64,000 bases of DNA. Source: Bdellovibrionales bacterium. GTDB taxonomy: Bacteria; Bdellovibrionota; Bdellovibrionia; Bdellovibrionales; UBA1609. Where the stretch lies: positions 128,001 to 192,000 of the forward strand of contig JAWLHR010000001.1 of NCBI GenBank assembly GCA_041690295.1. Reading direction: 5' to 3'. Shown here piece after piece: positions 1 to 64,000 of the stretch. The position numbers and the translations under genes were made by a program. Numbering within the stretch: position 1 is the first letter of the stretch; every line of letters begins with the position of its first letter. Under the pieces are notes generated by a model. That model had not been told where the DNA came from. It did no database searches and saw only the letters and a list, made by a program, of their open reading frames with translations.

Positions 1-206
1 ACACGTTCTTCATGAAATTCCCAATTGATTTGATTTTTCTCGATCGTGATCTGGTGGTTCGCAAAACCTTCAAGCACGTGAATCCCGGCCGGTTGATCTG
101 GCCGGTGTGGAGCGCTTCCAGTGTGATCGAATTGCAAGCCGGCTTTTTGGACAAAAACCCGATTAGGGTGGGTGAAAAACTGCATGTGGATTCTGCGCTT
201 TCTTAA
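1..206 (+). CDS. DUF192 family protein (5' partial)
   Basis: HTFFMKFPIDLIFLD...VIELQAG matches the DUF192 C-terminal signature; ORF runs off the window start. Confidence 0.8.
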   Translation, partial: TFFMKFPIDLIFLDRDLVVRKTFKHVNPGRLIWPVWSASSVIELQAGFLDKNPIRVGEKLHVDSALS

Positions 207-1800
207 CGGCCCGATGGCCGGACAGGTTATTCCCCTCACCAAGCACTCAACGCTGCTTGGCCGCGCGCCCACGTGCGACATCAAAATTCCCAGCGCGAAC
301 ATTTCCAAGGAACACACGCGCATCGAAGTTTTTGATGACAAGCTCATCATTACCGATTCGGGTTCGCGCAACGGCACCTTCCTGAACGGAATCCAGATCC
401 GCTCCAGCAAAGCCAAAAGCGGTGACCGCGTGGCGATTCACGATATCTTTTTCGACGTCCATAAGGTTCCTGACAATTGGGCCCAGCGCTTCAACCCCAA
501 CGCGCAACCCATGTTCCCCCCGCCCACTTATGGCCAAGTGGCTTATCAACCAATGCCGCAACCGTCTTCCGATGGCATTCCCCAAGCGGACGTCGGCGGG
601 GTTCCCATGGAGGAGCTATTGCAAAGCCGGTTGCCGCAGTGGATGAGCGGCGCCCAGCGGTACATGGAGTCGGTTGTTCTTCCCGGTGTTTACAAACTGC
701 CGGAGCTCTTTGAATTCAAGTGGGTGCTCGCGGGATTCATGGCCGGCTTCATCATTCTCGTGACCAGTCTTTCCACCATTCCCCTGGTGCAAATTCTGAA
801 AGTCAGCATCGAAGAGGAGAGCCAACAACACGCGCTCACCATCGCCACCACTTTGGCGCGAATCAACCGGCCGTTCCTGGTGAACGGTCAGGAAACCGGC
901 GCGTCCATTGAAGTGGCCACCAGCCGGCCCGGTGTGACCAAGGCCTACATCATTTCGAATGTCGATGGGAACATCATCGCGCCGGCCACACAGGCGGGTT
1001 CCTTTCCCGATCTCCCCTATGTCCATGAAGGCCGCAAAGCCAATAAGGAATCGGTCCGTCAGGTGGATGACAACACGGTCGTCGCCTTGGTTCCGATTCA
1101 TGTTTACAATCAGGAAACCGGCGCTCAAACCATCACCCATTGGGCGGTGGTGTTTTATGACATGAGCGCGTTGGCGGTCGATAACGGGCGCGTTCTCTCG
1201 CTCTTCATCACCACGCTGTTTATTTCTCTCTTGCTCGGATTTATTCTCTTTTATTTCTTGTACAAAACCGTCGAGTATCCCATTCGCAGCATCAATCGCC
1301 AACTCGATATGGCGCTCAAGGAAGGCCTCGACACAATCCAGGTCACATACCGGTTCCCCGCCATGCAGCTTCTGGCGAGCAACGTTTCGAGCGCGTTGAA
1401 CCGTATTCTATCCGGCGCGGAAAACGCCAATGCCAGAGTTTTGGAACACGACCGTAACCGTGAGGTCACCAATCTGGTCGAGTTGATCGGTTTCGCGGCG
1501 ATTGGCATACATGCCCACGATCTTTCCATCGCGGCGGTCAATCAGGCGTTCGAAGCGCGCATCGGATTGCCGGCGTCGACACTGACCACAATGAATGTGA
1601 ACGAGATCAATGATCAGGCGCTCAAATTAAGCATCAAGGATTTGATCGAGCGGGTCGATCAGGCCCCCGACGACTTGGCCACCAACGAACTGGAATTCAG
1701 CGGACTGAATTTTCAGATCGTCGCCCAGGCCGTCTACGGCACAAGTAAGATCGCTTACTACCTGATCGTGCTCATCCCGATGCAGGAAGGTGAGGAATGA
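184..1800 (+). CDS. FHA-domain membrane protein (FHA, Pro/Gln linker, 2 TM flanking a periplasmic domain, HAMP/PAS-like tail)
   Basis: LGRAPTCD..ISKEH..SRNGT FHA motifs; two hydrophobic segments; ATG 184 preferred over 172. Confidence 0.8.
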   Translation: MWILRFLNGPMAGQVIPLTKHSTLLGRAPTCDIKIPSANISKEHTRIEVFDDKLIITDSGSRNGTFLNGIQIRSSKAKSGDRVAIHDIFFDVHKVPDNWAQRFNPNAQPMFPPPTYGQVAYQPMPQPSSDGIPQADVGGVPMEELLQSRLPQWMSGAQRYMESVVLPGVYKLPELFEFKWVLAGFMAGFIILVTSLSTIPLVQILKVSIEEESQQHALTIATTLARINRPFLVNGQETGASIEVATSRPGVTKAYIISNVDGNIIAPATQAGSFPDLPYVHEGRKANKESVRQVDDNTVVALVPIHVYNQETGAQTITHWAVVFYDMSALAVDNGRVLSLFITTLFISLLLGFILFYFLYKTVEYPIRSINRQLDMALKEGLDTIQVTYRFPAMQLLASNVSSALNRILSGAENANARVLEHDRNREVTNLVELIGFAAIGIHAHDLSIAAVNQAFEARIGLPASTLTTMNVNEINDQALKLSIKDLIERVDQAPDDLATNELEFSGLNFQIVAQAVYGTSKIAYYLIVLIPMQEGEE

Positions 1801-2777
1801 GCACCGCCCTCGCCTATTCCAACATCCATGAAACGCGCTGGACCATACTGAATGGGCCCCATAAAGGCGTGGTGCGGACTCTACAGCTGACCCAGTTCAC
1901 CATCGGACGCAGTACGGATTGTGATTTCGTCATTCAAAACGATCCCAAATGCAGCCGCAAGCATGCCTCCGTTCAGTTGACTCCATATGGATTTGAAATC
2001 ATCGCGCACAACGAAAACAATCCGGTTTTCGTGAATGGCAAGGAGTGCGTCCGCGCCCACCTGCAAGACGGAGCGCGAGTGACCTTGGGCGAAACGGAAC
2101 TCCAATTCAACTGGCAGCCCCCCAATATGCCCGCGGCCCAGCCGGGCGGCAGGCCCATGCCATCGGCGGCTTATCCTCAGGCCGCCGCTTATCCGCAAGC
2201 GCCCTATGCGGCCCAAAGAAGCCGGGCCCGCCGGCCGCGCAAGACAGGCAATCCGATCCGCTGGGTCTTGTTGGCCGTCATCGGACTTCTGGTGTGGCTT
2301 GTGCTTTCGCCCAGAAACGACAAACCTAAAGGCATCGATCTGAGAACGGAAAAGCAAATCGAAGCGGATATCGAAGCCGCCACCAAACTCAAGCAAGCGG
2401 CGGAAGCCTCGGCACAGAAGAAACTCGACCAATCGGTGACCGGCAAGCAAGCGCAGGAAAATTACGTTCGCGGTTTTCGTGATTATCAAAAAGGACAGTA
2501 TGAACGATCCATAGTCAGCTTTCAGGCCTGTCTGGCCCTGGATCCCCATCACGTGCTTTGCAATCGTTACATCCGTCTCGCTCAACGTCGGTTCAATGAA
2601 TTGATTCAATACGAAATGGTACTTGGGAAAAGATACCGCGACCAAGGTCAGTACCAAGCCTGCATGGCCGCTTTTAAGAATGTAATCTATATGGTGAAGG
2701 ACGCGAACAATCCGACTTACAAAGAAGCCAAGGTCAACTACGACGCCTGCCAATCGTTCGTGGAGGGACGCTTCTAG
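1797..2777 (+). CDS. FHA-domain, single-TM, TPR-like protein
   Basis: IGRSTDCD..SRKH FHA; TM WVLLAVIGLLVWLVL; TPR-like YVRGFRDYQKGQYERSIVSFQACLALDP; ATGA overlap with upstream gene. Confidence 0.8.
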   Translation: MSTALAYSNIHETRWTILNGPHKGVVRTLQLTQFTIGRSTDCDFVIQNDPKCSRKHASVQLTPYGFEIIAHNENNPVFVNGKECVRAHLQDGARVTLGETELQFNWQPPNMPAAQPGGRPMPSAAYPQAAAYPQAPYAAQRSRARRPRKTGNPIRWVLLAVIGLLVWLVLSPRNDKPKGIDLRTEKQIEADIEAATKLKQAAEASAQKKLDQSVTGKQAQENYVRGFRDYQKGQYERSIVSFQACLALDPHHVLCNRYIRLAQRRFNELIQYEMVLGKRYRDQGQYQACMAAFKNVIYMVKDANNPTYKEAKVNYDACQSFVEGRF

Positions 2778-4757
2778 ATGTCAAAGCTGGTGGTTAAACT
2801 TCATGGCCAAGAAATCGCCAACCTGACTCTCGAGTCGGGCATGGAGTATATCGCCGGTCGCGCGGCGGACGCCCATATCCGTCTAGGTGAGGAGCGCGGC
2901 ATCTCGCGCCACCATTTGAAATTCGTCGAGCGTGACGGACTCTGGATTTGTGAATGCCTCTCGAAATTTTTATTGATGCAAGTTGGGACCGAAGCGGTGG
3001 AAATCATCGAATTGAATTCCACCATGGTCTTCACTTTGCCGCCCTACGAATTCTACTTCGAACCGGAGATTCAGCCCGAGGCGCCGGCGCCGGAGGTTGA
3101 AACCGAGGAGCCGATTAAGAATCCGCCGGCCGCCTTCGTTCAGCAGCCGCAACAACGGCCCCAGCCGCGGGTGGACGAACCCGTTCCCGAGGACACCTCG
3201 CCCAAGGTCAACAACGAGGCCACGGTGGCCGGGCAGTCGATGCTCGTGCCCTATCTCCGCGTTTGCTACCCCAATACGGCCGACGACGAAGTCTTAAAAC
3301 TCGAAGGTCATCTATGGGTGGCGGGCCGCGATCAAGATTGCGAAATCGTGGTTGAGAGCCCTCACATCAGCCGCAAACACTTTGAACTGGCCAGAATCAA
3401 AGAAGGCTTTTTCGTCACCGATCTGGGAAGTTCCAACGGCACCAAGATCAATGGTCAAAAGCTCACGCCGCACGAACCGATGGAGTTGCTCAGCGGCGAC
3501 GAAATTCAAATCATGAATGTCCGGATGATTTTCGAGATCCGGGATATCCACTTCAACCAGCGGGTTGAATCTCTCCCGGTTCCCGCCTTTGATCCCATGC
3601 TCGCGCTCCCGCCGGTGCAATGGTATCCGCCGCCCGACGCGATGGTGATGATGCCGCCGGTGTATCCCGAACCGCCGCCTCCCGAACCCACGGGTTGGGA
3701 GAAGCTCAAGAAAAACAAAGTTCGCCTGGCGCTCATGGCTTTGATTCCCGTTCTATTGATCGGTCTGTTGTTGGAACCGAAGCCGCAGCCACCGGAACGC
3801 GATCCGGCCACGGCCACGACCAGTATTTCGTTCGACAATCTGAAGCCGGAGCAAAAAAGCGTGGTGAAGGACTCGTTTGTTTTGGCTCGAAACCTTTACG
3901 TTCAGGGGAAATACGCTTTATGTCTCGCGGAACTGGCGAAGGTTCACGATCTGATTCCCCAGTTTGAAAATTCCAAGGAACTGCAATCATTTTGTGAACA
4001 GGGATTGGAACTGGTCCGCCGTCAGGAAGATCTGGACCGCAAAGAACGTGAACGCGCCTGGATCGAACAGCAGATCAGCAACTTCGTTGAAGGATGTAAA
4101 ACCAAGTTGAAAGGTGACGCCACGGTGGATGAAACCCGCGCTTGTTTGGCCGAGGCCATCGTACTCTCACCCGAACATCCGTTGGTCATTGAAATGATCC
4201 ATACGGCGCAAATGAAAGAAGAGGAACGCAAGTTCCTCAGCAAACAACGCCAGGCCGAAGAGGCGCGTCGCCAAAAGGGCCTGGCCCACTACGATAAAGC
4301 CTTGCAACTTTATACCAGCGGTCGTCTGGCCGCCTCCATCGCCGAGTTGGAAAAATTCATCCGCACCTCGTATCCGCGCCTGGCCGACAAAAAAGAAGAA
4401 GCCAAGCGGAAGTTGGCTTCGATCGAGCAGGAGTTGAAAACCAAGGTGAATTTCCTGCTCGAACAATGCCGCACATTGGGCGACAAGAACCGTTACAAAG
4501 AGGCGTACACGTCCTGCCACAAAGCGGTTCAGGAAGATCCCAAGAACGCCGACGCTAAAAGCCTGCGCGACAAGATGAAGAACGATCTGAAGCGCGAAAT
4601 GAAAACGATCTACGAAGATAGCGTGCTTGAGGAAAGCCTCGGCAATGTGGACAGCGCCAAAGAAAAATGGCGCAAAATCATGGCCGAGGACATTAAAGAC
4701 GGCGAATACTACAATAAAGCCAAAGTTAAATTGCGCAAGTACGGAGTGGGCCTGTGA
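2778..4757 (+). CDS. Double-FHA, single-TM, TPR-like protein
   Basis: AGRAADA..ISRHH and AGRDQDC..ISRKH..SSNGT FHA domains; TM LALMALIPVLLIGLLL; helical TPR-like C-terminus. Confidence 0.8.
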   Translation: MSKLVVKLHGQEIANLTLESGMEYIAGRAADAHIRLGEERGISRHHLKFVERDGLWICECLSKFLLMQVGTEAVEIIELNSTMVFTLPPYEFYFEPEIQPEAPAPEVETEEPIKNPPAAFVQQPQQRPQPRVDEPVPEDTSPKVNNEATVAGQSMLVPYLRVCYPNTADDEVLKLEGHLWVAGRDQDCEIVVESPHISRKHFELARIKEGFFVTDLGSSNGTKINGQKLTPHEPMELLSGDEIQIMNVRMIFEIRDIHFNQRVESLPVPAFDPMLALPPVQWYPPPDAMVMMPPVYPEPPPPEPTGWEKLKKNKVRLALMALIPVLLIGLLLEPKPQPPERDPATATTSISFDNLKPEQKSVVKDSFVLARNLYVQGKYALCLAELAKVHDLIPQFENSKELQSFCEQGLELVRRQEDLDRKERERAWIEQQISNFVEGCKTKLKGDATVDETRACLAEAIVLSPEHPLVIEMIHTAQMKEEERKFLSKQRQAEEARRQKGLAHYDKALQLYTSGRLAASIAELEKFIRTSYPRLADKKEEAKRKLASIEQELKTKVNFLLEQCRTLGDKNRYKEAYTSCHKAVQEDPKNADAKSLRDKMKNDLKREMKTIYEDSVLEESLGNVDSAKEKWRKIMAEDIKDGEYYNKAKVKLRKYGVGL

Positions 4758-5440
4758 ACGTGGATGAACGATCGTACGCGGGACGACAGTTCCGGCCCAA
4801 ACCCGAATTCCATTTTGAAGAGGACGGCTCGTTCGGCGTGATCGCCACGCCATGGGGACCGCGGGTCGGCGCCAAGCGCGCGATCGAAACCATTCGCGAT
4901 TATGTGCTTTCATCGCGCCAGGACATGGAAGCCACATCCCCTTTTCAAAAGCTCACTTGCCTTTCGCCGCTGGCGAACACTCTGCGCGTGGGCGTGATGC
5001 TCGCCAACGATTCGCTCTATCGCGAAGAAAACAAATCCGAGTACGTTTGCGGCGTCGAACTTCTGGTCTTCGCGCACCAATTGGGCGAGCTGGCGTTCGC
5101 ACAGGTCGGTCAGCCGAATTTTTTTCTGGCCCGCAAAGACATGCCCTGGATTCCGCTCAGTTTGCAAGCCGACCTGGCCACCGAACTCAGTCAACCTCCC
5201 GAACTTCTCGCGCCACTTCCGCAAAATGTCATCGGACTTCACACCACGACCAACCTCAACGTGGGAAGTTTCAAAACGCAACCCGGCGATCGACTCGTGT
5301 TTCTCAGTCACTCGTTGATTTCACATCCGCTGTACACGTTACCTTTCGAACAGACCACGCTTGACCAGATCAGCGAATCGCTCGCGAAAAAATATCCCGA
5401 CCAACCCTTTTGGCTGGGTGTCGTCCCGGTCCAGAGTTGA
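4754..5440 (+). CDS. Degenerate PP2C/PPM-like protein
   Basis: FAQVGQ, PQNVIG and PGDRLVFLSHS align with PP2C motifs (NVGDSR, ITRxVG, LLCSDG) but lack the Asp ligands; GTGA overlap. Confidence 0.55.
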   Translation: MNVDERSYAGRQFRPKPEFHFEEDGSFGVIATPWGPRVGAKRAIETIRDYVLSSRQDMEATSPFQKLTCLSPLANTLRVGVMLANDSLYREENKSEYVCGVELLVFAHQLGELAFAQVGQPNFFLARKDMPWIPLSLQADLATELSQPPELLAPLPQNVIGLHTTTNLNVGSFKTQPGDRLVFLSHSLISHPLYTLPFEQTTLDQISESLAKKYPDQPFWLGVVPVQS

Positions 5441-5471
5441 AATCCAACGGCCGGAGGCGGATAATTGGTGT

Positions 5472-6230
5472 ATGGATATCGTCTACGGTCCGCATGTTTC
5501 CCAACGTTACGGCACCACACTAGGAATCAATTTACTCGGGAATGAAAAGGTTTGTTCCTATAATTGCGTTTATTGCAGCCTCGGACCGACTTCGCTCACG
5601 ATGAACAAAATGCGTAAGGACTATAAGTTCCCGACTTTGGACGAGGTCCGCACCGCCTTTCGCGAGTACATCCGCAAATCGGTGCCCATGGAGGCGGTGG
5701 TGGTTTCGGGAAACGGCGAGCCGACCCTTCATCCGGAATTCGACGAAGCCATGCGCATGATCATGCAATTGCGCGATGAACACCTTCCCGGCCGCCAGGT
5801 GGTCGTGCTTTCCAACGGCGCTCATCTTGAAAGCAAGAAAGTGGTGGCCGGCCTGAATCTCTGTGACGAACGCGTGATCAAAGTGGACGCGGGCAATGAT
5901 CTTCTCATGCAAAAAACCAATGACCCGCTCATTCGGATCAACATGGCGAAGTTTCTTAACGGCATCAGGCGTCTGGGCGATTGCACCATCCAATCGATGT
6001 TCTTTACCGGCGCGCTGGATAACACCCAAGCCGAGGCCATCGAAGAATGGATCGAAGTGATCGGCATGATCAAACCAAAGGCGGTGCAAATCTGTACCCT
6101 GAGCCGGCCGTCGAACACCAATGCCGATATCAAAGCGGTGGATGAAGACACCCTTTACGCCATCGCCTTCAAACTTAAAAAACGAACCAATTTGGAAGCC
6201 AACGTCTACTGCCTGCCTCAGGCCGGATGA
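5472..6230 (+). CDS. Radical SAM protein
   Basis: CSYNCVYC, SGNGEPTLHP, N-terminal IVYGP..S.RYG.TLGINL. Confidence 0.9.
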   Translation: MDIVYGPHVSQRYGTTLGINLLGNEKVCSYNCVYCSLGPTSLTMNKMRKDYKFPTLDEVRTAFREYIRKSVPMEAVVVSGNGEPTLHPEFDEAMRMIMQLRDEHLPGRQVVVLSNGAHLESKKVVAGLNLCDERVIKVDAGNDLLMQKTNDPLIRINMAKFLNGIRRLGDCTIQSMFFTGALDNTQAEAIEEWIEVIGMIKPKAVQICTLSRPSNTNADIKAVDEDTLYAIAFKLKKRTNLEANVYCLPQAG

Positions 6231-6239
6231 GGTCTGAGA

Positions 6240-8009
6240 CTAATGCACGATCTTGGGTAACTTTCGCGCGAGCGGTTCAAATTCCTTGAGAGTTAAAAGA
6301 TAATCGGAAATTTCGGGCGCCAGCGGCCACTCGCGATCGACATCCCAGCGCAATCCGTTGAGATAATTCTGACGGCCCAATTCCTGATCCAACGCGGTTT
6401 GAATATAAGCGCGGGTGAACCGGTCTTGCGCGCGCAATCGATCTTCCTCGCGGTCGGCCGTACGCCAGGAATGAAGCGCCAACACCTTTTCATCTTCACA
6501 CTCGGACACCGCGCTCATCTTCTGCTTCGCCGATCCCAGAATCAAGCGGACGCACGAATTCCTCGGTAGCGGCAGCGACTCACCCATATGTTTAGCGGCC
6601 ACATAGGCGGCGACCGGCTCACCCATGTCTTGCGCAAGCGTCTTTAACTGGCGCCACTCACGAGCCATGAGCGCGTGCCTGAGATACCACTTGCTCCAGG
6701 GTTCATCACCTTCGGGCCGGCGGTGCGTGCGACCCTCGCGCCAAATTTCCTTGGCGACGTTCAATTGCTCCGGCCAGTAGGACGATAGCCCTTCGAACGG
6801 CCGCACTTTCGCCTTCTCCAGCAAACTCACAACATCGCCGTTCAAGGATGTCCAAAGCGGATCCGATGGTTTGAGCGGCATGTTTTCCAGTTTATCGGTC
6901 AAGGTATTGAAAATCAAAGGAACGCGGTCATGAATATATAAAAATTGTTTTTGCCGAAGAGCCCAACGAACACCCGCGCCCTCCAGCCAATCCGGCCAGG
7001 CCGATTCGCTGAGAATGATCCGGTTTTCATTCCAGCTGGGCTCGGGGCTGGCCAGCGCCGAAATCAAACTCTTCGGTTGAAGTTCCGCCAGAGACGTGGC
7101 CGGCGGTTCCGTTTTCAACCAATCAAATATCGTGTGACTGACGTCGACCAGCGACACGTTCCGATCGACCGCCCAATGCAAGGGCGCATCCCGTTCGCGC
7201 CGGGCCGGTTTAATGAACAACGCCACTTGTGTCCCGCTGGATTTTAAGTTCAACGGTAAAGGTTCGCCCGGCGCCATGGACTTATCCAATGAGTTCAGTC
7301 CGGCCAATACCACATGGGTTTGATTCCATTTGCGTCGTTTCTTTAAAGTGGCGGCCAAAGAGGCCAGCGACTCCAGAACCTCTTCAACCTGACTCGTAAA
7401 GCTCTTGTCACGAACTTCGCCGTCATTGGTTTCCGTCTGTACGAACGGAAACTGAAGGTCCGCCAAGTACAGGACAACGAAGGTGGGTCGACGATCGCCA
7501 TTTTGATCCAGCCAGGACAGCGCGATGTCAACCACCTCTTTGGCGGGTCGATAAGGCGCCACCGGATTCACGTCAGCCGAGTCCTCGAAAACTTCAAAGC
7601 CCTGGGCCAGACCCGATTTGCGCCAGATCGGCGGCCCGCCGGAGATGAAAAGGGTTCCATACCGTTTGCTTGAAGCCACTTCGCTTAAGGTGCGAAACCG
7701 TGCCGATAGGAAATCGGAGCCATTGGTTCTGACCCCGTGATCCAAGGGATACAACCCGGTCAAAAGCGAGGCCAGCGCCGCCTGGCTCATGGTGGATGGC
7801 GTATAGGCGTGTGTAAAGCGGACCGACTCCCGGCAGAAGGTGCGAAGCCCCTCGGACTTCATGTCCCCCAGTTCCTCGGCCTCGCAATTCATCGAGTTAA
7901 ACGTCAAACCCTCCACCGCTATAAGCAAGACGGACGGGTCCTTTTTGCGCGTGAACTCGCATCCCCCAAGGGTAGGGACGATGGCGATGAGCCCCATCAA
8001 CCACCACAT
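6240..8009 (-). CDS. Sulfatase/alkaline-phosphatase superfamily lipoprotein (degenerate active site)
   Basis: Lipobox-like LGGC; FTHAYTPSTMSQAALASLLTGLYPLDHG; GLAQGF; VSLVDV. Confidence 0.75.
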   Translation of the reverse strand: MWWLMGLIAIVPTLGGCEFTRKKDPSVLLIAVEGLTFNSMNCEAEELGDMKSEGLRTFCRESVRFTHAYTPSTMSQAALASLLTGLYPLDHGVRTNGSDFLSARFRTLSEVASSKRYGTLFISGGPPIWRKSGLAQGFEVFEDSADVNPVAPYRPAKEVVDIALSWLDQNGDRRPTFVVLYLADLQFPFVQTETNDGEVRDKSFTSQVEEVLESLASLAATLKKRRKWNQTHVVLAGLNSLDKSMAPGEPLPLNLKSSGTQVALFIKPARRERDAPLHWAVDRNVSLVDVSHTIFDWLKTEPPATSLAELQPKSLISALASPEPSWNENRIILSESAWPDWLEGAGVRWALRQKQFLYIHDRVPLIFNTLTDKLENMPLKPSDPLWTSLNGDVVSLLEKAKVRPFEGLSSYWPEQLNVAKEIWREGRTHRRPEGDEPWSKWYLRHALMAREWRQLKTLAQDMGEPVAAYVAAKHMGESLPLPRNSCVRLILGSAKQKMSAVSECEDEKVLALHSWRTADREEDRLRAQDRFTRAYIQTALDQELGRQNYLNGLRWDVDREWPLAPEISDYLLTLKEFEPLARKLPKIVH

Positions 8010-8059
8010 AACTTGACCATTTCTAGCCGCGATAGAGATAATTCCCTCCTGGAGGTCCC

Positions 8060-8689
8060 ATGACCGAAAACTTCTTCGCCATCGCCCAGGTCGCCCATAA
8101 TATCACGCTCTGGCTACTCATCTTACTCAGCATATTGTCTGTCGCGTTCATACTCGAACGATTTTTTACGCTGGGTCGCGTCCGCAAAAGCAGCTTGAAA
8201 ATTTCCGATGAACTTCGGGAGCTTTTGCAGACCAATAATCTGGCCGAGCTGGAAACCCTGAGCAAAGACCGGCAAACCCTTGAAGGACGTGCGTTATCGT
8301 ATGGTCTGCGACACATTCGTGAGCGCGGCGTGGACGGCCTTGAGGAAATTTTCAGTTCTTTTGCTTCCATGGAGCGGCCGCCGCTGGAGCGCTACCTTGG
8401 CTTTTTAGCCACAGTGGGATCCAATGCGCCGTTCATCGGCCTGCTTGGAACTGTTTTCGGCGTGATGGACGCGTTCCGCGGACTGGCCACTTCGCAGGGT
8501 GACGCGGCGGCGGTGATGATGGGGATTTCACAAGCGCTGGTGGCGACGGCGATCGGTTTGATCGTGGCGATCCCCGCGGTCATTGCCTACAACTATTTTC
8601 AGAAACAAGTGAAGGGCATTCTTCTCAACTTAAACAGCGTGCGTGATTTGTGTTTGGCTTACGCCAAATCCAATCCCAAAAAGGTATAA
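8060..8689 (+). CDS. MotA/TolQ/ExbB proton-channel protein
   Basis: LATVGSNAPFIGLLGTV and GISQALVATAIGLIVAIPA motifs; GGAGG RBS. Confidence 0.93.
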   Translation: MTENFFAIAQVAHNITLWLLILLSILSVAFILERFFTLGRVRKSSLKISDELRELLQTNNLAELETLSKDRQTLEGRALSYGLRHIRERGVDGLEEIFSSFASMERPPLERYLGFLATVGSNAPFIGLLGTVFGVMDAFRGLATSQGDAAAVMMGISQALVATAIGLIVAIPAVIAYNYFQKQVKGILLNLNSVRDLCLAYAKSNPKKV

Positions 8690-8692
8690 TGA

Positions 8693-9100
8693 ATGGCCAG
8701 TAAAATCGCCGGCGAAGATGACGAACCCATAGCGGACATTAACATAGTTCCGTTCGTCGACATTATCCTGGTGGTTCTGATCATTTTCATGGTCACAACC
8801 CCGCTGATCATGAAGCCGTCCATCAATGTGAATCTTCCCAAAGCCGGAAGCGGTGATGAAACCACTCCCTCGGAACTTTCCATTGGAATTTTGGCGGATG
8901 GATCTCTGACCCTTAACGGGCAACCAACGGATGAGGCGGCGATCACCAGCTATTCACAAGAAATGGCCGCCAAGCGGCCGGATGTTCAGGCTATCGTTTC
9001 CGCCGATAAAGATGTGCCCCACGGACGCGTGGTGAGTATCATTGACGCGGTCAAAACGGGTGGCGTGAAACGCTTCGCCATCACCATCGACAAAAAGTAA
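8693..9100 (+). CDS. ExbD/TolR family protein
   Basis: INIVPFVDIILVVLIIFMVT, ADKDVPHG. Confidence 0.93.
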   Translation: MASKIAGEDDEPIADINIVPFVDIILVVLIIFMVTTPLIMKPSINVNLPKAGSGDETTPSELSIGILADGSLTLNGQPTDEAAITSYSQEMAAKRPDVQAIVSADKDVPHGRVVSIIDAVKTGGVKRFAITIDKK

Positions 9101-9152
9101 GCCGCAGAGGGCGGCCAGATGCTTTGCATCCTGATTCGGAACGGCCTACCTT

Positions 9153-9890
9153 TTACTTTCCGAGGTTGATGTCCTCGGCCGCGCCATGGTCTTCCCGAGC
9201 GATGGCTTCCAAGCGCACCTTTTGTTCAAACTCCCGGCGAAGATCGGCGTTGCGACTGGGATTTGCTGGATCCCAAACGATACAGTACTGCGACGAACTC
9301 AATGAATCGGAAATCGGTACCGCGCCCTCAAGACAAACGCCATTGCGTCGATTTATACAGCGACCCCAGAAGAAATCGAATCGGCCCTTGGAGTTAAAGT
9401 ATTTCGGACTTCCCGTATCGCCCACGTAAACGAATCCGTCGTGAATCATGGCGGTTCCGTCACGTTCGCTGCCGCAGCGTTTGCCCACTAAACTTTTAAT
9501 AAAAATCAACTCACCGTACCGGTGATGTTTGGTGGACGCGGCGATCGTGCGGCACGGGTTCAAACAATTCGAGCGATGTCCATATCCGTTCTTGCAACGC
9601 GCTTCCGAAAGTCTTTGATCCTGGTAACCATAGTTATGCAACCATTGTTCACCGTTCTTTTTATATATGCATGTTCCTTCCATTCGATCGCAGGTGTAAT
9701 GATCGTAGGCATCGAGAATGGGCACATAGTAATGAGTCACCTGCTTACTGGTTGCTGATTTTCCTGGCAGGCAACGCGGGTGAATCGCCGCGGTTTCGGG
9801 ATTAGAGGATGCACTGTAAGGGGCCGATTCGTCGGCTTGAGCCCCGCATCCCATCGCAACGAAAATGAAAAATGCCCAAAAAACTCGCAT
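9153..9890 (-). CDS. Secreted Cys-rich protein with 3D-domain-like (MltA/double-psi barrel) motifs
   Basis: Signal peptide; VTHYY, TIAAS..RYGELIFI, VGDTGS..GRFDFFWG. Confidence 0.6.
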   Translation of the reverse strand: MRVFWAFFIFVAMGCGAQADESAPYSASSNPETAAIHPRCLPGKSATSKQVTHYYVPILDAYDHYTCDRMEGTCIYKKNGEQWLHNYGYQDQRLSEARCKNGYGHRSNCLNPCRTIAASTKHHRYGELIFIKSLVGKRCGSERDGTAMIHDGFVYVGDTGSPKYFNSKGRFDFFWGRCINRRNGVCLEGAVPISDSLSSSQYCIVWDPANPSRNADLRREFEQKVRLEAIAREDHGAAEDINLGK

Positions 9891-9984
9891 TCCCTCTCCC
9901 CCTTTTTTGCGCTGACGACGTTAGTAAATTGTCGCCATGCGGGGAGAGCGTCGCGAGTCCAGTTTTGTATATATTGACGTACGA

Positions 9985-10635
9985 TCAGGTTACCGAGCTT
10001 AAAGCCAGCTTACGTGCGAATTCACCGACGAATTCCTCTCGGACTAAAGAATAATTTATTGTTTCACTTAATTCTTCTTCTATTGACGTCATGATGTTCG
10101 ATGAAAATCCGCAGGGCTGAATGCCTTTGAATGCAGCAGGATCATGCAGGACGTTGATCGCCACACCATGGTAGGTGATCCATCGACGAACGGCGATGCC
10201 GATGGAAGCGATCTTCTTCGCACCGATCCACACGCCGGTGAGAGAAATTTCACCGGATTTGGTGGTGCGCGCTTCAGCGTTGGGCAATCCGATTTTTTTG
10301 AGCACACTGACGCAGGAATCTTCAATCGCACGCAAATACGCGTGCACATCCCGCTCACGCAATCCCTCACGCGCTAACCGCAAATCAACAATGGGATAAA
10401 TAATGACTTGATTGGGGCCGTGATAGGTGGCTCGCCCGCCACGGGTTGTGGCGTAGGTCTCACCGGTCCAACCGGTGAGATCCTCGTCCTTTGTTCCCCG
10501 CCCAAGAGTCACCACGGGCGGATGTGTGCAAACAATTATTCGTTCCGGACCGCCGTTATGAACCTCATCCACCGCCTCTAACTGGCGCCGAGTGGCTTCT
10601 TCGTAATGAATCAGCCCCCAGTCTTCAATCCTCAA
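9985..10635 (-). CDS. lipB: Octanoyltransferase
   Basis: HPPVVTLG, RGGRATYHGP, KIASIG, HGVAIN, PCG. Confidence 0.95.
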   Translation of the reverse strand: MRIEDWGLIHYEEATRRQLEAVDEVHNGGPERIIVCTHPPVVTLGRGTKDEDLTGWTGETYATTRGGRATYHGPNQVIIYPIVDLRLAREGLRERDVHAYLRAIEDSCVSVLKKIGLPNAEARTTKSGEISLTGVWIGAKKIASIGIAVRRWITYHGVAINVLHDPAAFKGIQPCGFSSNIMTSIEEELSETINYSLVREEFVGEFARKLALSSVT

Positions 10636-12086
10636 GCATTCGCCCGGGGTTGTCGCGCCGGCTGATGCAGAGGTTTCTGAATGATGTGAATCGCGTGTCC
10701 AAGCGCGGCTTCCGCCGCCTCCATCATGGTTTCACCCAAAGTCGGATGGGGATGAATCGTGAGCGCCAAATCTTCGAGACAAGCGCCCATTTCAATCGCC
10801 AGTGCCGCTTCAGAAATCAAATTGCTGGCTTCAGGTCCGACAATGTGAACGCCCAACACGATGTGAGTTTTCGCGTCGGCGATGATCTTCACAAAGCCGT
10901 CGGCGTCCATCATCGAAACCGCGCGCCCGTTGGCGGCGAACGGAAACTTGCCAATTTTCAATTCCGGATGCCCTTTGGCCTTCGCCTCGCTTTCAAGCAT
11001 TCCCGCCGATGCGATTTCCGGATCCACGAAAATCACCGCGGGAACCGTCTTGGCGTCGTACGCACGGTTTTGTCCGGCGATCACTTCAGCCACGAGCACG
11101 CCTTCATGACTGGCTTTGTGCGCGAGCATCGGTTGCCCAGCGATATCGCCGATGGCGAAAATTCCCGGAACATTGGTTTTCCGCTGCGGATTCACTTTAA
11201 TGAATCCTTTTTCGTCGATGGCCACGCCGATATTTTTCAAACCGAGCTGATCGGAATTCGGACGACGACCGACGGTCAGCAAAATTTTATCCGCCTTCAA
11301 AGTTTGAGCTTTGCCGTCGACTTCGACAGTGACTTCGCAACCGTCTTTACCCTTCTTCCAACCTTTGGCTTTGGCATTGAGCAGAACTTCCACGCCGTTC
11401 TTTTTCAATCGGCGAGCGACGACCTGCACGCAATCCGGATCCGCCACACCGTTAAGAAGAGCGGGACCGGCTTCAACCACGGTCACCTGAGTGCCGAGCT
11501 TCGCCATGTAAGAACCGATCTCCAAACCGATGTACCCACCGCCGATCACCACCAAACGCTCGACTTTTTTGTCCAACGCCAAGGCGCCCGTCGACGAGAG
11601 CACATCTTTTTCATCGATGGTGAAACCCGGAATCTCGATGGGACGCGAACCCGTGGCCACCACGTAATTCGCGGCCTCAATGGTGACGTTTCCATCCTTG
11701 CCTTTAACCTGCAAAGACTTGGGGCTGGTGAAATTGGCTTCGCCCATGTAAACGGTGACGCTGTTTCCCTTTAAGAGTTGCGCCACACCGCTGGACATTT
11801 TGTTACAAACGGATTGTTTCCACTCCTGCAACTTTTTGTAATCCAGCTTCACCACCTCGGGCACTTGAAAGCCCATGGTGGGTCCGTCATGCATCATTCG
11901 GTGGTAGAAATGAGAGGCAGTGATCATCGCTTTGGACGGAATACAACCCACATTCAAACAGACTCCGCCCAAGAATTCGCGTTCCACCACGCAGGTTTTT
12001 TTGCCCAGTTGCGCGGCCCGAATGGCCGCCACATATCCACCGGGGCCGGCGCCAATCACACATACATCAAATTTCTCAGTTGCCAT
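10632..12086 (-). CDS. lpdA: Dihydrolipoamide dehydrogenase (E3)
   Basis: GAGPGG, GGVCLNVGCIPSK, HPHPTLGE. Confidence 0.97.
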   Translation of the reverse strand: MATEKFDVCVIGAGPGGYVAAIRAAQLGKKTCVVEREFLGGVCLNVGCIPSKAMITASHFYHRMMHDGPTMGFQVPEVVKLDYKKLQEWKQSVCNKMSSGVAQLLKGNSVTVYMGEANFTSPKSLQVKGKDGNVTIEAANYVVATGSRPIEIPGFTIDEKDVLSSTGALALDKKVERLVVIGGGYIGLEIGSYMAKLGTQVTVVEAGPALLNGVADPDCVQVVARRLKKNGVEVLLNAKAKGWKKGKDGCEVTVEVDGKAQTLKADKILLTVGRRPNSDQLGLKNIGVAIDEKGFIKVNPQRKTNVPGIFAIGDIAGQPMLAHKASHEGVLVAEVIAGQNRAYDAKTVPAVIFVDPEIASAGMLESEAKAKGHPELKIGKFPFAANGRAVSMMDADGFVKIIADAKTHIVLGVHIVGPEASNLISEAALAIEMGACLEDLALTIHPHPTLGETMMEAAEAALGHAIHIIQKPLHQPARQPRANA

Positions 12087-12097
12087 TCTTACGTCTC

Positions 12098-13381
12098 CTA
12101 AATCATGTCCAACATAAGTTGTGAGGGATTTTCGATGCGGGCGATGAAGGATTTCATAAAGTTCGCCGCCACGGCGCCGTCAATCAGACGATGATCGCAA
12201 GTGATGGTGAAATTCATGAATTGGCCGCGGACAAACTCCTTGCCGTTCCACACCGGTTTATCCTGAATCTTATACATGCCCAAAATCGCCACTTCCGGAT
12301 GATTGATGATCGGAGTGGCGTAAAGTCCGCCGACGCTGCCGATATTGGTGATCGTGATCGTGGCGCCTTTCATATCGTCCAATGCCAGCTTGCCATCGCG
12401 CGCTTTCTGCGCGAGCTGCTGGATCTCCTGCGAAATTTGCAGCGTGGTTTTAAAATCAGCGTTCTTAACCACGGGCACCATCAAACCATTCGGCGTATCG
12501 GCCGCGAACCCGATATTAAAATACTTCTTGTAAACGATTTCCGCCGAGTGATCGTCCATGCTGGCGTTGAACATGGGGAACTCGCGGCAGGTGGCGACCA
12601 GCGCCTTCATCACGAAGGGAAGATAGGTCACCTTCACGCCGTATTTTTCGGCGTGCTCCTTCGCTTGCGCGCGCATCGCCACCAACTGATCCACCCGCGC
12701 TTCTTCCATCAAAGTGAAGTGCGGAATGATGTGTTTGGCCATTTGCATGTTCTCGGCGATCTTCTTGCGAACCCCTCGAAGCGGCACCCGCTCCTCAAGC
12801 GCCCCTTGCTGGGAAATGAACGCGGGCTTGGGAATTTCGAGAATCGCCCGGCTGGTGGCCGGCATGGTGACCGCACCGCCTTTGGCTTTCAAAACATCTT
12901 CTCTTGTCACGCGTCCGGCAAGGCCTGTGCCTTTCAAAGCGTTGATGTCCACGCCCGCTTCGCGAGCCAATCGGCGAGTGGCCGGTGTGGCCAACACGCG
13001 GGATTCGGCGGCCGGCGGATAAACATCCATTCCCGCTCCGCCCGAAGTCGGTGCGGGACGCGGAGGCGCCGACGTGGCCGCGGGAGGCGCGGGTTTGGCC
13101 GCCGGGGCTTTCGCCGGCTCGGCCGGTTTCGCGCCACCACCGTCGCTATCGAGAACCAGGATCACGGTTTCAATGGGAATCACATCACCCACTTTGAATT
13201 TCAATTCCTTAACCACACCGGCGTAAGGGCTCGGCACTTCAACCGTCGCCTTATCCGTCATGATCTCAGCCACCGGTTGGTCCGCCTTGACTTGATCTCC
13301 CGGCTTCACCAGCCACTTGACCAATTCACCTTCGGTGACGCCTTCGCCGACATCGGGAAGTTTCACGTTCTGAATCGCCAT
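12098..13381 (-). CDS. 2-oxoacid dehydrogenase E2 acyltransferase, single lipoyl domain
   Basis: MTDKATVEV lipoyl site; ATPATRRLARE E3-binding domain; DHRLIDG. Confidence 0.95.
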   Translation of the reverse strand: MAIQNVKLPDVGEGVTEGELVKWLVKPGDQVKADQPVAEIMTDKATVEVPSPYAGVVKELKFKVGDVIPIETVILVLDSDGGGAKPAEPAKAPAAKPAPPAATSAPPRPAPTSGGAGMDVYPPAAESRVLATPATRRLAREAGVDINALKGTGLAGRVTREDVLKAKGGAVTMPATSRAILEIPKPAFISQQGALEERVPLRGVRKKIAENMQMAKHIIPHFTLMEEARVDQLVAMRAQAKEHAEKYGVKVTYLPFVMKALVATCREFPMFNASMDDHSAEIVYKKYFNIGFAADTPNGLMVPVVKNADFKTTLQISQEIQQLAQKARDGKLALDDMKGATITITNIGSVGGLYATPIINHPEVAILGMYKIQDKPVWNGKEFVRGQFMNFTITCDHRLIDGAVAANFMKSFIARIENPSQLMLDMI

Positions 13382-14308
13382 TTAGCCGCCTCCTCGCTGC
13401 TTTCGTTTTTCGATAACACCCTTCATGAAGTACTCACCGGCACGATACGAGCTGCGAACCAGTGGTCCACTTGCCACATACAAAAAGCCCATCCCTTCGG
13501 CTTCCACCTGCCACTCTTTGAATTTTTGCGGCGTCACGAATTCCGCCACCGGCAGATGCCGCTTCTGAGGCTGCAGATATTGTCCGAAGGTCACGACATC
13601 GCATCCAACGTCGCGCAGATCCCGCAGAGTTTGGCGGATCTCCTCGTCAGTCTCACCCAAACCCAGCATAAGAGAAGTTTTGGTGTAGCGGGTAGGATCT
13701 TTACGTTTCACAAATTCCAATACATTGAGCGATTGCCGGTAACCCGCCCGCGGATCGCGCACGGTTTTCTGCAATCGCTCGACGGTTTCCACGTTATGGG
13801 CGAAGACATCCGGCTCGGCATCGACGATGTAACCAATGAATTGCTCGTTGCCTTTAAAGTCCGGCGTCAGCACTTCGATGATCAGACCCGGCGCCGATTC
13901 TTTGAGAAATTGAACCGTGCGCGCGAAATGCATCGAACCCTCGTCCGGCAAATCATCACGGTCCACGCTGGTCAGCACGACATAATCGAGACCCATTTGC
14001 GCCACCGCATGGGCCACCTTCTGTGGCTCTTCATGATCCAACTTGCCTTTTGGATTTCCGGTTTTCACATTACAAAAACGGCAACCGCGCGTGCAAACCT
14101 CGCCCATCAGCATGATGGTCGCGGTTCCGCCACCCCAACACTCACCGATGTTCGGGCATTGAGCTTCCTGGCATACAGTCGCCAGATTCAGGCCTTTGAG
14201 GAGGTCTTTAATCCGCAGATATCGCTCGCCCGAGGGCGCGCGCATTTTGATCCAAGCCGGCTTGGGGAGGCGTTTTCGCGGAGCCTTAACGGCCGCCTCT
14301 TGTGACAT
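13382..14308 (-). CDS. lipA: Lipoyl synthase
   Basis: CQEAQCPNIGEC, CTRGCRFC, RSSYRA. Confidence 0.97.
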   Translation of the reverse strand: MSQEAAVKAPRKRLPKPAWIKMRAPSGERYLRIKDLLKGLNLATVCQEAQCPNIGECWGGGTATIMLMGEVCTRGCRFCNVKTGNPKGKLDHEEPQKVAHAVAQMGLDYVVLTSVDRDDLPDEGSMHFARTVQFLKESAPGLIIEVLTPDFKGNEQFIGYIVDAEPDVFAHNVETVERLQKTVRDPRAGYRQSLNVLEFVKRKDPTRYTKTSLMLGLGETDEEIRQTLRDLRDVGCDVVTFGQYLQPQKRHLPVAEFVTPQKFKEWQVEAEGMGFLYVASGPLVRSSYRAGEYFMKGVIEKRKQRGGG

Positions 14309-14398
14309 TCTTCACCTCTTCCAGTACATTACCCCCAACGTTGTAATCATGACCTCCTAAAAAGTCAGCGATTACGCCTTGCACCAAGGAGCTGCGAA

Positions 14399-15118
14399 TT
14401 GCAATTTCAGGAACCTGTTCGCCAAGGGGAATTTCTTAAACGCTACAAACGGTTTTTTGCCGACATCCGTTACAACGAAGAGGTGATTGTCGCCCACGTG
14501 CCGAACACGGGCAGCCTGAAATCCTGTTTGTTCGAGAACGCACCCTGCATTTGGACTGAGAGTCAAAATCCGGCACGTAAACTCAAGGGCACCCTACAGT
14601 TTTTGCAAACTCCCGACGGCTGGGTGGGTGTTAATACTTCAATTACCAACGATCTTGTCCATGAAGCCTGGAGCCAAAAGCGGATTCCCGACTGGCACCC
14701 TTTCACCCAAGCCAAGCGTGAAGTGAAATTAAGCCCGGAAACCCGCATTGATTTGGTCCTGGCACCGAACGAAACCGCGTTGGCGGAAGGCCGGGATCTC
14801 ACCTACGTGGAAGTGAAAAATGTCAGTTACTTCGAAAATGGAGTGGCGAGATTTCCCGATGCGGTCACCGTTCGCGGGCAAAAGCATCTGCAGGAGTTAA
14901 TGAAGCTGAAATCCAAGGGATTCGGCGCGGAAACCGTCTTCGTCATTCAGCGCGAGAAATGTCGGGCCTTCGCTCCCGCCGACGCCATTGACCCGGAATA
15001 CGGCCGTCTTCTCAGGCAAGCCGCCGAGCAGGGCGTAAAGTTGCGGGCTTTTGCATGTGAAATTGATCCGAAGACCGGCGTGAGCTTAAGCGCCACGCCG
15101 GTACCGATTGAACTTTAG
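14399..15118 (+). CDS. sfsA: SfsA DNA/RNA nuclease family protein
   Basis: RYKRFFAD, HVPNTGS, VEVKNV, FPDAVTVRGQKHL; TTG start. Confidence 0.92.
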   Translation: MQFQEPVRQGEFLKRYKRFFADIRYNEEVIVAHVPNTGSLKSCLFENAPCIWTESQNPARKLKGTLQFLQTPDGWVGVNTSITNDLVHEAWSQKRIPDWHPFTQAKREVKLSPETRIDLVLAPNETALAEGRDLTYVEVKNVSYFENGVARFPDAVTVRGQKHLQELMKLKSKGFGAETVFVIQREKCRAFAPADAIDPEYGRLLRQAAEQGVKLRAFACEIDPKTGVSLSATPVPIEL

Positions 15119-15906
15119 TTCTTCGAGAGATGACGATCGATGATTTTTTTGAAATCAGGAACGTTGGGATCGTTCGATTGGAACGGATAGGCGCCTTTTA
15201 ACGATACGCCGTTGATTAAAAAGCCGGGCGTTCCGGTAAATTCAAATTTACGAGCTTCTTCCATATCGGCATTGATGCGTTCCTGGATGGAATCATCACT
15301 CAAATCCTTTTCCACCTTTTTAAGGTTGGCGCCCACTTTCTTAGCCGCGTCTTTAAGGAACTTTTCGCCGTCCTGATTGAGCTTGGCCTGGTTGGAAAAG
15401 ATCATGTCATGAAACTTTTCGGCTTTGGAATGATCCTGCTTGGCGATGGCCTCGAAGTACTTCGCGGCGGGCATGGCCAGAGGATGGAAATCGAGCGGAA
15501 GATGCTTCAACACCACGCGGACTTGATCGGGGTAATTTTTAAGAACTTCCTTAATCGTGTTGTACCCTCGCGCGCAGTAAGGACATTGAAAATCAGTGTA
15601 CTCAACGATGGTCACCGGAGCGTCTTTTTTGCCGAAAATCACGCGGCCGTCTTCAATGGCCGGCTGCTTGGGATTCTTGAACTCCTCTTCCATCCGGGCC
15701 TGTTCTTCTTTGGCCTCATCTTCGCGTGCCGACATTTGGGCTTCGCGAACGGCTTCATTAACCGTTTCCACGAATTTTTTGGGGTTCTTTTTGATCGCGT
15801 TGAAAACGATGTCTGGATTATCCGCGATTGTCTTTTCAAGCTGACTCTTGGACGTGCAACCCGCCAGCAACGCAATCATTCCGGTGAACAAAATCAATTT
15901 TTTCAA
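15115..15906 (-). CDS. DsbA family thiol-disulfide oxidoreductase lipoprotein
   Basis: Lipobox LLAGC; DFQCPYC; GTP cis-Pro motif; AAGGAG RBS. Confidence 0.9.
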   Translation of the reverse strand: MKKLILFTGMIALLAGCTSKSQLEKTIADNPDIVFNAIKKNPKKFVETVNEAVREAQMSAREDEAKEEQARMEEEFKNPKQPAIEDGRVIFGKKDAPVTIVEYTDFQCPYCARGYNTIKEVLKNYPDQVRVVLKHLPLDFHPLAMPAAKYFEAIAKQDHSKAEKFHDMIFSNQAKLNQDGEKFLKDAAKKVGANLKKVEKDLSDDSIQERINADMEEARKFEFTGTPGFLINGVSLKGAYPFQSNDPNVPDFKKIIDRHLSKN

Positions 15907-16037
15907 AGGTCACTCCTTATTAAGTCTCAATATTAAACATGTCGATTCTGACACAGACGCTCATATATGCCAATTGTCTCAAAATTGAACACCTTGCAGC
16001 ATAGACAAATTGTGACATGGGGAATTAGAATCGAAAT

Positions 16038-16649
16038 ATGAAAATATCACTACTCGCTCTTCTGCTCGCGTTCACCTGGTCCGCAATCGCTGAAAACTAC
16101 AAATACAACGAATTGATCATCAAAGATTACGATGAGATGCAGGAAATGGTCCGCCACTTCGTTGATCGGGCCCGCGACGCCGCCGGCGAGGACGGAACCA
16201 GCAATGAGGACGAGGCCGTCGGCTATTTGCGGGAGGCTTTGAAGCTCATTTTCTCGCGGCCCAACAGCGACAACATGGTGGCGAAACTGGTGCCCGAAGT
16301 GCGCCGGGTCCTGCTTGGCTTCAATGCGTACGAGCGGGAGATCGGCTCGCTGGTCAATGAGGCCATCGGCGTTTTGAAGAAGAAAAACGTGGCCACCAGC
16401 GTGCAATCCACCTCCTTGTTCATCCTGGACAATATCCTGGCTGAGATCCGGCCCGAGGCGGAAAACAATGCGATGTTACGGGAAGTGATCGCGCGCGTTC
16501 GCGACGCCAAATTGAGGATCCCTAAAGACGTGATCAAAGAACGTCAGAACCGCATGTTCTCGACACAGAATCCCTCGGATCTGGCGAAGGAAATTCTTAA
16601 AACCATCGAGAAGCGCGAAAAGGCCGCCAAGAAAGCCAAAAAGGACTAG
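16038..16649 (+). CDS. Secreted alpha-helical hypothetical protein
   Basis: Signal peptide, Lys-rich tail, codon usage like neighbours. Confidence 0.7.
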   Translation: MKISLLALLLAFTWSAIAENYKYNELIIKDYDEMQEMVRHFVDRARDAAGEDGTSNEDEAVGYLREALKLIFSRPNSDNMVAKLVPEVRRVLLGFNAYEREIGSLVNEAIGVLKKKNVATSVQSTSLFILDNILAEIRPEAENNAMLREVIARVRDAKLRIPKDVIKERQNRMFSTQNPSDLAKEILKTIEKREKAAKKAKKD

Positions 16650-17179
16650 TTCAGAGATTCGTCTTTTTTCAGCAAGACGATGCGGTTTTCCCAGACCGGG
16701 CCCTGCCCCCATCCGAGTTCAAGAAGAAGTTCATTTTCCCCTTCGGATAAAGGGATGAAATCCGTGGTCAGGTTTTGGGATTCCGAAAGAAAGACGGTCC
16801 CACGGTAACCATTGGTGATATTTGTCACACGAATCGCATCGACGCCCGGGTCGGACTGACAAGGGCGCCCGGTGAGCCGGACCCAGCGGGCCGAGGTCAT
16901 GGGTCCCACCTGATCCCGAATGTCCCAACATCCCAACTTGATCACTTCCATACGGATGGGTTCAAAGGCCCGGCTTTCGTGGAATACCTTGGGCAATTGA
17001 CCGGATTGCAAACTCGCCGGCAATCGGACCAATGAGACGAGAGGATCATCGGCCATCTCGGCCGCCACTTCCGAATCCGGTCGCGAGTCAAAGAGAAATC
17101 CCACGAAGACCCAACTCATCAGCGCGAGCGCGATCAATGAAATTTTTAAAAGCGCCCAGCGCATTTGAGTCCGGTCCAT
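16646..17179 (-). CDS. Membrane-anchored hypothetical protein with beta-rich C-terminus
   Basis: N-terminal TM; C-terminal IPLSEGENELLLEL resembles an Ig-like strand pattern. Confidence 0.6.
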   Translation of the reverse strand: MDRTQMRWALLKISLIALALMSWVFVGFLFDSRPDSEVAAEMADDPLVSLVRLPASLQSGQLPKVFHESRAFEPIRMEVIKLGCWDIRDQVGPMTSARWVRLTGRPCQSDPGVDAIRVTNITNGYRGTVFLSESQNLTTDFIPLSEGENELLLELGWGQGPVWENRIVLLKKDESLN

Positions 17180-17186
17180 AGTGAAC

Positions 17187-17214
17187 GCTTCGGCGAAACC
17201 GGCTCAGGAATTCA
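17187..17214 (-). promoter_or_regulatory. Putative sigma28 (FliA)-type promoter
   Basis: TGAAT-N15-GCCGAAGC on minus strand, 7 nt before ATG 17179. Confidence 0.4.
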
Positions 17215-17238
17215 CGGCTTGTATCAGGGTGAGACGCG

Positions 17239-18057
17239 CTATTCAGTCCACGCGAAACCGATCAAGATCAAATCCTGCTTGACCGTGGGGCCGCGCTCTT
17301 TGGTGTCGGTGGACGCGGTTAAAGAGGTGGACAGATTGCGGCTGATCCGACGTGTGCCGACCAACTGATAAACCCCGTCCATTTGGCGGTGGACCGCGGT
17401 TACGGTCACCTTCTTATTCACGGGATAACCGAGAGTGTAAATCAATTCTTCCGGCGAGGAGATGATTCCGTTCATTTCGACCCGCACCTTGCAGGTCACG
17501 TCGTAGGGGTTTTCCAGGCGAATATCCATGTTCGGCCCGGCGAAGTTGTACTTCCATTTCAGCTTGTAGCCTTTGCGCATTTGCACGTCGAGGTTACTGA
17601 CGCGGTCCTTGAATTCATACACCGGCCTGAGATCGGGATCGTTTTTCACCCAATTATCGACGTGATATTCAGTCAGGCGTCGGCCCATGTATTCGGCGAA
17701 TTCGCGCTGGTACTTCTGGTATTCCTGTACGGTGACGTTGCGGCCGGTGTAGTAGGTGTATTCATCGCTTCGCGCGACCGTGTTGAACACCTGCTCCGCC
17801 TGCGATTGACCGAATCGGTATTCATATTGCTGCTGGAACTCGCGCGACAGCTTTTCATTGAAAATCACTTCTTTAAGCTGTTTCTTGGGCTCGGGCGGCG
17901 GCTGGAGCATCACCATTTCGATGTCGCGGCGGTTGCGCTCTTCAGTGACTTCAAAAAGATATCCGTGGTGCGCGCCAAAGATCTGCGGCTTCGCCTCGTC
18001 ATCGGCAAGGGCCGGGAATCCGATCGCAAAAATAAAAATCAAGGGCGCCAACCGCAT
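17239..18057 (-). CDS. Secreted hypothetical protein, probable C-terminal beta-barrel
   Basis: Signal peptide (MRLAPLIFIFAIGFPALA); alternating beta-strands ending LILIGFAWTE. Confidence 0.65.
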   Translation of the reverse strand: MRLAPLIFIFAIGFPALADDEAKPQIFGAHHGYLFEVTEERNRRDIEMVMLQPPPEPKKQLKEVIFNEKLSREFQQQYEYRFGQSQAEQVFNTVARSDEYTYYTGRNVTVQEYQKYQREFAEYMGRRLTEYHVDNWVKNDPDLRPVYEFKDRVSNLDVQMRKGYKLKWKYNFAGPNMDIRLENPYDVTCKVRVEMNGIISSPEELIYTLGYPVNKKVTVTAVHRQMDGVYQLVGTRRISRNLSTSLTASTDTKERGPTVKQDLILIGFAWTE

Positions 18058-18123
18058 GGCCCATTCTATCATAACCCCGCGATATCGTTTGACACCATCT
18101 CACAATGGGACATCTTCTAGGGT

Positions 18124-18750
18124 ATGCATTTAAAAGCCCGTGATGACATTCACCTGGCCCGGCGTCTGTGGCATTTCGGCGGTGTTTTCTCCGTATTCCT
18201 TTTGTATTGGTTTCTCGAGCCGCGCCAGGCCCAAATGGTGGCGCTTCCCGTCGCGGTGATCATGATCGGATTCGACTGGGCTAGACTCCGCAGCCGGCGT
18301 TTGAACCGGTTTTTCACCTGGTTATTCAAACTCGTCTTACGTGAGAGCGAAAGAGCGCACTACGCGGCCTCGACCGCTCTCGTGGCCGGTATCACGCTGA
18401 CGATCTGGCTCTTTCCCAAAGACGTGGTGCTGCTCTCGCTGCTTTTCGTCTCTTTTGCCGATCCATTGGCCAGTTATTTCGGTATCCGCTACGGCAAAGA
18501 CAAACTGATCGGCAACAAGAGTTTGCAGGGATCACTGGCCGCTTTTGTGACGTGTTTCGTTCTTTCGTTTTTGTTTTTTCAATACAAAGGTTTGATGACC
18601 GAGCGCCTGTTCATCGCCTGTCTTTTGGCGGGTTTGATCGGCGCCTTTTCCGAGCTTGTGCCGGTGTGGAAATTGGACGATAACTTCGTATTCCCGGTCT
18701 TAAGCGCGACCCTTCTGGCGGGATTGTTTTACGTTTTCGGAGGCCTTTGA
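18124..18750 (+). CDS. CTP-dependent diacylglycerol/polyprenol kinase family membrane protein
   Basis: RRLWH, FADPLASYFG, KSLQGS, LDDN motifs. Confidence 0.85.
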   Translation: MHLKARDDIHLARRLWHFGGVFSVFLLYWFLEPRQAQMVALPVAVIMIGFDWARLRSRRLNRFFTWLFKLVLRESERAHYAASTALVAGITLTIWLFPKDVVLLSLLFVSFADPLASYFGIRYGKDKLIGNKSLQGSLAAFVTCFVLSFLFFQYKGLMTERLFIACLLAGLIGAFSELVPVWKLDDNFVFPVLSATLLAGLFYVFGGL

Positions 18751-19553
18751 TGTCTGAAGCCGGAAAATCCGCACGAAAGTTGGGCGTGCACATTTACGTG
18801 CTTCCCAACCTGTTGACCACCCTCAATATGTTCTGCGGGTTCTTCGCCATTATTTATTCCATCTACGGTCAGTTCACCTGGGCCGCCTATGCCATTGTGA
18901 TCGCGGCGATCTTCGACCAACTCGACGGTCGCGTCGCCCGGATGGCCAATGCCACCAGTAAGTTCGGCGCCGAGTACGACTCCTTAAGTGATTTGATCAG
19001 CTTCGGCCTGGCGCCGGGATTGTTACTCTTTCTCTGGTCACTGGAACCTTTCGGCCGGGTGGGTTGGCTGGCGAGCTTTTTTTATGTGGCTTGCGGCGCC
19101 TTGAGGCTCGCGCGCTTCAATGTGCAAAGCCAATCCATTGAGAAAGCTTACTTTCAAGGTTTACCGATTCCCATGGCGGCGGGCATTGTGGCTTCGAGTG
19201 TGTTGGCCTTCGCCGACCTGGAACTCGATGCGGCACGGTCCTGGGGCGTTTTGGCGATGACATTCTTACTGGGTTTCACCATGGTCTCCACCTTCCGTTA
19301 CCGCAGTTTCAAGGACATTGATTTCAGGCATCGTGTTCCCTTTCGTTACCTGGTCACCGGCGTGTTTATTTTCGCGATGGTGGCGATCCGGCCCGAAACG
19401 ACGCTCTTTGTTTTATTTCTGAGTTATGCCATATTGGGCGCGGTTTTCGGCATCTGGCGCCTGGGTGCCCGTCACCCACGCAATGCCAAGCCGTTCTCAC
19501 CGGAAGTGGGTGAGGACTTGCACCTCGAAGAAGAATTGGACGACGAAGAATGA
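18750..19553 (+). CDS. pssA: CDP-diacylglycerol--serine O-phosphatidyltransferase
   Basis: PNLLT, DQLDGRVAR..FGAEYDSLSDLISFG, LRLARFN, FQGLPIP. Confidence 0.93.
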   Translation: MSEAGKSARKLGVHIYVLPNLLTTLNMFCGFFAIIYSIYGQFTWAAYAIVIAAIFDQLDGRVARMANATSKFGAEYDSLSDLISFGLAPGLLLFLWSLEPFGRVGWLASFFYVACGALRLARFNVQSQSIEKAYFQGLPIPMAAGIVASSVLAFADLELDAARSWGVLAMTFLLGFTMVSTFRYRSFKDIDFRHRVPFRYLVTGVFIFAMVAIRPETTLFVLFLSYAILGAVFGIWRLGARHPRNAKPFSPEVGEDLHLEEELDDEE

Positions 19554-20566
19554 ACCGGAAATTAAATGTCGGCGTGGTCGGAGCCACCGGGTTGGTCGGT
19601 GAGCTGTTTCTTAACCTTCTTGAAGAAAGAAAGTTTCCCCTCGGTGAATTAAGATTATTCGCCAGTGATCGGTCCAAAGGACAAACCCGGACCTGCATGG
19701 GACGAAGTTTCACGGTTGAAACTCCAGCGGCCGAACGGTTCAGCGGTTTGGACGTGGTTTTCTTCTCATCCGGTGACGATGTTTCGCGGGAATGGGGACC
19801 GATCGCGGTGAAAGCCGGCTGCGTTGTGATCGACAACTCCGCGGCCTTCCGGATGGACCCGGACAAGATCCTGGCGGTTCCCGAAGTGAACGGTCATCTA
19901 CTGCCTAAAAAGAAAGAACCTATTTTAATCGCCAATCCCAATTGCTCCACCATTCAACTGGTGTGCGCGCTCAAACCGCTTCATGACGATTTTGGTTTGG
20001 AATCGGTTCATGTGGCCACCTATCAAGCCGTGAGCGGCGCGGGAAAAGCCGCGCAGGAAGAACTTCGGGAGCAAATGACGGCCTGGGCGCAGAACAAATC
20101 CGAGCCCAATCCCCAAGCTTTTCCCCATCCCATTCATATGAATTGCATTCCGCAAATCGGCTCGTTCAGCGCCGATGGATTTTGCTCCGAAGAAATAAAA
20201 ATTATCCGCGAAACAAAAAAAATTTTGGGCAACAACACGCTGCGAGTCAGCGCGTTCACAACCCGTGTGCCGGTTTGGAATACCCACTCCGAGGCGGTGT
20301 GGGTGCGATTAAAACGACCCGTGGAGAAGGCGGAACTGATCGCCTCTTTACGTCGCCAACATGGTTTAATTGTCGAAGATGAGGATTATCCCACACCAAG
20401 GTGTTATGACGGGCGCGATCCGGTGGCGGTCGGTCGAATTCATCGCGACCTGGACGACCCCCAAACTTGGATCTTTTGGGTGGTCGGCGATAACTTACGC
20501 AAAGGCGCCGCTTTAAACGGCATTCAGATCGCGGAGAGGATTTTTGACATCCCGGCCCCTGCATGA
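19550..20566 (+). CDS. asd: Aspartate-semialdehyde dehydrogenase
   Basis: GATGLVG, NPNCST, QAVSGAG, DNLRKGAALN. Confidence 0.96.
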   Translation: MNRKLNVGVVGATGLVGELFLNLLEERKFPLGELRLFASDRSKGQTRTCMGRSFTVETPAAERFSGLDVVFFSSGDDVSREWGPIAVKAGCVVIDNSAAFRMDPDKILAVPEVNGHLLPKKKEPILIANPNCSTIQLVCALKPLHDDFGLESVHVATYQAVSGAGKAAQEELREQMTAWAQNKSEPNPQAFPHPIHMNCIPQIGSFSADGFCSEEIKIIRETKKILGNNTLRVSAFTTRVPVWNTHSEAVWVRLKRPVEKAELIASLRRQHGLIVEDEDYPTPRCYDGRDPVAVGRIHRDLDDPQTWIFWVVGDNLRKGAALNGIQIAERIFDIPAPA

Positions 20567-20578
20567 TGTCATGAAGGA

Positions 20579-21907
20579 ATGAGGCTGTCCTTATTCTTGG
20601 TTTGCCTGATTGGTTGGCCCGCTTTCGCGGCTTTGCCGATCACCGGCGCGACCGGCGTATCAAATATCGATCTCACCACCACCCCCGTCACCATTTATGG
20701 CGGCATGGCTGGCGAATGCACGGCCACCAGCAACACCAGCACCTGTGACAGTTGCACCCTGGACGCGATGGCACTGGATGTGGCCTGCGCCTTCGCGGCC
20801 GAGGGCCTATGCGCCTGTAATAAAGCTCGAATTCACGACGGTCTTATTTTTCGCATCAATGTGACCAAACCCTCGACCGTCACGGGCAATGCCAAATTAA
20901 TCGTGGGCGCCAATAGCACGATCGTAACTCCCAACATCGAGGACAATAACGGGAATTACTTCCAGGCCACTTGGGGAAATTTGTGCTCGGCGTTCGGTTC
21001 CGCATCCTGCGCCGCCGTGACCACCGTCATTAACGGACGTCTTTTCATCGATGCGGATAATGATAACAGCCTCGACAGCGGTGAAGAATACACCGACGTC
21101 AACTTCCGCATTTTAAAACCGGACTCGGCCGAGTGGAGTGTCTACGGTTCCGGCACGAACACCGTCGGGTATTCCAGCTTCACACCGTTTCCCGGCGACG
21201 AAAAAGTTTATATTACGGATCCAGTGGCTTCGTCCGACATTCCCAATCTCACCGGTTATGGCGGGGTGGCCACTCACCTGAGGGTTTTTTATTCCAAGGA
21301 AGGTATGGAGCAGGCCAATGCGCTCGCGCAATTCAAAGACCTGCCCATTTCCAAAGACGGTAACCACATCGAGAACAATTCCGTTCGTGGACTGGAAAAC
21401 GGTGTCACCTACGTTTTCCGCATCGCCATGGTGGATAACGCCGGTAATATCGTTCAGTTCTATCCGGACAACGCCCTCGACCCGGCCTGCCAGACAACCC
21501 AAGCCCCTGACTTCAACGGCTGCACATTCTCCGCCACCCCCGAAGAGGTGCTCGGACTTTTACAAGACGACTTCAACTGTTTCGTGGCCACCGCCGCTTA
21601 CGGCAGCTGGTTGGAACCGAAAATTCAGGTTTTCCGAAAATTTCGGAACACGATTTTGCTCCCTCGGGCCTGGGGACGAAGTTTAATTTTCCAATACTAC
21701 AAGTACGGCCCCTATCTGTCCCGCTGGATCCATGACAAACCCATGGCCAAGACGATCGTGCGAGCGGCGCTTTACCCGGCCTATTTAATGAGTCACTTCG
21801 CCCTGCGCTTTGGAATCGTCCCCGCGATTTTGCTCTCTCTCACTGTCCTCACAACATCAGTTTTTCTTCTTGGATTCGGATGGAGGAGAGCGTTTGGCCG
21901 CGCTTAG
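20579..21907 (+). CDS. Cys-rich surface protein with FN3-like segment and CFI-box-CTERM domain
   Basis: Signal peptide; GLENGVTYVFRIAMVDNAGN; CFVATAAYGS..FRN..GR..YYKYGP, then TM and basic tail. Confidence 0.8.
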   Translation: MRLSLFLVCLIGWPAFAALPITGATGVSNIDLTTTPVTIYGGMAGECTATSNTSTCDSCTLDAMALDVACAFAAEGLCACNKARIHDGLIFRINVTKPSTVTGNAKLIVGANSTIVTPNIEDNNGNYFQATWGNLCSAFGSASCAAVTTVINGRLFIDADNDNSLDSGEEYTDVNFRILKPDSAEWSVYGSGTNTVGYSSFTPFPGDEKVYITDPVASSDIPNLTGYGGVATHLRVFYSKEGMEQANALAQFKDLPISKDGNHIENNSVRGLENGVTYVFRIAMVDNAGNIVQFYPDNALDPACQTTQAPDFNGCTFSATPEEVLGLLQDDFNCFVATAAYGSWLEPKIQVFRKFRNTILLPRAWGRSLIFQYYKYGPYLSRWIHDKPMAKTIVRAALYPAYLMSHFALRFGIVPAILLSLTVLTTSVFLLGFGWRRAFGRA

Positions 21908-22859
21908 ACATTTAATCATCGCATTCCTCTTGTTATCGACAGCCCGGGCTTATTCCCAGTTGGACGGAACCTTACCTCCGCCGCCGGCTCCCGAAAGTGA
22001 GTTGGAGGCGGACGAAGAAGATGATTTTTCCGGTCCCGAATCCGTTCCTGAAGAGGCGCCTGAAATTTTCGCCGAACCGACACCGCAGGAGCCGCCGCCC
22101 GCGACATACGGTAGCGATGGCGGCGTCATCTTTGATTGGTCCAAACATCAAAACGCCCGTGAAGTTCCTCACCCGTTCGCGGAAAAAGGATTGCAAAGAA
22201 TCACCAAGGACCGCACTTACATTTACCGGGTCAAAGAATCCGAACAACGATCCGCCGCTTCGTTTCGCTTCGGTCCCTATGAGCCGGTGGATTTGGAAGC
22301 CAAGGGAAAAGACGGTGAAATCGTTCGCTTCGTCGATAACTATGACCAAACCGAAAATCCCGGTATTCTCTTCGATTGGGAGTGGTTGTTATGGAATTCG
22401 CCCATCGGCAAATTCGGTTATTCACTGGGCTTGGGCGTTTATGTGGCCCAAGGACACGGACGATTCGTCGGTGATAAAAACGCGGCGGATGGATTGGTTC
22501 CGCTGGAGATTTTCACTCTCGGCGTGGTCCCCGTGAATGTGGGCGCCGTTTACCGGATGCAGATTTGGCATCGGCAACTTCTCGTGCCGTACGCCAGCGG
22601 TGGCGGCACGGTTTTCGGTTTCACTGAATTTCGTGATGATGATAAGCCGCCCAAATTCGGCGGCGCTTTAGGCGCTTATTATGCCGGCGGCTTGGCCTTC
22701 AATCTGACCTACTTCGACGCGATCTCGCGTATTCAGCTCGATCACGAATACGGGATCAACGCGGTATACCTGACGGCCGAGTATCGCGGCCTTATCGGCT
22801 TGTCCAATTTCGATTTTTCCTCTGACTGGATCAACGCCGGTTTCTTGATGGAGTTTTAA
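21894..22859 (+). CDS. Outer-membrane beta-barrel protein
   Basis: GGAGG then TTG 21894; signal peptide; acidic/Pro linker; amphipathic strands; C-terminal GFLMEF beta-signal. Confidence 0.75.
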   Translation: MAALRHLIIAFLLLSTARAYSQLDGTLPPPPAPESELEADEEDDFSGPESVPEEAPEIFAEPTPQEPPPATYGSDGGVIFDWSKHQNAREVPHPFAEKGLQRITKDRTYIYRVKESEQRSAASFRFGPYEPVDLEAKGKDGEIVRFVDNYDQTENPGILFDWEWLLWNSPIGKFGYSLGLGVYVAQGHGRFVGDKNAADGLVPLEIFTLGVVPVNVGAVYRMQIWHRQLLVPYASGGGTVFGFTEFRDDDKPPKFGGALGAYYAGGLAFNLTYFDAISRIQLDHEYGINAVYLTAEYRGLIGLSNFDFSSDWINAGFLMEF

Positions 22860-22869
22860 AAACGCAGAA

Positions 22870-23643
22870 ATGCGCATTATCAAACTGCTGATTTCCTACG
22901 ATGGAACCGCTTTTCAAGGCTGGCAGAAACAGCCGGGCGTGACCACGGTGCAGGGAACCATCGAATCCGCTCTTTCTCAAATTTACAACGAACCCATTCG
23001 AATCGTCGGCTCCGGCCGCACGGATGCAGGCACCCACGCGGTCGGCCAAGTGGCCCATTTCGCGCCGCCCAAAGTTCTCAATGCCGAGCCCCGACTGGTT
23101 CGGGCACTCAACTCACTTCTGCCCGAAACCGCTGTTATCAAAGGCGCCTGGGAAGCGCCGCCGGAGTTCCATGCGCGAAAAAGCGCGATTCGAAAGACGT
23201 ACATTTACCGGATCTGGAACCACCCTATCCGCTCAGCCCTGTGGCACCATCGGGCACTCTGGGTGCCGGCGCCCTTGGATCTGAAACGGCTGAACCTGCT
23301 CTCCTCGGTGATCAAGGGCAGAAAAGATTTCAAAAGCTTTCAAACCCAGGGAACTGTTGTGAAATCCACGATTCGCCGAATCGACCAATGCGTCTGGCGG
23401 CAACGTGCCCCGGGGCTTATAGAGTTCGTGATCACGGGGAACGGGTTCCTTAAGCAAATGGTGCGAAATCTGGTCGGCACCTTACTTTACCTGGAGCGTA
23501 ATCAGCTGCAACCAACCGATTTGCTGGACATTTTCGAGGCACGGGACCGGCAGGCGGCCAAGGCCACGGCGGCGGCCCATGGACTCTATCTTTACCGGGT
23601 CCAATACCCCCTAACCCTTGACAATAAGTGCCGAAAACTCTAG
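22870..23643 (+). CDS. truA: tRNA pseudouridine(38-40) synthase
   Basis: YDGTAFQGWQ, GRTDAGTHA, GFLKQMVR. Confidence 0.96.
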   Translation: MRIIKLLISYDGTAFQGWQKQPGVTTVQGTIESALSQIYNEPIRIVGSGRTDAGTHAVGQVAHFAPPKVLNAEPRLVRALNSLLPETAVIKGAWEAPPEFHARKSAIRKTYIYRIWNHPIRSALWHHRALWVPAPLDLKRLNLLSSVIKGRKDFKSFQTQGTVVKSTIRRIDQCVWRQRAPGLIEFVITGNGFLKQMVRNLVGTLLYLERNQLQPTDLLDIFEARDRQAAKATAAAHGLYLYRVQYPLTLDNKCRKL

Positions 23644-23646
23644 ATA
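23618..23646 (+). promoter_or_regulatory. Sigma70-type promoter of rplM-rpsI
   Basis: TTGACA-N17-TAGATA about 40 nt upstream of rplM ATG. Confidence 0.6.
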
Positions 23647-23686
23647 TTCCAGTTCGCTAAAACGCCAGCAAACAAGGATTTACGTT

Positions 23687-24124
23687 ATGAAAACCTGGAG
23701 CGCAAAGCCGGGCGAAGTTGAAGCCAAATGGTATCTGGTCGATGCCACGGGAAAAACATTGGGTCGTATGGCGACTGAAATCGCCAACATCATCCGCGGA
23801 AAAAACAAACCCACCTTCACTCCGCACGAAGACACCGGTGATTTCGTGGTGGTGATTAACTCCGAAAAAGTCGAGATGACCGGAAACAAATGGCAAGATG
23901 AGAAATTCTACCGGCGCTCACGTTACTTTGGATCATTGAAAGAGCTTTCCGCCGCTCAAGTGCGGGAAAAAGATCCCACAATGATCATTCGTGAAGCGGT
24001 CGCGGGCATGTTGCCGAAAAACAAATTATCAAAACGACTGATTACGAAACTCAAAGCCTATGCGGGACCCAATCATCCTCATGGAGCGCAAAAACCTCAA
24101 ATGTTGAACCTGGGAGATAAGTAA
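23687..24124 (+). CDS. rplM: 50S ribosomal protein L13
   Basis: [35 protein letters not shown]. Confidence 0.98.
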
Positions 24125-24125
24125 G

Positions 24126-24533
24126 ATGGCCAAGACCACCCAAAAGGAACAGTACTTCTATGCGACCGGTCGCCGCAAAACCAGTTCCGCCCGCGTGTTC
24201 TTAAAAAGCGGTAGCGGTAAAGTTACGATTAACGGTGAGCCCGTGGAAAAATATTTGCCGACGGCCACCGCGAGAACGGTTGTTCTTTCTCCATTGGTGA
24301 TCACGGACACAAAAAACATGTATGACGCCCGCGTGACCGTCGCCGGCGGCGGCGTGACCGGACAATCCGAAGCCATCCGCCACGGAATGTCCCGCGCGTT
24401 GATCGCGGCCAATCCGGATCTGCGCCCCGTCCTGAAAAAAGCCGGGATGCTGACTCGCGACTCCCGTATGGTGGAACGTAAGAAGTACGGTAAGCACGGC
24501 GCTCGCCGCAGCACTCAGTTCTCCAAACGTTAA
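24126..24533 (+). CDS. rpsI: 30S ribosomal protein S9
   Basis: TGRRKTS, GGGVTGQ, ERKKYG, QFSKR. Confidence 0.98.
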
Positions 24534-24560
24534 TCGGAACCAACCAAGTTATTGGGTACA

Positions 24561-24590
24561 AAAAAAGCCGCTCTTTGAAGCGGCTTTTTT
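24561..24590. terminator. Bidirectional intrinsic terminator
   Basis: AAAAAAGCCGCT-ctttga-AGCGGCTTTTTT perfect hairpin between convergent rpsI and M23 genes. Confidence 0.9.
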
Positions 24591-24617
24591 ATTGGTCGAA
24601 TCTCATTAGAACAGTCT

Positions 24618-25628
24618 TTATTCCGTTAGAATATAGTTCATGGGATCGACCGCGATCCCGTGGATGCGAACTTCATAGTGAAGGTGAGGTCCGGTGGAAC
24701 GGCCGGTGCTACCCACGGCGGAGATCACATCCCAGCGACGGACTTTCTGTCCCTGTTCAACGAAGACCCGTGAATTGTGACCGAAACGAGTGATCACACC
24801 ATAACCATGGTCGATGGACACCAGTTTGCCGTAACCGCCTTCATAACCCACGTAAGAAACCACACCGTCCGCCGGCGCGTAGACCGGCGTGCCTGAGGGC
24901 GCCGCCAAATCAATCCCCGCGTGCAATTCAGGACGGTTGGTGAACGGGTCCACACGATAACCGAAACGCGAAGTGTACCAACCACGCGTGGGTTTGATGG
25001 ACGGCGTGGAGAGCAAGAGGCTCTGGCGCTCGGAGAGCGAATCCCAAAGTTGCAGCACACCTTGCTCCCGCAGCTGCGAGGCTTTCAAAGCGCGGTCAAT
25101 GCGAACGGAAAGCGTGGAGAAATCGCGATTGGTGTCACGGGAAACGGCCAGCTCGCCCGACTTTTCTTCCGCCTCGGGCGTCTCAAGCAGCCGCGGTTCG
25201 CGAATCATGAATTCACTGGAAGGCAGGCGAGTCACCGTCGGCGGACCCGTGATGTCCAATGCGGCTCCCGAGCGGGAAGCCGGGCTGAGCGCCAGTTTCA
25301 AAACCCGCTCTTCATCTTCGATGTTGGTGATCAAGTTCAGTTTTTTGGTGAAGTTTTGAATTCGATCCAAACTGGATTCCAAGACACCCAGTTTTTCTTC
25401 AGCTTCTTGGAACTGCTTTTTCAAAATCGTGTTTTCGGCCCGGAGAATTCGATTTTCATTGGCCTTCATTAATAGGCCCACATAATCCAACGCGGCCGAG
25501 GCACACAAAAGGACGAGGCAAAATCCCAGAAACGCGAGACCTTTGAGCCAACTGGCCCGTATCGATAGTTTTATGGTTTCGCCATGCCGATTGCTAGCGA
25601 TCAGAATGGTGTAGCTTTTATTCTCCAT
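24618..25628 (-). CDS. M23 family peptidoglycan endopeptidase with TM and coiled coil
   Basis: HAGID and GPHLHYE Zn motifs; N-terminal TM and coiled coil. Confidence 0.93.
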   Translation of the reverse strand: MENKSYTILIASNRHGETIKLSIRASWLKGLAFLGFCLVLLCASAALDYVGLLMKANENRILRAENTILKKQFQEAEEKLGVLESSLDRIQNFTKKLNLITNIEDEERVLKLALSPASRSGAALDITGPPTVTRLPSSEFMIREPRLLETPEAEEKSGELAVSRDTNRDFSTLSVRIDRALKASQLREQGVLQLWDSLSERQSLLLSTPSIKPTRGWYTSRFGYRVDPFTNRPELHAGIDLAAPSGTPVYAPADGVVSYVGYEGGYGKLVSIDHGYGVITRFGHNSRVFVEQGQKVRRWDVISAVGSTGRSTGPHLHYEVRIHGIAVDPMNYILTE

Positions 25629-25684
25629 GACCCCTCAACCATATGACCCGAAAAGGCCAATTTAGGGTGCATTAGCTGAATGCG

Positions 25685-26419
25685 TCAACCGCCAACTTTA
25701 GGACGGATCACCATGGCCGATATATTGTCATCGCCGCCCGCCGCCTTAGCTTCTTTGATGCACTTGGTAACTAACTCGTCAGGGCTCGTGTGTTGAAAGA
25801 TCTCGACCAGTTTCTCCGGGCTGACCATGCTGCTGAGGCCGTCGGAGCAAAGCAAGTAGAGTTCGTTTGGACGCGGCTCGCGTTCAAGAACATCCACCAT
25901 AACGTCCCGTTCAAATCCGACACTGCGGGTGATCACGTTTCGCCCGACCACATGGGGCGCTTCGTCCTCGGAGATCACCCCGGCGCGAACCTGCTCATTG
26001 ATCAACGAGTGATCCTCGGTCAGTTGCCACAGGTGGGGCGCGACGTAGAGATAGGCCCGGGAGTCCCCCACATTGCCGATAAAAATCCGGTTTTGGACCG
26101 CCCAAAACAAGACCATTGTCGTGCCCATGCCCATGAGTTCCGGCTGTTCGAACGTACTCTTGTAGTGAATCCGGCTGCTCGCTTCCCGGTAGGCATCGGC
26201 CAAAGCTTTTCGCGGAGAAAGTTTACTCTCGGCCATACGTCGGGAAATGATCTCCTGCACGGTTTCCACGGCCAACGCCGACGCGACCTCTCCGCCTTTA
26301 TGGCCGCCCATTCCGTCGGCCACAATAAAAAGGTTCTTATCGTGATCCACCAAAATGGCGTCCTGATTGATCTCCCTTTTTAAACCGACATCCGTCTGAG
26401 CCCATACATCGAAGCGCAT
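25685..26419 (-). CDS. PP2C/Stp1-type Ser/Thr phosphatase
   Basis: NQD, VADGMGG, NVGDSR, LLCSDGL, GGDDNIS. Confidence 0.95.
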   Translation of the reverse strand: MRFDVWAQTDVGLKREINQDAILVDHDKNLFIVADGMGGHKGGEVASALAVETVQEIISRRMAESKLSPRKALADAYREASSRIHYKSTFEQPELMGMGTTMVLFWAVQNRIFIGNVGDSRAYLYVAPHLWQLTEDHSLINEQVRAGVISEDEAPHVVGRNVITRSVGFERDVMVDVLEREPRPNELYLLCSDGLSSMVSPEKLVEIFQHTSPDELVTKCIKEAKAAGGDDNISAMVIRPKVGG

Positions 26420-26445
26420 GGGATTAAGTTTACCGAGTGAACGCC

Positions 26446-26473
26446 TTAAGCGCCAACTCCAAACTGCCGATTC
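26446..26473 (+). promoter_or_regulatory. Putative sigma28 (FliA)-type promoter
   Basis: TTAAG-N15-GCCGATTC versus consensus TAAA-N15-GCCGATAA, 24 nt before ATG 26498. Confidence 0.6.
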
Positions 26474-26497
26474 ATTAAGGTAGCCGTCGAGGTAGAA

Positions 26498-27409
26498 ATG
26501 ACCTTTAAAAAGCCAATGAGAGCCGACATCAAATTCGTGCTCTTTTCAATGGCGTTGCACGCGCTCCTCGTGACGGTACTTCTGTTCACCGAGCCCGCTC
26601 CGATCGCTTCAAAGAGTGAGAAAATCGAATTCGAAATCGTTGAAGAACCAACGTCTGCCGACGCCACTGTCGCGGAGAAAAAGAAAACCCGGACCAAAGA
26701 CGTGCTGACCAAACAAATCGTCGAGCAGCAAGAACAGATCAACGATGAGCTGGACGAGAAAACCCGGTTTTTGAGCGCCTTTAACCAGAAGGTTTTGCAA
26801 CAGACACAGGCCCAGCGCAGCGGTGAATTCAAGAACACCGCGGGCGGTGGAAAACCGGATGAAGGACGCAAAGACGGCGACAAAAAAGCCAAATCGCTGG
26901 ATCGTTCAAAGCGCAAAAGCCGAGAAAAAGGCGAGCTGCCCGACTTGCGCGATTTAGCGCCCAAGTTCGCGCTCACGCCCGGACCGCGCGGAATGAAACC
27001 CGATAACGGAGACCCCTCGCAAACCGACGACTACCTCAAGGACGTGCAAACCGGTTTACAAACCCTGCTCAGCACCCGCGAGTTCGTGTACTACAGCTAC
27101 TACAACCGCATCAAAGAGGCCCTCCGGCACCATTGGGAACCGAACGTGCGCGAGAAGGTTAAAATCATCTACCGCCAGGGCCGCTCCATCGCGTCCGCGA
27201 AAGACCGCATCACACAGGTGTTAGTGATTCTCAATCCCCAGGGCGAGTTGATTCGGGTGGAAGTCGTGGGTAAAAGCGGTGTTGACTCACTTGACGACGC
27301 GGCCGTCGAGGCTTTTGAATCAGCGGCGCCTTTTCCCAATCCGCCCAAAGGCATGATCGAAAAGGATGGAACCATCAAAATCCGCTGGGATTTCGTGTTA
27401 GAGGCGTGA
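26498..27409 (+). CDS. TonB/TolA-family energy transducer
   Basis: TM with SMALH (SxxxH); C-terminal KSGVDSLDDAAVEAF..AAPFPNPP. Confidence 0.85.
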   Translation: MTFKKPMRADIKFVLFSMALHALLVTVLLFTEPAPIASKSEKIEFEIVEEPTSADATVAEKKKTRTKDVLTKQIVEQQEQINDELDEKTRFLSAFNQKVLQQTQAQRSGEFKNTAGGGKPDEGRKDGDKKAKSLDRSKRKSREKGELPDLRDLAPKFALTPGPRGMKPDNGDPSQTDDYLKDVQTGLQTLLSTREFVYYSYYNRIKEALRHHWEPNVREKVKIIYRQGRSIASAKDRITQVLVILNPQGELIRVEVVGKSGVDSLDDAAVEAFESAAPFPNPPKGMIEKDGTIKIRWDFVLEA

Positions 27410-27951
27410 TGATGAAGGTCCTTTTGCTTTGCGGTTACCGCTCCAGTTCCCAGATCGACGAAGTTCCCGGCTTGGCCCGTGATCCTTCGGGACAGTATCT
27501 CATTGACGGTCACATTCAAAAACTCACCCGGCTCGGATTCGAAGTGGTTTGCGTGGTCGCGGGCCCCAGCGCGGATTTACAGTTGCGCCGCTGCCCGAGG
27601 ATCGCCAATGCCGAATTGGTCTTCGACACCACGGATACGCCGAACGTGGCCTCGAACATCAAGGCCGGTCTTGAAGCCACTGAAGGGGAAGGTTGCTTCG
27701 CGATTCCCGTAGAAATTCCTCCGCCCGACCTCGAAGTGTGGCATTTTCTCCGCGAAAACTGGCGCCAACGTGGCTTTCATCACCCAGCTTGCGTTTTTCA
27801 AGTGGTGGATTCACAAGGTGCACCGCACCACTTTGGTTTTCCCCTTCTGATCACTCGCGCGGGAAACAAATTGATCCGCGAGACCGCAGACTTCCGGTCG
27901 CTGGCCGATCCACGACTTGATTATCATCGCTTAATTTGGGACCTTGGCTAG
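27406..27951 (+). CDS. Divergent MobA/MocA-like nucleotidyltransferase-fold protein
   Basis: LLLCGYRSS, SNIKAGL, IPVEIP, GFPLLI resemble degenerate NTP-transferase motifs. Confidence 0.5.
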   Translation: MMMKVLLLCGYRSSSQIDEVPGLARDPSGQYLIDGHIQKLTRLGFEVVCVVAGPSADLQLRRCPRIANAELVFDTTDTPNVASNIKAGLEATEGEGCFAIPVEIPPPDLEVWHFLRENWRQRGFHHPACVFQVVDSQGAPHHFGFPLLITRAGNKLIRETADFRSLADPRLDYHRLIWDLG

Positions 27952-28009
27952 GATTAATTTCGCCGCTGGTTTTCGCTTGAAAGGCGGCGGTTTCGGGGAG
28001 TTGGCTAAA

Positions 28010-30778
28010 ATGTCTGAAAAAGGCATAAACACGTCTGTTTTGAACAACATCGCGCGAAGAGCACAGTACCTCGCGATAAAAATGATTCACCTCGCGAATC
28101 ACCGTGACAACGTCGAGAAGGGTGATCCGAAAGTCGGCGGCCATTCTTCGGCGAGTTCCAGCGCCCTTCATATTCTGGGCGTTTTGCATTTGATCGTGAA
28201 AAGCGGATTCGATTGGATCGCCAATAAACCGCATGCCGCGCCCGCGGACCATGCCTACAACTATCTTTTGAACTTGCTGTTGAAAGATGACTTGAGCCAG
28301 CTGTCGCTGGAAGAGGCCAATTCGGCCATGCGGAATCTGCGCGCTTTCCCTCAAGAAGGCGAGTACGCATTTCAGTCCTATCATTCCGCCTACGATCCCG
28401 ATCACCACAATTTTTTGCCATCGGGTACGGTGGGAATTCCGCCGGTGAACGCGGGCTATCTCGCGCTGGCGTATAAATACGCCGAACGCCACGGCTACAA
28501 CGTGCCGCCCGCGCATTTCTGGTCGATTATCGGTGATTCCGAGTTCCGTGAAGGTTCATTAGCCGAGGCCATCCCCGATTTCGCCGAACGCGAATTGGGC
28601 AATCTCACTTGGATCCTGGATTACAACCGGCAAAGTCTCGACGGACACCGGATCACTAATCAAAGTATCATGCACGGAACCGACGATTTGCGCATCCAGC
28701 GCATGATGGAAGCCAACGGCTGGCATGTGATCCATGCCCGTCACGGTCAAGAGCGCGCGAAATGGTTTTCCAAACCCGGCGGTGATATTTTCCGCGAACT
28801 CTTCGAAGGTTTCCTCTCCGATTACGAACTTCAGGTTCTGTTGTTGGTTAAGGATGGCAAGGCCGCCCGCGAGTTCCTTCTCGAAAAACAGCCCAAACTC
28901 GAAAAATTTCTTGGCGGCATAAAAGATGACGAGCTGCTGACCGCGGTTCGCGATTTCGGCGGGCACGATTTTGTCACTCTGATGAACGCCTTTGAAGAGA
29001 GCAAAAAGGAAACCCGTCGGCCGACAATGGTGATCGCCCACACGATCAAGGGATGGGGATTGAGAATGGCCGCCAATCCGGGCAATCACTCCGCTCTTCC
29101 CGAAAGCGACGAGATCGACGAGCTGGCCGAACGGACAAAAATGCCGAAAGGCATGGACTTCGCCCGTTTCGACGAAGATTCCGAGGAAGGGCGCTTCCTC
29201 AAAGCCCGAGGCGCCAAACTTTACGAGGAAATCAAGAACCAGCATGAACTGAAAGAAGAAAACAAAGGTTATTTTCGCAAACTCAGCGAAGAGTTGGGCG
29301 AGATGGGATCCAGTCTCGACATCAATTACAAAATGGCCAGTTACCCACACACGCAGTGGATGCTCGGTCAGCTCACCTCGAAACTGACCCGTTTGGCCAA
29401 CACTCCCCTTGATGAGCGGCAATTGAAAGAAAAGCAACGCCCTCTCACACCCGCCGAGCGCTCGTTCAAACTGGCCGGCGAGATGATGGTCGCCATGGCG
29501 CCCGACGTGGGCACCAGCACGAACCTGAACCCCACGATGGACGGAAAGATCTACGGCAGCGAAACCGAGGACATCGAAACCGAAATGGGTGTGAAGGACC
29601 GCACGGTTCCGGATTTGGTGCCGGGGGAAGAAGTCACCGACCGGTTTTTACGTTTCGATATCGCCGAAGCGAATGTCATGTCTTGCATGGGATCGTTTGG
29701 AAAAATCCGCGAAACCTTGGGCATTCCGCTAATCCCTTTGATGACCGTTTACGACTTCTTCATCAAGCGCGCCCATGACCAATTGTTCTACAATCTTTAC
29801 TGGCGTTCCTCTTTCATACTGGTGGGCACGCCCTCCGGTGTGACACTGGCTCCGGAAGGCGCCCAACACGGGTGGAAGTCGGACTTTCAAATTCCCAATC
29901 AGGTCACGTGGGAGCCGTTCTATGTGCAGGAGCTGGATTGGATTTTCGTGGATGCGGTTAAACGATTGCTCACCGGCGATGATCAGGACCGAAACGGCGT
30001 GATCATTCGTGGTGTGACCCGTGGCGTGGACCAAAAAGAGTTCCTTGGACTGCTCAGAACCCAAGCGCGGTTCAAATCCGATCCGAACGTTCTTCTCGCG
30101 CCCGCGGGAATGGAGATTGAAGGCGGAACCGATGAGTCGCAAGTCGCGCCTTTAAGTGATGACGAAATTTTCGCGCAAGTTCGCGAGGACGTGCTCGCGG
30201 GCGGATACTATCTCATCGATTATCGCGGGTATGCCGGATACGAGCCCGGGGATAACGTGGTTCACATTTTCTCGATGGGTTCACCCACCACGGAAGCTAT
30301 CAAAGCCTCCCGTGAACTTCTGAAAAAGGGCATCTACGCGAATGTCATCGTGGTCACCAGTCCGGATTTGCTTCTCGGTAACCTGGCCCATGCCGACGGA
30401 TACCGTCACTTGAAAGAAAACTTGGGTGTCACGGCGGATCTTTACCTCAAAGGTTTTGATCTGAACCGCGCGGCGGATTTGCAAACTTTGGCGGGACGCC
30501 GGATTCCCATTGTGAGCGTGCATGACGGCGAGATCGGCTTGCTGGACAACATCGGATCCTTGGTCGGCGTGCGCCACGAAACCCTCGCGGTCCGCAAGCA
30601 TTCCCGCTCAGGCCGGCCGAGCGACGTTTACCGTTACCACGGAATCGACGCGGAATCGGTGGCCAAGGCGTGTTTGCAAGTGTTGAATGAAACGGCACTA
30701 GAAAACCTCATCGCGCCGGAAGCCAAGGTTGGAGTCACGCCGGCTTCAATGGAGCATGAGGCCTGGGGCAACAGTTAA
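28010..30778 (+). CDS. aceE: Pyruvate dehydrogenase E1, homodimeric AceE-type
   Basis: GGHSSASS, GDSEFREG (TPP site), NRQSLDG, HTIKG, IAEAN, EGAQH. Confidence 0.8.
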   Translation: MSEKGINTSVLNNIARRAQYLAIKMIHLANHRDNVEKGDPKVGGHSSASSSALHILGVLHLIVKSGFDWIANKPHAAPADHAYNYLLNLLLKDDLSQLSLEEANSAMRNLRAFPQEGEYAFQSYHSAYDPDHHNFLPSGTVGIPPVNAGYLALAYKYAERHGYNVPPAHFWSIIGDSEFREGSLAEAIPDFAERELGNLTWILDYNRQSLDGHRITNQSIMHGTDDLRIQRMMEANGWHVIHARHGQERAKWFSKPGGDIFRELFEGFLSDYELQVLLLVKDGKAAREFLLEKQPKLEKFLGGIKDDELLTAVRDFGGHDFVTLMNAFEESKKETRRPTMVIAHTIKGWGLRMAANPGNHSALPESDEIDELAERTKMPKGMDFARFDEDSEEGRFLKARGAKLYEEIKNQHELKEENKGYFRKLSEELGEMGSSLDINYKMASYPHTQWMLGQLTSKLTRLANTPLDERQLKEKQRPLTPAERSFKLAGEMMVAMAPDVGTSTNLNPTMDGKIYGSETEDIETEMGVKDRTVPDLVPGEEVTDRFLRFDIAEANVMSCMGSFGKIRETLGIPLIPLMTVYDFFIKRAHDQLFYNLYWRSSFILVGTPSGVTLAPEGAQHGWKSDFQIPNQVTWEPFYVQELDWIFVDAVKRLLTGDDQDRNGVIIRGVTRGVDQKEFLGLLRTQARFKSDPNVLLAPAGMEIEGGTDESQVAPLSDDEIFAQVREDVLAGGYYLIDYRGYAGYEPGDNVVHIFSMGSPTTEAIKASRELLKKGIYANVIVVTSPDLLLGNLAHADGYRHLKENLGVTADLYLKGFDLNRAADLQTLAGRRIPIVSVHDGEIGLLDNIGSLVGVRHETLAVRKHSRSGRPSDVYRYHGIDAESVAKACLQVLNETALENLIAPEAKVGVTPASMEHEAWGNS

Positions 30779-31428
30779 AGCAGCTTCTGGGCCACCGTCA
30801 TTCCCTCTGTCGTGGGAATGAGAATCGAGTTGTATTTCGCCGGATCGGAGAGACGGGTGTTGAATTCGTTCATCACCTTGATCTGATTCGGCCCGATATC
30901 GCGATCACGGGTTTCTCCCCAAAGAGCGCCGAAGAGAAACGTATTATCACCCACGATCAACCCACCGGAGCGGGTGTTGGCTTCGGCCCAGTTCAAGTAC
31001 TCGACATAGCCGCCTTTGTTGGCGTCGATGAAGACTAAATCAAAAGGCCCGTCTTTTTCGAGCGAAGCCAACAAATCAACGGCGTCACCGCACAGGGAAG
31101 TGATTTTCTCTTTCACGCTCGATTTTTGAAAGATCGAATTCGCGATGGCGTGATTCTCGGGATTTTTCTCCAGGGTCCAAATATGGCCGTCACTAGGGAG
31201 CGCCTTGGCCATGCAGAGCGCGGAATAGCCGAAGAGCGTTCCCACTTCAACCACTCGCCGAATCTTAAATCCACGAATCAAGAATTGCAGAATCCGGCCT
31301 TCAGCGGCGGAGATGGACATGAAATCCAAATCGCGCCGGTTCATTTCCTCCCTCGCCATTTCCAAATCCCGGTCTTGGATACCAAAAAGGTCGTTCACAT
31401 ATTTCTCTTGTGGAGTTGAAACGCGCAT
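30775..31428 (-). CDS. O-methyltransferase (COMT/caffeoyl-CoA family)
   Basis: EVGTLFGYS, FDLVFIDANK, GGLIVGDN. Confidence 0.92.
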   Translation of the reverse strand: MRVSTPQEKYVNDLFGIQDRDLEMAREEMNRRDLDFMSISAAEGRILQFLIRGFKIRRVVEVGTLFGYSALCMAKALPSDGHIWTLEKNPENHAIANSIFQKSSVKEKITSLCGDAVDLLASLEKDGPFDLVFIDANKGGYVEYLNWAEANTRSGGLIVGDNTFLFGALWGETRDRDIGPNQIKVMNEFNTRLSDPAKYNSILIPTTEGMTVAQKLL

Positions 31429-31467
31429 TTGAACCTCCGCACGCGCCATGATAGCTTAATCACCATC

Positions 31468-32142
31468 GTGCCATCCCTATTTAATCCCAAAATTCAACTG
31501 GTGCTACTTGATTTCGACGGCACGCTCGTCGACACCGCACCCGATTTGGTGCGCGCGTCCAACCGGTATTTACAACAAAAAGGCCTGGAGCCCATCGCGG
31601 AAGCGCGGATTCGAGCGGAAATCGGCATGGGGCTAAAAAATTTGATCGTGGAATTGTTCCCCGAGGACCAGCGAAGTCCGGAGCAGCAAAAAATCATCGA
31701 GCAGGAATTTCTGCAAGTTTACGAGAAGGAATTCCTCGAAACTCCGCGCCTTTTCGATGGCGCTTACGAATTCCTGACCGAATTTCCCGGCCAAATCGGA
31801 ATCGTGTCCAACAAGCGCGAACGGTTCATCAGACCGATTCTTGAAAAACTCGGAGTTGATCATTTGCCGTGGGTGGATATTGTCGGGGGCGATACATTGG
31901 ACCATATGAAACCGCATCCGGCGCCTTTTTTACGCGTCATCGAGGCCGCGGGAGTCACGCCCGAAGAAACAGTGATTGTGGGCGATGGCACGCCCGATAT
32001 AGAAGGCGCGAAGGCGATTGGCAGCCGGGCGATCGCGGTCGAATTCGGTTACACACCATTGGAGGACCTGATGGCGCAGGGAGCTTGGGCTTCAATCACC
32101 GACTATGGCGAGCTGCGCCCCTTGATTGAGTCCATAACATAG
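31468..32142 (+). CDS. HAD family hydrolase, phosphoglycolate phosphatase-like
   Basis: DFDGTLVDT, SNK, KPHP, VGDG..D; start uncertain (GTG 31468). Confidence 0.88.
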   Translation: MPSLFNPKIQLVLLDFDGTLVDTAPDLVRASNRYLQQKGLEPIAEARIRAEIGMGLKNLIVELFPEDQRSPEQQKIIEQEFLQVYEKEFLETPRLFDGAYEFLTEFPGQIGIVSNKRERFIRPILEKLGVDHLPWVDIVGGDTLDHMKPHPAPFLRVIEAAGVTPEETVIVGDGTPDIEGAKAIGSRAIAVEFGYTPLEDLMAQGAWASITDYGELRPLIESIT

Positions 32143-32225
32143 TGCTTCCCTAATGCTGCAAATTTGACATTAACTGAGTGTTAACGCTACACAACAAAGA
32201 CCGCCTAAGAGAGGGCTTAATAACA

Positions 32226-33929
32226 ATGGCTGCCGATACGTTAATTCAGATCCGCGACCTCGCTGTCGAATTTCGCACCGATGAAGGCATCGTGAATGCC
32301 GTTAAGAAAATCTCGTTCGATATTCCCAAGGGCCAAACTGTCGGCCTCGTCGGCGAATCGGGATCGGGAAAAAGCGTGACCTCACTGGCCATCATGCGTC
32401 TGATCCCCAATCCCCCTGGTCGGATCACCGGCGGGCAGATTTTGATGGACGGGAAGGATTTGCTCAAATTGAGCGAATCACAAATGCGCCAAGTCCGCGG
32501 CAACAAAGTCTCCATGATTTTCCAGGAGCCGATGACGAGTCTGAATCCCGTGTTCACGGTGGGAGATCAGATCGCCGAGACTTTGATTCTGCACCAGAAT
32601 TTGTCCAAAGCCGCGGCCTATGAAAAGACCCTGGATCTTTTGAAACAAGTGGGAATTCCCAATCCCCAGGAGCGGATCAAAAGTTATCCGCACGAGTTGA
32701 GCGGCGGACAACGCCAGCGCGTGATGATCGCCATGGCCATCGCTTGCGAACCGGATCTGCTGATCGCCGACGAGCCCACGACGGCTCTGGATGTGACCAT
32801 TCAAAAGCAGATTTTGGATCTTCTGGCCGACCTTCAGAAAAAGTACGGGATGTCGATATTGTTCATCACCCACGATTTGGGCGTGATCGCCGATATCGCC
32901 AATGAAGTGGTGGTGATGTATCGCGGGGACATCGTCGAAAAAGGAACCACGCGCGAAATTTTCAAGAACCCCAAGCATCCGTACACCAAAGGCTTGCTCG
33001 CCTGCCGTCCTTCTTTGGACAAGAATCCGCGCCGTCTTCCGGTCGTCAGCGACTTCATGACTCCTGACGGAAAAGAAAAACCGGTCGACATTGAAATGAT
33101 CAAGCATCAAAAGCAGACCCGCGCGATCTCTTCGGATCAGTCGGTCCTTCTACGTGTCGAAAACGTTAAAAAATATTTCCCCTTGAAGAAGGGCTTTTTC
33201 GGCGGCGTGAAAAACTGGGTGCGCGCGGTGGATGATGTCACATTGACCGTGAGACGGGGCCGCACTCTGGGCCTCGTGGGCGAATCCGGATGCGGTAAAA
33301 CCACTCTGGGACGCACGATTTTACGCTTGGTCGAACCCACTGACGGTAAAATCATTTACGGCGACACCGACATCACTTCGCTGGACCGTAGGGCCATGCG
33401 AGCCATGCGCCGGAAAATGCAAATCATCTTTCAGGATCCCTACGCCTCATTGAATCCGAGGATGACCGTGGGCGCGGCCCTGATGGAGCCGATGATCATT
33501 CACGGCCTGGGTTCTTCCCGTGAGGAGCGCCTGGAAATGGCCGGCGAGTTGATCAAAAAAGTCGGACTCGACCGCGGCATGCTGAACCGTTATCCGCATG
33601 AATTCTCCGGTGGTCAGCGCCAGCGGATTTGTATCGCGCGCGCTCTCGCGGTGAAGCCGGAATTCATTATTTGCGACGAATCCGTGTCCGCTCTTGACGT
33701 GTCGATTCAGGCGCAGATTCTGAACTTGCTGCTCGATCTTCAAGAGGAGATGAATCTGACGTACGTCTTCATCTCGCACGACTTAGCGGTGGTGAAATTC
33801 ATCTCTGACGAGGTGGCAGTGATGTATAACGGCAAGGTCGTCGAAATGAACGATGCCATCGGCATCTACGAAAATCCGCAGCATGAATACACCAAGAAAC
33901 TTCTGAGCGCGATTCCGAAAGGTTTATAA
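32226..33929 (+). CDS. Peptide ABC transporter ATPase, two fused ABC domains (YejF/GsiA-like)
   Basis: [13 protein letters not shown] and [17 protein letters not shown] and HEYT tails. Confidence 0.95.
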
Positions 33930-33937
33930 AGCGCTAC

Positions 33938-34681
33938 ATGTTCGTAAAGCGATCCGACGGGCCCACGACAAGTTTCAAAGAAGAAGCGTTCGGGCTCGGT
34001 GAACTCTCGGCCCGGAACAAAATCCGCTGTGTGAAAGTGATCGCGTTCGACCAGCGCTCCATCACTCTCGAAAAAATCGAAACCGAGCCGCCGACCAAGG
34101 AATTCTGGCGAACGCTGGGGAGCCAATTGGCTGACCTTCATGATGTGCGGCTCGACTACTACGGCTTTGAAATCGATAATCACATCGGGGCCACTCCCCA
34201 ACCCAATCCGAAAATCCCGGTCAGTGAAATCAGTTGGGCCGATTATTTTCTGAAGCATCGCCTTGAATACATGTTAGGCCATTCTCGACTTAAGTCAGAA
34301 ACCGAATTGCACCGGCTTTACGCGAAAGCCAAAGACGCGATCCATCGCTCTCTGTCGACCGTTAATGAGGCCCCTTCGTTGGTGCACGGTGACCTTTGGA
34401 GAGGAAATGTCTTGTGCGCGAAAGGCCAAATCCCCGTGTTGATCGACCCGGCCCCTTATTCAGGTCACCGTGAAGTGGACGTGGCGATGACGGAACTTTT
34501 CGGCGGATTCGATCCTGAATTTTACGCGAGTTATAATGAACGATTGCCTTTGGCGGCCGGATTCGATGCGCGAAAGCAAATCTATAACCTTTACCATCTA
34601 CTCAATCACTGGATTTTATTCGGAGAAACCTACGCCGGCCAGACGCTCAACCAGTTCCGACACCTAAATCTTACCTCCTGA
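33938..34681 (+). CDS. Fructosamine kinase family protein
   Basis: DNHIGATPQ, PSLVHGDLWRGN, IDPA, GHREVD..LFGGF. Confidence 0.9.
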   Translation: MFVKRSDGPTTSFKEEAFGLGELSARNKIRCVKVIAFDQRSITLEKIETEPPTKEFWRTLGSQLADLHDVRLDYYGFEIDNHIGATPQPNPKIPVSEISWADYFLKHRLEYMLGHSRLKSETELHRLYAKAKDAIHRSLSTVNEAPSLVHGDLWRGNVLCAKGQIPVLIDPAPYSGHREVDVAMTELFGGFDPEFYASYNERLPLAAGFDARKQIYNLYHLLNHWILFGETYAGQTLNQFRHLNLTS

Positions 34682-34706
34682 GCTTAACCGTTTTATCCTT
34701 TTAAAG

Positions 34707-35579
34707 ATGCGCCACCTTCTCGTTTTACTGGCTTTCATGTCAGGCTTATCGATCACATCGGCCTTCGCGCAGTTAAGTGGAGAATCACCGGAACTGGAAG
34801 AGTCGACGTTACGGCCGGAAAAAACCAAACGTAAGCTCGCGCCCCATCTCGGGCATAACGTCTCGGCGACAACCTACGTGCTTTCCCAAGGGGATTGCAC
34901 GATCGGGATTCAGGTGGCGGCCTGCGGTTTAACGAACCGATGGACTTTAGCGACGGTGCCTTGGCTTTATGTGAACTACAACACCTGGAGTGTGCTCAGC
35001 CGCTTCCGGCTCGTCACCTATCCGGAAGGCGGCAATTGGACGATGCAACTCGGGTATTTCAAAAGCTTTCCCGAAGCGCGAAGTGACAAATACGTCACCT
35101 ACCCCTACGACTTCGAGGCCTATTGGTTGCAGTTCATCCGCGCTTATCCAATGGCCCGCCACTACCGAATCTATTTCAACGTCGCCACCAACTATTACGC
35201 CAATGACCGGCGGCCCTTTTCCCTACGAAGGCCGATCGAACGCCGCAATCAAAGCCAGATCAACCTCACCACCTTGCATGAGGTGGCTTTAATCAAGCGC
35301 TGGTACATCATGGGTGAAATCGGGCTGCTCGATGTGGCTCAACCCATCCAGCACGTGCACGTGGGCGCTTCCTTCGGTCGCTCGGGTTTCTACTATGAGT
35401 GGCACCTGGGGTTTTCCTTGACGGCCACGCCGCTTGCGCTCTTCAACCCGCGCTCACGGCGCGATTATCAGCAGGAATTGCGCGACACCGAGCACGGCTT
35501 TGAAACGCATCTTGATCGCGAAAAGACCAAGCGCGATTACGCCATCCACCCCGAATTCACAGTGCAATTATTTTTCTAA
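34707..35579 (+). CDS. Secreted hypothetical protein, probable outer-membrane beta-barrel
   Basis: Signal peptide, aromatic-rich alternating strands, C-terminal FTVQLFF. Confidence 0.6.
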   Translation: MRHLLVLLAFMSGLSITSAFAQLSGESPELEESTLRPEKTKRKLAPHLGHNVSATTYVLSQGDCTIGIQVAACGLTNRWTLATVPWLYVNYNTWSVLSRFRLVTYPEGGNWTMQLGYFKSFPEARSDKYVTYPYDFEAYWLQFIRAYPMARHYRIYFNVATNYYANDRRPFSLRRPIERRNQSQINLTTLHEVALIKRWYIMGEIGLLDVAQPIQHVHVGASFGRSGFYYEWHLGFSLTATPLALFNPRSRRDYQQELRDTEHGFETHLDREKTKRDYAIHPEFTVQLFF

Positions 35580-35582
35580 TGG

Positions 35583-36080
35583 TTAATCACGGGCCAAGTG
35601 GATCAGCGTGTTCACGGTCCGCTTCACTTTTTCCAAATCGAAAGGTTTTTTGATGTAGTCGTCAGCACCCACCTCGAACCCGCGCTTCACATCGTCGTCG
35701 CCCACACGACCGGATAAAAAGACCATTGGGATGCTCTTGAGATCGGGATGGGATTTCATCATCTCCGCCAGCTCAAAGCCGTTGATCCAGGGCAATCCGA
35801 CATCAAGTAAGATCAAATCCAAAGGTGCGTCATCCAACACCGAGGAAAGCTGCGTGCCATCGGCCGCCGCCAAGACCCGGTAACCATCACTTTCGAAGGC
35901 GCGCTTCAGCGCCGCACGTATGGTTTCATCATCCTCGATCAGGAGAATCGTGCGTTGGATTTTTCGCTCACGTAATTTACGCAGATCATCCATGGCGACC
36001 ACGTCTTCTTTCGCCATTCGTTCTTTGGTGAGCTTCTCAATCTTTTGAACCAGATCCTTGGTGTTAAGTTTCTTCGGCAC
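35583..36080 (-). CDS. Single-domain response regulator with charged N-terminal extension
   Basis: LIEDD, LLDVGLP, YIKKPF. Confidence 0.9.
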   Translation of the reverse strand: MPKKLNTKDLVQKIEKLTKERMAKEDVVAMDDLRKLRERKIQRTILLIEDDETIRAALKRAFESDGYRVLAAADGTQLSSVLDDAPLDLILLDVGLPWINGFELAEMMKSHPDLKSIPMVFLSGRVGDDDVKRGFEVGADDYIKKPFDLEKVKRTVNTLIHLARD

Positions 36081-37018
36081 TAGTCATGCCCCTGGGCTTC
36101 CAACCACCGCTCGCAATCGATGGCGGCCATGCATCCCGTGCCGGCGGCCGTGATCGCTTGCCGATAAACCGGATCCTGCACATCACCGGCCGCGAACACT
36201 CCATCAACTGAGGTGTAGGTCGATTTGTTTTTGGTGAGAATGTAGCCGACTTCGTTCATGTCGAGCTGGCCTTTGAATAATTCGGTGTTCGGTTTATGTC
36301 CGATGGCGATGAAAAGCCCCTCGACTTTCAATTCATTCTGTTTTCCGGTTTGGTTATTCTTAAGCATGATGCCCGTGACGTTTTTGTCGCCCAGAACATC
36401 AACCACTTCGGAATGCCAAATCACTTCGATCTTGGGATTCTTCAAAACCCGCTCGGCCATGATTTTCGAGGCGCGAAATTCACCGCGGCGATGGATCACA
36501 TAAACTTTCGAGGCGAAGCGAGTCAGAAAATTGGCTTCTTCCATGGCGGTATCTCCGCCACCGACCACGGCCACCGGCTGATTCTTAAAGAAAGCACCGT
36601 CACAAGTGGCGCAGGCGGAAACGCCACGGCCCAATAACCGGCGCTCATTTTCCAGCCCCAAGTATTTGGCGGAAGCGCCCGTGCTCACGATCACCGAATG
36701 CGCTTCATGGAGTTCGGTTTCCACCCAAACCTTGAAGGGACGAACTGAAAAATCCACCTTGGTCACGTTGCGGGTGATGAAGCGGGTGCCGAATCGCTCG
36801 GCCTGCTTGCGCATGATCGACATTAGCTCCGGTCCCTGAATGCCGTTTTCGAATCCGGGATAATTTTCGACTTCAGTGGTGGTCATCAGCTGCCCGCCGC
36901 TTTCATATCCCTCGATCATGAGCGGAAAAAGATTAGCGCGAGCCGTGTATAAAGCCGCCGTCAACCCGGCCGGGCCGGAACCGATGATAATGACATTTTT
37001 TACGTTCGAGTCTTTCAC
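36080..37018 (-). CDS. trxB: Thioredoxin reductase
   Basis: GSGPAG, CATCDG, GGGDTAMEEA, YRQAITAAG. Confidence 0.97.
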   Translation of the reverse strand: MKDSNVKNVIIIGSGPAGLTAALYTARANLFPLMIEGYESGGQLMTTTEVENYPGFENGIQGPELMSIMRKQAERFGTRFITRNVTKVDFSVRPFKVWVETELHEAHSVIVSTGASAKYLGLENERRLLGRGVSACATCDGAFFKNQPVAVVGGGDTAMEEANFLTRFASKVYVIHRRGEFRASKIMAERVLKNPKIEVIWHSEVVDVLGDKNVTGIMLKNNQTGKQNELKVEGLFIAIGHKPNTELFKGQLDMNEVGYILTKNKSTYTSVDGVFAAGDVQDPVYRQAITAAGTGCMAAIDCERWLEAQGHD

Positions 37019-37695
37019 TTTATCTCCTCAGAATGGGCACGCGGATGCTTGGCGAATATCTTATGGGGAGTCGCTTCGGGGGTCAAAGACCATAGCCAGA
37101 GATCCCGCGCGACGTGCACCGGATCATAGACACCTTGCTTGCGCGGAGCCGCATTGCGCGGAATCATTTCCGTGTCCATATACCCCGGCGAAAACAAACG
37201 TAGGTCCCACATCGGCATTTCGACGCACAAAGTGGAATACAAGCCTTTGAGGGCGTGTTTAGCGGCGCAATAGCTGGCCGCCAACGGATCCGGCTCACTC
37301 TCGGCGACGGAACTGCCCACGAGGATCATCTGTGGCGGCGATGGCTGGCGTGAGAGATGATGCAGGAGCCGCGCGGGAAAGTGAAAATTAAGATCCCAGG
37401 TCCATTCATGGGCCGACCACTTCATCTCGCCGAATTTCCCGTAGGGCCCGCCGCCCGCGATGTAAAACACGCGATGAAAGTTCTTTTCGTCGAGAAGTTC
37501 GAGGACACGGGTTTGATCTTCGGGTCGAGTGAAGTCCGCCACCATGTAATCGAAATTCGCCAACTCAGCTCGCATTTTCGTTAAGAGCGGCTCTTTACGG
37601 CTCACACCGAAAACCTGAGCGCCTTCGTCTGAGGCCACTTTGACAAGGGCGGCGCCAAGTCCACGACTGGCACCTAAGATTAAAACCCGATTCAT
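37015..37695 (-). CDS. SDR family oxidoreductase
   Basis: GASRGLG, YCAAK, PGYMDT. Confidence 0.9.
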   Translation of the reverse strand: MNRVLILGASRGLGAALVKVASDEGAQVFGVSRKEPLLTKMRAELANFDYMVADFTRPEDQTRVLELLDEKNFHRVFYIAGGGPYGKFGEMKWSAHEWTWDLNFHFPARLLHHLSRQPSPPQMILVGSSVAESEPDPLAASYCAAKHALKGLYSTLCVEMPMWDLRLFSPGYMDTEMIPRNAAPRKQGVYDPVHVARDLWLWSLTPEATPHKIFAKHPRAHSEEIK

Positions 37696-37742
37696 CCCGG
37701 CTAATTTGCCTAAGGCCTGAAAGTCGCGCAATATGAAAGAGC

Positions 37743-38030
37743 ATGCCCACCATTCGCTTCATCAAGGATCATCCCCCCATTGAAGTTCCCAGCGGCGCCA
37801 ATTTGATGAAATCGCTGCTGGACGCCGGTCTTCCGGTCGCCAGCTCCTGCCACGGGGACGGAATTTGCGGAAAATGCCGGATTCACATCGTGGAAGGGGG
37901 TGAAAATCTTTCTCAAATCAACGAGCGGGAACGCCTTCTCCGGGAGCGGCTCCGGGTGCCGGCTGAATTCCGCATTTCCTGCCAAACACAGGTGAACGGC
38001 GATATCGTGGTTGACGCCACTTACTGGTAG
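37743..38030 (+). CDS. 2Fe-2S ferredoxin
   Basis: CHGDGICGKC...RISCQ. Confidence 0.92.
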   Translation: MPTIRFIKDHPPIEVPSGANLMKSLLDAGLPVASSCHGDGICGKCRIHIVEGGENLSQINERERLLRERLRVPAEFRISCQTQVNGDIVVDATYW

Positions 38031-38044
38031 GCACGTCGCTTGCG
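38029..38044 (+). promoter_or_regulatory. Putative sigma54 promoter
   Basis: AGGCACGTCGCTTGCG, GG-N10-GC, 27 nt before ATG 38072. Confidence 0.65.
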
Positions 38045-38071
38045 ATATCCTCCACCCGATTGGAGGATTTC

Positions 38072-39370
38072 ATGTTTAAATCGAATTTAGTTATAAATTG
38101 GACGACTTTCGTCCTAGCATCCGGACTCATCTCCTGCGCTTCGGACAAATCCGACAAGGTCACTAAGGATGTATTTATTGCGCCGGCTCCGAAGATTGTA
38201 AAAAAAGAGGGCGCCGTTAGCCTTAAACAGTGGGACCAGTCCGAGCCGCGATACCTGGACCTACAGGATAGAATTGATCTTAGAGAATCTCGGGCTCAAA
38301 CCGCCATCTTATTTTCAAAGTGCACGCTGGGCGCGCGCCCGGTGGAGAGTTCCCTTCAATTTGACAATCCTGGCGAAATCAAAGTGTTGGAAATTCTTTC
38401 TCCCGAGGTTGTCGGAACGGATCTCAGCAAAACTCAGGTCACCTGCTCCATGGAGATTTCGTTATTAAACAAATTCAATTCGAAGCACGTCTTCATGATT
38501 CACTCCGTGGCGTTAACCGATAATTTCAATGCCGAAGCGAATCTTGAATTCAATAGTCAGTTTTATGCTCGGCCGGGCGCAAAGCTGAAGACGACGGATT
38601 TGGATAATGCTCGGATCCGAGCAAATGAACCTTTGGCCGGAGAAATATCGGTACACTGTGAAAAAGGGCACACAAACAAAATCCCATTCAATACTGTCGT
38701 GCCGATGTCAAACCTTGATTTCATTCGTATGGTGCCGACCGCGGCAAATGTTCACAACCCCTCTGGGCGATTTCCCATTCAAAGTTGTCGGGGCATCATC
38801 ACCGAAAACGGTATTCCAAAACTGATGACTCCCATTTTCGAACTGGAATTCGTTCGCGAACCCATGACCATTGCAACAAGTTACCCACGACCGAATCCCG
38901 CACAGGCCAGGGATTATCTTAAGACCGCTCACCCCTTTGTATTGGCCAAATTTGAAATATCCAATCCCAGCGATTATCCGAGAAATATCCAGTTTAGTAA
39001 AACCGGCCTTAAAGCTTATTTCTCCACAAGTTTTGGACATTCCTTCGAGTTCAATCGGACATTCTTGAGACCGCAGGAGGGAACAATCATTTCAGAAACC
39101 GAGTCACTCGCGATTTTGCAAATCGGCCCCGGAGCGAAGGCCGTTTTTACGTTAGAATACTTGCCACCCGCCAAATGGATTTGCCGTGCAATTCCAAACC
39201 CGTTAGGTAATGGAAGAATCAATTTCAAATACAATGTTTCCCTTCGCGTTCCAAGCGAGATTCAAGTTCAGGAAGTGCTTTCTGATAATTCAATTTACCG
39301 AAACCTGACCTTGAATTCCGGCCAACCCTTTAACTTTGGCAGTGACGGAACCGTCTGCGAATGGCATTAA
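38072..39370 (+). CDS. Hypothetical lipoprotein, beta-rich, visibly more AT-rich than neighbours
   Basis: GGAGG RBS; lipobox LISC. Confidence 0.7.
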   Translation: MFKSNLVINWTTFVLASGLISCASDKSDKVTKDVFIAPAPKIVKKEGAVSLKQWDQSEPRYLDLQDRIDLRESRAQTAILFSKCTLGARPVESSLQFDNPGEIKVLEILSPEVVGTDLSKTQVTCSMEISLLNKFNSKHVFMIHSVALTDNFNAEANLEFNSQFYARPGAKLKTTDLDNARIRANEPLAGEISVHCEKGHTNKIPFNTVVPMSNLDFIRMVPTAANVHNPSGRFPIQSCRGIITENGIPKLMTPIFELEFVREPMTIATSYPRPNPAQARDYLKTAHPFVLAKFEISNPSDYPRNIQFSKTGLKAYFSTSFGHSFEFNRTFLRPQEGTIISETESLAILQIGPGAKAVFTLEYLPPAKWICRAIPNPLGNGRINFKYNVSLRVPSEIQVQEVLSDNSIYRNLTLNSGQPFNFGSDGTVCEWH

Positions 39371-40059
39371 CGCGCGAGTTCGGCGTATCCGATCTTAAGA
39401 CCCTGGCGGATGAAGATGCTTTCAAACTGGGTGATGAAGTTGTGAGTGGCGTGCGGCGACCCGTGTAAATCATGGGTTGCCGAAATCACCCGGTAAGGGC
39501 TTTTTTCGAACCTCTCCAAAGACCAATTGAAATAATCCGCGCTATCGGTTTTGAAAAACAATTTTGAACCGGGTCGTTGGATGGCGAAGAGCCGCTCCAG
39601 GAATTCCCGTTGAATCAAACGATGTTTGTGGTTTCTTTGCTTTTCCCAAGGGTCGGGAAAGAAAATAAAAACATCGTTCACTTCTCCCTCGGAGAAAAGT
39701 TCAGGCAATAAATAAGCATTGTATCGGGCCACTCGCGCATTGCGGCCGCCACCGCGGATCACGCGGCGAATGGACTGGATCAGCGGTTTGTATTTAAGCT
39801 CAATACCCAAAACGCATCTTTCCGGATGGTTCAATGCATGGTGAGCGAAATGAAGGCCGTTCCCCGTGCCGATTTCCAAATCCATCGGCCTGGTTTCTTC
39901 CACGCCAAAGGCCTCCGATCGCCAGCGGCCCTTGAAGGTCGGCGCTTTTTCTTCGTCGAACGCCCATTCGGCGAAGTTTTGGTAAAGCGCCTGAATATAA
40001 GCGTTTGGCACGGGAATGGATTTCGTGCGGGAAAGTCGCAGTTGTCCGCTTCGAGACAT
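39367..40059 (-). CDS. trmB: tRNA (guanine-N7)-methyltransferase
   Basis: LEIGTGNG, FPDPW.K..HKHRL, KTD, TQFE. Confidence 0.93.
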   Translation of the reverse strand: MSRSGQLRLSRTKSIPVPNAYIQALYQNFAEWAFDEEKAPTFKGRWRSEAFGVEETRPMDLEIGTGNGLHFAHHALNHPERCVLGIELKYKPLIQSIRRVIRGGGRNARVARYNAYLLPELFSEGEVNDVFIFFPDPWEKQRNHKHRLIQREFLERLFAIQRPGSKLFFKTDSADYFNWSLERFEKSPYRVISATHDLHGSPHATHNFITQFESIFIRQGLKIGYAELAR

Positions 40060-40163
40060 GCGGATCAGCTACCAGCATGAGATGCAACGAGTCAAGGCTG
40101 GGTTGCCTCGCTCTTAAGAATCTGAGTATTGGTACCAACAAACCCACACATAGGAGTACCTAA

Positions 40164-41810
40164 ATGCGCCTGGGCCTTGCCGCCTTTTTATTATTGTGGA
40201 CCGCCGCCACTCATGCGGTTCCCATTCAAGGTCATAAAATTCTGATCTCCGGCGCGAGTCCGGAGGCCGTTCAAGCCGGGCGCAAAATCGCATTGGCGGG
40301 CGGCAACGCGGTCGACGTGGCCATCACCGTGGCGCTCACCATGAGCGTGACGTCGCCTTATTTCGCTTCGCTCGGCGGCGGCGGGTTCGCGCTGGTGAAA
40401 ATGGACAAAGATGTTGAAGCGTTGGATTTTCGCGAAGTCGCGCCGGGCGCCACCGGTCCCGATTACTATCTCAAACTCTCCGCGAAGGCTTCCACCCACG
40501 GCGGGCATGCCGTGGCCGTTCCGGGTATTCCGGCGGGATATTTTGAACTTCATAAAAAATACGGCAAGCTTCCCTGGTCGCGTTTGTTCAGCGAACCCTT
40601 ACGACTGGCGCGGCAAGGCTTTCCCGTCAGCGGCGAATGGGTCCGCAAGACAAAGAGACAAAAGGAGAAGTTCAATGCTTCAGGTCTCAAACGCTTTTTC
40701 AAGAAGGGCGCGGTTGATTACAAGCCCGGCGAAATTCTGCGCCAACCGGAATTAGCTAAAGCCCTCAGCCGATTCCGCGATCGCAAAATGAGCGGCTTTT
40801 ACAGCGGCACCGTGGCTGAAGACATCGTTAAAAGTGTGAAGGCCGCCGGCGGAAACATGACCCTCGTGGATCTGAAAAATTATAAAGTTCGCTGGCTGAA
40901 GCCCCTAAGCACCACATTCGAGGGACACACGGTTTTTGTCATGCCACCGCCCAGTTCCGGCGGCGTGCTGATGATTTCCGGATTGAAAATGATCGAGCGC
41001 CTGAACGTGAAGTCCAAAGGCGCGTTGTCGGTCGACGAGTTCCATCTCCTCGGCGAAATTCAGGCGCGCATCTTCCGCGGCCGCGCTTTATTGGGTGATC
41101 CTGACTTCACCGATTTGCCCATCGCCCGCCTGACTTCCGACGCCTACGCCGACGAGTTGGTTAAGTCATTGAATCCCAAAAAAGCCGTCGCCCTTAAGCC
41201 GTTGACGGAATCCGACATGATGGTCACCGAATCCAACGAGACCACCCATCTTTCCGTGCTCGACAAAGACGGACGGGCCGTGGCCATGACTATCACTTTG
41301 AACGGCGACTACGGCTCCGGAGTCGTCTCCGACAAATTCGGTATCGCTTTGAACAATGAAATGGATGACTTCACCACCCGCCCGGGCGAACCCAATATGT
41401 TCGGGCTGGTGCAAGGCATGGCCAATAAGGTCGAACCGGGTAAGCGCCCGCTCAGTAGCATGAGCCCGACTTTGGTGATCAAAGACGGCAAAACCGTCAT
41501 GGCCATCGGCGCCCCCGGCGGCCCTCGAATCATCTCGAGCGTCTTTCAAGTCCTCTACCGTGTACTTGCCCACAAATCCGACGTGGACCTGGCGGTGCAA
41601 GCGCCTCGCGTGCACCATCAATTTCTCCCCAATAAACTCTTCGTCGACGAAGGCCGCTTTTCCCCCGAAATTTTGCAAGGCCTTCGATCGCGCGGGCATG
41701 AAATCGAAAACGGGTGGATGGGTCGCGTTTACCTAGTCAAACTTCGGGATGACGGATTGCTTGAAGGCGCCTTTGATTCCCGGGGCGAAGGATCAGTCGG
41801 CGGTATTTGA
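40164..41810 (+). CDS. ggt: Gamma-glutamyltransferase
   Basis: GGNAVD, ETTHLS (nucleophile Thr), NNEMDDF, PLSSMSP, GAPGG. Confidence 0.96.
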   Translation: MRLGLAAFLLLWTAATHAVPIQGHKILISGASPEAVQAGRKIALAGGNAVDVAITVALTMSVTSPYFASLGGGGFALVKMDKDVEALDFREVAPGATGPDYYLKLSAKASTHGGHAVAVPGIPAGYFELHKKYGKLPWSRLFSEPLRLARQGFPVSGEWVRKTKRQKEKFNASGLKRFFKKGAVDYKPGEILRQPELAKALSRFRDRKMSGFYSGTVAEDIVKSVKAAGGNMTLVDLKNYKVRWLKPLSTTFEGHTVFVMPPPSSGGVLMISGLKMIERLNVKSKGALSVDEFHLLGEIQARIFRGRALLGDPDFTDLPIARLTSDAYADELVKSLNPKKAVALKPLTESDMMVTESNETTHLSVLDKDGRAVAMTITLNGDYGSGVVSDKFGIALNNEMDDFTTRPGEPNMFGLVQGMANKVEPGKRPLSSMSPTLVIKDGKTVMAIGAPGGPRIISSVFQVLYRVLAHKSDVDLAVQAPRVHHQFLPNKLFVDEGRFSPEILQGLRSRGHEIENGWMGRVYLVKLRDDGLLEGAFDSRGEGSVGGI

Positions 41811-42758
41811 TTTCGGCTCTTCCTTGGCGAAATCGTAAACTTCCACGCGGTTGCGGCCGTTGGCTTTGGCGGCATAAAGCGCGCGATCGGCGCAGCGAAC
41901 CAAATGACGGGCATCGATGTCCACTTCATTGGGATTGGCCAGCGCCAAACCCAGCGAAGCCGTGAGCTTCATGGAATCTTTGTCGTTTTGGAATGTGGTC
42001 TCCGCGATTTTACCACGCAACCGATTGGCGAAGGTTTTCGCTCCGTCGAGGGAAATCTCCGTCAGTACGATCAAAAATTCATCGCCCCCGTAACGGGCGC
42101 CGAAATCCACCCGGCGGATATTCGTGCGGATGATTTTTCCAACTTCACTTAAAACGAAACTTCCGAACAAGTGATCGTGTTGGTCATTCACTTTTTTAAA
42201 GTGATCCAAATCCATCATGATGGCCGAAACCGAGCGGTTATAACGGCGGGCGCGCTCGATCTCGAAATCCAACCGCTTATAAAGCGAGCGCATATTGAAT
42301 AGCCCGGTCAGATCATCTATATCGACCAGCTCTTTGAGCCGCTCATTGGCTCGTTTCAAATTGTCATTCAAGTCCTTAATGCGAAGTTGCGAGCGGACCC
42401 GGGACATCAACTCCATCACATCAAAGGGCTTACAAACGTAATCGTCGGCGCCGGCGTCGAGCCCACGAACAATATCATCCCGCATGCAGTCGGCGGAAAC
42501 GAAGATCACCGACACATACTCATCGCGAACGCGCAATCTCGCCAGCGTCTCAATGCCGTTCAGTCCGGGCATGTTCACGTCGAGCAAGACCAAATGCGGT
42601 GACCATTCGTTAAGGATTCTTAGACCTTCATGGCCCGATTCGGCTTGGCGAACCTGATACCCTTCGTACTCGAGGGCCTTGGCCACGATCGCGCGCGTGG
42701 ATGTGTCGTCATCCACCACTAGAATTCGTCTCTGGCTGTTTTCGATAAGCTCGGCCAA
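41793..42758 (-). CDS. Response-regulator diguanylate cyclase (REC-GGDEF)
   Basis: VVDDD/LLDVNMP/KPF; RRVD I-site; RYGGDEF. Confidence 0.95.
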   Translation of the reverse strand: MAELIENSQRRILVVDDDTSTRAIVAKALEYEGYQVRQAESGHEGLRILNEWSPHLVLLDVNMPGLNGIETLARLRVRDEYVSVIFVSADCMRDDIVRGLDAGADDYVCKPFDVMELMSRVRSQLRIKDLNDNLKRANERLKELVDIDDLTGLFNMRSLYKRLDFEIERARRYNRSVSAIMMDLDHFKKVNDQHDHLFGSFVLSEVGKIIRTNIRRVDFGARYGGDEFLIVLTEISLDGAKTFANRLRGKIAETTFQNDKDSMKLTASLGLALANPNEVDIDARHLVRCADRALYAAKANGRNRVEVYDFAKEEPKSNTAD

Positions 42759-42760
42759 CC

Positions 42761-44878
42761 TTATTCCTTTATTCCTTCTACCATTAAAATAAACGCGAAC
42801 TGCTTAGCCAAGGTCTTTAGGGCCTCAAACCGGCCCGAAGCCCCGGAATGACCCGCGTCCATCTCAGTATAAAATAAGAGAAGGTTATTGTCGGTTTTTA
42901 ATTCACGCAGCTTCGCCACCCATTTGGCCGGCTCCCAATACTGGACCTGGGAATCATGGTAACCGGTGGTCACGAAAATATTCGGGTAGTCCTTGGCCTC
43001 GACGTTGTCATAAGGCGAGTACTGCCGCATGTACATGTATTGTTCCCGATTCCGCGGATCCCCCCATTCATTGTACTCGCCGGTTGTCAGCGGGATCGAT
43101 TCGTCCAACATGGTTGTGAGGACATCCACGAAAGGAACGGCCGCGTTCACACTTTTGGCCAGGTCAGGCCGCAGGTTCATGACCGCGCCCATCAATAAAC
43201 CGCCGGCGCTTCCGCCCATCATGTGCACGTGCTCGGCCGAGGTGTAACCGTCTTCGATCAATTTTTCCGTGGCGGCGATGAAGTCGGTGAAGGTGTTCAT
43301 TTTATGTTGCAACCGCCCCTGCTCGTACCAATCGCGGCCCATTTCCGAGCCGCCACGGATATGCGGTTGGGCATATACAAATCCCCGATCCACCAATGAA
43401 AAAATCGCGCTCCAGAAATTCACGGTGTTGCTGATGCCATAGGAGCCGTAACCGTAAATCAGGGCCGGATTTTTTCCGTTGAGAGGCGTCCCCTTCTTGA
43501 GCAATACGGAAATCGGAATCCGCGCGCCGTCTTTGGCCGTAGCCCACACGCGCCGGGCTTCGTATTTTGTTTTGTCGTAGCCGGGAACTTCTTTTTCTTT
43601 TTTCAGCTCACGTTCGCCGGTGGCGAAATCTTCGTCGTAAACCGCCGGCGGCTGCACGAAGGATTCGTAATAAAAGCGAAAATTCTTGCTTTCAAATTCG
43701 GGCAAATCGCCCATTTCGACCTCGTAGACCGGATCGGCAAAGGAAACCAGCCGCTGCGAACCGGTCGACCGGTCGAAAATGCGCAGCTGCGTGAGGCCGC
43801 TTTGGCGTTCGCTGACCACGAGATGGGTTTTGTAAGCGGACACACCCTCGCGGAAAATCAGTTCATCGTGGGCGATCACGTCCTTCCACTCGTTCTTACC
43901 GCGCGCATTAAAGGGCGCCTCCATAATCCGGAAGTTCTTGGCTTGCCAGTTGGTCAAAATGTAAAGGCGGTCGCCGCCGCTTTCGAGCGAGTATTCGTGG
44001 CCCATTTCGCGGGGAAGAAAAATCCGCCATTGCCCCTTGGGGTTATTGGCTTCCAAAATCCGCCATTCCGCCGAATCCCGCTTGGTGCTGGCGATAAAAA
44101 GATGTTTATGGTCCCGCGAGGCCGTCACCGCGACATTGAAGGTGGTGTCCGCTTCCTCGTAAACCAATTGGGGAACCTCACCGGTCCCCAGCTCATATCG
44201 ATAGACCTGGTAAGCACGCAGCGTTTCCGGGTCCTGCTTAACGAAAAACAAAGTCTTGTTATCCGCCGCCCACACAAAGTTCGGCGTCACGGCCTGAATG
44301 CGGTCGGCTAATTTCCGGTCACTATCCATGTCTTTGATGTGTATGTCGTAGATCCGCCGCCCCACCGTGTCCACGGCGTAAGCCAAAAGCCGGTGATCGG
44401 GCGAGGGCGCCGCCTCGCCGACCTGGAAATAAGCGTGCCCTTTGGCTTCCACGTTTTCGTCAAGGATCACCTGCTCTTTGGCATCAAGCGATCCGGCCTT
44501 ACGAACATGAATGGGATACTCCTGACCCTTAGCGAAGCGGTAGTAGTAGTAATAAGGGCCGTCTTTGACCGGAACCGAATCGTCATCTTCTTTGATTCGC
44601 GAGCGCATTTCCCAGTACAGCTTTTGCTCAAGGTCACGCACGGGCGCCAAAGCCTGCGCCACGCGCTCATTTTCCTGGCGAAGATACTCTAAAACCGGTT
44701 CTGAATCCCGCTCGCGCATCCAAAAGTAGTTGTCGATCCGTTTGTCGCCATGAATCTCAAGAACATGCGGGCGTTTCATTGCCGGTTTGAACATGATTTC
44801 CGATCCTTTCCTATGGCTCAGAAGAAAGCCAAAAATGATTCCAACGATGAGAAGGAAAATGAGCTTTTTTGAAGTCAC
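42761..44878 (-). CDS. ptrB: Oligopeptidase B (S9A) with N-terminal signal/anchor
   Basis: DNYFWMR, GGSAGG, DSQVQYWEPAKW, AGH. Confidence 0.93.
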   Translation of the reverse strand: MTSKKLIFLLIVGIIFGFLLSHRKGSEIMFKPAMKRPHVLEIHGDKRIDNYFWMRERDSEPVLEYLRQENERVAQALAPVRDLEQKLYWEMRSRIKEDDDSVPVKDGPYYYYYRFAKGQEYPIHVRKAGSLDAKEQVILDENVEAKGHAYFQVGEAAPSPDHRLLAYAVDTVGRRIYDIHIKDMDSDRKLADRIQAVTPNFVWAADNKTLFFVKQDPETLRAYQVYRYELGTGEVPQLVYEEADTTFNVAVTASRDHKHLFIASTKRDSAEWRILEANNPKGQWRIFLPREMGHEYSLESGGDRLYILTNWQAKNFRIMEAPFNARGKNEWKDVIAHDELIFREGVSAYKTHLVVSERQSGLTQLRIFDRSTGSQRLVSFADPVYEVEMGDLPEFESKNFRFYYESFVQPPAVYDEDFATGERELKKEKEVPGYDKTKYEARRVWATAKDGARIPISVLLKKGTPLNGKNPALIYGYGSYGISNTVNFWSAIFSLVDRGFVYAQPHIRGGSEMGRDWYEQGRLQHKMNTFTDFIAATEKLIEDGYTSAEHVHMMGGSAGGLLMGAVMNLRPDLAKSVNAAVPFVDVLTTMLDESIPLTTGEYNEWGDPRNREQYMYMRQYSPYDNVEAKDYPNIFVTTGYHDSQVQYWEPAKWVAKLRELKTDNNLLLFYTEMDAGHSGASGRFEALKTLAKQFAFILMVEGIKE

Positions 44879-44955
44879 TCGGGCCGATCCTCGTGGTTCC
44901 CGAATTTTAAGTCAATTTGTTGACTCCTAGCATCGCGTCCTATATTCCCGAGCCA

Positions 44956-47376
44956 ATGTCATACCCTCATCTTGAAATCGATCAGAAGTGGCAACTCGCT
45001 TGGGAAAAGTCCGAATGCTTTAAAGCATCCGACGATACCAGCAAACCGAAATACTACGTCTTGGACATGTTCCCTTACCCGTCGGGCGCGGGTCTTCACA
45101 TCGGGCATGTCGCCTCGTACACGCCAACGGATATCGTGGCCCGCTATAAGCGCGCCCAAGGATTCAACGTCCTTCACCCGATGGGCTACGATGCGTTCGG
45201 ATTGCCCGCCGAGCAGTACGCCATTCAAACCGGCATTCATCCGGCGGAAACGACGAACAAGGCGATCACCAATTTTCGCCGCCAGTTGAAATCGTTCGGC
45301 TACAGTTTCGACTGGAGCCGCGAGATCTCCACCTGTGAACCCGAATACTACAAATGGACCCAGTATCTGTTTTTGAAACTCTTCGAGCGCGGCTTGGTTT
45401 ATGAAAAAGAAGCGCCGGTGAATTGGTGCCCCGCCTTGCGGACGGTTCTGGCCAATGACGAAGTGATCGACGGAAAAAGCGAACGGGGCGGCCACCCCGT
45501 GTACCGCGTGCCCATGAAACAGTGGATGATCAAGATCACCGCCTACGCCGAACGCTTACTTGAAGGTTTGGATCGTTTGGACTGGCCGGAACGCACCAAA
45601 GAGGGGCAGCGGAATTGGATCGGCAAAAGCGAAGGCGCGGAGATCCGCTTTCCCATTGAAAACCGTAACGAAAAACTCGAGGTCTTCACCACCCGTCCGG
45701 ACACGATCTTTGGCGCGACATTCATGGTCCTTGCGCCTGAACACCCGCTGGTCAGTCAGATCACCGTCCCCGAACAGAAGAAAGCGGTCACGGAGTATGT
45801 GGAACGCTCCTCGCGTAAGAGCGAAGTGGATCGCAAAGCCGCCACTGAAAAAACCGGCGTTTTCACGGGCGCCTACGCTCTCAACCCGATGCTGCCGGCC
45901 AACGACGCCAAGGCCCGAATTCCGATTTGGGTGGCCGATTACGTTCTCATGGATTACGGATCCGGCGCCATCATGGCGGTTCCCGGTCATGACGAACGGG
46001 ATTTCGCCTTCGCCAAGGCGTTCAATCTGCCGGTTCTCCGGGTCATCGAGAGCCAAGAAGATCTGCCCTATGAAGGCGACGGCAAGTTGGTGAACTCGGA
46101 ATTTCTTAACGGGCTGAATAAGGCCGAAGCCATCGCCAAGATGATCGAGGAACTCGAACGGCGCGAACTCGGGCGGCGCAAAGTTCAGTACAAACTGCGC
46201 GATTGGTTGTTTTCGCGCCAAAGATACTGGGGTGAGCCCTTTCCCCTGGTGCGGATGGAAAAATCCGGCCTTAAGGGCGTTTCCGAAGATGAACTCCCCG
46301 TCCTGCTGCCGCCGGTGGCCGATTATCAGCCGAGTGAAAAAGGTGAGCCGCCGCTCGCCCGGGTGAAGGAATTCGTCGAGTACGTCGATCCGAAAACCGG
46401 CGAACGCGGTGAGCGCGTGACCGACACCATGCCGGGTTCGGCGGGGTCGTCCTGGTATTTCCTGCGCTACGTGGACCCGCGAAACGACAAAAAACCCTTC
46501 GACTTCGAGCTGCAAAAGTATTGGATGCCGGTTGATCTCTACGTCGGCGGACCCGAACACACGGTGGGGCATTTGCTCTATGCGCGGTTCTGGCAAAAAG
46601 TTTTGTACGATGCGGGATTGGTGAGCCATGACGAGCCTTTCATGAAACTGGCCCACCAAGGCACCATCATGGGGCCGGACGGCCAACGCATGTCCAAATC
46701 ACGCGGGAACGTCGTCAATCCTGACGACGTGCGGGAAAATTACGGCAGTGATGCGCTTCGCATGTACATCTGCTTTCTCGGCCCCTTTGACAAAGACAAG
46801 CCCTGGAATCCAGCCGGCATCACCGGTGTGCGTCGCTTTCTGGAGCGGGTTTGGCGTTTGGTGGTGGCCGACGACGGCTCCACCCAGAAATTCGATGACG
46901 GCGCGGTTCCTGAAGAATTGAACCGACAGCTCCATAAAACCATCAAAAAAGTCGGCGAACACATTGAGAGCATGAATTTCAATACGGCCATCGCGGCCAT
47001 GATGGAATTGGTGAACGCGATTTACGAAACCGGAAACCGGTCCAAAGCGATTCTCCGGCCGCTTTGCCAGATTCTCGCGCCCTTCGGCCCACATATCGCT
47101 GAAGAACTGTGGGAACGCCTGGGAGAAAAAGGGTTCGTGTCGCTCGCGCCCTGGCCGAAATACGATCCGGCGCTGATCACGGAAGACGAAGTCACGATCG
47201 GCGTACAGGTCAACGGCAAGACTCGCGGTGACATCACGATCCCCAAAGAAGCCTCGGAAGAGGTGGCCCTCAATGCCGCCAAAAAAATTAACGCTGTGAA
47301 GAACGCTTTGGATGGAAAAACAGTTGCAAAGGTGATCTATAAGCCCGGTAAGATTCTTAACATTATTGTTAAGTGA
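44956..47376 (+). CDS. leuS: Leucine--tRNA ligase
   Basis: MFPYPSG..HIGH, FTTRPDT, DWLFSRQRYWG, RMSKS. Confidence 0.98.
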   Translation: MSYPHLEIDQKWQLAWEKSECFKASDDTSKPKYYVLDMFPYPSGAGLHIGHVASYTPTDIVARYKRAQGFNVLHPMGYDAFGLPAEQYAIQTGIHPAETTNKAITNFRRQLKSFGYSFDWSREISTCEPEYYKWTQYLFLKLFERGLVYEKEAPVNWCPALRTVLANDEVIDGKSERGGHPVYRVPMKQWMIKITAYAERLLEGLDRLDWPERTKEGQRNWIGKSEGAEIRFPIENRNEKLEVFTTRPDTIFGATFMVLAPEHPLVSQITVPEQKKAVTEYVERSSRKSEVDRKAATEKTGVFTGAYALNPMLPANDAKARIPIWVADYVLMDYGSGAIMAVPGHDERDFAFAKAFNLPVLRVIESQEDLPYEGDGKLVNSEFLNGLNKAEAIAKMIEELERRELGRRKVQYKLRDWLFSRQRYWGEPFPLVRMEKSGLKGVSEDELPVLLPPVADYQPSEKGEPPLARVKEFVEYVDPKTGERGERVTDTMPGSAGSSWYFLRYVDPRNDKKPFDFELQKYWMPVDLYVGGPEHTVGHLLYARFWQKVLYDAGLVSHDEPFMKLAHQGTIMGPDGQRMSKSRGNVVNPDDVRENYGSDALRMYICFLGPFDKDKPWNPAGITGVRRFLERVWRLVVADDGSTQKFDDGAVPEELNRQLHKTIKKVGEHIESMNFNTAIAAMMELVNAIYETGNRSKAILRPLCQILAPFGPHIAEELWERLGEKGFVSLAPWPKYDPALITEDEVTIGVQVNGKTRGDITIPKEASEEVALNAAKKINAVKNALDGKTVAKVIYKPGKILNIIVK

Positions 47377-47385
47377 GGAAAGCGT

Positions 47386-49386
47386 ATGAGCGATTGGAAC
47401 ACGCGAAAATCGGCGGAACTCTACGGGATCAATTATTGGGGGGCCAACTTTTTTCGCATCAATGATCAGGGCAACGTTGAAGTCAGACCCAATGATAAGG
47501 TTCCGGGCCTTGATCTTTATTCGCTCGTGCAAGACTTGCAGGAACGAGGCATCCGTTTACCCATCCTCTTGCGTTTTCCCGACATCATCAAATCGCGCAT
47601 CGAATTGTTGGCCGGCTGTTTCGCGCGCGCCATTGAAGAGGCCAAATACAACGGAGTCTACAAAGGCGTCTATCCCATCAAGGTCAATCAGCAAAAACAT
47701 CTGGTCGAAGAGATTTTGGATTTCGGCAAGCAGTACAATTTCGGCCTTGAAGCCGGCAGCAAGCCGGAGTTGCTCATTTCGCTCGCGCAGATGGACTCGC
47801 CGAACGCGTTGATCGTCTGTAACGGGTTTAAGGATCTGGAATACATCGAAATGGCTCTGATCTCGCAGAAACTGGGCCGCAACACCATTATCGTGGTGGA
47901 CCGGTTCACTGAATTGCCGATGATCATCAGCGCCTCAAAACGCCTGAACATCGAGCCGCGGATCGGATTCCGGGTCAAATTGAACACGCCGAGCAGCGGC
48001 CGTTGGGCCGAAACTTCCGGAGCGAAGTCGAAATTCGGTCTGACTCCGTCGGAGATCGTGCGTGGCGTGGAAATCCTGCGCGCCGAAAACATGCTCAATT
48101 GTCTCCAGCTGATTCACTTCCATATCGGCTCGCAAATTCCCTCGATTCAGGCCATCAAGGCCGCGATCAAGGAAGGGGCGCGTTTTTACGCCGAAGTTTA
48201 CGCCATGGGCGCCACCAATTTGCAATTCATCGACGTCGGCGGCGGTTTGGGCGTGGACTACGACGGATCAGGCCGCTCCGACAGCTCGACAAACTACAGT
48301 GAACAGGAATACGCCAACGATATCGTGGCGATTCTTCAATCCATCTGTGACGAAAAGAAAATTCCCCACCCGGACATCATCTCCGAGTCGGGACGCGCGC
48401 TGGTGGCCCACTCCACCGCTCTCATATTCGACGTCCTTGGACATAACGAAATCACCATGAACGGCTACTCGTTGACCAATCCGGAAAAAGAATCCCGGCT
48501 GGTTCAGGACCTCTATGAAATTTATCGGTCCGTGAACAAGGACAACGTGAACGAGTATTACAACGATTTGGTGGAAAAGAAGCGCGATACGCTTCAACTC
48601 TTTACCTATGGAGTATTGAGCCTCGAACAGCGGGCCAAGGCGGAAGACCTTTTCCGCGCCATCGCCACGAAGATCGTCAGCATCGCGCGTGAAAACAGTG
48701 ATGAACTGGAAGATATCCGCTACGCCCTTGAGCAGGAGCTTTCGGACACCTACTTCTGTAACTTCTCGGTGTTCCAGTCCTTGCCGGACGCTTGGGCCCT
48801 GGATCAGCTCTTCCCGATCATTCCGATTCACCGTTTAAATGAGCGGCCGGACCGGCGCGCCGTTCTGGTGGACCTGACTTGTGATTCCGACGGACATATC
48901 GACAATTTCATCGATATCGAAAGCGGCGGCGCCCAGAAGTACCTCGAAGTTCATGCCCTAGAGCCCGGAAACCCCTACTACATTGGGGCGTTCCTGACCG
49001 GCGCTTATCAAGAGATTTTGGGTGATTTGCACAACCTTTTCGGTGACACCGATGCCGTGCATATTTCTATTACCGAAGATGGCGGCTATCACATTGATCA
49101 TGTGGTCGAAGGGGATGAGGTTAAGGAAGTCTTGCAATATGTTGAATACAACCGCTCGGATCTACTCGAACGCATCCGCAAGGCCACGGAAACCAGCATT
49201 TTGAAAGGCACGATTTCACGTTCGGAGGCCCGGCTTTTGCTGGAGCATTACGAACGCGGGCTCTCGAGCTACACGTATTTGACGGAAGAATCCGCCATGC
49301 CTTTCATGCCGCAACGAAAGGAGTTGTCGAATGGCACAAATGCAACGAACGGAATCAGTGGGGCCGATCAGCCAGTTCATCAGTAA
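47386..49386 (+). CDS. speA: Biosynthetic arginine decarboxylase
   Basis: YPIKVNQ (PLP Lys), EAGSKPE, HFHIGSQ, TCDSDG, GAYQEILG. Confidence 0.97.
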   Translation: MSDWNTRKSAELYGINYWGANFFRINDQGNVEVRPNDKVPGLDLYSLVQDLQERGIRLPILLRFPDIIKSRIELLAGCFARAIEEAKYNGVYKGVYPIKVNQQKHLVEEILDFGKQYNFGLEAGSKPELLISLAQMDSPNALIVCNGFKDLEYIEMALISQKLGRNTIIVVDRFTELPMIISASKRLNIEPRIGFRVKLNTPSSGRWAETSGAKSKFGLTPSEIVRGVEILRAENMLNCLQLIHFHIGSQIPSIQAIKAAIKEGARFYAEVYAMGATNLQFIDVGGGLGVDYDGSGRSDSSTNYSEQEYANDIVAILQSICDEKKIPHPDIISESGRALVAHSTALIFDVLGHNEITMNGYSLTNPEKESRLVQDLYEIYRSVNKDNVNEYYNDLVEKKRDTLQLFTYGVLSLEQRAKAEDLFRAIATKIVSIARENSDELEDIRYALEQELSDTYFCNFSVFQSLPDAWALDQLFPIIPIHRLNERPDRRAVLVDLTCDSDGHIDNFIDIESGGAQKYLEVHALEPGNPYYIGAFLTGAYQEILGDLHNLFGDTDAVHISITEDGGYHIDHVVEGDEVKEVLQYVEYNRSDLLERIRKATETSILKGTISRSEARLLLEHYERGLSSYTYLTEESAMPFMPQRKELSNGTNATNGISGADQPVHQ

Positions 49387-50323
49387 GCATTTCTTGCACT
49401 TCAATGCCGCGAGCCTGAAGGATGCGGCCGAAGCCTATCGTTTCCATGTGGAAAACGGCGGAAAAATGATGGTCACCTTGGCCGGAGCCATGAGCACGGC
49501 CGAGCTCGGAATTTCGCTCGCCGAAATGATCCGGCAGGATAAAATTCATGCTATCACCTGCACCGGAGCGAATCTTGAAGAAGACGTTTTCAACCTTGTG
49601 GCTCATGAAGACTATGTGCGCGTGCCGAACTGGCGCGAATTAACCGCCAAAGATGAAATGGCCCTTCTTGAGCGCCACCTGAACCGGGTGACAGACACCT
49701 GCATTCCCGAAGAGCAGGCCATTCGCCGGATTGAGAAATACGTGTTGGAAAAATGGGACAAAGCCTCCAAAGCCGGCGAATCCTATTTTCCGCATGAGTA
49801 CCTTTACCAGATCTTCGCGGACGGCTCTTTGGAAAAGCATTATCAGATCGATCCCAAGAACTCTTGGCTTCTGGCCGCTTATGAAAAGAATCTGCCGATT
49901 TTCGTTCCGGGCTGGGAAGATTCCACCTTGGGCAACATTTTCGCCGGCCGGCTGATGCAAAACAGAGTCAATGCGGCTTGCATGAAAACTGGAATCCATT
50001 ACATGGCGGCTCTGGCGGATTGGTACACGAAATCCATTAATAAGCAGGGTATTGGATTTTTCCAAATCGCCGGCGGCATCGCCGGTGACTTCCCGATTTG
50101 TGTCGTGCCTCTCCTTGAACAGGATTTGGCGCGACCAACGCCGAAATGGGCGTACTTCTGCCAAATCAGCGACTCGACCACGTCCTACGGTAGCTATTCG
50201 GGCGCGGTTCCCAACGAGAAGATCACCTGGGGAAAACTGGATCTCGATTCCAAGAAGTTCATCATTGAATCGGATGCGTCCATCGTGGCGCCGCTGATCT
50301 TCGCTTACGTTCTCCGCCACTGA
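49331..50323 (+). CDS. Deoxyhypusine synthase-like protein (probable homospermidine-pathway enzyme)
   Basis: TGANLEED, GGIAGDF, GSYSGAVPNEKITWGK, ESDA; AAGGAG RBS inside speA. Confidence 0.9.
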   Translation: MAQMQRTESVGPISQFISKHFLHFNAASLKDAAEAYRFHVENGGKMMVTLAGAMSTAELGISLAEMIRQDKIHAITCTGANLEEDVFNLVAHEDYVRVPNWRELTAKDEMALLERHLNRVTDTCIPEEQAIRRIEKYVLEKWDKASKAGESYFPHEYLYQIFADGSLEKHYQIDPKNSWLLAAYEKNLPIFVPGWEDSTLGNIFAGRLMQNRVNAACMKTGIHYMAALADWYTKSINKQGIGFFQIAGGIAGDFPICVVPLLEQDLARPTPKWAYFCQISDSTTSYGSYSGAVPNEKITWGKLDLDSKKFIIESDASIVAPLIFAYVLRH

Positions 50324-50405
50324 CAATATTCGGCCTGATCCGCGTGCCGCGGATCGGCCAAGTCTCATTTAAACCGGGCAGGCCCTCAATTAAGAGGGCG
50401 CTTGC

Positions 50406-50422
50406 TTGGCAGCGAAACTGCA
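50406..50422 (+). promoter_or_regulatory. Putative sigma54 promoter
   Basis: TTGGCAGCGAAACTGCA, GG-N10-GC, 30 nt before ATG 50453. Confidence 0.6.
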
Positions 50423-50452
50423 CTCCAAGTCCGGGTTCAGGGACTTGGCCGC

Positions 50453-51343
50453 ATGCTAAAAACACTTTGGATTCCCTTCGCGATCTTCTTCGGGAGCGCC
50501 TCGTGGGCGCACTCTCGGGCCGGTGTGTGTGAGAGCTATCTTAGTTTTCCGGTACAAATCAGTCTCAAAGCCAATGCCCGAATCATCAACGACAACGACT
50601 TTACCGTGACTCGTCCATTGAAGGAATTGAAGACCTTACTGCCCGATGTTTTCGGCGCCTACTTGATCGATATCCAAATCGGGGGCACGTGGGTCGACGC
50701 GGGCGCCGGGCTCGCGCAGGCGCAAATTGATTTCTATGAACTCCACCGATCAAGCATTGAAACCATGGGCAGTCGCTTGATCGCCATCACCGCCACCCGC
50801 CCGCGAAGAGCTTCGGATCAGGTCCTGCGGCGAAGTTATCGAACCGCTTTTCAAAGAGCGTCCGATCGCCTGGATCATATGCTTGAGTTGGACCGTCCCT
50901 CCTTTCGCTACATGGAGGGGCGTTACATCGAGGACATCCCCACACATGAAATCGCCAACCCGGGCAGCGTCAGCCTTATCACGGATGTTTTTGGCCCTCT
51001 CAGCTATTCGCCCAGAATTGATCGCGTGCTTCGGGTTTATGCCGAAGCTTTGAAACCCGGTGGCGCGGTTTTCGTCCACATGAATAACCTAAATAGGGTT
51101 ATCGGTCCGGATAAACGAGTCATGTCCATCCCCGGGTTCATCAAATATTACTGTCGCGGGCTCGAGGTCCGTAATTATCCTGGCCGCTTTTGGTACCTGG
51201 TGCGCAATCACGATGAAATTTCAATACCGGCATTGGATTTGGAGCATTTACGCCCCGGCCGACCGCCAACTCGAAAATTTAGAATCCGATCGACGAACGC
51301 GACGAGTAACGATGCGAGCCATTTATTGAGAACCAACCCGTAA
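50453..51343 (+). CDS. Signal-peptide-bearing class I SAM methyltransferase-like protein
   Basis: MLKTLWIPFAIFFGSASWA signal; WVDAGAG motif I; LKPGG. Confidence 0.65.
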   Translation: MLKTLWIPFAIFFGSASWAHSRAGVCESYLSFPVQISLKANARIINDNDFTVTRPLKELKTLLPDVFGAYLIDIQIGGTWVDAGAGLAQAQIDFYELHRSSIETMGSRLIAITATRPRRASDQVLRRSYRTAFQRASDRLDHMLELDRPSFRYMEGRYIEDIPTHEIANPGSVSLITDVFGPLSYSPRIDRVLRVYAEALKPGGAVFVHMNNLNRVIGPDKRVMSIPGFIKYYCRGLEVRNYPGRFWYLVRNHDEISIPALDLEHLRPGRPPTRKFRIRSTNATSNDASHLLRTNP

Positions 51344-51363
51344 GTGCGATATGGGGTGAGGCA

Positions 51364-51822
51364 ATGAAAAAATTGATGTTGGCTCTGGTGATGATGTCGC
51401 CTTCGATCGTTATGGCTGGGTTGGAACGAGTCAAAAGCGAATCCGTTTACTCCGCGGTCAAAGCCTGCGTTGAGGCGGCCGACCGAAATTGCAAATTTCA
51501 CTTTCAAGTGAGCCGGGGCGTGAGCCGCCGCGAAGTTTGTCGCGCCGGCCGCAGTATCCATTCCTGTCACCTTGTTGATAAAGCGGTGGATATCTTCAGC
51601 AGCGAAGCTTGCATGGACCAGGTCGCCAATTGTTTGCGTGGAAGTTGGTCCACCCTTTATTGCTACAAAGATTGGGGCATCGGTGGATTTCTCGATTATA
51701 TGGAGTGGGGCTGCAGCGCCAATTCCCATCGCAACCATATCCATGTGCAACCGGCCTTCGGCTGTAAAAAAGCCGTGCGCCGCCTGTTGAAAGAACACGG
51801 TATTCGCTGCGGCCGAAACTGA
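51364..51822 (+). CDS. Secreted Cys-rich protein with peptidase M15/Hedgehog-DD-peptidase Zn motifs
   Basis: Signal peptide; SCHLVDKAVD and HRNHIHV; 10 Cys. Confidence 0.6.
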   Translation: MKKLMLALVMMSPSIVMAGLERVKSESVYSAVKACVEAADRNCKFHFQVSRGVSRREVCRAGRSIHSCHLVDKAVDIFSSEACMDQVANCLRGSWSTLYCYKDWGIGGFLDYMEWGCSANSHRNHIHVQPAFGCKKAVRRLLKEHGIRCGRN

Positions 51823-51864
51823 TCTCATTACGCTTTCAATTAGTTTGCGGACTGATTTTCACTT

Positions 51865-51885
51865 AATTGAAATCCATTCTCAATT
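51865..51885. promoter_or_regulatory. Fur-box-like operator
   Basis: AATTGAAATCCATTCTCAATT imperfect AT-rich palindrome 50 nt upstream of an iron-uptake operon. Confidence 0.7.
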
Positions 51886-51935
51886 CTAGACTCCAGGCGA
51901 CCAGGCGAGCATATTAGGCCGCACGGAGGATAATT

Positions 51936-52910
51936 ATGAAAAAGGGTATCTTGCTCGTCAGTCTTTTTTTCGCCAATGCGGTTTGGGCCGACCTAACCGT
52001 GTTCACCGATCGACCCCAAAATCGTTTCACCAATGTCGTTGAAGCTTTCACCCAAAAAACCGGTCAGAAAGTGACCTTTGTCGAAGGCAGCTATAAGGAC
52101 CTGCTGAAAAGTTTAGAGGAAAAATCAACCGCCGATCTGATCATCACCAAGGATTTGGTTTACCTCAATGAACTCACCGAGAAAGGGTTGCTGCAACCCA
52201 TGACCAGCACTCCTTCAGTTCAAAAAGTGCACTCGAGCATGCGCGATCCGAACAACAATTGGGTGGCGATTTCGTTCCGCGTGCGTTCCGCGGCTTACGA
52301 TCCCTCCCGGGTCTCCGCCAATGAACTCACAACCTATGAGGACTTGGCTAGCGCCAAGTGGCTGGGCCGTCTTTGCCTGCGCACCAGCAAAGCGGCGTAC
52401 AATGAAGCCTTGGTCAGCGAACTCATCTCCCGTTACGGCGAAGAACGGGCAAGAGCCATCGTGGAAGGCTGGGTCGCCAATTTGGCCGCGCCTCCGTTCC
52501 CCAATGACACAGCCGCCCTGGAAGCCGTGGCCAACGGCACCTGTGACGTCGCTATCGTGAATCACTATTATCTGGCCCAATTGGTGGCTAAAAACCCCAA
52601 TTTCCCGGTTAAGATGGCCTTCCTCGATCAATCGGGCTCGGGCGTCCATGCCAACGGAACCGGTGTGGCGATCGTGAACGACAGCCAGCAAGCGACTCTC
52701 GCTCAGGAATTTATTGACCTGCTTCTCGAAGATGACGCACAACTTGAGATCTCAGCCGCGCACTTCGACTATCCTGCTGTTGAAAATCTGCTGCCCAACA
52801 CGTTGATCAAGGACTGGGGGACATTCATCTTGAGTTCGGAAAACTGGTCGCGCCTCGGTCCTCACGTTGAAAGCGCGCGCAAGATGATGAAAGATGCCGG
52901 TTACAATTAA
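51936..52910 (+). CDS. Fe3+ ABC substrate-binding protein (FutA/FbpA-like)
   Basis: LCLRTSKAAYN, W..NL, ND, CDVAIVNHYY (Tyr-Tyr iron ligands), GVHAN. Confidence 0.88.
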   Translation: MKKGILLVSLFFANAVWADLTVFTDRPQNRFTNVVEAFTQKTGQKVTFVEGSYKDLLKSLEEKSTADLIITKDLVYLNELTEKGLLQPMTSTPSVQKVHSSMRDPNNNWVAISFRVRSAAYDPSRVSANELTTYEDLASAKWLGRLCLRTSKAAYNEALVSELISRYGEERARAIVEGWVANLAAPPFPNDTAALEAVANGTCDVAIVNHYYLAQLVAKNPNFPVKMAFLDQSGSGVHANGTGVAIVNDSQQATLAQEFIDLLLEDDAQLEISAAHFDYPAVENLLPNTLIKDWGTFILSSENWSRLGPHVESARKMMKDAGYN

Positions 52911-52919
52911 GGAGCGCAA

Positions 52920-53528
52920 TTGAATATTTCGCTTCGCCCAACCTATGTTTCATTAATCGCGTCAGGCTCGGTTCATCTGGGCCTGATCGTGCTCTTGGCG
53001 ATGGTGTCAAGCGCGCCTCGCGAGACGCGTTCTTTCGTTGAAATCACCCTCATGCCCTCGCCTGTGGCGAAAACTTCTGGAATTGAGTCGACGATCACAT
53101 CCACACCTTCGCCAATCACAAAAAACAGCACGGCACCTAAGACGGCGAAGGCCGCGCCTTTAATTTCTAAGCCGGCGATTAAAACAGATAACCAGTCCAT
53201 GCCCACCAACGCGGTTGAGCGTGGCGGCGCCGAAACCTTAAGCGCCGATGATCCGTTCGTTCTGGAAGTGGCGCGACTGCTCAACGCTCGCAAAAGCTAT
53301 CCTGAGGCGGCCCGCCGGCTTCGCCAACAGGGGCGAGTGAAAATCCGCTTTGAGATCGATCGCCAAGGGCGAATTCTTTCCTATGAAATCATCGAGAAAT
53401 CTCCTTACGAAATCCTCAACGACGCCGCCGGAAAGTTCATCCGCGATATTAACGGCTTGATCCCGATTCCCACCCGATCCGCCCGATTGACCTGGAGTTT
53501 TATCGTTCCGATTGAGTACAAACTTTGA
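52920..53528 (+). CDS. TonB energy transducer
   Basis: TM with SGSVH; Pro/Thr linker; YPEAARRLRQQGRVKIRFEIDRQG; AGGAG then TTG. Confidence 0.88.
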   Translation: MNISLRPTYVSLIASGSVHLGLIVLLAMVSSAPRETRSFVEITLMPSPVAKTSGIESTITSTPSPITKNSTAPKTAKAAPLISKPAIKTDNQSMPTNAVERGGAETLSADDPFVLEVARLLNARKSYPEAARRLRQQGRVKIRFEIDRQGRILSYEIIEKSPYEILNDAAGKFIRDINGLIPIPTRSARLTWSFIVPIEYKL

Positions 53529-53541
53529 TTTGAGGTTTGCC

Positions 53542-54819
53542 ATGCGAAAAATCTTACTGATTCCGATCGCGTTCACCCTAACCTTGAGCGCCTGTGATGA
53601 TTTTTTCAATAAAAGTAAAAACGCCCGGTCTCTGGGCGGCGATGACAAAAACAAACCCGCGGGTCAAAATCCCTTTCCGCCCGGCTTCGATTTCACGTCT
53701 CCACCTTTCACTGAGGCTAAAATGTTGGCGAATATCGGCGTAAAGGTGATCGCGCCCGCCACCGCCAAGCTGCGCTTACAACTGGAAGTGCTGGGTTTGG
53801 AGCTGCAATCACTGCGGGAACGTCTGGCGAACGAACGTCACGCCGACACATCGGCCGTTGAGTCGGCCTGGCGCTCGGCGATGATGAGCTATCATTTTTT
53901 GGCCGCGGCCGCCGTGGGTCCGATGACCGATAACCGACGTCAAATCGCGGACAATCTTTATGGTTGGCCCAGTTTTAATCCCTGCGGAATTGATATGGAG
54001 GTGGAAAGCCTCGCACGAACCGGTGTGATGAACGAACGGATCCTTTTCACCGCGAAAGGCCTCGCCGCGCTCGAATATTTAATTTTCGAGCCGACCCTCG
54101 GCACCCAATGCAACCCTTTAAACCCAAGATACAAGCCGGCCCACGAGTGGGCGCGAAAGGACGCTCGGCAAAAACGCGCCGACCGGATTCACTATGCCTC
54201 GGAAATCGTGAAGGATGCCGTTCATTACGCCCGCGAACTGGAACAGGCATGGGATCCCGAAGGCGCTAATTTTTCAAATACCCTGATTAACCGGACTCGT
54301 TATCCGGACCTACATAAAGCCATCAACGCCTTATCGGATGCGCTCTTTGCCTTCGAAGAGGTGAAGGACCGTCGATTGGGCCGCCCCATCGGCTTGCATC
54401 CCGATTGCACCGATGACTCGGGCAAATGCGTTACCGACATTGAACACCGCTGGTCCGGAGTTTCCATCGAAGCGATGCAAGCGCGGATGCGCGGGTTCGC
54501 CGCTGTGTTCATGGGCGCGGATTTCGGTTTGGACGACTTATTGATTTCCCAGAACAAGGCCTCGGTCAGCCAAGCCATCGAGCAAGCACTGAATCAAGTC
54601 TTGAACGCGGTGAATGAACTTCGATCGCTGGGAACCCTTGAGAACCAAATTAAAGATATGGATGTGGCGGCTTGCCGGGCATCGACCTCTGAAAATCGAC
54701 TGGTGCCCGTCTGCGCTTTACACGCGGATCTGAAGCGACTTTCCCAAGTGATGAAAATTGATTTTCTCGCGGCACTCTCATTGACCGCGCCACCCAGTTA
54801 CCAAGGCGATAATGATTAA
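53542..54819 (+). CDS. Imelysin-family lipoprotein lacking HxxE
   Basis: Lipobox LSAC; AWRSA, KGLAALEYLIF, IEHRWS, C-terminal GDND. Confidence 0.8.
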   Translation: MRKILLIPIAFTLTLSACDDFFNKSKNARSLGGDDKNKPAGQNPFPPGFDFTSPPFTEAKMLANIGVKVIAPATAKLRLQLEVLGLELQSLRERLANERHADTSAVESAWRSAMMSYHFLAAAAVGPMTDNRRQIADNLYGWPSFNPCGIDMEVESLARTGVMNERILFTAKGLAALEYLIFEPTLGTQCNPLNPRYKPAHEWARKDARQKRADRIHYASEIVKDAVHYARELEQAWDPEGANFSNTLINRTRYPDLHKAINALSDALFAFEEVKDRRLGRPIGLHPDCTDDSGKCVTDIEHRWSGVSIEAMQARMRGFAAVFMGADFGLDDLLISQNKASVSQAIEQALNQVLNAVNELRSLGTLENQIKDMDVAACRASTSENRLVPVCALHADLKRLSQVMKIDFLAALSLTAPPSYQGDND

Positions 54820-56992
54820 ATTCATTGGTTTGATTTTTTTGTTTTTGCCCGCGGCCCAAGCCCAAGAATCGGCCGACACGATTTTACCGACGATTGAAAT
54901 CTTCGGCGGTTCGACTGATGAATTGAACCGCCCCATGGAACCCGCCAAAGTGAGTCGCCGGAAAATCGAACAGTACCAGTACACGGACGTCAATCGAGCG
55001 TTGAAGAACACGAGCGGCGTCTACATGCGCGAGGAAGACGGCCAGGGACTGCGGCCGAACATCGGCTTGCGCGGGACCTATCCGGATCGCTCAAAGAAAA
55101 TCGTTATGATGCAAGACGGGATCTTGATCGGCCCGGCGCCTTATTCCGCGCCCGCCGCCTACTACACCCCGAGCATGGTGCACACCGAATCGCTGGAAGT
55201 TTATAAGGGCTTCGCGGCGGTTCCCTATGGTCCAAATTCCGTGGGTGGAGCGATCCATTACCTGAGTCCTTCCATTCCCTTTTCCAATACTTATTTCATC
55301 GATGGTGGCTACGGAGCCTATGACCTCCGTCGCCTCAAACTCGGCACCGGTGGCCCGTTCGGCTCGCACGGCTACCTGGTGGAAGGATCACGGCTGCAAA
55401 CCGAAGGATTCAAGAAACTGGACGGTGGGGGAAAAACCGGATTCACGCAGAATCATGTACTGGGACGATTTGAATTCAAAATTTCGGAGCGGCTTCGTTC
55501 GGAACTCATCACCGACTACGCCGACGAGAATTCCCATGAAACTTATTTGGGACTTTCGGCGGAAGATTTTGATCAATCACCCTATCGGCGATATTCCGCA
55601 TCGGCGCTGGACAAAATGGAATGGCACCACAGCCGGTTTCAGCTGCGCAACACCTTACAGCTGAGCGGCCAAACTTTCTTGGAAGCCACGATTTATCGCA
55701 ATGATTATGAGCGCACCTGGTACCGTCTGAATGGTTTCCGCAACACCAATGTGAACTTGCACGACATTTTGAACGACCCGACCGGAACCAACGCGGACTA
55801 TTTGAATGTTCTTCGTGGCGATGCGGACTCGGCGACCCTGGGGCCGAACGGCGACCTCATTGTCTTGAACAATCATCGCACTTACTTCAGCCATGGCCTG
55901 CAAACCCGGCTGCTTTCGCAAATCGAAGCCGGCGGGCAAAAGCACGCCTTTGAGTTCGGCGTGAGAATTCACCAGGACCAAATTACTCGTGACCACACCT
56001 CGGACAGTTACCAGATGATTTCGCGACGTCTGGTGAGAACGGCCGACCCCCGCCAGACCAAAGATCAAAACCGGGACTCCGCCACGGCGCTGACACTGAC
56101 GGCAAGTGACAACTGGCGGATTGGAAGCATCACCTTAACTCCCGTTCTGCGCTATGAAGACATCAACTTCAAATTCAAGAATAAGCTGACAGGCGCCTCA
56201 CACGATCGCAATGACAGTTTCCTTGTGCCCGGCTTCGCGGTAACCAAGGCTTGGGCGGAAAACTATTCCGTTCGGGCGAGCGTCAACAAAGCCGTGACCG
56301 CGGCCGGAATCAGCTCCGACGGGACGGAAAAGCGGGAAAACGCCACCAACTATGAAATGGAATTCAAATATCGGGATCCCCTTCGCTCGCAAGAAGCCGG
56401 CCTACTGGCGTTTTACAATGATTATCAAAGGCTCACGGGAACCTGTTCAGCCTCAAGCGGCTGCCAATCCGCGACCGACGAACAATTCAATGGCGGCAAG
56501 GCGCGAGTTTGGGGTTTGGAAACAGGCGTGGCCAAAGGATTTCAAATTCAAAAAGTCCATGTTCCCGTTCAAGCCAACGCCACTTTGCTTTGGGCGGAAT
56601 GGGCCAGTGAATTCACCACGAGTTCAAAGGAGTGGGGAAGCAGCGCCCCGCTCCTTGGAGCCTCCACCATCCGTTCGGGAGATCCGCTGCCGTATGTGCC
56701 GCGCACACAATACTCGGTTTCCATCGGTACCGAATACGGAAAATTCAAACAGGATTTTTCGATCACATATCAGGGAAAAGTGTACGATCAATCGGCGGAC
56801 CATTTACGCCGTGAAATCGGCGCCTATGGTGTGGTGGATTGGGCCGCCTCTTACCAGATTTCCAAACACAACCGGATGACCGCTCGAATCGACAATATTT
56901 TAGATCGCCGATACGCCGTTTCGGCCCGACCATTCGGCCTTCGCCCCGGCAAGCCGCAAAGCTTCCATGTCGGTTGGATTTACAGGTACTAG
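54812..56992 (+). CDS. TonB-dependent outer-membrane receptor (FecA-like)
   Basis: EEDGQGLRPNIGLRG plug, YGPNSVGG, IDNILD, terminal WIYRY. Confidence 0.93.
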   Translation: MIKFIGLIFLFLPAAQAQESADTILPTIEIFGGSTDELNRPMEPAKVSRRKIEQYQYTDVNRALKNTSGVYMREEDGQGLRPNIGLRGTYPDRSKKIVMMQDGILIGPAPYSAPAAYYTPSMVHTESLEVYKGFAAVPYGPNSVGGAIHYLSPSIPFSNTYFIDGGYGAYDLRRLKLGTGGPFGSHGYLVEGSRLQTEGFKKLDGGGKTGFTQNHVLGRFEFKISERLRSELITDYADENSHETYLGLSAEDFDQSPYRRYSASALDKMEWHHSRFQLRNTLQLSGQTFLEATIYRNDYERTWYRLNGFRNTNVNLHDILNDPTGTNADYLNVLRGDADSATLGPNGDLIVLNNHRTYFSHGLQTRLLSQIEAGGQKHAFEFGVRIHQDQITRDHTSDSYQMISRRLVRTADPRQTKDQNRDSATALTLTASDNWRIGSITLTPVLRYEDINFKFKNKLTGASHDRNDSFLVPGFAVTKAWAENYSVRASVNKAVTAAGISSDGTEKRENATNYEMEFKYRDPLRSQEAGLLAFYNDYQRLTGTCSASSGCQSATDEQFNGGKARVWGLETGVAKGFQIQKVHVPVQANATLLWAEWASEFTTSSKEWGSSAPLLGASTIRSGDPLPYVPRTQYSVSIGTEYGKFKQDFSITYQGKVYDQSADHLRREIGAYGVVDWAASYQISKHNRMTARIDNILDRRYAVSARPFGLRPGKPQSFHVGWIYRY

Positions 56993-56995
56993 CTT

Positions 56996-57919
56996 ATGCT
57001 GTGGGATCGTTTAAACGTTTGGTGGGATCGGTTTTTGGTGCCGGTCGACGATCCGGGATCGCGGCTTTTCCATCTCAACATCGTCGTGAGCCTCCTTCTG
57101 GTCGCGCTTTGGCTTTTCTGGACATCACGCAAATCAATGTGGCCGGAGTTCATCCGCCTGGTCTTCAGGCGAAAATACTGGTGGAACCGAAGCACCAAGC
57201 TCGACTATCAAATTTATATTTTGAACGGAATTCTCAAAGTTCTTCTTTTGATCCCATTCTTGGATTTCAGCTTCGAGATCGCGCGAATGGTAGGGCACGG
57301 CTTGGTTTTCTTGAACGGCGGCGAGTTCATGGGACTCAAAGCCTCCACCACTCACCTTTTCGCGTTCACCGTCGTCGCTTTTGTATGGGATGACTTCTTG
57401 CGCTTCTTTCAGCACTTCATCATGCACCGGATTCCTTTTTTATGGCGTATCCATTCCGTTCATCACTCGGCACGCGTCCTGACGCCCGTCACTTTATATC
57501 GCAATCACCCGTTGGAATCGGCCATCGCGACCTTGCGCAACTCTTTGAGCCTCGGTGTGATGACCGGATTATTCCTTTTTCTCTTCGAGGCGCGCTTCAG
57601 CGTTGTGACTTTGTTTGGTGTGAATATTTTCGGTTTTTTATTTAATCTTCTCGGCGCGAACCTTCGTCACAGCCATGTCCCGATTTCGTTCGGCCCGTTC
57701 TTCGAAAAGATTTTTATCAGCCCCAAACAACATCAAATTCACCATTCATCCAACCCGGACCACTTCGACCGGAATCTAGGCGTTTCCTTGGCGATCTGGG
57801 ATCGCCTGTTCGGGAGCTTGATATTGTCACAAGAGGTCGACAAAGTCCGCGTCGGCCTTCCGGAAAGCCACCACCAAAGCTTGTTGGGCGAGATGACTTT
57901 ACGCCGGAAATCGAACTAG
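56996..57919 (+). CDS. Sterol desaturase/fatty-acid hydroxylase family membrane protein
   Basis: His boxes HFIMH, HSVHH, HSH, HQIHH; WDRLFG. Confidence 0.9.
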   Translation: MLWDRLNVWWDRFLVPVDDPGSRLFHLNIVVSLLLVALWLFWTSRKSMWPEFIRLVFRRKYWWNRSTKLDYQIYILNGILKVLLLIPFLDFSFEIARMVGHGLVFLNGGEFMGLKASTTHLFAFTVVAFVWDDFLRFFQHFIMHRIPFLWRIHSVHHSARVLTPVTLYRNHPLESAIATLRNSLSLGVMTGLFLFLFEARFSVVTLFGVNIFGFLFNLLGANLRHSHVPISFGPFFEKIFISPKQHQIHHSSNPDHFDRNLGVSLAIWDRLFGSLILSQEVDKVRVGLPESHHQSLLGEMTLRRKSN

Positions 57920-58497
57920 CTTAGGCGATCGTCACAGACAATCTGCCTGCCGTTCGGCTTCGCAGTCGAAAGGTCATCACCTCTGAAATCCCGCACGCGC
58001 ATTACCCGGGGCGAACTCAAATTGGAGTCGATCAGGAGTTCATACACTGTGATCATCGCCGGCGATTCATGTCGATCGATGTCGATAATCTTGAGAAGTG
58101 AGCCGTCATAGGAAATATTGATATCGATTTCTTCAAGGTCAGCGCCTTCGAAGCGAAATTCGCTCACTTGCAGAGGGTATTTGTCGGCTGGTATGGCTTG
58201 TCCCCTGGAAATGAGGCGCTCAAACTTCAGCGATTCCGCAATGAGCTCAATATACACGGAGTTATCAGCTTGGCGCCTGATATTTATGATGCATGAGCCC
58301 CCTTTTAATTCCGCATAGTCTTCTGAAGCATAGGTGATGGGAAGCGAGGCTTCCCGCTGCCAAGGACTTTCATCGGCACTCTGAATCTTCGATATCACCG
58401 CAGATTCGTGGTCCCCACCGGGTGAAATGCGTTCCGCACCGGCGTCCACGGTCGCCGATAGAACCGATAGTAAAGTGAACAGTTTAATCAATTTCAT
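57916..58497 (-). CDS. Secreted acidic hypothetical protein
   Basis: Signal peptide MKLIKLFTLLSVLSATVDA; fills gap between convergent operons. Confidence 0.6.
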   Translation of the reverse strand: MKLIKLFTLLSVLSATVDAGAERISPGGDHESAVISKIQSADESPWQREASLPITYASEDYAELKGGSCIINIRRQADNSVYIELIAESLKFERLISRGQAIPADKYPLQVSEFRFEGADLEEIDINISYDGSLLKIIDIDRHESPAMITVYELLIDSNLSSPRVMRVRDFRGDDLSTAKPNGRQIVCDDRLS

Positions 58498-58659
58498 TCT
58501 AACCTTCCCAGGCTCCGCCAGCACAAAATCTCCAAACCTTTGGATCCACTAAATTGCAATCGTGCCAAAGCGACCATCTTAAGTGCGGACCGGGTATATC
58601 TAATTTTGGGTGTAATGATTTTATACACAGTGACAAACCACGCGCTGAGATTACGGCAC

Positions 58660-59688
58660 TCACGCCGCCGCGGACTTGCGCGGATCGTAGGCTTCGCGAA
58701 TACCTTCACCGATGAAAGTGAGTGAAGTCAGAGTGATGATCATGGCCATGGATGGGAAAAACGCCAGCCACCAGGCCAAGGTGAAATAGTTTTGCGCCTG
58801 TTGGAGCAATTCACCCCAGCTCGGAGTGGGCGGCGGAAGTCCCATGCCCAAATAATCGAGAATGGCCAAAGTGATAATGTTGGTGGCGATCTCGGCCGGC
58901 GAGAATGTGATCAGCGGACCAAGACCGTTGGGAAGAATGTGGCGGAACAAAATTCGAAACACGCCAACACCCTGGGCTTTCGCCGCTTCCACGAACTCCC
59001 GCTTGCGCAGCTTTAAAAATTCCGCGCGCATATAAGTGGAAATCCGCATCCAACCCAGGAAAACCGAAAAGGCGATCAAAAGCCAAAGACTGGCTCCCAC
59101 AAACGCGATGAGGGTGAGTAGCATCAACAAATAAGGAAGCGAGTCAAAAACTTCCACCAACCGTTGGCCGAATAAGTCAACGCGACCGCCCCAATAGCCC
59201 ATGATCGCGCCAAGCGCGGTACCCAGGGCGAAAGCCAGCATCCAAACCGCCACGGCGAAACCCATTGAGTAACGAAAACCGTAAATCAATCGCGCCAGCA
59301 CATCCCGACCGCGGTCATCGGTGCCGAACCAATTCTCCGCGCTCGGCTTGCCCGGGTAAGTTTCCAGCTTTTCATTGGATTCATAGGGATTCCAGCGAAT
59401 CAGCGGCCAAAGGGCCCAGTTCCCCTCTTTTTCCAAATCCAATGCGCGATAGTTGGTGATAATACCTTCCTGACCGAATGTCGTCGGGTAGTAATTTTTA
59501 AGAACCGGAAAATAAATCGAACCCTCATATTTCATCACGAGGGGTTTATTGTTGGCCCAAATCTCCGCGGTCAGACTTATCGCCAGTAAAAAGGCCAAAA
59601 CCCAAACGGATCCCACCGCCCGGCGAAGTGATTTGAACCGGCGGTAGCGTTTAAGAGTCAGCTCGTTTTTAATCCGGCGCTCAATCAT
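58660..59688 (-). CDS. Peptide ABC permease (YejE/OppC-like)
   Basis: FGTDDRGRDV, EAAKAQG, HILPN, PSWGELL. Confidence 0.93.
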   Translation of the reverse strand: MIERRIKNELTLKRYRRFKSLRRAVGSVWVLAFLLAISLTAEIWANNKPLVMKYEGSIYFPVLKNYYPTTFGQEGIITNYRALDLEKEGNWALWPLIRWNPYESNEKLETYPGKPSAENWFGTDDRGRDVLARLIYGFRYSMGFAVAVWMLAFALGTALGAIMGYWGGRVDLFGQRLVEVFDSLPYLLMLLTLIAFVGASLWLLIAFSVFLGWMRISTYMRAEFLKLRKREFVEAAKAQGVGVFRILFRHILPNGLGPLITFSPAEIATNIITLAILDYLGMGLPPPTPSWGELLQQAQNYFTLAWWLAFFPSMAMIITLTSLTFIGEGIREAYDPRKSAAA

Positions 59689-60695
59689 TTGAAATCAATC
59701 CTCGGATCCACAAGCACGTACGTCAGGTCGGAGATCAACCGACCCACCATCGACAACACGCTCTGAATGAAAATCAGCGCCATGAGCACGTTGTAGTCGC
59801 GGGACAAAATGGATTTGTAACTCAGAAGTCCCATGCCATCGAGATTGAAAATCTGCTCAATGATGATCGAACCGGCGAAGAACAGAGTTAAGAAGCTGCC
59901 CAAGCCGGTGAGGATGGGAATCAACGCGTTCCGCAGGGCATGCTTGTAAATCACGGTTCTTTCATCCAATCCTTTGGCGCGAGCCGTACGTATGTAGTCC
60001 AGCTTCACTTCCTCAAGGAGCGAATTTTTCATCAAGAACGCGAGCACGGTGAAGCCGTTCACAACGTAACAGGTGAGCGGCATGATGAAATGTTTCACCC
60101 GATCGACGAATTTCTCCCACGGAGTCATTTCAAAATAGTTGTCCGAATAAAGATCGCCGAGCGGAAGAATATCAAGGAAGGTGCCGCCCGCCAGATAGGT
60201 GCGCATTAGAATACCCAAGATGAGCGGCGGGACGGAATACATCACCATCAGCACGACACTGGTCCACAAATCAAACTGCTGACCGTCACGCACGGCTTTC
60301 GCGATCCCCAGTGGAATACTTATGCAATAGATCAGGATCAGCGCGCTGACGCCGAACTGAAGTGAAACCGGAAGCTTTTCCAAAATCACATCGAGGACCG
60401 GCCGCTGATAGGTATAGCTTTCGCCGAAATCCAAAGTGACGATGTTCTTCAGCCAAATCAAATAGCGGATGTGAAGCGGTTTATCGAAACCATACTGCTT
60501 CTTGATGGACTCGATCACCTCATCCGATACGCCCATCGAAGTGTTGCCCCCGGCCGCGCCGGCGAAACGGATTTTTGACAAAGCCTGCTCCACCGGGCTT
60601 CCAGGCGCGAGATTGATAACAACGAAGCAAATAATGGTGATGCCGAACAGAGTCGGCAACATCCATGTAATTCGCTGAAGGGCGTATTTAAGCAT
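59685..60695 (-). CDS. Peptide ABC permease (YejB/OppB-like)
   Basis: DFGESY, TARAKGL, HALRNALIP, DPRI. Confidence 0.93.
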   Translation of the reverse strand: MLKYALQRITWMLPTLFGITIICFVVINLAPGSPVEQALSKIRFAGAAGGNTSMGVSDEVIESIKKQYGFDKPLHIRYLIWLKNIVTLDFGESYTYQRPVLDVILEKLPVSLQFGVSALILIYCISIPLGIAKAVRDGQQFDLWTSVVLMVMYSVPPLILGILMRTYLAGGTFLDILPLGDLYSDNYFEMTPWEKFVDRVKHFIMPLTCYVVNGFTVLAFLMKNSLLEEVKLDYIRTARAKGLDERTVIYKHALRNALIPILTGLGSFLTLFFAGSIIIEQIFNLDGMGLLSYKSILSRDYNVLMALIFIQSVLSMVGRLISDLTYVLVDPRIDFK

Positions 60696-60715
60696 TTTGA
60701 GCCAACGATCAAAAC

Positions 60716-62365
60716 CTACTTGGCCATATACCAGTACTGATAGCTCAGATCATAGGTATAGGTGGGCTTGTCAAAAGCCACGCGTTTGTTCAGCAGGTAA
60801 AGGTCGTACTTGGAGTTAAACAAGAACGCGTAAGGCGCGTCATTGGCGATCAAGCGAACCGCTTTTTGCCAAAGCACTTTACGTTTCTCCGGATTCAACT
60901 CCTCACGAGCCTGGTCGATCAACTTATCCACTTCCTTGTTACTGTAGGAAATGAAGTTGGAACCGCCCGTGCGCGCGCTCTCAGAGTGCCAAATCTGCTT
61001 GAGATCATCTTCCGGACTTCCACCCGCCCAGGACAGCGTGACGGCGTCGAATTTCTGCTCGTCAAGAAGCTTGGTGAAGGTGTTCCATTCGATGAGTTTG
61101 ATCTCCATGTCGATTCCGGCCTTTTTCAGGTCTTCCTTGTACATGGTGAACCACTTCTCAACGTCACGGTTGGGGAGCAGCAAAGTGAACTTGAACTCAC
61201 GCTTCTGACCGTCGATCGTGCGCTCCAGGATTCCGTTCTTGTCGGCGTCCTCCCAGCCGGCTTTCTTCAACAAGGCTTTGGCTTTGCCCGGATTGAACTC
61301 GACGGGCTTCACGTCAGCGGGCATGAACGGGCTTTTGTAATAAACCGGACCACGGCCTTCCACCGACTTATTGAACATGAATTTTTCGATCAACATTTTA
61401 CGGTTCAACAGGTGGGCCAAAGCCAAACGGGTATCCCGGTCTTTGAAAATCGGGTTCTTTTGGTTCCAGCCGATAAAGCCCCAGTTTTTGGGACGCTTGT
61501 TCTCAGCTTGAACTTTGCGGATTTTGGTGCCGAAGGGCTCGCCATTGGCCTTCTTTTCAAAGCTCTCGACTTGAATGGGCCACATCATATCGAGGTCGCC
61601 CTTCTTCACCATTTCCAACTCGAGGTTTTCTTCTTTCACGAAGCGGAAATTGATGAACTTGAATTTTCCAAGGGGCTTCATGTGGGGGAGATCTTTCGCC
61701 CACCAGTTCTCGTCTCGCTCCAAGATTATGTTTTTACCCCGGTTATAGGCCTGCACTTTATAGGGGCCTGATCCGAAAATCGGCGCTCCCGGGAATTTCT
61801 TTTTGGGGTCGCCGTAGATGTGCTTGGGAAGGATCGGAGTGAATCCGGAGGACGCCAAGACATCCAGGTTTTTGAAGTATTTCTTTTTCATTTTAATCCG
61901 CACGGTGTGCGGATCCGGAGTTTCAATGCTTTCCACGTCCTCATAGTAGGGAACACGGTGCGAAGCGCGGAACGCGGGATCACGCACGCATTCGATCGAG
62001 AATCTCACATCCTCCGAAGTCACCGGTTTGCCATCGGAGAATTTCGCGTTTTTATTCAAATAGAAGGTATAAGTTAACGCATCTTTGGAAACTTCATAAC
62101 TCTCAGCCAATTGAGGCTCATATTGGTTGGTGTCGGGGTTATGGTACAAAAGACCTTCAACAACATATTCATAGGCCAGACGTGCAGCGTACTCACCGCT
62201 ATTAATTGGATTGAACGAGTCCGGTTCCGCCGAGAGGTTACGATACAAGGTGCCTTCAACGGGAGCATCCGCTTTGCCCAATGGGTTAATTTTCAGTTTA
62301 GGTATGGCGGCACTGGCGTAACTCGCAGTCGCGATCAGAAAAGAAATGAAAACGGAACGAAACAT
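60716..62365 (-). CDS. Peptide ABC substrate-binding protein (family 5)
   Basis: LAESYEVS..YTFYL..FSDGKPVTSEDV, GSGPY, NFISYSN. Confidence 0.92.
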   Translation of the reverse strand: MFRSVFISFLIATASYASAAIPKLKINPLGKADAPVEGTLYRNLSAEPDSFNPINSGEYAARLAYEYVVEGLLYHNPDTNQYEPQLAESYEVSKDALTYTFYLNKNAKFSDGKPVTSEDVRFSIECVRDPAFRASHRVPYYEDVESIETPDPHTVRIKMKKKYFKNLDVLASSGFTPILPKHIYGDPKKKFPGAPIFGSGPYKVQAYNRGKNIILERDENWWAKDLPHMKPLGKFKFINFRFVKEENLELEMVKKGDLDMMWPIQVESFEKKANGEPFGTKIRKVQAENKRPKNWGFIGWNQKNPIFKDRDTRLALAHLLNRKMLIEKFMFNKSVEGRGPVYYKSPFMPADVKPVEFNPGKAKALLKKAGWEDADKNGILERTIDGQKREFKFTLLLPNRDVEKWFTMYKEDLKKAGIDMEIKLIEWNTFTKLLDEQKFDAVTLSWAGGSPEDDLKQIWHSESARTGGSNFISYSNKEVDKLIDQAREELNPEKRKVLWQKAVRLIANDAPYAFLFNSKYDLYLLNKRVAFDKPTYTYDLSYQYWYMAK

Positions 62366-62532
62366 TCGTCTTCTCCTGTTTTGTTGTTCGCTGCACTTTT
62401 CCAAAATTGAACGCAAGACACATGAAGCCTTGCGCTGGAAGCGTACAACTTTACCTAACTGATCCTTTTTAGCAACCGGAAATCTAGTAACGACTCCGAT
62501 GCTTTAGGCTTTAGGAGAAGACGAGATGTATT

Positions 62533-62913
62533 TTAGCGAGCGTACTTCTTACCTAGGCTTTCGCGAATTTCAGCACCTTCAATGCTGAGCCGCGTCCACG
62601 GTATTGCAAGCAGGCGATCGGGTTCGATGGGTTCTTCGGTTTCTTCGCAGATCCCATACATGCCTTTTTCGATGCGCGAGAGCGCTGACTCGATTTCCAT
62701 TAATTGTTTACGCAGGCGTTCATGCATGCTGAGGAATTCACTTTCGGCCAGGGCGCGGAGCGTTTGGTCGCCTTCATCACCGCCCTTGGCGTCTTCACTA
62801 TTATAAAGATCCGCTCTGGATTCCCGCACTCGATTCAGTATGTCGGCTTTGGCGGCGATCAATTTGGCTTTGCACTTCTCGATCAGATCGGCCGTTAATC
62901 CTGTCGATGACAT
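62533..62913 (-). CDS. DksA/TraR family transcription factor, single-Cys type
   Basis: DEGD coiled-coil tip; YGICEETEEPIEPDRLLAIPWTRLS. Confidence 0.88.
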   Translation of the reverse strand: MSSTGLTADLIEKCKAKLIAAKADILNRVRESRADLYNSEDAKGGDEGDQTLRALAESEFLSMHERLRKQLMEIESALSRIEKGMYGICEETEEPIEPDRLLAIPWTRLSIEGAEIRESLGKKYAR

Positions 62914-63153
62914 GGTAAATTCCCCCTGTTTTTACCCCTGCTCCAATTGGATAGTGCCAATTTGGAACTGAACTATTTACACATTAACCATGTCCTTTTT
63001 GCAAGAAAATTTCTTAAAGGGTCTTACAACTTCTGATGCTCCGTCCCACCCTTTAACTCCTCGTCCAAAGGACTGATGTCAATTGTACTTAATTGATGGC
63101 GCCAACTCCAAACTGGATATTGGTCCAGTCGCAATTCGAGACAAAGTCATCCG

Positions 63154-63630
63154 TCAAAAGGTGAAGGAATTAACGATCACCGGCTTCCAAACATAATTCT
63201 CATGAATCCAAGCTATGTTTCCGGCTTCGTCCTCGACTTTGATCCATTCCTCGGCCGTGTCCACGCGCTTGAATGGTGTATAGCGATCCACGGTCCGTAA
63301 ATGGGCGGGAGGTGACGAGCGGTTGGATGGTTGCTGGCGCAAGACCGCCACATTCACCTTCACCACCACACACCGGTCTTTCGTGTTCAAGTCGGAGAGC
63401 TGCGCCCAATGGATTTCGCCATCCAAATCCTGCAATTTGCCCCAGCCGTTTTTTTTCTCAAGAAGTAAAAAAGGCATGTATTTGGCCACCCGCCAGCTGA
63501 GCGGATGTTTGGTTCCCGGTCCTTTGCGCAAACTGATGTAACCTTTGGCGCAAACCGGTTGGGCCCAAGCTTGAACGGAGAACATAAACAAACAGCCGAA
63601 AATCAGGACCGGCGCCAACAGCTTCATCAC
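63154..63630 (-). CDS. Secreted tandem bacterial SH3 domain protein
   Basis: LRKGPG..W..W and LRQQP..W..AWIH; signal peptide. Confidence 0.85.
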   Translation of the reverse strand: MMKLLAPVLIFGCLFMFSVQAWAQPVCAKGYISLRKGPGTKHPLSWRVAKYMPFLLLEKKNGWGKLQDLDGEIHWAQLSDLNTKDRCVVVKVNVAVLRQQPSNRSSPPAHLRTVDRYTPFKRVDTAEEWIKVEDEAGNIAWIHENYVWKPVIVNSFTF

Positions 63631-64000
63631 AAATCCAATTCAATCATCACAGGCGAATGATCGCTTCCCGTTTGTTCATCAAAAATCCTGGCGGAACGAA
63701 GGTTTGGGGCCAGGTTCTTGGAAACGCAGATATGATCGATTCGCCATCCCTTGTTCGTGACACGCGCGTTTTCATAGTAGGCCCACCAGGTGTATCGCTC
63801 TTTCTCGTCGGGATAAAAATAACGATAGCTGTCGACGAAGCCGCTTTCCAGAAAGTTTTCCATCCAACGCCGTTCCTCAGGTAGAAAGCCGCTTTCTTTA
63901 CTCAGGGCGACCGGGTCGTAAACATCGATGTCCATGTAAGCCACATTGTAATCGCCCACCACGATGACCTTCTCGCCACTTCGCATTAATCGGATCACGT
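63627..64000 (-). CDS. xth: Exodeoxyribonuclease III (5' partial)
   Basis: GDYNVA, YTWW, GWRIDH, GSDHSP. Confidence 0.93.
   Translation of the reverse strand, partial: VIRLMRSGEKVIVVGDYNVAYMDIDVYDPVALSKESGFLPEERRWMENFLESGFVDSYRYFYPDEKERYTWWAYYENARVTNKGWRIDHICVSKNLAPNLRSARIFDEQTGSDHSPVMIELDL

Follow-up and report, generated by a model that had tools for sequence, protein, structure and literature searches.

Imelysin-superfamily proteins are encoded in the Fur-regulated operons PA4370-PA4373 of P. aeruginosa and VC1264/VC1266 of V. cholerae. According to the accessible part of PMC3143127, their ligand and role are an open question, and an IPPA-type imelysin bound neither Fe3+ nor haem in a thermofluor test. 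The FbpABC system of M. catarrhalis uses a class III FbpA as its substrate-binding protein (SBP; PMC10182148, available sections). In Caulobacter, CciT requires the cytoplasmic oxygenase CciO, and a cell-tethered siderophore is among the models of the authors; why iron receptors need partner oxygenases is posed as an open question in the accessible text (PMC12004947).

The operon described here lies in a window of 64,000 nucleotides (the whole stretch of DNA analysed) from a Bdellovibrionales bacterium, and is a compact system that touches both the imelysin-ligand and the receptor-oxygenase questions. No description of the system was found in literature searches, by which measure it is apparently undescribed, as the first-pass annotation had supposed. 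The operon likely imports ferric iron. In the overall reading, for and against which the chances are judged about equal, a TonB-driven FecA-like receptor, aided by the imelysin lipoprotein, would import Fe3+ on an organic ligand, and a class III FbpA would hold or buffer Fe3+ in the periplasm. Iron would then enter the cytoplasm as Fe2+ via the separately encoded FeoAB, while the desaturase-family di-iron enzyme would make or alter the organic ligand and would not itself carry iron.

Gene content and regulation

The five ORFs share one direction, with intergenic gaps of 9, 13, -8 and 3 nt (Table 1). Five tightly spaced genes, for a FutA-like SBP, TonB, an imelysin, a receptor and a His-box protein, had been read from the letters alone, and both the spacing and the identities agree with the ORF coordinates and Pfam matches. 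The imelysin start was placed at ATG 53542; the ORF finder instead begins at TTG 53512. Downstream of the desaturase-family gene no terminator-like site was found, and promoters and terminators were about as numerous as expected by chance.

Table 1. Features of the iron operon, in positions of the window
Feature	Position	Strand	Evidence
Fur-type operator, palindrome, 52 nt ahead of SBP start	51866..51884	.	motif learned from relatives, 16.4 bits
SBP, predicted class III FbpA/FutA-type periplasmic Fe3+-binding protein, without permease	51936..52910	+	SBP_bac_6 5e-20
TonB	52920..53528	+	TonB_C 4e-16; TIGR01352 above cut-off
Imelysin-like lipoprotein, IPPA/PA4372 type (GxxxxE, no His), GDND end	53542..54819	+	Peptidase_M75 (PF09375) 2e-23
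FecA-like TonB-dependent receptor (TBDR)	54812..56992	+	TonB_dep_Rec 6e-27 + Plug
Sterol-desaturase/FA-hydroxylase-family membrane di-metal enzyme, imelysin-linked clade	56996..57919	+	FA_hydroxylase (PF04116) 8e-24

The receptor is the sole PF00593 match in the genome. Its plug matched the FecA plug (E 1e-14), and it is 32% identical over its full length to an Alteromonadaceae receptor (locus L021). The TonB gene is missing in several sister operons. Conserved parts of the imelysin are the Cys of the lipobox, GLAALE and the terminal G-D-x-D; a PDB sequence search with this protein gave no real match.

The E. coli Fur consensus fitted the operon box poorly (11/19), and a degenerate Fur pattern had 0 matches within the window. 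Both were dropped as box finders, neither having singled out 51866-51884. A palindromic motif was derived from relatives, using 49 upstream regions and leaving out the window. It scored the operon box at 16.4 bits (rank 16 across the 2.88 Mb genome) and was also found ahead of fur (17.9 bits) and feoAB (12.2 bits), supporting the Fur-like palindrome of the first-pass annotation. A second, weaker Fur-type site begins at 51855 and overlaps the box, which resembles the delta-proteobacterial Fur boxes in Table 3 of PMC545781 (available part). With a fur gene in the genome and a Fur-type box ahead of the operon, repression by Fur can be inferred from the sequence.

The SBP and the inner-membrane step

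The best PDB match of the SBP was 7li0 (E 4e-68), and Y155, Y211 and Y212, together with R26, R115 and R117, were unchanged in 12/12 sequences. In the 7li0 alignment Y155 pairs with Tyr141, and the YY pair with Tyr197/198, of M. catarrhalis FbpA; the SBP thus has the three tyrosine ligands by which class III FbpA is defined in the accessible part of PMC10182148. The protein is a predicted class III Fe3+-binding protein, and the 7li0 match and conserved Tyr ligands support the FbpA/FutA identity first given to it.

None of the 17 PF00528 matches in the genome (99.89% complete) was an FbpB, five FbpB queries gave 0 tblastn matches in it, and there was no profile match either. One 513-aa PF00528 frame (contig C22) was FbpB-like by length and is actually an amino-acid SBP-permease fusion. 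The genome search for fbpBC proposed in the first-pass annotation therefore yielded no cognate genes, and no FbpABC system with an FbpB permease and an FbpC ATPase was found. DUF1513, FecCD, Nramp, DHOR and ICMP-type imelysin (the last two searched with queries and profiles) also had no matches in the genome. FTR1 was found in 0/5 genomes including this one, the control matching in 4/14. The lack of FbpB/FbpC, FTR1, DHOR and DUF1513 first seen in the operon hence extends to the genome.

FbpB was lacking in 11/15 genomes with sister operons, and FbpA without FbpBC occurred in 49/301 sampled Bdellovibrionota genomes, a common state pointing to an FbpA-to-FeoB route. feoAB is present in this genome, encoded apart from the operon. 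FeoB was detected in 26/28 genomes tested and the remaining two showed FbpB-type matches, so that all 28 have FeoB or FbpB.

The main idea of the first-pass annotation was that the desaturase-family protein replaces FbpBC, receiving or transporting FbpA-bound iron at the inner membrane. This would fit the lack of FbpB in the present and sister genomes, the charged conserved residues within the membrane helices of the protein, and its gene lying within 8 kb of 23/50 FbpA genes without FbpB vs 1/32 with FbpB. However, fbpB adjoins the desaturase gene in six loci (5/77 and 1/36), and FbpB is found in 8/43 desaturase genomes vs 24/258 others. A lone FbpA with neither FbpB nor desaturase occurs in 15 genomes, FbpA without FbpB is found in 18 genomes that lack the desaturase, and the presence of FeoB or FbpB in all 28 genomes also speaks against the idea. 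Moreover, the oxygenase His boxes are intact, and in the predicted periplasmic loops (101-117 and 198-207) no residue reached 80% conservation. The protein also coexists with FbpB in 14/14 Arcobacteraceae/thioglobid genomes. As it occurs with FbpB in the same loci and genomes, a role as transporter in place of the permease is very improbable. Prediction of an FbpA-desaturase complex (score 0.01 in both runs, controls not folded) speaks neither for nor against this role.

Entry through FeoB implies an Fe3+-to-Fe2+ step ahead of it, and no ferric reductase (PepSY_TM, PF16357, Ferric_reduct) was found in this genome. The desaturase-family protein might itself transfer electrons from the cytoplasm to FbpA-bound Fe3+ in the periplasm, or else to DHOR or MauG, giving Fe2+ for FeoB. 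Besides the lack of a known reductase family in this genome, such a redox role would account for DHOR in 55/77 and a MauG-like cytochrome in 54/77 desaturase loci, and for single ORFs that fuse the desaturase to an SBP or MauG. It is nevertheless doubtful, since the conserved His all belong to the di-metal boxes, with none mid-membrane where a haem ligand would be, and three same-genus operons have a separate PepSY_TM-like gene in addition to the desaturase. A signal-peptide-like segment is retained in the joined ORFs, and receptors and unrelated enzymes are also among the fusion partners of the desaturase. These fusions were not accepted as proof of binding, since the partner is whatever exported gene comes next. 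An apparent second "desaturase" in Arcobacter loci arose from the clustering and is a MauG-like cytochrome linked via joined ORFs.

The desaturase-family enzyme

Ten histidines (H140, H144, H153, H156, H157, H171, H225, H246, H249 and H250) were unchanged in 124/124 rows, forming the complete His boxes of the FA_hydroxylase superfamily, with PF04116 above cut-off. The clade comprises 62 rows (SH-aLRT 98 in a quick tree), and the AF2 model has a pLDDT of 93.8. The His boxes are predicted to be cytoplasmic, a topology derived from helix positions and charge rather than from model coordinates, and the protein is a predicted intact di-iron oxygenase facing the cytoplasm. D70, R136, R181 and R224 are clade-specific, differing from most of 14 paralogues, and therefore suggest an anionic substrate. 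R23, in an N-terminal segment that possibly faces the periplasm, is 98% conserved. Fold searches gave no solved relative with Z of 5 or more; the top match, Scs7p, was non-significant (E 1.6, TM 0.28). There was no real match in a PDB sequence search, and atlas searches yielded no more for the desaturase than the name of its family, and no usable result for the small GDxD protein.

Imelysin was found in 71/77 related loci of the clade (mostly related Arcobacteraceae) and in 28/36 further loci scored by script. Among 301 genomes of the phylum, 34/34 with the GDND-type imelysin also have the desaturase clade, and the remaining 9/43 clade genomes have another imelysin instead. The co-occurrence was kept in 5/5 genomes examined in which the SBP-imelysin-receptor genes are located elsewhere, and the desaturase follows imelysin across three phyla. 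As the sampled genomes are related, these counts overstate independence. All 20 control loci with paralogous desaturases lacked receptor, SBP and GDND imelysin alike, and two of them had an ICMP-type imelysin and DHOR nearby. The neighbourhood check proposed at the outset thus held for imelysin and receptor, although permeases are not excluded from these loci. The TBDR is present in only 19/77 desaturase loci, the clade also occurring in porin/DHOR/MauG-type operons without a receptor. Four gammaproteobacterial genomes with weaker clade matches (G079, G122, G185, G295) had no imelysin match. The desaturase is not a strict replacement of DUF1513, which had no match in 39/50 clade genomes and was present in 11. 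A plasmid search gave one distant match, and no mention was found in the study of an A. macleodii iron transcriptome, covering its main text and the searchable part of its supplements.

Among named bacterial families OlsE comes closest (E 1.4e-13), and the genome encodes an OlsF-like amino-lipid acyltransferase (E 1e-70, below cut-off). An OlsE-like lipid hydroxylase or desaturase could remodel the envelope during iron starvation, sharing the Fur operon with no part in uptake, and in some genomes the desaturase lies apart from uptake genes. Against this, the score to OlsE NF052566 was 50.9 bits with an equivalog cut-off of 475, the desaturase is patchy and follows imelysin even if unlinked, and the iron-operon context is absent from paralogous desaturases; envelope remodelling is accordingly considered unlikely, if less so than a redox role.

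The evidence fits best with another possibility raised in the first-pass annotation, modification of a lipid or metallophore. By analogy with what has been proposed for Caulobacter CciO, the enzyme likely makes or alters an organic ligand. Its topology and substrate are inferred; the likeliest substrate would be an anionic membrane-bound molecule, e.g. an amino-acid lipid that becomes a cell-tethered chelator. IucA/IucC and NRPS condensation domains had no match in the genome. A more specific form of the ligand-making reading can be put forward tentatively, as less likely than not: the membrane di-iron oxygenases would form a clade dedicated to making a cell-tethered chelator. This chelator, probably an amino-acid lipid that has been hydroxylated, would be shown to a receptor or porin by imelysins ending in GDxD. 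If true, Bdellovibrionota, Arcobacteraceae and marine Gammaproteobacteria would have in common a high-affinity route for iron that needs no NRPS or NIS siderophore synthetases, and the long-unknown imelysin ligand would be named. The receptor-less porin/DHOR/MauG-type operons of the clade have no simple fit with a ligand made for this receptor; the conservation of R23 in its possibly periplasmic segment and the imelysin-less gammaproteobacterial genomes also stand against the ligand-making reading.

Comparison with known systems

With PA4370-PA4373 and VC1264/VC1266 the operon shares an IPPA/PA4372-type GxxxxE imelysin lipoprotein (here PF09375 at 2e-23, with a lipobox), a Fur-type box and the lack of an EfeU permease. 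It differs from them in having no ICMP-type imelysin, di-haem oxidoreductase (DUF1111/DHOR) or DUF1513, and in its FbpA, TonB, FecA-like receptor and desaturase-family genes; the accessible part of PMC3143127 names no receptor or hydroxylase. EfeUOB likewise has an imelysin-superfamily periplasmic component, but here no FTR1 permease was matched in the genome, and the operon has no EfeB-type or cupredoxin part.

As in M. catarrhalis FbpABC (PMC10182148, available sections), where a three-tyrosine SBP is encoded downstream of a TonB-dependent receptor and a surface lipoprotein, the operon combines these three kinds of protein; unlike there, FbpB and FbpC are lacking from the genome and FeoAB is the likely inner-membrane step. 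OlsE (NF052566) and the FA_hydroxylase family (Scs7p) have the His-box motifs and PF04116 in common with the desaturase, which falls in a different clade, marked by conserved Arg/Asp residues and an iron-operon context. Finally, CciT-CciO, PiuA-PiuC and Fiu-YbiX (PMC12004947, accessible text) also pair a receptor under Fur control with an iron-dependent oxygenase that is conserved alongside it, the inner-membrane transporter being outside the locus. There a soluble 2OG/Fe(II) dioxygenase accompanies the receptor, whereas here the enzyme is a PF04116 membrane His-box di-metal protein, the receptor is FecA-like, and imelysin and FbpA are added; the likeness to CciT-CciO and PiuA-PiuC would be one of functional analogy only.

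The operon and its Fur-type box

The five open reading frames and the gaps between them (9, 13, −8 and 3 nt) were as described in the first-pass annotation, and Pfam backed the identity of each gene. The nearest related loci came from Bdellovibrionales. In the genome (2.88 Mb, completeness 99.89%), the receptor was the sole PF00593 match.

The Fur-type box upstream agreed with the E. coli Fur consensus at just 11 of 19 positions. A palindromic motif trained on 49 upstream regions of relatives, excluding the window, gave the box 16.4 bits (rank 16 genome-wide), but this motif is not highly specific, because many better-ranked sites fall within genes; its score was 17.9 for the region upstream of fur and 12.2 for that of feoAB, but no more than 6.1 for that of bacterioferritin. 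Compared by eye with the commonest form of delta-proteobacterial Fur boxes listed in Table 3 of PMC545781, 14 of 17 positions agreed. Judged from sequence, the operon is probably regulated by Fur through this box.

Features in and around the operon and in related loci (L numbers, loci fetched from related genomes; L217, locus of this genome)
Feature	Position	Strand	Remark
Tandem overlapping ORFs	window 47386-50323	+	two; presumably resemble arginine decarboxylase and a deoxyhypusine-synthase-like protein
Flanking ORF	window 50402-51343	+	no match in Pfam/NCBIfam scans
Divergent ORF	window 51364-51822	-	152 aa, Cys-/His-rich, secreted-looking; shares the operon's intergenic region; no match in Pfam and NCBIfam scans
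Fur-type box	window 51866-51884		
SBP (FbpA)	window 51936-52910	+	
TonB	window 52920-53528	+	
Imelysin	window 53542-54819	+	lipobox region 53542-53610
Receptor	window 54812-56992	+	
Desaturase	window 56996-57919	+	
Flanking ORF	window 57916-58524	-	overlaps desaturase stop by 4 nt; no match in Pfam/NCBIfam scans
OlsF-like acyltransferase	L217:2480-3661	-	
PepSY_TM-like gene	L163:2185-2757, L137:4217-4792, L001:3239-3814		Pfam matches weak, under cut-off
105-aa GDxD protein	L139:7404-7721; also L138, L140, L142, L156, L158, L159, L200, L006		
Desaturase joined to FbpA or MauG-like cytochrome	L007:3007-5247, L140:7567-9624, L045:8986-11052, L055:9013-11082		single ORFs; internal signal-peptide-like stretch in each

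Linkage of the desaturase to the imelysin cassette

The desaturase tracks the imelysin cassette. Imelysin was present in 71 of 77 loci fetched with the desaturase, mostly from related Arcobacteraceae, alongside di-haem oxidoreductase (DHOR, 55), MauG-like cytochrome (54), SBP (19), receptor (19) and FbpB (5). Forty further loci were reduced to 36 by removing three duplicates and one out-of-clade row; a script found imelysin in 28, and one more had been overlooked by the ORF filter. Layouts varied: SBP-(TonB)-imelysin-receptor-desaturase, in several gene orders; DUF4856-imelysin-receptor-desaturase; imelysin-DHOR-imelysin-desaturase-MauG; and DUF4856-desaturase-fbpABC. A role as redox partner is an improbable reading of the desaturase.

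Across 301 genomes sampled from the phylum, a search at E 1e-40 detected the clade in 45, of which 43 were retained and two at about 1e-42 excluded. The imelysin profile matched 46 genomes; 34 were retained (E <1e-60, or a match extending to the GDND end) and 12 weak partial matches excluded, the one inspected being a different, DHOR-linked imelysin. All 34 encoded the desaturase, and the remaining nine desaturase genomes each had some imelysin. Five genomes in which imelysin was missing from the desaturase locus were examined further, and in 5/5 SBP-imelysin-receptor lay elsewhere in the genome. Imelysin had no match in four gammaproteobacterial genomes whose clade matches were weaker. The pairing was seen in six families, though kin are not independent.

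The clade desaturases formed one group of 62 rows in a quick tree (SH-aLRT 98). As a control, 20 paralogous loci were picked from weaker matches of the desaturase search; none had receptor, SBP or GDND imelysin, and in two an ICMP-type imelysin and DHOR lay a few genes off.

Proteins with a GDxD or DGD end were encoded at 98 of 113 clade loci, compared with 3 of 5644 ORFs of this genome. At some loci a 105-aa secreted protein adjoins the desaturase and ends in GDxD as imelysins do; Pfam, NCBIfam and Atlas gave it no assignment. In the operon imelysin, the residue directly after the lipobox Cys is Asp; most relatives carry Ser there. In enterobacteria, Asp at this position signals inner-membrane retention.

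FbpA and the inner-membrane step

The closest solved relative of the SBP is M. catarrhalis FbpA (7li0, E 4e-68), for which PMC10182148 describes three tyrosines that define class III and are required for growth on transferrin; their counterparts Y155, Y211 and Y212 were invariant in 12/12 aligned rows. None of the 17 PF00528 matches in the genome was FbpB, and neither tblastn with five FbpB queries nor an FbpB profile search of the genome gave a match.

The earlier proposal that the desaturase substitutes for this permease was not borne out, since FbpB co-occurs with it and lone FbpA exists without it. The FbpB profile matched 74 genomes, 32 being retained at E <1e-55, each adjoining an FbpA; these comprised 8/43 desaturase genomes versus 24/258 others. 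Strong FbpB matches occurred in 14/14 Arcobacteraceae/thioglobid genomes tested and in 4/15 Bdellovibrionales genomes carrying this operon. Stand-alone FbpA without FbpBC is common in the phylum (50 of 82 FbpA genes lacked an adjacent FbpB, in 49/301 genomes); 18 of these 49 genomes lacked the desaturase and 15 lacked both it and FbpB. At 20 such loci (L185-L204), FbpA was mostly solitary amid unrelated genes. That the desaturase is itself a transporter is very improbable, though one finding speaks for the earlier proposal: it lies within 8 kb of 23/50 lone FbpA genes versus 1/32 FbpA genes with FbpB.

FTR1, FecCD and Nramp were searched in the genome and none found; one ZIP protein and feoA-feoB are encoded. 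FeoB was present in 26 of the 28 genomes checked, one of which was counted under two handles; both genomes without it have FbpB-type matches. Known ferric reductase families were not found in this genome. In three same-genus genomes, the first gene of the operon encodes a PepSY_TM-like membrane protein of 190 aa that has two His and was not found in this genome. This protein, which may be VciB-like, is a candidate ferric reductase.

The enzyme and its proposed role

Ten histidines of the desaturase were invariant across 124 rows. Its structure model was of high confidence (pLDDT 93.8) but had no significant solved match in a fold search (Scs7p top, E 1.6). Judging by where the helices lie and by Lys/Arg content, both the His boxes and the C-terminus are predicted to be cytoplasmic; in the two short loops predicted outside, no residue reached 80% conservation. 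D70, R136, R181 and R224 were conserved in the clade and different in most of 14 paralogues, and the conserved R23 may face outward.

Fused forms were sought in 34 long proteins from the best 150 representatives, giving in-frame joins to SBP (6), imelysin (5), receptor (4), MauG (4) and unrelated enzymes (3). A hydrophobic, signal-peptide-like stretch followed the enzyme domain in the 24 proteins inspected. We read the joins as probable read-through into the next exported gene, which would fit a cytoplasmic C-terminus, and rejected them as proof of binding. The FbpA and MauG joins are possibly polyproteins cleaved by signal peptidase.

Receptor, TonB and imelysin would likely bring in a ferric chelate, with FbpA likely buffering Fe3+; Fe3+ would then likely be reduced and Fe2+ taken in by FeoAB, and the enzyme likely makes or alters an organic ligand. 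As a joint reading, we hold this to be evenly balanced between right and wrong. An IPPA-type imelysin bound neither Fe3+ nor haem (PMC3143127). IucA/IucC and NRPS condensation domains had no match in the genome, which does encode an OlsF-like amino-lipid acyltransferase (E 1e-70, under cut-off). Co-regulated lipid remodelling by the desaturase seems unlikely.

No description of an imelysin-desaturase cassette was found in the literature searched, which included neither subscription journals nor regulon databases and only a minority of supplements. Each part belongs to a known family, so the operon represents imelysin-type iron uptake in a new form, with one strictly retained enzyme added. For the proposed pairing of receptor and oxygenase, Caulobacter CciT-CciO is a working precedent: there the receptor depends for its function on an oxygenase of the cytoplasm, and the models proposed include a tethered siderophore (PMC12004947).
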